From a virus (Duplodnaviria > Caudoviricetes), in the IMG/VR virus record IMGVR_UViG_3300043394_000476, positions 1 to 30,713 of that record: 30,713 bases of DNA. One strand, given 5' to 3'. Below are positions 1 through 30,713 of this stretch, piece after piece. The notes beneath the pieces were generated by a model. That model was not told where the DNA came from. It ran no database searches and saw nothing but the letters and a program-made list of their open reading frames with translations. Each line of letters opens with the position of its first letter. Position 1 is the stretch's first letter. The translations under genes were made by a program, and so were the position numbers.

Positions 1-2
1 CC

Positions 3-143
3 TTAAAATACAACTTCTCAACTAGATATATAAAGCAGTGTATCACTGGAGATAGAACACCAATTTTTGCTGATAGAATTAAAAGTGAGTATAAGTCAAT
101 GAAACAACAAGTGAATATTATTCTTAATAACGACACATTATGA
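3..143 (+). CDS. 3' part of small HTH DNA-binding protein (Ner-like), partial
   Basis: Frame 3 reads LKYNFSTRYIKQCITGDRTPIFADRIKSEYKSMKQQVNIILNNDTL*; HTH-like; ner position upstream of transposase. Confidence 0.6.
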   Translation, partial: LKYNFSTRYIKQCITGDRTPIFADRIKSEYKSMKQQVNIILNNDTL

Positions 144-244
144 AAACTATTAATCCTACCCCATTCGACAAATTTTGTACTGGATTTATAATTCTAGCGG
201 CGAGCTATTTTATAATAAGAGTATTATTTCAAATCTTCCAATAA
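140..244 (+). CDS. 34-aa putative single-pass membrane protein (not in ORF track)
   Basis: MKTINPTPFDKFCTGFIILAASYFIIRVLFQIFQ*; ATGA overlap with upstream gene, ends 2 nt before transposase ATG. Confidence 0.55.
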   Translation: MKTINPTPFDKFCTGFIILAASYFIIRVLFQIFQ

Positions 245-246
245 TT

Positions 247-2325
247 ATGAATACTGAAAGCCCATATACTTATCACGATAAAAAGCTAGGTGTAAAAATC
301 AAATTTTTGATTTTTGACCGAGACTTTCATGCGGATAGTTTGAGGCTCATTAGCTATAGCGCTATTTATAAAAGAATGAGATCCCAAAATAGTTCAGAAC
401 AAGAACTCAGAAAGGGATCTTGGGGCGGCGATGCTCTTGTCTTATTCTCAAGCCTGTCACTAGACTGGAAAAACCGTTTGACTACCACTTTTGGGAACCC
501 AGATGTTGAGGCCAAGAAAAGCTGGTTCAGTCAACACTATGTGGCAGATCGTGAAGCATTCAATTTTTATGTTGGTTATACCTACAACGAAAATCAAAAG
601 CTCGAGCTTGATATTGTGGAGACCTATACATATAACGCATCAGTGCTGAACACGGTTTTGATTATGAAAAATAATCGTAAGCAGTATTTGAAAGCATTAG
701 GATGTAGCTCAGTAGATATTTGGGATAGTTTGAGCCGCGATGTGAACGCTTTTAGAGAGGTGCCTCACAATCTACCAACCACAAAGGATTCACTTCGCTA
801 CAAGGCCACAAAATACGCCAAGGAAGGTTATAGCTCTATAATCTCTGGTAAGTTTGGTATGAAAAACGCCCTTAAGGTTAAAGAGAAAGAGCAAGAAGCA
901 TTACTAGATGAGCTGTTAGCAAAACACACTAATCTTGATAATGAGCTAATTAGCAATCTTTATAATATGGTTGCTGAGCGTTTGAACTGGCCAACTATAA
1001 CCGCTCAAACAGTGGGCAACCGTAAAAAAGATAGTAACCTAGTAATTTATGCGGGTCGTAATGGCGTGTCGGCTTTATCAAATAACGTTTTGATGCAAAA
1101 TAAAAGACAAAAACCAACTACCCCGATGCTATATTGGACTTTGGACGGATGGGATGCCGAACTTTTGTACCAAAAAACGGCAACAAACAAAGGCGGATAT
1201 GCTACTACAACTTACCATAACCGTTTAACTATGGTAGTTGTTTTGGACGCATTCAACAAATATCCAGTTGGGTACGCCATTGGAACTCATGAAACCCCCG
1301 AATTGATTAAGGAGGCCATGCGCAACGCAATCAATCATACGGCAGAATTATTTGGTCAAAGATACAATCCACGCCAGCTGCAAAGTGATAACTACCAAAG
1401 TAAGGCATTGACACCGATGTATGAGGCGTGTACCAAGTATTATACACCTGCAAAAATCAAAAATGCTAAGTCTAAGATAGTTGAGCCTTATTTCAACCAT
1501 ATCAATAAGACGTATTGCAAGTTGATGGACAACTGGAGTGGTCATAATATTAATAGTGGTTCTAAAAACCAGCCTAATACTGAAATGCTGAATAAGCTAA
1601 GTAAGTTCTTTCCAGACGAGCAAGGTTGTAGACAACAATTGGAGGGAATTATAGCTGCTGAACGCGCTAAAAAACAACAGGAATATGTTGCTAACTGGGA
1701 TAACGTACCAACTGATTTAAGGCTACCAATGCCAATCGAAAATTACTTATTAGCACTTGGAACCAAGTCGGGAACGACCAACAAATTAGTAGGCTCTGGT
1801 TTAAATGTAACCATTGGAGGCGCAAAACAGGTGTACGATTCGTTTGATCTAGACTTTAGAAAGCAATCACACCAGGACTGGACAATATTATACGATGCAC
1901 AGGATCAATCACAAGTACTTGCTGTTAGTGCCGATACCAAACACCGATTTGTACTTGAGCGCAAATTTGTACAGGCAATGGCAATTGACGACCGCGGGGA
2001 ACATGATGCAAAGGAGCTCAAAAGGGTTAACGATTACAACCAAAAAGCAATATCCTATATAACAGAGTCACGCGAAGAGAATGCGGCTGTTTTAGAGGTG
2101 CTTTTTGACAATCCACTACTAAATGATACTCTAGCAAAACATCTTTTAGTGGATTCAAGAGGCCAGCACAAGGATCAAAAAAGCAAACAGCGACTTGCCG
2201 CTGCACAAGTAGAAAAGGCTTTGTTAAAACAAGAGAAATCCGAGAAAAAACAAGCCGAAAAAACCTGGCAAGAAGAGCAAAACGAATACATCAACAAGAA
2301 AATAGACATTAACCAATATTTATAA
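247..2325 (+). CDS. Mu-like DDE transposase (MuA equivalent)
   Basis: Catalytic-type motifs WTLDGWD, LQSDNY, KSKIVEPYF; ATG 247 preferred to TTG 175, which overlaps the upstream ORF. Confidence 0.9.
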   Translation: MNTESPYTYHDKKLGVKIKFLIFDRDFHADSLRLISYSAIYKRMRSQNSSEQELRKGSWGGDALVLFSSLSLDWKNRLTTTFGNPDVEAKKSWFSQHYVADREAFNFYVGYTYNENQKLELDIVETYTYNASVLNTVLIMKNNRKQYLKALGCSSVDIWDSLSRDVNAFREVPHNLPTTKDSLRYKATKYAKEGYSSIISGKFGMKNALKVKEKEQEALLDELLAKHTNLDNELISNLYNMVAERLNWPTITAQTVGNRKKDSNLVIYAGRNGVSALSNNVLMQNKRQKPTTPMLYWTLDGWDAELLYQKTATNKGGYATTTYHNRLTMVVVLDAFNKYPVGYAIGTHETPELIKEAMRNAINHTAELFGQRYNPRQLQSDNYQSKALTPMYEACTKYYTPAKIKNAKSKIVEPYFNHINKTYCKLMDNWSGHNINSGSKNQPNTEMLNKLSKFFPDEQGCRQQLEGIIAAERAKKQQEYVANWDNVPTDLRLPMPIENYLLALGTKSGTTNKLVGSGLNVTIGGAKQVYDSFDLDFRKQSHQDWTILYDAQDQSQVLAVSADTKHRFVLERKFVQAMAIDDRGEHDAKELKRVNDYNQKAISYITESREENAAVLEVLFDNPLLNDTLAKHLLVDSRGQHKDQKSKQRLAAAQVEKALLKQEKSEKKQAEKTWQEEQNEYINKKIDINQYL

Positions 2326-2329
2326 CCAC

Positions 2330-3292
2330 ATGGATCATATCACTAAAAAAGAAGTTATTGCTGCGTTGAATGAATATATGCAGACCCATAAAATGACACA
2401 AGCCGATGTTGCTAATAAAGCGGGTGTTAGAAAAGAATATTTATCAATGATTTTAAAGCCAGATAGCGATTTCATGTATGATGCCGGGGCTAATGGTAAA
2501 GGTTTTATTCCTGTAAAACACTTTAATGCTTTGGCAGAAATGTGTGGCTACAAAACTGAAAAGGAGTATTGGCAAACACAACCTACCGCTCAAACAAGTG
2601 CTATTCTTGCCAACTTAGAGGACGCTAAAAAACATCACTTAACAATTACGCTAATTGGTGAGACTGGATCTGGAAAATCCTATACGGCAAATTTGTTTGC
2701 CGCTAAAAACCCGCTAGATACATTCGTAATAACAGCTGGTTCTAGCGATACGCTGGGAGATTTGATTGACAAGATTATGGAAGAGTTAAAGATTCACGCA
2801 ACGGGTCGCTCTAAGTCAACTAAAATACGTCAAATAGCCACCTCAATGAGAATGCTAAAAAACTACGGACACACACCCATGTTAATTGTGGATGAATCAG
2901 AATATTTAAAACAGGCAGCGCTTTGTGCTATGAAGGAGTTATACGATAATCTTAAAGACTACTGTTCACTAGTTTTTATTGGTACGGACCAGCTTGTTGA
3001 TAATGTGGAGCGATTAAAGAGACGGAACAAATCAGGAATACCACAATTTCACAGACGCATCAAATTTGGTTTACGATTACTGCCTAATATCGACAGAAGC
3101 TACGCCTTATTTGTTAATGATATTGAAGATCGTCAGCTGAAACGATTCATCCTATCTAACTGTGGGAACTATGGGGAACTGCACGACATCATTGTTCCTG
3201 CCACTCGTGAAGCGGAACGTTTGGGAGAACCATTAAGTCTAGATATAGTTAGAAAAGTATTAAATCTACCAGAAGGCAATTTGATATGGTAA
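2330..3292 (+). CDS. MuB-like transposition AAA+ ATPase with N-terminal HTH
   Basis: HTH (MTQADVANKAGVRKEYLS), Walker A GETGSGKS, Walker B LIVDE; directly after transposase. Confidence 0.88.
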   Translation: MDHITKKEVIAALNEYMQTHKMTQADVANKAGVRKEYLSMILKPDSDFMYDAGANGKGFIPVKHFNALAEMCGYKTEKEYWQTQPTAQTSAILANLEDAKKHHLTITLIGETGSGKSYTANLFAAKNPLDTFVITAGSSDTLGDLIDKIMEELKIHATGRSKSTKIRQIATSMRMLKNYGHTPMLIVDESEYLKQAALCAMKELYDNLKDYCSLVFIGTDQLVDNVERLKRRNKSGIPQFHRRIKFGLRLLPNIDRSYALFVNDIEDRQLKRFILSNCGNYGELHDIIVPATREAERLGEPLSLDIVRKVLNLPEGNLIW

Positions 3293-3915
3293 TTAAAAAA
3301 GCTTTGACGGTTGCCAATATTCAAAGCCAAAAAATTACAAGAATACCATTTACGGGTCAGTTTTTTGAAGCGTATAGGCAACCGCAGAATAAGGGAGTTT
3401 GGTTTGTTTGGGGTACTTCGAGTAGCGGTAAAAGCTCCTTTATGATGCAACTCTCTAAGGAGCTCGCCAAAACCCAAAAGGTGCTTTACAACCTACTGGA
3501 AGAGGAAATGGACGACTCGGATTTTATAGAAAGAACGGAGCTCTTTCAAATGCACGAAGTAAAGGATAACTTTTTAGTTGGGAGATACGCAATATCAGAG
3601 CTTCTGGAGTACCTAAAAAGGCGCAACTCTCCCAAGGTAATTATAATTGATAGTGCTACTTATTTTTTCAAAAACTTTACGGAGTATTTGGAATTTAAAG
3701 AGGCTTTAAAAAACAAAATATTGATCATTACTGGTCACGCTCAAGGGAATAACCCAAGGAGCGAACTAGAAAAGGATATTATGTACAATGCAAAACAAAA
3801 GATATACGTTAACGCATTTTTGGCAGTATGTAAAGGTAGAACAATTGGGCCCAACGGCGGTTTATTTACAATTTGGCAAGAAGGATACGACAAAGCAAGA
3901 GGAACAACAGATTAA
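3286..3915 (+). CDS. second P-loop ATPase (RecA/KaiC-like fold)
   Basis: Walker A GTSSSGKS, Walker B IIIDS. Confidence 0.8.
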   Translation: MVIKKALTVANIQSQKITRIPFTGQFFEAYRQPQNKGVWFVWGTSSSGKSSFMMQLSKELAKTQKVLYNLLEEEMDDSDFIERTELFQMHEVKDNFLVGRYAISELLEYLKRRNSPKVIIIDSATYFFKNFTEYLEFKEALKNKILIITGHAQGNNPRSELEKDIMYNAKQKIYVNAFLAVCKGRTIGPNGGLFTIWQEGYDKARGTTD

Positions 3916-3925
3916 TAGCTATACT

Positions 3926-4264
3926 ATGAAAAAGACAATCAACAAACTACAAGTATCGGATCACGATTTTGAAATGCTACTTTTTGACCTGTATTCTCGC
4001 TGGTGCGAGAGCATAACAGGCAACGCAATACAACACCAAATCGTACTGGCAAACGGAGGTATTAACGCATATTTTTTAGATGAATTCAAAAAATGTGAAA
4101 CCGAGTTCCACCTACGCACCGATAGATATACTAATCTAACGGCAAAAGATTATAACAAATGTTTTGCCGATTGTACATTACAACTGTTCAATCGCCGACC
4201 GTCGGCTTTGTTAGAGATACTTAAAATTAAAAAGGCTAAACAACCACTAAATTTTTTAAACTAA
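3926..4264 (+). CDS. hypothetical phage protein
   Basis: ORF track, start moved to ATG 3926 to avoid overlap. Confidence 0.65.
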   Translation: MKKTINKLQVSDHDFEMLLFDLYSRWCESITGNAIQHQIVLANGGINAYFLDEFKKCETEFHLRTDRYTNLTAKDYNKCFADCTLQLFNRRPSALLEILKIKKAKQPLNFLN

Positions 4265-4446
4265 TGCAGACACCACAGCAACTAAAAAACAAAATAGCTG
4301 AGCTTGAACAATGGCTACGCGACAATCCCAACCATCAAATGCGTACTACGATAGAATCAGACCTACGACAATTGAAAGATTGCGATAAACAATCCAGAAC
4401 CTATGAACGAGATACGTTTGATTTAAGCAACCATAATTTAAAATAA
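4264..4446 (+). CDS. hypothetical phage protein
   Basis: TAATG coupling with upstream gene. Confidence 0.65.
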   Translation: MQTPQQLKNKIAELEQWLRDNPNHQMRTTIESDLRQLKDCDKQSRTYERDTFDLSNHNLK

Positions 4447-4447
4447 G

Positions 4448-4681
4448 ATGAATTTAAACAAAATAGTAAACCGATTAGAATTTCTCAACACTGCTCTATT
4501 CAACGATAGCCAAGAGAAAGAATTAGGAAAGGCTGGTTTCTTCACTGTTGGCGAAAGAATTAGCATCAATCAAGAGAGAGGCTACCTCTATTCGGCTAGA
4601 GGTGAAGATGAGCTTCGTGAATATAAAGTTCCAGATTGTATAGAACTTAAAATAATAAAAAGTCATGGACAAAATAAATAA
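4448..4681 (+). CDS. hypothetical phage protein
   Basis: Tight operon packing. Confidence 0.6.
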   Translation: MNLNKIVNRLEFLNTALFNDSQEKELGKAGFFTVGERISINQERGYLYSARGEDELREYKVPDCIELKIIKSHGQNK

Positions 4682-4706
4682 TATAACCGTAAATCAACCA
4701 ATAATT

Positions 4707-5399
4707 ATGAACACAGAAAAAATCGATTTGACACAATTTTCACCTGCCGAACTAAAAGCAGCATTAAAAAAGCAGGAAGAGGCAAAGGAGCAAGACCGTG
4801 AAGCCTACAAAAAATTAGTAGCCGAGATAGTTCCTACGGCGATTATGAAACTAGTAGTAGCCTCTGAGGTATTATCGAATGCTAAAACAGAGACTTTTAA
4901 GTTCTTTGAGGACATACTAAAATTGAAGGCGAATACTTTTGGAGTTAAAGAAGGACAACAAACGCACAGTTTTTCTACAGATCTAGGAGAAATCACCATT
5001 GGCTACCGCATCAATGACGGCTGGGACGACACAGTTAATTCAGGGATTGCTAAGGTAGAGCAATTCATTAGTTCCCTTTCTAAAGACGATGAGACTGCGG
5101 CACTGGTTAAAGTAGTTTTTAGCCTTTTGAAAAAAGATGCTAATGGCAACCTAAAAAGTAGCCGAGTGCTAGAGCTTCAAAAATTGACAAAGGATTTTAG
5201 CAATGATGAGTTTACAGACGGTGTAAATATTATTGCTCAAGCCTATAAGCCACGCCGTTCGGTTTGGTTTATAGATGCTTCCCTTATTCGAGAAGACGGC
5301 AGTAAAACCTCTATTCCATTGAACATTTCAAGTGTGGATTTCTCACAAGGGTACACGTTTGATTTTTATAACGATGCTCATGATGCAGACGCAGAATAA
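4707..5399 (+). CDS. DUF3164-family protein of transposable phages
   Basis: Helical N-terminus, QQTHSFS..GEITIGYRINDGWDD motif; start 4707 or 4665. Confidence 0.75.
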   Translation: MNTEKIDLTQFSPAELKAALKKQEEAKEQDREAYKKLVAEIVPTAIMKLVVASEVLSNAKTETFKFFEDILKLKANTFGVKEGQQTHSFSTDLGEITIGYRINDGWDDTVNSGIAKVEQFISSLSKDDETAALVKVVFSLLKKDANGNLKSSRVLELQKLTKDFSNDEFTDGVNIIAQAYKPRRSVWFIDASLIREDGSKTSIPLNISSVDFSQGYTFDFYNDAHDADAE

Positions 5400-5515
5400 C
5401 ATCGATGTGATAGTACTACTTTTTCTGCTGCTAGTACTGACGAACGTTAAAGCCATTGTGATGTATACCACATGGCTTCGATTTAAAATACGTATTTACT
5501 TCAAACAACTAAAAA

Positions 5516-5716
5516 ATGAGTATCATAATAACATCCATTATAGATCACGAAATCTACGAGGTTAATGGCAAGGAAGTGTATAAAGACACCAACGGCAACT
5601 GGATAAATAAGGGAGACTTATCCGAAGCAGAGAACAGGGCTTTCAGAACTTACAAAAGGCAGGTGATTGACAATCCACGATTTAAAAAACACACCAAAGC
5701 CACTTACAAAGAGTAG
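5516..5716 (+). CDS. hypothetical phage protein
   Basis: A-rich start context, co-oriented. Confidence 0.65.
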   Translation: MSIIITSIIDHEIYEVNGKEVYKDTNGNWINKGDLSEAENRAFRTYKRQVIDNPRFKKHTKATYKE

Positions 5717-5738
5717 CACGCTATTTTTTATAGCGGCA

Positions 5739-5847
5739 TACCATATAGCTCAGTTGGCTAGAGCGCTTGGTTCTATTTAGGTATCTGAAAGACGTATAAA
5801 ACCTAAATACCAAGAGGTCATCGGTTCGAGTCCGATTATGGTAACTA
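5739..5847 (+). ncRNA. tRNA-like RNA with 39-nt structured anticodon region
   Basis: Acceptor TACCATA/TATGGTA, D arm GCTC-AGTTGGCTA-GAGC, anticodon stem CTTGG/CCAAG, variable AGGTC, T arm ATCGG-TTCGAGT-CCGAT, 3' A-CTA. Confidence 0.85.
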
Positions 5848-5866
5848 ATTTTAAAACAAACAGACA

Positions 5867-6115
5867 ATGTGTAAATGCTTAGAAAAAATTAGAGAAAACA
5901 TTATTCAAAATGAAAAAGCCAACTATGTTAGAATCGAATGCTCTACAATTAGAGTAAGATTTGAAGACGGCAAGGATCTTGAAAATGTTACGGGTCAAAG
6001 AATTGAAATAGGTTATGATCATGTAAAAAGGGACGGCACGATTCAAAAGAAGGAAAGAAAGTCTTTTATCACTCATGACTTTTGCCCTTTTTGCGGTAAA
6101 GAATATAAACCTTAA
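5867..6115 (+). CDS. small Zn-ribbon-like protein
   Basis: N-terminal CKC and C-terminal CPFCG. Confidence 0.7.
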   Translation: MCKCLEKIRENIIQNEKANYVRIECSTIRVRFEDGKDLENVTGQRIEIGYDHVKRDGTIQKKERKSFITHDFCPFCGKEYKP

Positions 6116-6128
6116 AACAAACGGACAA

Positions 6129-6284
6129 ATGACTACACAAACAACTTATTCACAATCTGAATTAGGCAAAGGAAAATGCACATGCTGCGGAGAAATATCA
6201 GACGAAATACTTATAGAAGATGGCAGATGTATAGAGTGTATTGAAGACGAAAAATTTTATGATTTAACAATGCAAGGACTTTAA
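6129..6284 (+). CDS. small Cys-rich (Zn-finger-like) protein
   Basis: CTCCG...CIEC; ATG 6129 after A-rich leader. Confidence 0.6.
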   Translation: MTTQTTYSQSELGKGKCTCCGEISDEILIEDGRCIECIEDEKFYDLTMQGL

Positions 6285-6306
6285 ACTTTTAAAAACAAAC
6301 AACAAG

Positions 6307-6567
6307 ATGAAAAAAGAAAACGCTTATCAAATTAAGTTTAAATTGATACCTAAAAAAATAGGCTTCAAACCAAATTTTATTCAAGGAATTGTTTTTGACA
6401 CTTCGCAGGAACTAGCCGTTAAAAATGCAACAGAAAAAGTTATTGAGGCGGTTAATACAAATGCTTACGAAACAGAGGTTGAAGTAAAAATTCAATCTGT
6501 AGTAAAATTAAGAAAGGACTTTCTTTTGTTTCCTGATAAAATAATAAAAAGTGATGGCAACAACTAG
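6307..6567 (+). CDS. hypothetical phage protein
   Basis: ORF with A-rich leader. Confidence 0.65.
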   Translation: MKKENAYQIKFKLIPKKIGFKPNFIQGIVFDTSQELAVKNATEKVIEAVNTNAYETEVEVKIQSVVKLRKDFLLFPDKIIKSDGNN

Positions 6568-6883
6568 CCCTCAAATTTACACAGGCGAAGGCAGCGCCAT
6601 CGACAATTACCTAAGTCCCCCGCCTACAAGTAGCAATACTGAAAACTGGGCGATTTTTGATAAAACGAATACCCAACACAAGACGATACTAAGCCTACTG
6701 CGCCAAGCGCAGTGGGTAGTACCGCACCCGCGACACGGAGAAGTGGCAGACTTGGCAAGGTTAAGCACATTTTTAAAAAGCGATAAAAGCCCAATTAAAA
6801 AGCCTTTAAAATCAATGACAACTGAGGAAACCTCCAAGATCATTGAAGCTTTAAAGGGAATTGTTAAACACCGATACAAATGA
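6551..6883 (+). CDS. GemA/DUF1018-like phage protein (C-terminal similarity)
   Basis: KKPLKSMTTEETSKIIEALKGI resembles the Mu gp16/GemA C-terminus. Confidence 0.5.
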   Translation: MMATTSPQIYTGEGSAIDNYLSPPPTSSNTENWAIFDKTNTQHKTILSLLRQAQWVVPHPRHGEVADLARLSTFLKSDKSPIKKPLKSMTTEETSKIIEALKGIVKHRYK

Positions 6884-7125
6884 CACACCAATTAAAAATC
6901 CACCCTCAATACTTCAAAGATGTAACACTTGGTTTAAAAAAGTTTGAAGTACGAAAAAACGATAGAAACTACCAAGAACGTGATATTTTAATATTGAATG
7001 AATTTGAACCAAGTACAGGAAAATACACGGGTAATGTAGTAGTTAGAAAGGTTGATTACATTTTACAAAATGTAGATGGGCTAAACCCTGATTACGCAGT
7101 GCTTCAAATGTCTAAATTATTATAA
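6880..7125 (+). CDS. ASCH/PUA domain protein (DUF3850-like)
   Basis: HQLKIHPQYF..V..GLKKFEVRKNDRNYQ.RDILIL.EF signature. Confidence 0.85.
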   Translation: MTHQLKIHPQYFKDVTLGLKKFEVRKNDRNYQERDILILNEFEPSTGKYTGNVVVRKVDYILQNVDGLNPDYAVLQMSKLL

Positions 7126-7138
7126 AAACCGACTGCAG

Positions 7139-7375
7139 ATGAAAAAAATACAAAAGGTAATTGAATCTTGTTATGAGTGTGAGTTTAGAAGCGTGTACGC
7201 TAAAAATAGCTCAAAGGCTCATATTTGTAAATACTCTTTTCTAAATAAAGACGAGGAAATTGAATATTTAGAACCGTTATTACTAGACGTTTGTGACAAT
7301 GGATCAAATGCATTACCAATTCCTAAAAATTGCCCATTAGAAGACTATACAGGAACTAAAACTTTTGAAGAATGA
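7139..7375 (+). CDS. Cys-rich hypothetical protein
   Basis: CYEC...C...IPKNCPL. Confidence 0.65.
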   Translation: MKKIQKVIESCYECEFRSVYAKNSSKAHICKYSFLNKDEEIEYLEPLLLDVCDNGSNALPIPKNCPLEDYTGTKTFEE

Positions 7376-7707
7376 AAATAGAACTACAACTCTCCGCAAG
7401 GCAACTGAACACGCTAGTGTATGCTCTTAGTTATTTAGACAAAATAGTTTCTAAAACACGTTCCCAAAAAGTTATGCGATCTATTTTGTTTGAGACTGCA
7501 ATTAAAATAGAAAAGAAAAACGTAGAGCTAAAGCGTACCATGAACAGTCTTTTTGGAACGCCCAAAAAAACAAAATTCACTTTTAAAGACTACGAAGCCG
7601 ATGCGCTCGAAAAGTTTTTAATGATAGTCCATGATTACCCCTTGAACGAGTACGATAAAATGGCTGTGCTTTTTATTATTAATAAACTAAATCAACAATT
7701 AGCCTAA
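7372..7707 (+). CDS. hypothetical phage protein
   Basis: ATGA overlap. Confidence 0.7.
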   Translation: MKIELQLSARQLNTLVYALSYLDKIVSKTRSQKVMRSILFETAIKIEKKNVELKRTMNSLFGTPKKTKFTFKDYEADALEKFLMIVHDYPLNEYDKMAVLFIINKLNQQLA

Positions 7708-8165
7708 TGGAACAATTAACTACCTACCGAGCCAAGGGCAAAGAAATAGGTTTAGTATTTCTGTTTAAATATGATTTAAACGGGCATTTAAAACTGTTTG
7801 AAATTGCCGAGGGAAGCCTTAACGCTAAGCAAATGAAATGGCTTTTTGCTGAGACTAATTTCCCAGCAGACGAAAGTGTTATGAGAAGCATTTGGATGAA
7901 GGACAAGAAATACACCAAAGTTTTTGAAATTCAAAAATCAGTAGCCGATTTATCTTTCAATGCGCTATGGAACTTGTACGATAACAAGGTCAAAAAGTTT
8001 GAAGCCGAGAAAACTTTTTCAAAGCTCAAAGAGGCTGACGTTATCAAATGTTTTTTAGCCATACCAGGATATAACGACCACCTATTAAGGAAGCGCACCG
8101 CAAAGGCACATTTAGCTACTTTTATTAACCAAAAATACTTTGAGGATGATTGGAGCAAAGCATAA
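7707..8165 (+). CDS. phage protein with replication-protein-like C-terminal helical domain
   Basis: LWNLYDNKVKKFEAEKTFSKL...HLATFINQKYFEDDW pattern. Confidence 0.55.
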   Translation: MEQLTTYRAKGKEIGLVFLFKYDLNGHLKLFEIAEGSLNAKQMKWLFAETNFPADESVMRSIWMKDKKYTKVFEIQKSVADLSFNALWNLYDNKVKKFEAEKTFSKLKEADVIKCFLAIPGYNDHLLRKRTAKAHLATFINQKYFEDDWSKA

Positions 8166-8430
8166 TGAAAAAGCAAAAGATTTGATAGATGAATACAGGA
8201 CTTGGATAATATTTGCTGATAAGCATAAATTTAATTCATCAGAAATTGTAGACTATTTATCAATAAAATGTGCGCTATTAGCCATAGAAAAAGAATACCA
8301 TTCGCTTCGTGAAATGTTATTCAATTTGAGAGCTTGTAGAGTAATTGAATCTGAAAAAGTTTATTTACGGCGCCTACAAGAGTTAATTGACGAGGAAGAA
8401 AAAGTTAAGCAAGAAATAGAAAAATATTAA
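8146..8430 (+). CDS. hypothetical phage protein
   Basis: ORF track; first ATG 8146. Confidence 0.6.
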   Translation: MIGAKHNEKAKDLIDEYRTWIIFADKHKFNSSEIVDYLSIKCALLAIEKEYHSLREMLFNLRACRVIESEKVYLRRLQELIDEEEKVKQEIEKY

Positions 8431-8443
8431 ATAAAATTATTAC

Positions 8444-8451
8444 TATTTTTG
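8444..8451 (+). promoter_or_regulatory. Bacteroidota -7 promoter box for lipoprotein gene
   Basis: TATTTTTG = TAnnTTTG, 26 nt before ATG. Confidence 0.55.
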
Positions 8452-8477
8452 AATTCACAAATCTTAAAAACCAAATT

Positions 8478-8801
8478 ATGAAAAAAGTATTTTTATTTAT
8501 TAGCTTTTTAGCTATTATAGGCTGTGGTAGTTCCACTCCTGATGAGTCTGACGCAAAAGATGCGGCTGTGTCTGCAATTTTGCAAAATTTAAAAAACCCA
8601 GTGGATGTGACTTTTCATCAAAATGAAGAGATTAAAGATTTAGGGGATAATACATTTGAGTATAAGGAAACTATTAACGCCACAAATGACTTTGGCGGTT
8701 CTATAGCACAAAATGCTATAGTCAAAGTCAAATGGCTTAAAGGCGATCCGTCAGAAGTAACTAACTGGACTATTTTAGATATTCAATTTTTAGACAGATA
8801 A
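8478..8801 (+). CDS. lipoprotein (moron; possible superinfection exclusion)
   Basis: MKK + hydrophobic stretch + IIG-C lipobox; own promoter box and terminator. Confidence 0.8.
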   Translation: MKKVFLFISFLAIIGCGSSTPDESDAKDAAVSAILQNLKNPVDVTFHQNEEIKDLGDNTFEYKETINATNDFGGSIAQNAIVKVKWLKGDPSEVTNWTILDIQFLDR

Positions 8802-8815
8802 ATTAGTAATTTTAT

Positions 8816-8848
8816 AAAAAACCCACTTCAAAAAAAGTGGGTTTTTTT
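8816..8848. terminator. intrinsic terminator, probably bidirectional
   Basis: AAAAAACCCACTT-CAAAAA-AAGTGGGTTTTTTT. Confidence 0.85.
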
Positions 8849-8865
8849 ATGTCAAAAAAGTAGCT

Positions 8866-8873
8866 TATTTTTG
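8866..8873 (+). promoter_or_regulatory. -7 promoter box, near-leaderless
   Basis: TATTTTTG followed by TTTCC-ATG. Confidence 0.55.
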
Positions 8874-8878
8874 TTTCC

Positions 8879-9127
8879 ATGCCAACACCAAGTAATAGAA
8901 GTATCGGAATTCAACGCAATAAGCTACTGCGCTACAAGTTGATAAAGGAATTGTACCACAAGTACAAAACCGAGGACATCCCGACTACGGTGGTTTGGCG
9001 AAAGTACATTTGTCCTGTTTACCCTATATCACGGACTACACTTTATGAAGTGCTTTGCACTCCAGTCAACGCAGAACTCAAAAAGATTGAGGAGCTCGAG
9101 AGCCGTCAAATACAACTTTTTACCTAA
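8879..9127 (+). CDS. putative Mor/C-like HTH transcription regulator
   Basis: VVWRKYICPVYPISRTTLYEVL HTH-like; last + strand gene before the late block; ends QIQLFT. Confidence 0.5.
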   Translation: MPTPSNRSIGIQRNKLLRYKLIKELYHKYKTEDIPTTVVWRKYICPVYPISRTTLYEVLCTPVNAELKKIEELESRQIQLFT

Positions 9128-9576
9128 ACGTTATCTACTCCAACAGTATACGTTATTTCATATTCTTGAATTCCATCATCGCGTTTTACACGTCTTAAAT
9201 TAGTTCGAGTCATTCCTCGGCAGTTTGAATCAGGCCTGTATCCTTGAAGACATTTATGTACATCTTCAATAATGTTCCAAATTCCCCATACATTATCCTT
9301 TTGTTGTTTTGGAGATATAAAACTCGTGTTAGAAATCCTAATGTTAGCTATTGTAATTGTGATTGTTCCAGTAGCCATTTGTCTATTTTGTGGTATGGCT
9401 TTACGGTCAGTACCAATTTGACTATAATCTAAATTACTAACATCAATCAAAGCCAATGGGAATTTTGTAGGCGGGTTTGGCGAATAGTCATCAAGCTGTC
9501 CCCAATCTTCATCAATATATTTCAAAGCTGGGATGGTCCCTATTGTTTTCTGAATATTTTCTAATACTATTTTCAT
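9124..9576 (-). CDS. tail terminator/completion protein (Mu gp37-like)
   Basis: YIDEDWGQLD...P..FPLALID pattern, size, synteny after gpG. Confidence 0.6.
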   Translation of the reverse strand: MKIVLENIQKTIGTIPALKYIDEDWGQLDDYSPNPPTKFPLALIDVSNLDYSQIGTDRKAIPQNRQMATGTITITIANIRISNTSFISPKQQKDNVWGIWNIIEDVHKCLQGYRPDSNCRGMTRTNLRRVKRDDGIQEYEITYTVGVDNV

Positions 9577-10115
9577 CGTTTTAAGCCTTTTAAAATTTCT
9601 TTTTCTACCTCTTTCATGTTTAAGTCAACAACCTTTTCAATACGCTGTCTTACCATTGGATGGTCGCCAATAAATTGTCGTTGTTTTATTTGCATTTTCG
9701 CCCCTACTTTTTGCAAGGCTAATGCTCTCCACATTGCCGCTTCAGCAGATAAGTTTTTGTTTCTTGCAGTATTTCTGGAATCGCCTTTTTTAGTTTTGCT
9801 AACTGCCCCATTTGATTTGTAAAACATGGCCCAAAAAAAGCGTTTCATACGTTCTGTTACAACTACCTCTCCGCCCTCATTTTGTAAGGTTGCATAAGGT
9901 AATGAACTCGACCAAGACAAACTGTTGGCTGTTTCTTTGGAACGAATAGAACGTCTTAGCTTTCCTGTTCGCATCATAAGGCTTCCCTTTCTATTGGGTA
10001 GCTTTGTACCGTCCCAAACTTTATCAAAGAATGCCTTTCGCTCAAAGTTTTTGTCAAACTCCTCAGTAAGATCCACTCGCAGATCACTAATGATATTTTT
10101 TAAAAATGCAATCAT
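9573..10115 (-). CDS. virion morphogenesis protein (Mu gpG / P2 S family)
   Basis: LMMRTGKLRRSI, PYATLQNEGG, IKQRQFIG motifs. Confidence 0.85.
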   Translation of the reverse strand: MIAFLKNIISDLRVDLTEEFDKNFERKAFFDKVWDGTKLPNRKGSLMMRTGKLRRSIRSKETANSLSWSSSLPYATLQNEGGEVVVTERMKRFFWAMFYKSNGAVSKTKKGDSRNTARNKNLSAEAAMWRALALQKVGAKMQIKQRQFIGDHPMVRQRIEKVVDLNMKEVEKEILKGLKR

Positions 10116-10136
10116 ATTAATTTATAGATTAAATTA

Positions 10137-10166
10137 TTGTTTTTCAAATAACTTTTAGTAATTTTG
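10137..10166 (+). promoter_or_regulatory. full Flavobacterium-type housekeeping promoter
   Basis: TTG(10137-10139)-19 nt-TAATTTTG(10159-10166), then TTTCC-ATG. Confidence 0.7.
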
Positions 10167-10171
10167 TTTCC

Positions 10172-10450
10172 ATGAGAACAATTTTTGACTATAATCCAAC
10201 CAATCAGGAGCTCAACGATATTCGTTTTGACTCTCTTTCGTTGTGTCATAAATTTGGCATTGATACAGATCAACAGTTAACCCCAGAGCTATACATTAAA
10301 CTTGTATCACAAGAGAATGCTTATTATGATTTAGCCGTTTTGTTTGAATTTAGAAACGACCAACAAAAAGCAGATGAATTTTGGAAAATGCTTCCTGCAT
10401 CACTTAAAACTGAAGCATTGGGTTTTGACTCTCTTGAAATTGCTATTTAG
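10172..10450 (+). CDS. small acidic protein, candidate immunity protein for MuF C-terminal domain
   Basis: 92-aa ORF filling the gap, convergent with MuF (8-nt overlap), own promoter. Confidence 0.6.
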   Translation: MRTIFDYNPTNQELNDIRFDSLSLCHKFGIDTDQQLTPELYIKLVSQENAYYDLAVLFEFRNDQQKADEFWKMLPASLKTEALGFDSLEIAI

Positions 10451-11963
10451 AATTTGCTTTAATATACTCCATAGTTTTTATTCCTATTGTTCCGTAGTCA
10501 CTCAGTAAATTTGGCGCTAAATCTACTGCGGCCTTTTTTTCGTCTATTTTGTTATTTTTTAATACTTCTCTAAAGTCATTAATCCACTGTTTATAGCCAT
10601 AGCCGTTGTCTAAAATTTCTTTTTGATGAATTGCTTCTCCTCCTAACTTTTTAATAAAATCAGGATAGGTATGTCTAGCAACAAACTGGTTTAAGGTTTC
10701 CATATTTTTGATTCCAATTTGCGATAATCTCTGAGGCTTTGTCTTAGTCTTTGCGTGTAAAATTTCATGCCATAAGATTTCAAAAGAATATTCCTGATTA
10801 AAGGTCATTTTTTCTCCTTTTTTAATTGCTGCTAACCCTCCTTTAAACTCCTCTAACGGATTGAATTTAATACTTGAAAACTCGTGATTACTCAAAGTAA
10901 TTTTGGAGCCCCCAACCCAATCGTTTGTTCTTGGATTATAGGACATAGAATGTTGCATCATATAAGATTTAGACTTTAAAAACTTTACATCGTCCAAGCC
11001 GCTTCTAAAGTCTTCAGGGGACAATTCAGAATATTTAATTAGTATGTTTTTAATCTCTTTATTAGTTGGAAATTCTCCTTTAATGTAGTCATTCATATCT
11101 ATAAGCGATTTGTTCTTCAATTGATTTATCACAACTTTTGCACCTACCACTTTATTATAAGGATGTTCAGGCGGGAAAATTACTTTTTGCTTACCAGGAT
11201 TAAATCGGAATATCTCCAGTTGGTTCTTGCCACTCTTACCAATTTGGGTGGTGGCTTTTTCTCCCTCGGCAATTGCCTTTTTGCTATCGCTTAACGGGTA
11301 TTTATCTTTTAGAACTTCCACTACGTTGCATCGGCAGTTCCAGCCATTGGGCGGATAATACAAATCCCAAAAAGGGTCGCCTTTAGGTAAAGTGGTTCCA
11401 TTCAATCTAGCATGTGAATCTCTCACACGATTATCTCCTGCGGTTCTATACTGTAAGTTGTATCGGTCTTCATCGCTAAACTCAGCCCATTTGGCAGCCA
11501 TTTGAGCCGCATTAACCGCATATTCATATTCGGTATTCAAATAGGTTTGATTGTAGTTTTTGTTTACCTTATTAAAGTCGTTAGCAAAAGCACTGTATGG
11601 CTTTAGACTACCACTCTCGTCTAATAATAATCGTGAAGCTTCAAAAAGCTGTGCGTGTGTTTTTAAACCTGAGAACAGGTACACATCATTTTGCAACGCA
11701 GTGCGCATTACTTCGTGCATATCTCTACTGCTCACCGCAAAATTGAAAATATCTGCAGTTTGGCTGGCTAAATCTTTATAAGCCTTTTCGGTTTTCAAAT
11801 CTTTAGTCTTGTAAGCCCCTTTTTCGTGCAATCGTTTAAATGCATTTTCAGCGGTATTTAAAAGCGATTTAAATTGGTCGCTAAGGCTTAGATTTAATTG
11901 CTCAGACTTAGTTTGGCAGTCCTCACATCCACAATTGTATAAAGTAGTTATTCGGCTGTGCAA
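10443..11963 (-). CDS. MuF (SPP1 gp7-like) minor head protein with C-terminal HEXXH domain; probably made as portal fusion
   Basis: YRTAGDNRVRDSH, YYPPNGWNCRC, FPPEHPY, then ~237-aa extension with WHEILH; only a TTG start. Confidence 0.88.
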   Translation of the reverse strand: MHSRITTLYNCGCEDCQTKSEQLNLSLSDQFKSLLNTAENAFKRLHEKGAYKTKDLKTEKAYKDLASQTADIFNFAVSSRDMHEVMRTALQNDVYLFSGLKTHAQLFEASRLLLDESGSLKPYSAFANDFNKVNKNYNQTYLNTEYEYAVNAAQMAAKWAEFSDEDRYNLQYRTAGDNRVRDSHARLNGTTLPKGDPFWDLYYPPNGWNCRCNVVEVLKDKYPLSDSKKAIAEGEKATTQIGKSGKNQLEIFRFNPGKQKVIFPPEHPYNKVVGAKVVINQLKNKSLIDMNDYIKGEFPTNKEIKNILIKYSELSPEDFRSGLDDVKFLKSKSYMMQHSMSYNPRTNDWVGGSKITLSNHEFSSIKFNPLEEFKGGLAAIKKGEKMTFNQEYSFEILWHEILHAKTKTKPQRLSQIGIKNMETLNQFVARHTYPDFIKKLGGEAIHQKEILDNGYGYKQWINDFREVLKNNKIDEKKAAVDLAPNLLSDYGTIGIKTMEYIKANSK

Positions 11964-11964
11964 T

Positions 11965-11999
11965 GCCCCAAAATATTCGGGGCTTAAACGAAAAAATTT
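11965..11999 (-). promoter_or_regulatory. -1 ribosomal frameshift signal (portal to MuF)
   Basis: A_AAT_TTT / T_TTT_TTC heptamers, 6-nt spacer, hairpin GCCCCGAA-TAT-TTTGGGGC; -1 frame is the MuF frame. Confidence 0.75.
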
Positions 12000-13225
12000 T
12001 CGTAATCCTGCAGGCTTAACTTGGTACCAGGAGCGGGTGCTTTATTGCCGACTACTTCAATTCCAAAAGTAGCTTTTACCCAGTTAGCATCAACCTCTAA
12101 AAAGGCTGCGGCCTCGGTAGTCATTTTCCAAAGCTTATCTAAATCCTCTGCGGGCGGATAGGCATATACAACATCCTGACTAATGATTCCTAGAACTTTT
12201 AAAGCAGGAAGTACGGTGGTATTCCAAGCCTGTTCTATTAATGATAAATCACTATCTACTAAATCCTGTAAAATAGTGATAGAGGTTTTCTCTTTAGAGT
12301 TGGATCCGTTTTTAGTGTCCTGCCCCACAACCGTTCCCGAGATACCCATAGATAGCTCATTATTGCACAAGCCAATTAAATTTTTGTAAACGTCACCATT
12401 TGTACTTACACCCTGTGCAAATTCAAAACTCTCATTTTCATCAATGATAAACCAAGCGGCAGCACCGATATCTTTCAGCATCTTTTCGCCCCGAGATACC
12501 ATAGTTCGGTCTTGCGTATTGGTCTTTAAAACCCTGGGCGGAATGCCATAAATCTCGCAAAGCTCACTGTAACAAGACTGAGAGAAGCGTTTGAATAGCA
12601 CGTGTGGAACACACCCATTGAGTAGCCCAAAGTCTTTTCCGTTTCCAAACTCAATTAACCAAGAACCATATTCTTTTTGCTCACGATATGCTATCTTTTT
12701 GTCGTCGGCGTAATCGTAATAAATGTGTCCTCCGTTTGGATCAATATTCTGTCTTGGAATTAGATTGTACACCAACTCATTGTTAATATAATCAAATTCG
12801 CCTAAGGAATGTCCGTAAAAACGGGTTTCTAAAATAGCTTTATTGACCTGGTATATCCAACGCTTATTTTGGAATAAATCGGTTAACTCTTGGTTTAACT
12901 TCCCGCTTGCGTCTTTGAGAATAAAGGACTGAGACAAAGCCTTAAGCAATCGGTTGTTAATTTGCGATTGAAGGTGCAAATCCACCATAATATTATCATA
13001 GAGATTATACAGCGGATACCGCTTTGGCTGATCTATGTTATTGGCTAAGTTAAGCGCATCGTTCCAGTTTTTTATGTCCTGACGAGTACGCGAAATAGTT
13101 TTTGGCGCAATAGTAGCTGCATAATTAGTCCCGCTTTTTTTTATGGCTTTAGGGGCGGCAGCTAAACTAAAACTTGGCTTTGTGCCTCCCGGTATAAAAT
13201 CCCGTAGTGTATTAAAAAATCCCAT
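11984..13225 (-). CDS. portal protein (Mu gp29 / DUF935-like)
   Basis: CEIYGIPPR, CNNELSMGISG..., size and position. Confidence 0.85.
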   Translation of the reverse strand: MGFFNTLRDFIPGGTKPSFSLAAAPKAIKKSGTNYAATIAPKTISRTRQDIKNWNDALNLANNIDQPKRYPLYNLYDNIMVDLHLQSQINNRLLKALSQSFILKDASGKLNQELTDLFQNKRWIYQVNKAILETRFYGHSLGEFDYINNELVYNLIPRQNIDPNGGHIYYDYADDKKIAYREQKEYGSWLIEFGNGKDFGLLNGCVPHVLFKRFSQSCYSELCEIYGIPPRVLKTNTQDRTMVSRGEKMLKDIGAAAWFIIDENESFEFAQGVSTNGDVYKNLIGLCNNELSMGISGTVVGQDTKNGSNSKEKTSITILQDLVDSDLSLIEQAWNTTVLPALKVLGIISQDVVYAYPPAEDLDKLWKMTTEAAAFLEVDANWVKATFGIEVVGNKAPAPGTKLSLQDYENFFV

Positions 13226-13226
13226 A

Positions 13227-13685
13227 TTAATAATCGTGGTTAAATTTAGTTCTTGATCCTGCGCTAAAAGGTTGTCTTTCGCTATTGGCCTCGTCTAGTG
13301 TGATGCGTGGCAAAGAGGTTAATACCACGGTTCCTTTTGATAGCTTAGTAAACCAATCAATAGCTCTATCGTATCTTTCTTTTGCTTGCTCATAGATAAA
13401 ATCAGCGTTGCAAAGGGTGGCAATATGAAATTTAGCTAGTGTTAAGCAATGCTGCAGAATGAGCGCGTTACGATCTAAAGCAGATGCAGTAAAAATGGTT
13501 GCTACGTCATAAATAAGTCTGCCGTCTAGGGTTTCTAGTTTATTAGTATTTGCGGTTAAATAACTTTTAGCTTCCTCCTCCGCGGCGGCAAGAGCCTGCT
13601 CCACTATATCGTCATTGCCCTCGGTAATTTGGTCTATTTGGTAGGCATAAATAACACTACCTAAGTCTTCTTTTTTTAAAAACAT
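13227..13685 (-). CDS. head-tail adaptor (Mu gp36 / DUF1320-like)
   Basis: AEEEAKSYL...YD, RYDRAIDWF..LSKG. Confidence 0.85.
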   Translation of the reverse strand: MFLKKEDLGSVIYAYQIDQITEGNDDIVEQALAAAEEEAKSYLTANTNKLETLDGRLIYDVATIFTASALDRNALILQHCLTLAKFHIATLCNADFIYEQAKERYDRAIDWFTKLSKGTVVLTSLPRITLDEANSERQPFSAGSRTKFNHDY

Positions 13686-13686
13686 A

Positions 13687-13842
13687 TTAATGCTGTTTTA
13701 CTAATTTTTGAATGCATTTAAGCCATTTTAATGGCTTCGGATAAAATTTTGATTGGTTTGTTTCTCCTTTATAAACGGTATGCTCCATATAAACAGGAAA
13801 CCCTAATACATCTACACCAATTTGATAGGTTACTATTTTCAT
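13687..13842 (-). CDS. 51-aa hypothetical protein (not in ORF track)
   Basis: MKIVTYQIGVDVLGFPVYMEHTVYKGETNQSKFYPKPLKWLKCIQKLVKQH*; fills TerL-gp36 gap. Confidence 0.55.
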   Translation of the reverse strand: MKIVTYQIGVDVLGFPVYMEHTVYKGETNQSKFYPKPLKWLKCIQKLVKQH

Positions 13843-13845
13843 ACT

Positions 13846-15366
13846 TTAGTATTTACGGTTGGAACGTTCACCAAATGTGAACGAACTATTTTTTTTAACT
13901 AGTCGGTTTTGAATCAGCCAGCAGGCTCCCTCAATAGCATCGGGCGCATCCATTATTTTAGTTGTTGGCGATACCGCGAGCATTTGGTCATGAGTTCGCA
14001 CCATATTTGGCTCTTCTTTTTGCGCCACATTAAAAATCAAACTGCCTAAACGGTTGTGTGGCTCCAGCGTACCCTCAATTCTAAAAAACTTATCGGGTTT
14101 TTTACGGCTGTCTGGTGTAATAGGAATAACAAATCCGTGGTCTTTGGCACGTTGATAAATAAGCGGCAATAAAACCTGCTCATAGAATGGATCCTGGAGC
14201 GAGTTGTTTTCAATGTAAATGCGCTTGGTATCTACCTTATTTTGCGTTAAATATTTATAGGCTTCATACAGGCAGTCCACAAACTTGGCATTGCTCATTG
14301 TATCTACCCACATTTTATAGATATAATACTTTTGTTGCCTATGGCCGACAATAGCTATTGCCTTTGTGGAGGAATTCCCTTTGTCTTTGTTTGAGGTCGA
14401 TGGATCGGCATAGACAACTACATCTTCACAATAGGATAGCGGAGGACATTTGCCATAAGTCAACTCCTTAAAAATATCTCCCTCACTCACAGGGTTATTG
14501 AAGTACTCTTTTTGCGCTGAGTTGAATGAAATTGTTTTTAATACCCTATCAATGGACTCCTCCGTATTTTTATTAGGCCAGGTGCTCTTACCATTTTTGT
14601 CACGAATGTTTACTATATCGTGATGGTCGGCTTTTTTGGCTAGTTCAGTAACACAGCAAAACTTGGCAATGATATTGCCACACACCACAATCAATAAATG
14701 GCCTGAAATAGAACGCGTAGGAATTAAAGCCTCTTCAATCCACTTAACTTTTTGTTTAATACGCTCGGGATTTCGGCACTCTTCATCGGTGTCAATATCG
14801 TCGATAAGAATGACATCGGGTCTAACTTCGTCTTTACGGGTACCACGTGGACTTTGCCCCGCTCCAAGTGCTCTAAAGCTAACGCCCTTGCGCGTGCTAA
14901 ACTCTCCAGACTCCCAATTACCAATACTCTCCTGTTCTCCATAATCATTGATTATTCTATTATTGGCCTCTAGTATGGACTTATATGGTAATAGTAAACG
15001 CTCTGCATTATCATAGGTGGAGGAAACCATTATAATATTTTTCTTTTTTCCAGTTAGAACTAAAAGCAATACCTCCATCATGGTTCTACCTGACTTGGAT
15101 AGCTCACGCGCCCAAGAGCGCACCTCAAAATATTCTAAACTAGATAATACTCTTTTGGTTGCCTTGGTATGAAAAGGTGCGGGTTCTGAAGTATAAAAGT
15201 TGGGGAAATAGTATTTAAACCACTCCTCGGGGTTAGCCTCAAGACGCTTCATTCTATTTGCCTTTGCAATGGCTGTTTCGTTTAGATCAACTGGCGTTGC
15301 CTTAAGGGTGTTGTCTCTAAACTCCTGCCATAATTGTAAATAGGCTTTATCAGTTCTTGAGCTCAT
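13846..15366 (-). CDS. terminase large subunit
   Basis: WARELSKS Walker-A variant, ILIDDID Walker B, YADPS and DAPDA nuclease motifs. Confidence 0.9.
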   Translation of the reverse strand: MSSRTDKAYLQLWQEFRDNTLKATPVDLNETAIAKANRMKRLEANPEEWFKYYFPNFYTSEPAPFHTKATKRVLSSLEYFEVRSWARELSKSGRTMMEVLLLVLTGKKKNIIMVSSTYDNAERLLLPYKSILEANNRIINDYGEQESIGNWESGEFSTRKGVSFRALGAGQSPRGTRKDEVRPDVILIDDIDTDEECRNPERIKQKVKWIEEALIPTRSISGHLLIVVCGNIIAKFCCVTELAKKADHHDIVNIRDKNGKSTWPNKNTEESIDRVLKTISFNSAQKEYFNNPVSEGDIFKELTYGKCPPLSYCEDVVVYADPSTSNKDKGNSSTKAIAIVGHRQQKYYIYKMWVDTMSNAKFVDCLYEAYKYLTQNKVDTKRIYIENNSLQDPFYEQVLLPLIYQRAKDHGFVIPITPDSRKKPDKFFRIEGTLEPHNRLGSLIFNVAQKEEPNMVRTHDQMLAVSPTTKIMDAPDAIEGACWLIQNRLVKKNSSFTFGERSNRKY

Positions 15367-15920
15367 TATTTTTTCATTTTAGAGGTAATAAACGCATCAC
15401 AATAACGCGTAAGAGTATTAGCAAAATCTGCATCTTGTTGCCGTATGAATTGAATTAACTGCTTTACAACTTCCACGGTTTCTCCAATATTCGTCTCAGT
15501 TTCTAACTTTTTGATTGCACCCGAAATTTTAGATATAATATCTGCATCCTTAGACGTGGCAATGTTGCCTACCTTAATGGGATAGTCTTCCGCGTTATAC
15601 TTTGGAAACTCTAAAAACTCTGTACCGTCTGCTTCTTTAAGCTTTACTGGCTTAAGTAAAAAGGCAGGAATATCCCTAACAATGGGGCGATTTTGTATCT
15701 CATTATTAAGGTTATCCAGTTGTTTATATAAAGAGGTTAATTGGTTGTCTTTTGTGACTAACATTGAAACCTTTAAACTCTCCCAGTTCCCCTCTTTTAC
15801 CCATTTGCCAACTGTTTTCTCGGTAACTAATAATCTTTCCGCTATTTCTTTTTGTGAAAGATTTTCATTGACATACAGGATTTTGGCAAAGTCTTTTTCT
15901 ACTTGCTTTCTAACAGCCAT
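15366..15920 (-). CDS. terminase small subunit (HTH)
   Basis: LSQKEIAERLLVTEKTVGKW..EGNW; ATG at 15920; coupled to TerL. Confidence 0.8.
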   Translation of the reverse strand: MAVRKQVEKDFAKILYVNENLSQKEIAERLLVTEKTVGKWVKEGNWESLKVSMLVTKDNQLTSLYKQLDNLNNEIQNRPIVRDIPAFLLKPVKLKEADGTEFLEFPKYNAEDYPIKVGNIATSKDADIISKISGAIKKLETETNIGETVEVVKQLIQFIRQQDADFANTLTRYCDAFITSKMKK

Positions 15921-16103
15921 ACGGTACTTTTTACGCCAAAGTTGAAGGATTAGAATCTTTAAAAAAAATACCTGTTTAATAACTGAACAACATTGTAAAT
16001 TAATATTACACAAGTGTTTAAGTGCTTTGCAATTGTTTTTTTGGCATCAACAATGTTTTAATATTTGCTATCTCAAAACGATAGAAACTAAAAAAAATCG
16101 CCT

Positions 16104-17090
16104 ATGCCAAAAACCATACCTCCTTTTATTTTTAATGACGAATCTGTTTTTAATTCTTACGGCTTCAAAATTTTAACTGAGGGGATATCACTCGAGCGTT
16201 TTAATACTAACCCAGTAATGTTAGATCAACATTATAACGCAACTTGGGCTGTAATAGGTAAATGGACAGAAACTCAAAAAGTATCTGGTGTATTGATGGG
16301 AAAACCCATTTTTGACAGCGAAGATGCAGATGCCAAAAAGATGGAAGGTAAAGTAGAACGTGGCTTTATTAAAGCGGCATCCATGGGTATCACTTTTAAC
16401 CGAGAAGATTTACAGATTATTGACGGAGATCTAACACTTGTTAGATGCGAACTATATGAAGTTTCTATAGTTGCCATACCATCAAACGCCAATGCAATTA
16501 GATTGTATGCTGAAAATGGAGAATTAATGAAAGAGGAGGACGTAAAAAACCTTTGCTTATCAGTTACTGAAAAGCTTTTACCACCCGAAAATTTAAACTT
16601 AAATATAACTATGAAAAAAATCCTATTAAGTGTTTCTGCACTAATGGCTTTAGGTCTTGATAACCAGCCAGAAGATGGTACTGAAGCATCTGTGATTGAG
16701 GCTAAAATCTTGACTTTATCCTCTGAAAACAAGACATTGAAAAAAGACAAAGAAGGTTTTGAATTAGCTGCTCAAGCCATGAAAGATGCGCAAGAGGCGG
16801 AAAAAAAACAAACTGTTACTGAAACGGTTGACCTAGCTGTAACAGAGGGTAAAATTCCTGCAGATGCCAAAGAAAAGTTTGTTCAATTAGGTTTGCACGA
16901 TACGGCTTTGCTAAAAAGCACTTTAGAGGCTATCCCTGCAAAACAAAACTTTGGAGCTGGTGTTAAAAATCCAGAAGGAAATGGTGCTACTACTATAGCA
17001 ACTATGGACGACTTCCAAAAGTTAGGCGTTGAGGCGCAATTGGCTTTCAAAAATGACAGCCCTGATGAGTACAAAAAACTGTTTTCTTAA
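16104..17090 (+). CDS. prohead protease fused to scaffold region
   Basis: NPVMLDQH, AASMG, LYEVSIVAIPSNANA; C-terminal coiled coil and AVTEGKI; likely internal start 16611. Confidence 0.88.
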   Translation: MPKTIPPFIFNDESVFNSYGFKILTEGISLERFNTNPVMLDQHYNATWAVIGKWTETQKVSGVLMGKPIFDSEDADAKKMEGKVERGFIKAASMGITFNREDLQIIDGDLTLVRCELYEVSIVAIPSNANAIRLYAENGELMKEEDVKNLCLSVTEKLLPPENLNLNITMKKILLSVSALMALGLDNQPEDGTEASVIEAKILTLSSENKTLKKDKEGFELAAQAMKDAQEAEKKQTVTETVDLAVTEGKIPADAKEKFVQLGLHDTALLKSTLEAIPAKQNFGAGVKNPEGNGATTIATMDDFQKLGVEAQLAFKNDSPDEYKKLFS

Positions 17091-17107
17091 TCTATAAATA
17101 AAAAAAT

Positions 17108-18010
17108 ATGCCAGCAAATTTTGCAGACGTTTGGGTAAATAGAGTTATCCAAAATCTAACTACACAAAATGTAGCGCCTTGGCTTGACGGTATCCCTGAG
17201 TTGGATACACAAGTAGCCGAAATGGGTTCAGGAGAGGCAAGTGAATTGAACGTAATTCACATCCCTAGAACCAATTTCAATCCTAACGTGTTATTGAATA
17301 ACACGACTTACCCAATTGCCTTACAGGCTTATACTGATGACGAAGTAGTTGTTTCTTTGGATAAATTCCAAACAGAGGTTACAACTTTATCTGACGATAA
17401 AATCATTGGGGCTTCTTATAACGTAATTGATCCTGCTACTAACGGACACGTTAGAGCAATCAATACAAAGAAGTTCAAAAAAGCAATTCACGCTTTAGCT
17501 CCAGCTTCTCATACGGCTTCTACACCAGTATTAGTGGCAACTGGCACAGCGGTTAACGGAGTTCCTACGTTGCAATACGATGACTTGGTGGCATTGAAAG
17601 ATGCTTTAGATCAATACGAAGTAGCACCAGAGGGAAGACGTTTAGTATTGTGTACTCGTCACTGGAACGACTTGTTGAGAGATCGCAAGAACTTTGGCGA
17701 TAAATTGGTTAACTACAACACAGGAATGCCTGCGCCAGTTATTGCAGGATTTGAGTTGTTCCAATACAACGGGAATCCATTATTCACAAATGCTGGAGTT
17801 AAGAAAGCATTTGGAGCTGTAAAAACAGCCACAGACCGTGAGGCTTCTGTTTTCTTCTGGACAGGTGGAGTTGCCAAAAAAACGGGTATGACTAAGCAGT
17901 ATTTTACGCCTGCAGCTTCTAATCCTAGAACTCAGTCTAATGAATTGAACTACCGCCACTACTTTATTGTAGTGCCTTTTGAGGCAAAGGCTGTAGGAGC
18001 AATCTACTAG
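17108..18010 (+). CDS. major capsid protein
   Basis: 300 aa after protease; LVALKDALD...PEGRRLVL HK97-fold pattern; terminator follows. Confidence 0.85.
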   Translation: MPANFADVWVNRVIQNLTTQNVAPWLDGIPELDTQVAEMGSGEASELNVIHIPRTNFNPNVLLNNTTYPIALQAYTDDEVVVSLDKFQTEVTTLSDDKIIGASYNVIDPATNGHVRAINTKKFKKAIHALAPASHTASTPVLVATGTAVNGVPTLQYDDLVALKDALDQYEVAPEGRRLVLCTRHWNDLLRDRKNFGDKLVNYNTGMPAPVIAGFELFQYNGNPLFTNAGVKKAFGAVKTATDREASVFFWTGGVAKKTGMTKQYFTPAASNPRTQSNELNYRHYFIVVPFEAKAVGAIY

Positions 18011-18019
18011 AATAAAACC

Positions 18020-18053
18020 AATCAACAGGCTTTTCTTAAGGCCTGTTGATTTT
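18020..18053 (+). terminator. hairpin/terminator after capsid gene
   Basis: AATCAACAGGC-TTTTCTTAAG-GCCTGTTGATT. Confidence 0.75.
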
Positions 18054-18065
18054 ATAAAAACAACA

Positions 18066-18527
18066 ATGGACAAAATTACAGCATCACGCATTGCGGCACT
18101 TCACCCTACAGTTAGAGAGGAAGTTACAAACATTGTGAATGAAATTAATGCAAGTCTAAAAGGCCGGGCTCAATTTAGAATAACGCAAGGACTAAGAACC
18201 TTTGCCGAACAAGATGCCCTTTATTCCAAACGCCCAAAAGTAACCAATGCCAAAGGTGGACAAAGTATACACAACTACGGCTTTGCTGTGGATGGTGTTT
18301 TGATTGTTGACGGTAAAGTTGCCTCGTGGGATTTTAAGAAGGACTTTGATGCTGACGGAGTAGCTGACTGGGACGAATGCGTAAAAGTATTCGCTAAATA
18401 CGGTTGGAGCTGGGGAGGCAACTGGAGCAAGTTTAAAGACTTTCCTCACTTTGACAAAATTGGTTATAACAACTGGAGAGTTTTGGCAAACAAAAAAAGA
18501 GATAAAAAAAATTACATCATTATTTAA
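18066..18527 (+). CDS. endolysin, M15 (L-Ala-D-Glu peptidase-like)
   Basis: RTFAEQDALY, SIHNYGFAVD, WGGNW..FKDFPHF. Confidence 0.92.
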   Translation: MDKITASRIAALHPTVREEVTNIVNEINASLKGRAQFRITQGLRTFAEQDALYSKRPKVTNAKGGQSIHNYGFAVDGVLIVDGKVASWDFKKDFDADGVADWDECVKVFAKYGWSWGGNWSKFKDFPHFDKIGYNNWRVLANKKRDKKNYIII

Positions 18528-18544
18528 AAGGTATTTAAAACTAT

Positions 18545-19021
18545 ATGAAATCACTAAAGCACATTGCCTTGTTGTTTTTTTCTTTGATAGTCTTGGCTTC
18601 TTGTGGAAGCTCGAAGCCCGCTATCATTGAAACTAAAATAAGCAACAGCGTAATTACCAAAACGGTTCACGATACGGTAGTAAAAATTGAAATAGATAGC
18701 AGTTCTTATAAGGCATTATTAGACTGCCAAAACGGCAAAGTCATTATAAAACAAGTTACCCAAACCGAACCAGGGCGTATTTTAAAAAGCCCAAAGGTTC
18801 GGTTAGAGGGTAGCACTTTAATAGTAGACTGCGAAGCCAAAGCACAAGAGGCAGTACTCCACTATATTAATACGCATCAAGTGGACACCACCACGCATAC
18901 TATACCCGTAAAAGTTAATGAGCTAACAAGTTGGCAAGAAATTCAAATATTGGGATTCAGGATATTTTCTTTGATCCTGTTAGTATTCGCAATTTTTATT
19001 TACATAAAATCTAAAGTATAA
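18545..19021 (+). CDS. unimolecular spanin candidate
   Basis: Lipobox LAS-C plus C-terminal TM helix with basic tail; follows endolysin. Confidence 0.75.
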   Translation: MKSLKHIALLFFSLIVLASCGSSKPAIIETKISNSVITKTVHDTVVKIEIDSSSYKALLDCQNGKVIIKQVTQTEPGRILKSPKVRLEGSTLIVDCEAKAQEAVLHYINTHQVDTTTHTIPVKVNELTSWQEIQILGFRIFSLILLVFAIFIYIKSKV

Positions 19022-19024
19022 AAT

Positions 19025-19357
19025 ATGAACATTTTTGAAAACCACCCGAATTTAGAGAAGTGCTTTAGCACCTCTGATGGCGAACATTTTTACAACGAAA
19101 ATGACGCAAAAAACCACGCAAAATCTTTAGAAGACAAAGTTGTGGAACCAGTGTACAATCCTACATTTTTAGGAGACGCAAGTTCAACCGAGGAATCTGA
19201 AAAAATGGCTCAGGAACTTGAGGAAACGGAGTTAGTAAAAGAAAACTACAAACAGTTGAAGGTATTAGTGAAATACTTTGAAATAGAGACAGCCGACCAA
19301 AAAGCAGAGACGCTTATTAAGGCTTTAGAGGAGTACAAATCTAAAATTAAAGAGTAA
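19025..19357 (+). CDS. hypothetical virion-associated protein, C-terminal helix-extension-helix-like
   Basis: YKQLKVLVKYFEIETADQKAETLIKAL. Confidence 0.55.
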   Translation: MNIFENHPNLEKCFSTSDGEHFYNENDAKNHAKSLEDKVVEPVYNPTFLGDASSTEESEKMAQELEETELVKENYKQLKVLVKYFEIETADQKAETLIKALEEYKSKIKE

Positions 19358-20550
19358 TGAATATACCAGGTGTACAAATTGGTTTTGAAAACGGTAACCT
19401 TGGGGTTGTTGCTACCAATCCAGACGGAGTATGTTGTATTGTTGCAAGTGCAACTGCCAACGGTACCTTTACTTTAAACAAAGTATTTACGGTATACAGC
19501 CTAGCCGAGGCTGAGGCATTGGGGATCATTTCTACAATTGCTAACTACGAGCTTCACAAAACAATTAAAGAGTTTTATGCTGAGGCGGGCGACGGAACAG
19601 AACTTTGGATTTATGGTGTGGCTAAAACACGCACATTAGATCAACTAGTTGCTGACTCAGAGGCAGCATTAATTGCGTCTAACAGACGTATACGATTTGT
19701 GCTATTAAAATATGCACCGTCAGTGGCGGAAACAACTATTATCGCTGGGCTTCGTACTGGATTCCCAGCTACGTTAGCAGCTGCTCAAACTATTGCTGAG
19801 GATTTTACCATTAATAAAATACACCCAGTTGTATTCATTATCGAGGGTTACAACTATACAGGAGTAGCACAAGACTTAGTAGGTTTTGAGGCCACTAACT
19901 ATAACCGTGTGGCGGTTCTTATTGGCGATACTGAAAAAAGAACCGGAACAACTGCTTCAAAAGGAGCAGCGGTTGGAGTTGTTGGAGGTAGGCTAGCCAA
20001 AAACCAAGTTCATGTGAATGTGGGACGTGTGAAAGATGGGGCTTTAAAACCTCTTGAATTTTACATTTTGGACACTCCTGCAGAGCAGATCAATATTCAG
20101 GCACTATACACTAAAGGCTTTATTACCATTCGTACACACGTGGGTAAATCGGGCTACTATTTTGTAGACGACCATTTGGCCTGTACTGTTGAAGACGACT
20201 ATCATTATATGACTCGACGTCGTGTAATTGACAAGGCTTATGTTTTGGCAAACTCAACTTTGACAAATTATATCCTTGACGATTTAAATTTAGTTGAGGG
20301 TGGTAAATTATCACCAATTGATGCTAGAGCAATCGAGGCGGAAATTGAAAAAGTAATTGCACAAGAAATGAGCGCCAACGGTGAGCTTTCTGTTGACGTA
20401 ACTGTGGCAAATGACACAGGTGTAAAAGTAATTGTAGACACTACTAATAACGTAGCATCCACAGGAATTATTAAGGGAAAAGTGAGCGTAAAACCAAAAG
20501 GTTACGGAAGATACCTAGAGTTCACTATTGGTTATAATATTAATTCTTAA
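19357..20550 (+). CDS. tail sheath protein (DUF2586-like)
   Basis: EFYAEAG, GRVKDG, KGFITIRTHVGKSGYYF.DD, RRVIDKA. Confidence 0.88.
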   Translation: MNIPGVQIGFENGNLGVVATNPDGVCCIVASATANGTFTLNKVFTVYSLAEAEALGIISTIANYELHKTIKEFYAEAGDGTELWIYGVAKTRTLDQLVADSEAALIASNRRIRFVLLKYAPSVAETTIIAGLRTGFPATLAAAQTIAEDFTINKIHPVVFIIEGYNYTGVAQDLVGFEATNYNRVAVLIGDTEKRTGTTASKGAAVGVVGGRLAKNQVHVNVGRVKDGALKPLEFYILDTPAEQINIQALYTKGFITIRTHVGKSGYYFVDDHLACTVEDDYHYMTRRRVIDKAYVLANSTLTNYILDDLNLVEGGKLSPIDARAIEAEIEKVIAQEMSANGELSVDVTVANDTGVKVIVDTTNNVASTGIIKGKVSVKPKGYGRYLEFTIGYNINS

Positions 20551-20559
20551 TTATAAGAT

Positions 20560-20970
20560 ATGTTTAATTCAAGAGAATACGAATGGGCTGATATTACAAT
20601 AATTGCTGGCGGAACAGATATTACTGGAATACGTGCAATTAAAGCTAAACAAAAGCAGGAGCTAGAAGAGGTATACGGTAAAGGGAGAGAGCCTAAATCA
20701 ATTCAAACCGGGAATCGATCCTATGAGGGCGAGGTTGAAATGTTACAGTCTGATTTCAACGCAATTGAAGATGCTGCTGGTGGGAATGTTTTGAACGTTA
20801 ACATAGACATTTTAGTGTGTTATGGTAATCCAGCTAACGGGGATGTAATTCGAACAAAGAAAATATCTGGAGTTCGATTCAGTGAAACTGAAAACGCCGC
20901 CAAACAAGGCGATAAATTTATGCCTGTTACTTTGCCGTTTAAGGCAATAGGAATGAAAAACGTCATATAA
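20560..20970 (+). CDS. tail tube protein
   Basis: FNSREYEWAD, YGKGREP..IQTGNRSYEG; after sheath. Confidence 0.85.
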   Translation: MFNSREYEWADITIIAGGTDITGIRAIKAKQKQELEEVYGKGREPKSIQTGNRSYEGEVEMLQSDFNAIEDAAGGNVLNVNIDILVCYGNPANGDVIRTKKISGVRFSETENAAKQGDKFMPVTLPFKAIGMKNVI

Positions 20971-20976
20971 TAATCT

Positions 20977-21010
20977 AATAATCCCGAGAATTTACTCTCG
21001 GGATTATTTT
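20977..21010 (+). terminator. hairpin/terminator after tube gene
   Basis: AATAATCCCGAGA-ATTTAC-TCTCGGGATTATTTT. Confidence 0.8.
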
Positions 21011-21024
21011 AAATAAACAACAAA

Positions 21025-21342
21025 ATGCAAAACAACCAAGAGAACACAAGCAGCAAAATAGCCACACCAGAACAAATTGCGGAGTGGAAAGCACAACACG
21101 GGGAATTCTTTCATATTACCATTGAAGACAAAATTTGTTACCTAAAAAAACCCGATCGTAAAACATTAAGTTTTGCATCACAAGTTGGGGCTGACCCAAT
21201 GAAGTTTAACGAAGTAATTCTAAAAAACTGTTGGTTGGGTGGTGACGAAGAAATAATTACTGATGATAGCCTTTTTCTAGCCGTATCTTCTAAACTTGAC
21301 CAAGTTGTCGAGTTTAAAAAAGCAGAGCTGGTAAAGTACTAG
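21025..21342 (+). CDS. tail assembly chaperone (G equivalent)
   Basis: Between tube and tape measure; CYLKKP.R, NCWLGGDEEI. Confidence 0.8.
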   Translation: MQNNQENTSSKIATPEQIAEWKAQHGEFFHITIEDKICYLKKPDRKTLSFASQVGADPMKFNEVILKNCWLGGDEEIITDDSLFLAVSSKLDQVVEFKKAELVKY

Positions 21343-21506
21343 AGTCATCAGAAGTTGACGAAGACGACTGGCTTCGTATTACGAACGCCCAATTGCGCTA
21401 TTATTTTCATATAGCCAATCCTGATGACTTATCAGATGAAGACTGGGCATACCGATACAATGAACTAAAATACATTAGAACTAAAGAAAATACAACACAG
21501 GAATGA
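21330..21506 (+). CDS. tail assembly chaperone GT extension (-1 frameshift frame)
   Basis: ATG-less -1 frame VLESSEVDEDDWLRITNAQLRYYFHIANPDDLSDEDWAYRYNELKYIRTKENTTQE*; G_GTA_AAG slip site. Confidence 0.75.
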   Translation, partial: GKVLESSEVDEDDWLRITNAQLRYYFHIANPDDLSDEDWAYRYNELKYIRTKENTTQE

Positions 21507-23497
21507 GCAACACGCTAAGTTATATTATACAGATTAATAGCAACTTTGATAAGGTTAGCACTTCCTTTTCTAAATTTCAGACGGGTGTATTTGCGGGCGT
21601 TGATAAAATTAATAAGCAGTTAGGGTCTATTCGAATGAACTCTATCATTCAAAATATTAGTGCTGCCGCAGACGGAATTACGGCAATGAATGATCCAGGG
21701 ATCAAATTGAGTTCTAGCCTTGCTGACCTTTCGGCAATTACGGGACAAACAGGTGATAAGCTTAAAGAAATTGAAGGCTATGCCAGACAGAATGCAAAGA
21801 CATTTGGTGTTGATGCAGCCGAGGGTGTTGAGGCATACAAGCTAATCCTATCACAATTGACCCCCGAGATTGCTAAACAGCCTAAAGCCTTACAGGCAAT
21901 GGGCGACTCGGTTTCTACCCTATCGAAAACAATGGGTGGTGATACGGTGGCAGCTACTGAGGTTTTGACAACAGCAATGAATCAGTACCAGGTATCAATG
22001 ACCGACCCAATTAGAGCCTCCAAAGATATGTCGTCTATGATGAATATTATGGCGGCATCTGCAAAAGAGGGATCGGCAGAACTACCACAAATTAAATCAG
22101 CATTAGAACAATCAGGACTAGCGGCCAAAACGGCAAACGTAAGTTTTGCCGAAACGAATGCAGCAATCCAAGTCCTAGATAAAAGTGGTAAAAAAGGAGC
22201 TGAGGGCGGTGTAGCATTGCGTAACGTATTAGCGACATTATCTGAAGGTAGATTTTTGCCGAAAGACGTTAAAAAAGAGCTAACAAGTGCGGGTATTGAT
22301 ATTAATGCCCTTGGCGATAGATCTAAAACTTTAAAAGAACGTTTAGAGCCACTTAAAAAAATAATGGGTGACCAAGCTCTTGTAACTAAGCTTTTTGGTA
22401 AAGAGAATAATGCCGCGGCAATTTCATTAATCAGTGGAACTGAAGAAATGGGTCGATTGACTGGCGCAGTTCAAAATACTAAAACGGCATACGAACAGGC
22501 GGCTATCATTATGGAAAGCCCTATTGAAAAAAATAAACAGTTACAAAAACAGTTAGACGACTTTAAAATAAGTCTGTTTAATAGTACGGGTGGTATGTTA
22601 GGTTATGCCAACGTACTTGGAAACACGGCAAGAGATTTTGGAAATTTAATGCCCATTTTTTCGGGAGCTGGCAAAGTATTTTCTACGCTAACCTCCGCGA
22701 CAAAATTGCAGGCATTGTGGACTAGTATTACATCAGGTGCTACAGCCGTATGGACGGGAGTTCAAACAGCATTCAATGCGGTAATGGCAATGAACCCAGT
22801 AGTATTAGTTGTTATGGCTGTAGTGGCTTTAGCTGCGGCAATTGTTTGGGTAGTTTCAAAAACAGAAGGCTGGGGAAAAGCTTGGAAGCATACCATAAAT
22901 GGTGCAAAGCTTTTGTTTGCCGCTTATGTTGATACAGTTAAAGCTAACTGGAACACTGTTGTAAACGGCTTTATGATTGGAATTAATAAAATCCAAATTG
23001 CCTGGTATAAGTTTAAAAATGCGGTGGGTATGGGCGATAAAACTGCCAACACTGCTGAAATCAATAAGCTTAATGCTGAAGTGGAGGCGCGAAAGGAATC
23101 CATTAAAGCGGGATATAAAAAGGCGGCTTCTTCAGCTGTTGGGGCGGGCAACGAATTTGCCGCTGCTTATGATGCCGTTAAATGGAAAAAAGACGGTAAG
23201 ACCGCTAATTCGGATACTAAAATATCGGATCCAACGCTACCAGGAACAGACTTTGGAAAAGGTAACGGAGCAGGATCTGGCACGGGTGGAAAAGGTGGTA
23301 ATGGTATGAAAAAAGCGAATGAGGCGGTTGCCACAGGCGGTACAAAACACAACTACATTACTATCAATCTTAAAGAATTAATAGGCATCAAAGCCGAGAA
23401 TATTATGGGTGGAAAAGATGCAAGTAATAAAGCAGGAAGTCAGGTAGCCGATGAGCTACTTAGAGTACTGGCAATGGCAACAACAGCAACAGGATAA
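21503..23497 (+). CDS. tail tape measure protein
   Basis: Ala/Gly-rich helical, GAEGGVALRN, AMNPVVLVV motif. Confidence 0.92.
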   Translation: MSNTLSYIIQINSNFDKVSTSFSKFQTGVFAGVDKINKQLGSIRMNSIIQNISAAADGITAMNDPGIKLSSSLADLSAITGQTGDKLKEIEGYARQNAKTFGVDAAEGVEAYKLILSQLTPEIAKQPKALQAMGDSVSTLSKTMGGDTVAATEVLTTAMNQYQVSMTDPIRASKDMSSMMNIMAASAKEGSAELPQIKSALEQSGLAAKTANVSFAETNAAIQVLDKSGKKGAEGGVALRNVLATLSEGRFLPKDVKKELTSAGIDINALGDRSKTLKERLEPLKKIMGDQALVTKLFGKENNAAAISLISGTEEMGRLTGAVQNTKTAYEQAAIIMESPIEKNKQLQKQLDDFKISLFNSTGGMLGYANVLGNTARDFGNLMPIFSGAGKVFSTLTSATKLQALWTSITSGATAVWTGVQTAFNAVMAMNPVVLVVMAVVALAAAIVWVVSKTEGWGKAWKHTINGAKLLFAAYVDTVKANWNTVVNGFMIGINKIQIAWYKFKNAVGMGDKTANTAEINKLNAEVEARKESIKAGYKKAASSAVGAGNEFAAAYDAVKWKKDGKTANSDTKISDPTLPGTDFGKGNGAGSGTGGKGGNGMKKANEAVATGGTKHNYITINLKELIGIKAENIMGGKDASNKAGSQVADELLRVLAMATTATG

Positions 23498-23498
23498 A

Positions 23499-24176
23499 AT
23501 GGAACTATCTAATAAAGACATCATTTTTGCAAGCCTTATGGGTAGCAACGCTGTGGGAACAGTAAAACGAATGTCGCTCGTTCAAAACGAGCTACAAAAA
23601 CACGTACTGTTTAAAATTCCATTTTTACCATTTGTTAATACGGAAAGTCAACTGGATAGTTCAGGTATTAAACCAGAGTTTTCGTTTAATATGGCTGAAG
23701 CTCCAACTCCAAAGGATCAACAATATTTTCCTTTATCATTCAGCTTTAAAGACAAAGGAGTTTCGTGGTTATTCCCTTTTGAGCCAATGATTAATATTAG
23801 CTCGGGCAACAATATTATCAAACGAAATGTTGCCAAACAGGGTGATACATTAATAGGAACTATAAAGGAGCGCTGGAGCAGAAAAGATTTTGAAATTACG
23901 GTTACGGGTTTTTTAATGGGTAGCATTCAAACAGGAAGGGTTGAAGATTGTTTTCCAAAAGAGCAAATGCAACAACTTTTTGACTACCTAAAATATAGTA
24001 AAGAGTTCTATGTTTATTGCGAGCCATTACAAATTTTAGGCATTAATAAAGTGGTTGTGGAAGACTACAGCTTTCCTTTTACAAAGGGTGAAAATGTACA
24101 AGCCTACGAGCTTAAGCTGGTAAGTGATCATAGTTATGAATTATTAGTTAAAGAAAAAGGGCTGACGAATGTATGA
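23499..24176 (+). CDS. tail tube initiator-like protein (DUF6046-like)
   Basis: GTIKERWS..DFEITVTG, YELKLVSD; after tape measure. Confidence 0.7.
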   Translation: MELSNKDIIFASLMGSNAVGTVKRMSLVQNELQKHVLFKIPFLPFVNTESQLDSSGIKPEFSFNMAEAPTPKDQQYFPLSFSFKDKGVSWLFPFEPMINISSGNNIIKRNVAKQGDTLIGTIKERWSRKDFEITVTGFLMGSIQTGRVEDCFPKEQMQQLFDYLKYSKEFYVYCEPLQILGINKVVVEDYSFPFTKGENVQAYELKLVSDHSYELLVKEKGLTNV

Positions 24177-25140
24177 TATTAATTGGGCCATAAAATTTAA
24201 AGGCGTGGCTGGTAGCTACCGCTTAAATATGGTATCAAGTATTGATATTGAAAGCTCGGTGGATACGCTTTCGGATACGGCAATTATAACGCTACCCGAG
24301 GCAGTAATGAATCAGGTTCTTAAAATACAGGACAAGGTTAACAGGGGAACTGAGGTAATAATTGAGGCGGGGTATGATGGCGAGCTAAAAACAGAATTTG
24401 TGGGCTACGTTCAAGACGTTACCACAAATGATAGTTCTTTGAAAATTATGTGTGAGGACGCTCTTTTCTTATTTAGAAAGGGTATAAAAGATGTGGAGCT
24501 GAAGCCTACTTCTTTGAAAAAAATAGCACAGCTTATTGTTAACCAAATTGACGCGAGCTATTCAGTTAAATGTGACTATGATATTGCATACGAAAAGTTT
24601 GTAATTCATCAGTCAACCGGTTACGACGTTTTGAAAAAATTAGCTGAGGAAACAAAGGCAAATATTTATTTCAATACCAATAAAAAAGAGTTACACATCC
24701 ACGCTCCCTATGTGGAGAAAGGAGGCAATGTAATCTATTCCATGCAGCAGAATATTGAAAAAGGATCATTGGAATATAAAAAGGCAGTTGATCGTAAAGT
24801 AGAGGTCACTGTCGAGAGTACCAACGTAAAAGGTAAAGTTGAAAAATTTACTGCAGGCAATACTGGTGGCGACACCGTTACCCTAAAGGTAGGTTCTATA
24901 GCCAAAGCAGATATGCAAAGGATAGCAAACGCCGAACTTTTGCGCAGGAGTGCCGATATGTATGAGGGAAGTATTGACACTTGGCTAGTTCCAGTTGTAC
25001 AACCCTCCTACTCGGCGAAAATAATGGATAGTGACTATCCAGATAAAGATGGAAATTATTATGTAGTTGGGGTAACCACTGCAATTAATGAAAGCGGTGC
25101 AAAACGCACCGTAAAATTAGGAATCAAATTAAGTGTATAA
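24169..25140 (+). CDS. baseplate hub (gpD / Mu gp44-like)
   Basis: LSDTAIITLP, AGYDG...EFVGYV, CED, GNYYV..V. Confidence 0.8.
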   Translation: MYDINWAIKFKGVAGSYRLNMVSSIDIESSVDTLSDTAIITLPEAVMNQVLKIQDKVNRGTEVIIEAGYDGELKTEFVGYVQDVTTNDSSLKIMCEDALFLFRKGIKDVELKPTSLKKIAQLIVNQIDASYSVKCDYDIAYEKFVIHQSTGYDVLKKLAEETKANIYFNTNKKELHIHAPYVEKGGNVIYSMQQNIEKGSLEYKKAVDRKVEVTVESTNVKGKVEKFTAGNTGGDTVTLKVGSIAKADMQRIANAELLRRSADMYEGSIDTWLVPVVQPSYSAKIMDSDYPDKDGNYYVVGVTTAINESGAKRTVKLGIKLSV

Positions 25141-25650
25141 ATGGATACTGCAGCCGAAATAAAAAAAGCATTAGTTGAGGCTTTGGGGGTAAATCCCAAC
25201 CTACCCATAACTGCTACGGTGGTATCTATTGAAGGAGACACTTGCACGGTTAAATTACTGAGCGAGTTGGTACTTTCGGATGTTCGGCTGACTGCCACAA
25301 GCGATGAAGCCGAGGACTACTTTAGAGTAATTCCAAAGGAAGATAGCGAAGTAATCCTTATGAGTCAAACGGGTACGCTTAGCGGCTTATTTGTCGTAAA
25401 GGTAAACCAGGTGAAGTCTATTGACTATAAGCAAAATGGTTTAGAATTTAGCTTGGACAGCACAGACAAAAAGATTTTACTCAAAAATGATAGCACAAGT
25501 TTATATGAAATTATGAGCGAGCTGGTGGCTTTGCTCAAAGGCTTAAAAGTTTTTACACCTGCAGGAGTTAGTGGAATCCCAATACCCGATACGATTGCTA
25601 AAATCACCCAGGTGGAAACAAAGTTTAAAAGCATTTTAAAAGAGAATTAA
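25141..25650 (+). CDS. baseplate spike-like protein
   Basis: OB-fold-like ATVVSI...CTV, DVRL, PKEDSEV; synteny. Confidence 0.65.
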   Translation: MDTAAEIKKALVEALGVNPNLPITATVVSIEGDTCTVKLLSELVLSDVRLTATSDEAEDYFRVIPKEDSEVILMSQTGTLSGLFVVKVNQVKSIDYKQNGLEFSLDSTDKKILLKNDSTSLYEIMSELVALLKGLKVFTPAGVSGIPIPDTIAKITQVETKFKSILKEN

Positions 25651-25860
25651 ATGGCACTGAATAAAGAAGTTTTGAAAAGTAGAATAGCGGAAATTATGAC
25701 CGATATGATGGAACGTGAAGATACCTCTATTGATGAATTTGCAACGCGCCTTAGTAGTGCAATTGATGTTTATGTTAAACAGGCTACTGTAGTTTACACG
25801 GGCGGTTTAATTGCACCCAATGGAGCGGTAACGGGAACGTTTAACGGGAACTTACAATAA
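25651..25860 (+). CDS. small baseplate-region protein
   Basis: Abutting ORF. Confidence 0.6.
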   Translation: MALNKEVLKSRIAEIMTDMMEREDTSIDEFATRLSSAIDVYVKQATVVYTGGLIAPNGAVTGTFNGNLQ

Positions 25861-26198
25861 TGAAAACAAAAGGAATACAACTAGCGGATAATACCAATAC
25901 CCTTAACGGTGCCGATCTTAGAATACAAGTGACGCGTGGTGCAAGTGGGCTTATTGAACGGGGAATTATGGTGGGCGATACAATGAATCAAAACCAAGCC
26001 TTATTGCTAATTGCTAATTCTGGCGAATTTAAAAGTAACCCTACTATTGGAGTGGCCATTGATGAGCTGTTATTGGATAACGATTTTTTACGATTTAGGC
26101 ATCGAATTAGAGAGCATTTTGCAAAGGATGGTTTAACGGTGAGAAATGTGCAGCTAGAGAACGGAAAACCTTTATTAATAGACGCAAGTTATGGATAG
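25860..26198 (+). CDS. baseplate wedge/sheath initiator (gp25-like)
   Basis: GEFKSNPTIGV motif. Confidence 0.65.
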   Translation: MKTKGIQLADNTNTLNGADLRIQVTRGASGLIERGIMVGDTMNQNQALLLIANSGEFKSNPTIGVAIDELLLDNDFLRFRHRIREHFAKDGLTVRNVQLENGKPLLIDASYG

Positions 26199-26478
26199 TT
26201 TAATTTACCAAGGGCAATCCTTTTTAGATAAGGTGATTGAACAAACGGGTGATATTGAGAACGCTTTTGAAATGGCGCTATTGAATAACGCAAGTATTAC
26301 GGACGATCTTGTTGTGGGAGCTTATGTAAAGGTTAGCACGGTTACCAAAAAATCAGTAGTTGATTTTTATAATGAGTATAACAGACCCGCAACGGCTCTT
26401 ACCAATGAGCAACAGCAGGAAGTACAAAGTTTAGGAATAGGCAGTATGATTATTGAACAAAATTTTAGAGTAGCATAA
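26191..26478 (+). CDS. LysM-like (gpX-like) baseplate protein
   Basis: GQSFLD..IEQTG.IE.AFE.A.LN..SITDDL. Confidence 0.65.
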   Translation: MDSLIYQGQSFLDKVIEQTGDIENAFEMALLNNASITDDLVVGAYVKVSTVTKKSVVDFYNEYNRPATALTNEQQQEVQSLGIGSMIIEQNFRVA

Positions 26479-26479
26479 A

Positions 26480-27349
26480 ATGGCAAGAAAATTAGCAGAA
26501 ATTAAAGGGGAATTGACTAGCTCATTTATGAGTAGTTCGGTAATTCAAGATGTATATGTTTTGGGGCAAAATGCCGTTTTTGAGGAGCAATTTTCAAAGG
26601 TGTCTCTTGAGAATATTCTTTTTGATGTAATTGCCTTTTCCATTTTTATATTAGAAAAACATTTCGACACCCATAAGGCGGAACTCTCTACGGCATTGGC
26701 ACAACAAAAAAGTGGCACGTTGTCCTGGTACAGAACTATGGCCTTGGCGTTTCAGTATGGGTTTGATTTGTTGACGGATAGCGATATGTTTGATAACACA
26801 ACCGCCACCGAAGAGCAGATTTTAAATTCTAAAATAGTAAAATATGCGGCAGTGGTTGAAGGCTCAGGAGATAGCCGTGTGATTATAAAAATAGCTGGCG
26901 AAACTTCGGGCGTTTTAGCTCCCATAACGGTTCCCCAAAGCGAAGCCTTTCAGGCATACATTGAAGAGATACGTTTTGCAGGAGTAAAGACTACTGTAAT
27001 CAATTACACTCCGGATAAGTTGTATTTGACGTTAAAAATATACCGTGATCCTTTATTGATTGATGCCAACGGAGGCTCCATTTTAAATGGTGGGAAACCT
27101 GTAGAAACAGCAATTAAGGAGTATATGAAAGAACTGCCTTTTAATGGGGAGTTAGTGCTGGCACATTTGGTTGACAAACTCCAACAGGTAGAAGGAGTTT
27201 TAATTCCGCATATAGTGAGTGCACAATCGAGTTGGATTGATGCTACCACTAATGGATATGGAGCCGCACAACCCATCAATGTAAAAACCATTCCCGTGAG
27301 TGGGTATTTTGAGGTAGTTGACTTCAACTCGATTGAATATGTGGTATAA
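26480..27349 (+). CDS. baseplate wedge protein (J-like)
   Basis: GTLSWYR..AL.FQYG, IRFAGV; synteny. Confidence 0.7.
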   Translation: MARKLAEIKGELTSSFMSSSVIQDVYVLGQNAVFEEQFSKVSLENILFDVIAFSIFILEKHFDTHKAELSTALAQQKSGTLSWYRTMALAFQYGFDLLTDSDMFDNTTATEEQILNSKIVKYAAVVEGSGDSRVIIKIAGETSGVLAPITVPQSEAFQAYIEEIRFAGVKTTVINYTPDKLYLTLKIYRDPLLIDANGGSILNGGKPVETAIKEYMKELPFNGELVLAHLVDKLQQVEGVLIPHIVSAQSSWIDATTNGYGAAQPINVKTIPVSGYFEVVDFNSIEYVV

Positions 27350-27803
27350 AGTAGATTATCAAAAACTGGCATTGTTAGCGCTACCCGCATTTTTGCGAAA
27401 GCCAATTACTGTGGGCTACTTGCAGGCTTTGATTGTGCCCATTGCAAATATGTATGACAAGTGGCGCTGGTATAGAGATGAGAATTTATATAGAGTACAC
27501 CATACAGGGCAAGTATGCTATTTACGCAAAGTATTGAACGATAAGTTAGACCCAAGTTTAAGGCGTATTTATATTGGTGATGGACAACGGTACAAACGAA
27601 AATACCTTTATACAAAAGGCGAAAATAAATCTGTTTTTTTGAAAACAATGTATTTGAGAGAGGCGGCTGATTATGCCGATACTGGCGTAGATTTTAATGT
27701 ATACGCGCCAAAGTCGATTATTGATAACTCAATTTATGAATTAAGATCACTGATTGATTATTACAAACTGGGTGGAAAAAAATATAAAATCAATGTACTA
27801 TGA
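27339..27803 (+). CDS. baseplate wedge protein (I-like)
   Basis: GQVCYLRKVLND, IDYYKL.GK; ATG 27339. Confidence 0.65.
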   Translation: MWYKVDYQKLALLALPAFLRKPITVGYLQALIVPIANMYDKWRWYRDENLYRVHHTGQVCYLRKVLNDKLDPSLRRIYIGDGQRYKRKYLYTKGENKSVFLKTMYLREAADYADTGVDFNVYAPKSIIDNSIYELRSLIDYYKLGGKKYKINVL

Positions 27804-28096
27804 ATGAATCTTTAATTAACCTATTTACGATTGCCATTACAGGTGGAATCAGTGGATTTTTTGGTTGGTTTATCCAAAAAAAGACAAAACAAACTGAGGC
27901 ACAACGCAACGAGATTGATAACGCTGATAAGGTGCTTAAATACTACCGACAGATGGTGGACGACCTAGGGCAACGACTTACAGAAGCGATTAAAGAATTA
28001 GCGGAAGCCCGAAAGGCTATACATGAGCTCGAGCAAAAGGTGGAGGGACTAACCACAGAGCTGAGTAAATACAAACAACTAAACGGTAAGAAATAA
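27800..28096 (+). CDS. single-TM coiled-coil protein, holin-like candidate
   Basis: N-terminal TM (LFTIAITGGISGFFGWFI) then basic patch and coiled coil. Confidence 0.5.
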   Translation: MNESLINLFTIAITGGISGFFGWFIQKKTKQTEAQRNEIDNADKVLKYYRQMVDDLGQRLTEAIKELAEARKAIHELEQKVEGLTTELSKYKQLNGKK

Positions 28097-28905
28097 TGAA
28101 TTTGTATAATTTTTTACAAACTGGTGGCTTCCCGATGGACGTCAATGTGCTGGATAATATGCAAAAAGCGTATCAGCTATTTAACGAACTTGGGGCTTTG
28201 GCGGGGGATTTATCTGTTATAAAAGGCTGTGAACTTTCAGGAAACACTGTTAGCAATGGCGTAGTTTATATAAATGGAGAAGTGCTTGAGTTTAGATCAG
28301 GAATAATATCTGACAACGTAGTAATTGTGGAAGAACCCACTAATAGTGAGTTTGAAAATGGGCAGGTTAAGACGATCCATTATGTGCGTTATGCGACTTT
28401 TGGAGTGGCCACCACAAGCTATCCTTGGGCGAGTTTTAAGCGTACTTTTCCTACTAAGGAAATTGCGGGAGCTTTACAGAATAAAGCAGAAGCCTCGGTT
28501 GTGTCTGCCTTGATTGAAAGATTAATTACTCTCGAAACTAAATTAGCAACAATTGCTACGGGAGCAGAAGTCAATGTTCCTATTGATTGGTCTGCAACTG
28601 AAGGGGATGGAGTAATTTTGAATAAACCTATAATTGTATCTCCTTTTTTATATAAAGGGACATTTTCTGTTGGAGATGTGGCAGCTCCTGGAGCTGATAC
28701 TACGCTAACAATTCCTATTCAAGACGTGGGAACTTCAAACTATGTAGTTGTTGGATCACTTGTTTCTAGAGCTAGCGTACTTGTAGATAACGATGTTTGG
28801 TGGATTACCAAAAATCTTACTCCTACCTCTTTCCAATTATCTCTTCGTGAAGCGGCTAATGGAACGCAAAATTTAGAATTTAGATACGCATTAATAGCAC
28901 TATAA
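28096..28905 (+). CDS. tail fibre/receptor-binding-type protein
   Basis: TGGFP N-terminus, GVVYINGEV, GAEVNV..DW, beta-rich C-terminal domain. Confidence 0.65.
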   Translation: MNLYNFLQTGGFPMDVNVLDNMQKAYQLFNELGALAGDLSVIKGCELSGNTVSNGVVYINGEVLEFRSGIISDNVVIVEEPTNSEFENGQVKTIHYVRYATFGVATTSYPWASFKRTFPTKEIAGALQNKAEASVVSALIERLITLETKLATIATGAEVNVPIDWSATEGDGVILNKPIIVSPFLYKGTFSVGDVAAPGADTTLTIPIQDVGTSNYVVVGSLVSRASVLVDNDVWWITKNLTPTSFQLSLREAANGTQNLEFRYALIAL

Positions 28906-28907
28906 TT

Positions 28908-29363
28908 ATGGCAAGTTTAAATACAATTAAAAACTGGTTTAAAACTGGTTTAAAACCGACTGAACTGCAGTTTTGGGACACTTGGGATAGTTTTTGGCAC
29001 AAGGATGAAAATATCCCTGTCGACAATATTGAAGGGATTGACAATTTGCTTAACCAAAAGGCAAATAAAAGTATTTTGGATGACCATTTGGATAGTCAAA
29101 ATGCACATCATGAATTATTTAGTTCTAAGGCAAATAAGGAAGAGTTAGATAATCATTTAGAAGATGTAGAAGCTCATGCCAATTTGTTTGCAACAATAAG
29201 GATTATCCCTCACGGTAAGCGACTAGTTTTTGAAAAAGAAGGCAAAATAAATCCTGGGACTTTGGCAGAGGGCGATTTCTGTATGGGATTTGTTGAAAAT
29301 CAGTTTATCAATGCAGACTATCTAGGGGGCGATGAGAATGCCCTAACCTCTTATGACGTTTAA
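28908..29363 (+). CDS. short tail-fibre anchor/adaptor protein
   Basis: IKNWFKTGLKPT..QFW..WDSFWHK fibre N-terminal motif; two KANK..LD.HL....AH..LF repeats. Confidence 0.6.
   Translation: MASLNTIKNWFKTGLKPTELQFWDTWDSFWHKDENIPVDNIEGIDNLLNQKANKSILDDHLDSQNAHHELFSSKANKEELDNHLEDVEAHANLFATIRIIPHGKRLVFEKEGKINPGTLAEGDFCMGFVENQFINADYLGGDENALTSYDV
29058..29189 (+). repeat. 2 x 23-codon coding repeat
   Basis: KANKSILDDHLDSQNAHHELF / KANKEELDNHLEDVEAHANLF, 69-nt period. Confidence 0.75.
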
Positions 29364-29382
29364 CAATTTAATTTTTTATATA

Positions 29383-30713
29383 ATGAAAAAACTAATTTTA
29401 ATTTTATGTGCCTTTATGGCAATTACAGCAACGGCGCAAACAACACCTTCCTACCCAACAGTCAAATTAACAAAACCTGCAACTGGTGCGATTACAGATG
29501 ACATACTGACCATTGGTGAAAGCAAAAATATTAATAAAGTATCTAAGGCTAGTTTATTGATTGGATTGGCAACGACTACTTATGTTGATTCCGCTGATGC
29601 AACAAAAGAACCTATAATTTCCTTTGGAACAAACTTGCAGTATTTGAGAGGAGATAAATCATGGCAAACACTTCCTACTTATACTTTGAGCGGGTTGGGT
29701 GGGCAACCTTTAATTGCTGCAGGAACTGCCTCTCAATATTGGCGCGGGGATAAAACGTGGCAAGCGTTAGATAAGGCTGCTGTTGGATTAGGTAATGTAG
29801 ATAATACCTCAGATACCAACAAACCAGTTTCAACTTCTACACAAACTGCTTTGAATACAAAAGCGAATGTTGCAGATGTGACTTCTTCTTTAGCTTTGAA
29901 AGCTAATCTAGCCTCGCCAATTTTTACCGGAACAGTTTCGGGTATAGATAAAACCATGGTTGGTTTGCCTAATGTTGATAATACATCAGATGCCAACAAA
30001 CCAGTTTCAACCGCTACACAAGCGGCTTTAAATTTAAAGGAAAATTTGTCAAACAAAAACACAGCCAACGGATATGCTGGTCTAGGAGCTGATGGTAAAT
30101 TAATATCTAATCAGTTACCTGCTATAGCTATAACTGATACTTATGTAATAAATACACAAGCTGCAATGCTAGCTTTGACTGCCGAAACTGGCGATGTAGC
30201 AATTAGAACAGATTTAAACAAAAGCTTTATTCTTCAAGGTGCAACCGCAAGTATATTGAGCAACTGGCAGGAGTTATTAAGCCCTACAGGTGGTACAACT
30301 TCTGTTTTTGGAAGAACTGGCTCCGTAGTTGCTAATGCTGGAGATTATAATACTAGCCAAGTAACAGAGATAGGAAATTTGTACTATACAGACGCGCGCG
30401 TAAATGCTAATGCTAATGTGTCGGCAAATACAGCCGCAAGGCATAACGCCGTTACTATTGGTACTGCCAATGGATTGTCATTAAGTGCTCAAGCATTATC
30501 CCTAGGGTTGGCGAGTAGCACCTCAAATGGGGCTTTATCATCTACAGATTGGAATACTTTTAACGGAAAGCAAAACGCACTTGGTTTTACTCCTTATAAC
30601 TCCACCAACCCAAGTGGATATATTACTGGTTTGAGTTGGGCAGGTCTTTCAAGTAAACCGACTACATTGGCTGGTTTTGGTATAACTGATGCTTATCCTT
30701 TAAGTGGAAATCC
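29383..30713 (+). CDS. tail fibre protein with N-terminal Sec signal peptide, 3'-partial (>=443 aa; not in ORF track)
   Basis: Open to window end; MKKLILILCAFMAITATA|Q; fibre motifs VGLGNVDNTSD..KPVST, KANLASPIFTGT, SVFGRTG, KPTTLAGFGITDA. Confidence 0.85.
   Translation, partial: MKKLILILCAFMAITATAQTTPSYPTVKLTKPATGAITDDILTIGESKNINKVSKASLLIGLATTTYVDSADATKEPIISFGTNLQYLRGDKSWQTLPTYTLSGLGGQPLIAAGTASQYWRGDKTWQALDKAAVGLGNVDNTSDTNKPVSTSTQTALNTKANVADVTSSLALKANLASPIFTGTVSGIDKTMVGLPNVDNTSDANKPVSTATQAALNLKENLSNKNTANGYAGLGADGKLISNQLPAIAITDTYVINTQAAMLALTAETGDVAIRTDLNKSFILQGATASILSNWQELLSPTGGTTSVFGRTGSVVANAGDYNTSQVTEIGNLYYTDARVNANANVSANTAARHNAVTIGTANGLSLSAQALSLGLASSTSNGALSSTDWNTFNGKQNALGFTPYNSTNPSGYITGLSWAGLSSKPTTLAGFGITDAYPLSGN
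29770..30039 (+). repeat. 2 x ~31-codon fibre shaft repeat, 177-nt period
   Basis: Exact 19-mer CCAACAAACCAGTTTCAAC at 29816-29834 and 29993-30011. Confidence 0.8.

Follow-up and report, generated by a model that had tools for sequence, protein, structure and literature searches.

We analysed a viral DNA of 30,713 nucleotides (the window) and find that its portal gene very likely ends in a programmed -1 ribosomal frameshift signal, a reading of the sequence to which we assign a probability of roughly 90%. From one mRNA, ribosomes would make the 413-aa portal protein and, as a fraction of the product, a predicted 927-aa portal-MuF-zinc-peptidase fusion. The slippery T run and the hairpin behind it are kept in nearly all relatives, so some ribosomes likely slip back by one base. 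The sequence features that mark programmed -1 frameshifts, i.e. a heptamer in the reading-frame overlap, 3' structure, excess nucleotide conservation and a frame switch at the site, are all found here.

The portal-MuF junction

The portal gene (13225-11984, minus strand; 46.5 kDa, the 0-frame product) is of Mu type (PF06074, E 3e-65; phrog_113) and its 3' end reads GAA AAT TTT TTC GTT TAA. Two overlapping heptamers on the minus strand, T_TTT_TTC (11990..11996) and A_AAT_TTT (11993..11999), are in phase with the portal frame and would give the same fusion product. They are followed by a 6-nt spacer made up of the final sense codon of the portal gene and its TAA stop (11984..11989, minus strand), and by a GC-rich stem-loop (11965..11983, minus strand) whose 8-bp stem begins 6 nt past T_TTT_TTC and which, with a folding energy of -11.0 kcal/mol, is the predicted frameshift stimulator. 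On re-derivation the coordinates of the portal end, heptamers, spacer and hairpin in the original prediction all hold. Its claim of two heptamers is refined in that both are present but the conserved site, and the predicted site of the shift, is T_TTT_TTC, while A_AAT_TTT is incidental here; we rejected the latter as the main site of the window since close relatives change the upstream codon. In a separate subgroup of relatives A_AAT_TTT is the sole site.

Taken alone the hairpin stands out only a little (z = -1.84); 7 of 200 shuffled sequences fold equally well. Among the 85 in-phase heptamers in the ORFs of the window, however, the junction pair has the strongest downstream fold and is the only one whose -1 frame exceeds 200 codons, which argues that in this context the hairpin is not due to chance. 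Rfam gave no match in 11700-12300. A sigma-70-like site at 11962-11934 is of the kind expected by chance, with 15 such sites against an expectation of 11.5.

After a stop at 12044 the -1 frame runs open from 12041 to 10443; it reads FFRLSPEYFGALH. The resulting 515-aa extension (10443..11990, minus strand) comprises a linker with a Cys motif, the MuF domain and a zincin domain, and would bring the fusion to 105.4 kDa. The MuF core (11322..11567, minus strand; PF04233, E 5e-17) corresponds to residues 133-214 of the ORF counted from the annotated TTG. PF04233 thus directly follows PF06074, and the earlier placement of the MuF ORF in the -1 frame of the portal is borne out.

The surrounding minus-strand genes encode a Mu gp36-like head-tail adaptor upstream (13227..13685; PF07030, phrog_195), the terminase large subunit (13846..15366; phrog_38, E 3e-63) and, downstream, a neck/tail-completion protein (9573..10115; phrog_26). 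Together with the Mu-like markers rve (DDE transposase; weak, E 2e-4), AAA_22/TniB (MuB-like ATPase), gp36 and Portal_Mu, and with Winoviridae as the nearest named phage portals (25-31%), gene content and portal relationship group the phage with the transposable Mu-like phages of Bacteroidota (Winoviridae and related phages).

Alternatively, the motif could terminate transcription, serve as a processing site or stem from faulty sequence assembly, with MuF a broken gene. The GC-rich hairpin does lie immediately past the stop codon, and some loci have the two frames fused by insertion of a single base (L120 and, by appearance, P0001 and P0002). However, on the coding strand the stem comes only after the T run, and a terminator scan found none, the hairpin lacking a terminator pattern. 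The same break between portal and MuF occurs in 384 of 444 loci, DNA contigs from two other studies cross the junction without an indel, and MuF is open for 515 codons. We consider the probability of this alternative negligible.

Conservation of the predicted frameshift signal

Relatives were dereplicated at 90% portal identity to 213 representatives and at 60% to 68; the loci counted here and below are relatives ranked by similarity and not independent draws. A random phase of MuF among homologs would speak against a frameshift. The phase is not random, with MuF in the -1 phase in 189/213 representatives at 90% identity and 52/68 at 60%. An in-phase slippery heptamer lies in the open overlap of 185 of the 189 -1 representatives (51/52 at 60%), and 179 combine it with a hairpin of -8 or lower, compared with 77 and 6, respectively, of 1005 control ORF ends.

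The heptamer with the best hairpin is T_TTT_TTC/T in 161/185 relatives, and in E. coli the H_HH.U_UU.Y type belongs to the efficient heptamers (PMC4066793). Four -1 loci carry only N_CTT_TTT, and in Peternella, fF4 and G346 the sites are A-rich and the predicted folds weak. The terminal FF codons read T|TTT in 171/172 cases, compared with 402 of 2699 internal Phe codons (15% background). A scan of the spacer peaks at the length found in the window: six stem pairs form at spacer 6 in 171/195 loci and at spacers 0-3 in only 8-15, while a cross-locus stem control gave 5.9% of 22,590. The stop codon is found 3 nt past the heptamer in 154/183 loci. An SD-like 5' stimulator is not conserved (37/195).

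The stem is further supported by covariation. Variable loops left the 3' arms misaligned when 36 junctions were aligned with MAFFT, and covariation was therefore counted with an anchored script: a changed 5' arm is matched by a changed 3' arm in 35/41 loci. The conserved heptamer and covarying stem anticipated by the original prediction are thus found across relatives. In 11 of 12 outgroup Mu-like phages, MuF starts separately from its own ATG or GTG and the signal is absent; Mu and D108 likewise start MuF separately.

Slippage of the RNA polymerase on the T run, adding one U so that the fusion arises by ordinary translation, would give the same product. T runs of 8-9 nt exist in 6/183 loci, and context-dependent slippage on shorter runs has been described (PMC5009743). 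Yet the run measures 6-7 nt in 167/183 loci and 4 nt in 10 (the A_AAT_TTT group), below the run of 9 cited as efficient, and it is kept in codon phase with the stem 3' at ribosome distance. Polymerase slippage is thus highly improbable.

Start codons of MuF

Gene callers start MuF at a TTG (11961..11963, minus strand). The original prediction named this as the only start, with no Met for about 80 codons. The second part stands, as the next ATG is at 11720, 81 codons past TTG 11963, but other start-type codons lie between (TTG at 11831 and 11798, GTG at 11735). The leader of TTG 11963 folds at -12.5 kcal/mol, compared with 0 to -2.5 at the ATG starts of 11 other genes.

MuF could accordingly be a separate protein, initiated at this TTG or a later start by translational coupling, with the hairpin tuning initiation and FF being a protein motif. 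The separate MuF starts of Mu, D108 and most outgroup phages are in line with this, as are the ATG at -4 that overlaps the portal stop in hankyphage and an ATG, GTG or TTG within 45 nt in 58/185 loci. Against it, an ATG lies within this distance in 13/185 loci, the first ATG being at a median of 90 codons, and the called starts are scattered from 92 to 216 residues before one common motif in 55 homologs. Among 33 loci the codon at the TTG position is TTG in 12, TTA in 12, TTT in 5, CTA in 2, and ATG and TTC in 1 each, i.e. one of TTA, TTT, CTA and TTC in 20; no conserved independent MuF start was found. Moreover, a protein motif cannot fix the synonymous T|TTT or the 6-nt spacer, and the signal persists in fused ORFs (see below), where initiation is not needed. 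We regard a separate start as very unlikely and TTG 11963, from these sequence comparisons, as likely an internal Leu codon of the frameshift product.

In 40 close loci a stop occurs in the -1 frame within the 25 codons past the site in 0/40 and within the 25 before it in 37/40; in 49/183 loci the open part of the -1 frame begins no more than one codon ahead of the heptamer. Hankyphage, which carries the junction signal, provides protein data: its capsid preparations contain both proteins, with 3 peptides for MuF and 20 for the portal (PMC12135933 S6 Table). MuF was found in the 85-250 kDa slice, as were small proteins, among them Gam and the adaptor, and the slices are not size-resolving (PMC12135933). 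RNA contigs from two runs do not reach the junction.

Three proposed wirings of one cassette

In sixty proteins, 806-934 aa long, portal and MuF are joined in frame. We did not count L120, whose extra T gives just the product of the -1 shift, as fused. Of the 15 genuine fusions, 13 retain both heptamer and stem, and a stop in the -1 frame follows after 17-41 codons; two fused loci, L198 and L441, are without the signal. In the one-ORF relatives that keep it, the signal would quite probably act in reverse, releasing the short portal by a -1 shift as in dnaX. A third wiring, in the contigs L364 and L375, combines a short portal with MuF in the +1/-2 frame. L200 and L310, scored '+1' and '0', represent a -1 junction plus a later indel. 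Fused and split polarities interleave within one phage group, and 400 genomes drawn from the phylum yielded no new fused locus. The structure model of the natural fusion P0007 is poor (pLDDT 65, pTM 0.36), with the junction as a low-confidence linker.

A default short portal with a -1 fusion (as in the window), a default fusion with a -1 short portal and a default short portal with MuF in +1/-2 would all give both portal forms, which suggests that a fixed ratio of plain to MuF-effector subunits is what selection keeps. We therefore lean slightly towards a general scheme for Bacteroidota Mu-like phages in which recoding produces mixed portal rings from one cassette wired three ways, and in which the frameshift doses a polymorphic toxin carried in the virion, in this case a zinc peptidase accompanied by an inhibitor of its own.

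The C-terminal zincin domain and its convergent neighbour

The extension ends in a zinc-metallopeptidase-like domain (10446..11108, minus strand) with the motif HEILH (10769-10755) and a candidate third ligand Glu at 10700-10698; the H, E and H of HEXXH and the downstream E are invariant in 40/40 aligned sequences. Its structure model has a pLDDT of 94.8, and the top VIA-align rows are gluzincin-type peptidases (DPP III, M1 aminopeptidases, thermolysin) with Z 6-8; the best row has Z 8.1 (rmsd 4.4, 179 aligned), close to what models without an assignment commonly reach. The domain has no Pfam family and no Foldseek match at E 0.001 or better, and its best Atlas hit (0.89) is unnamed. The model predicts a gluzincin-like fold with HEXXH and a downstream Glu.

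A convergent gene for a 92-aa protein (10172..10450, plus strand) overlaps the MuF stop by 8 nt. Its family is present in 18/35 loci with the zincin domain and 0/144 others, and the predicted complex of the two proteins reaches an ipSAE of 0.88 (best control 0.00). Small ORFs beside the other 17 zincin-domain loci have no HMM link to this family, and neither Foldseek nor Atlas assigns the 92-aa ORF to one. Co-occurrence and the modelled complex suggest that it is the adjacent cognate immunity gene, encoding a predicted inhibitor. The tails after MuF fall into 16 sequence clusters, with a further group almost without a tail, and PF18810 is present in fused forms. The 'toxin-like' character proposed originally receives only indirect support, from the zincin fold, the swappable tail and the predicted binding partner. 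That the tail domain acts as an effector, a zinc peptidase whose activity the convergent protein restrains, is, on these models, reasonably likely.

Discussion

In the mechanism that we propose, the hairpin would pause the ribosome with two tRNA-Phe on UUU UUC, the pair would re-pair one base back, and reading would go on RLSPEYF into MuF. Fusion subunits, presumably a minority, would co-assemble into the portal ring. In SPP1 the portal gp6 binds the MuF protein gp7 non-covalently; here a covalent tether would take the place of that contact, so that shift efficiency would set the number of MuF-effector copies per head; this part of the mechanism we consider fairly probable.

If correct, the portal joins the short list of recoded phage genes, in a group that includes the cultured phages hankyphage p00 and TCUEAP3 and Porphyromonas prophages. 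How MuF proteins and toxins enter heads at low copy number would thereby have an explanation open to testing. MuF starts would be mis-annotated across the group, and fused 'portal-MuF' genes would not be simple fusions. The reversed wiring would supply natural U_UUU_UUC/U cassettes, in which the shift would have to be very efficient for the short portal to remain the predominant form. We found no report of a portal-MuF frameshift in the literature searched.

The signal resembles that of the lambda tail assembly chaperones gpG/gpGT, where a morphogenesis gene has a heptamer close to its end and gives a minority -1 product with a second domain, and the putative site of SPP1 17.5/17.5*, UUUUUUC, is the same heptamer as in the window (PMC5009743, PMC6316719). 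In contrast to gpG/gpGT, the host gene here is the portal, a virion subunit, the extension is MuF with a variable enzyme domain, and a covarying 3' stem is conserved. We rejected membership in the G/GT chaperone family, whose site lies in the chaperone gene ahead of the tape measure gene, as the site here is in the portal gene and a chaperone candidate lies elsewhere (21025-21342). In the capsid and tail-tube frameshifts of Listeria phage PSA, SPP1 gp17.1* and MSTV1 MCP-Ig (PMC5009743, PMC6316719, PMC11375127) a fraction of structural subunits likewise gains a C-terminal extension; there, however, Ig-like or other extensions are placed on high-copy subunits, whereas here a 515-aa module with a predicted inhibitor gene is placed on the portal. 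With the tau/gamma frameshift of dnaX, whose polarity is reversed in some lineages (PMC5009743), the system shares that one locus encodes a longer and a shorter version of an oligomer subunit, either of which may be the shifted one. It differs in being a phage head gene with a U-rich site, no conserved SD-like stimulator and polarities interleaved in one phage group.

MuF polymorphic toxins (PMC5576092, PMC3482391; Bxa in PMC11699363) have the same arrangement of MuF right after the portal, a swappable C-terminal domain and a small adjacent gene, and 20% of them carry a metallopeptidase; in the window the partner gene is convergent, on the opposite strand. In-frame portal-MuF fusions, i.e. portal-MuF-PBECR, are described in PMC5512222. 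In the portions of this literature seen, MuF is treated as a separate gene or a plain fusion, and PMC5576092, PMC11699363 and PMC5512222 give 0 hits for 'frameshift', whereas recoding is predicted for the window. Finally, the MuF-family protein SPP1 gp7 enters the head via the portal gp6 in one to two copies (PMC6316719, PMC5576092); the tie is non-covalent in SPP1 and, by recoding, predicted to be covalent in the phage studied here.

Results

The portal-MuF junction

The window is a Mu-like phage contig of 30.7 kb (GC 38%) in which terminase, gp36 adaptor, portal, MuF ORF and neck gene follow one another on the minus strand. The portal gene (13225-11984, minus strand, PF06074) ends GAA AAT TTT TTC GTT TAA and thereby contains two overlapping slippery heptamers, A_AAT_TTT and T_TTT_TTC (the latter at 11996-11990, minus strand). 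An 8-bp stem (11983-11965, minus strand, -11.0 kcal/mol) begins 6 nt past T_TTT_TTC, and the MuF ORF (PF04233, minus strand) is open from 12041 to its end at 10443 in the -1 frame relative to the portal. The original prediction of heptamers, 6-nt gap, stem and -1 MuF frame thus matches the window sequence. Slippage at either heptamer would yield the same ...ENFF-RLSPEYF... product of 927 aa, with computed masses of 105.4 kDa for the fusion and 46.5 kDa for the portal. The hairpin by itself is modest (z -1.84); among the 85 in-phase heptamers in the window the strongest downstream fold lies behind these two. The junction recurs without indel in contigs from two other freshwater studies.

About 20 codons past the shift site lies a Cys motif, C-G-C-E-D-C (11933-11916, minus strand), matched by Cys-rich stretches in many relatives of both the -1 and the fused type; it is possibly a metal site in the linker. 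Elsewhere, a tail assembly chaperone candidate (within 21025-21506, plus strand) ends with G_GTA_AAG (21330-21336), its -1 frame being open to 21506 and overlapping the tape measure ATG. The usual G/GT frameshift is likely here, so that the phage would carry two -1 sites.

Conservation of phase, slippery site and stem

Portal relatives were collected with conserved peptide patterns that disregard the junction, in six retrievals, five of which comprise the best 80 of 176-456 confirmed relatives. Together with 17 added phage records this gave 444 loci, duplicates and the window included. Of these, 384 have MuF in -1, 32 an in-frame fusion, nine MuF in +1 and one in 0; for 16 the available DNA contains no MuF, and in two the portal is partial. 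The -1 phase predicted for relatives is found in 189 of 213 loci after dereplication at 90% portal identity (fused 15, +1 8, zero 1) and in 52 of 68 at 60% (fused 8, +1 7, zero 1), the lowest portal identity to the window being 24%. Of the nine '+1/0' cases, four are phages whose MuF has an ATG of its own (lotta8-2, FPSV-S1, D108, Villandry), two are -1 junctions with a later indel, two have a special wiring (L364/L375) and one has no assignment. A separate draw of 400 genomes of the phylum matched 10 new genomes. All four with strong portal and MuF matches are in -1, three with T_TTT_TTC or A_AAT_TTT plus hairpin, the fourth combining G_GGA_AAG with a weak fold; the remaining six, partial or cut, are outside this count.

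The T-rich heptamer and covarying hairpin anticipated by the original prediction are both conserved. An in-phase heptamer lies within the open overlap in 185 of the 189 -1 loci, and in 179 the sequence downstream also folds at -8 kcal/mol or below, while other ORF ends of the same loci have a heptamer in 77/1005 and heptamer plus fold in 6/1005. At 60% dereplication the heptamer pattern is present in 51/52. The portal-terminal FF codons read T|TTT in 171/172 loci, against 402/2699 for internal Phe codons. Of 195 anchored loci, 171 form a six-pair stem at spacer 6, compared with 8-15 when the spacer is set to 0-3, and the 5' arm pairs with the downstream DNA of another locus in 5.9%. Where the 5' arm differs from GCCCC, the 3' arm matches in 35 of 41 loci. 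The loci are relatives of one another and these counts are not independent events; judged from such sequence comparison, the signal is kept at the RNA level.

The four loci lacking a heptamer (L043, L252, L266, L403) are in -1 phase with a GC-rich stem past the stop and the site N_CTT_TTT, which suggests single-tRNA slippage. L190 (fF4), L194 (Peternella) and L447 (G346), also in -1 phase, have A-rich rather than T-rich sites (A_AAA_AAA, A_AAA_AAT, G_GGA_AAG).

MuF start codons

The lack of a conserved independent MuF start, also predicted, holds among these relatives. No conserved MuF start codon was found in 185 loci and 33 close loci. Within 45 nt, 13/185 have an ATG (median distance to the first ATG 90 codons), and 58/185 have an ATG, GTG or TTG, at scattered positions. 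The position of the window's TTG is TTG in 12 of the 33 close loci and TTA, TTT, CTA or TTC in 20; its leader is folded (-12.5), while 11 ATG starts of other window genes are open (0 to -2.5). In 49/183 loci, no more than one codon separates the opening of the -1 frame from the heptamer that follows.

As outgroup we used Mu-like phages, in which the MuF start could be determined and scored for 12 of 13 records. In 11 of these MuF has an ATG/GTG at -35 to +7 relative to the portal stop, without heptamer plus hairpin. The exception, Rhizobium phage RR1-B (L467, NC_021557), carries A_AAA_AAA/A_AAA_AAC in phase ahead of the portal stop (near 3003-3018) with structure downstream and MuF in -1, the annotated TTG lying 83 nt later; it is a candidate non-Bacteroidota case of this recoding.

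Fused genes and other wirings

We found 60 in-frame portal-MuF proteins, most with FF-x-x-AP...GA at the junction, which is the frame-0 reading of the heptamer and the GCCCC...GGGGC stem. In the DNA itself, T_TTT_TTY, 6-nt spacer and stem are retained in 13 of 15 fused junctions (95% dereplication; L120, a one-T insertion, excluded). In these the -1 frame closes 17-41 codons past the site, so that a -1 shift would give a short portal, and such reversed use of the signal is probable. The -1 tail contains P-H in 13/13 (L192, L199, L202, L213, L219, L225, L231, L234, L277, L280, L290, L291, L359) and S-P-H in 10/13, often as W-x-S-P-H, although the residues encoded by frame 0 vary. Synonymous recoding produces P-H with a probability of 0.003-0.30 per sequence, and the corresponding frame of 183 -1 loci contains no S-P-H. 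This suggests that the tail is translated, although common descent or a motif acting as RNA could also account for it.

A similar short tail is read by the default portal frame in L364 (1881-1963) and L375 (2762-2823), whose portals are 69% identical. Here C_CTT_TTT_TC and a stem precede a MuF that is in +1; this is a third wiring, for which a shift of +1 or -2 is a candidate. Fused and -1 types are intermixed in a phylogeny of 148 portals (FastTree, no formal monophyly test), indicating repeated switches or module exchange. In L120 (4125-4135, Flavobacterium covae prophage) the run is one T longer, and the protein then read in frame matches the predicted -1 product; proteins P0001 and P0002 appear to be of the same type. 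The additional T is either a sequencing error or a natural insertion.

The zincin tail and a predicted 92-aa partner

After MuF, HEXXH and a downstream Glu are invariant in 40/40 aligned homologs. The model of this tail domain (pLDDT 94.8) aligns best with gluzincin-type peptidases (top DPP III, Z 8.1, rmsd 4.4, 179 residues); neither Pfam nor Foldseek gave a named family. MuF tails of relatives form 16 clusters. A convergent 92-aa gene (10172..10450, plus strand) accompanies 18/35 loci with a zincin tail vs 0/144 others. The zincin-92-aa complex model scores 0.88 (best control 0.00; the score mark is reached by 116/157 solved complexes and 2/215 mismatched pairs), with runs agreeing in at least 90% of contacts and a partner pLDDT of at least 84; modelled contacts include the second His of HEXXH. 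The models support a predicted effector-inhibitor pair, and a toxin-immunity role is rather likely.

Most of 17 further zincin-tail loci (e.g. L015, L021, L068, L085, L104) have a different small convergent ORF of 72-117 aa with a T-I/V-F/Y-D motif, possibly a second inhibitor family; HMMs gave no link of the small ORFs at these loci to the window's 92-aa family. P0112, P0115, P0121, P0130 and similar, longer proteins (574-612 aa) carry the zincin domain without a PF04233 match, possibly as another MuF family; one is named 'Phage Mu protein F like'.

Discussion

Anatomy, phase, nucleotide-level conservation and the missing MuF start are observed directly, and we infer, with a probability of about 0.9, that the ribosome slips -1 at the portal end to make the portal-MuF fusion. 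Portals are dodecamers with C-termini toward the capsid interior. Fusion subunits may well co-assemble with portal, the shift then dosing MuF. In E. coli, heptamers of the form H_HH.U_UU.Y are efficient shift sites (PMC4066793), and SPP1 gp7 is brought into the procapsid in few copies by the portal (PMC6316719, PMC5576092). For hankyphage, a cultured relative with this signal and an ATG at the portal stop, the accessible part of PMC12135933 (S6 Table, mass spectrometry) lists 20 portal and three MuF peptides, the gel slices giving no size resolution; these are the only protein data found.

On comparative grounds the recoding signal at the portal-MuF junction is real and strongly conserved, and recoding there seems so far undescribed. 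Full-text searching, mostly outside subscription papers, found no portal-MuF frameshift among the matches listed. The term 'frameshift' is absent from PMC5576092, PMC11699363, PMC5512222, PMC12135933 and PMC8776804, and frameshift passages in the accessible parts of PMC10367356, PMC11375127, PMC7911831, PMC13313380 and PMC6316719 concern other genes. In-frame portal-MuF fusions are already published (PMC5512222). The -1 and reversed, fused wirings resemble dnaX, for which, in the portion of PMC5009743 available, frameshifting is known in both polarities.
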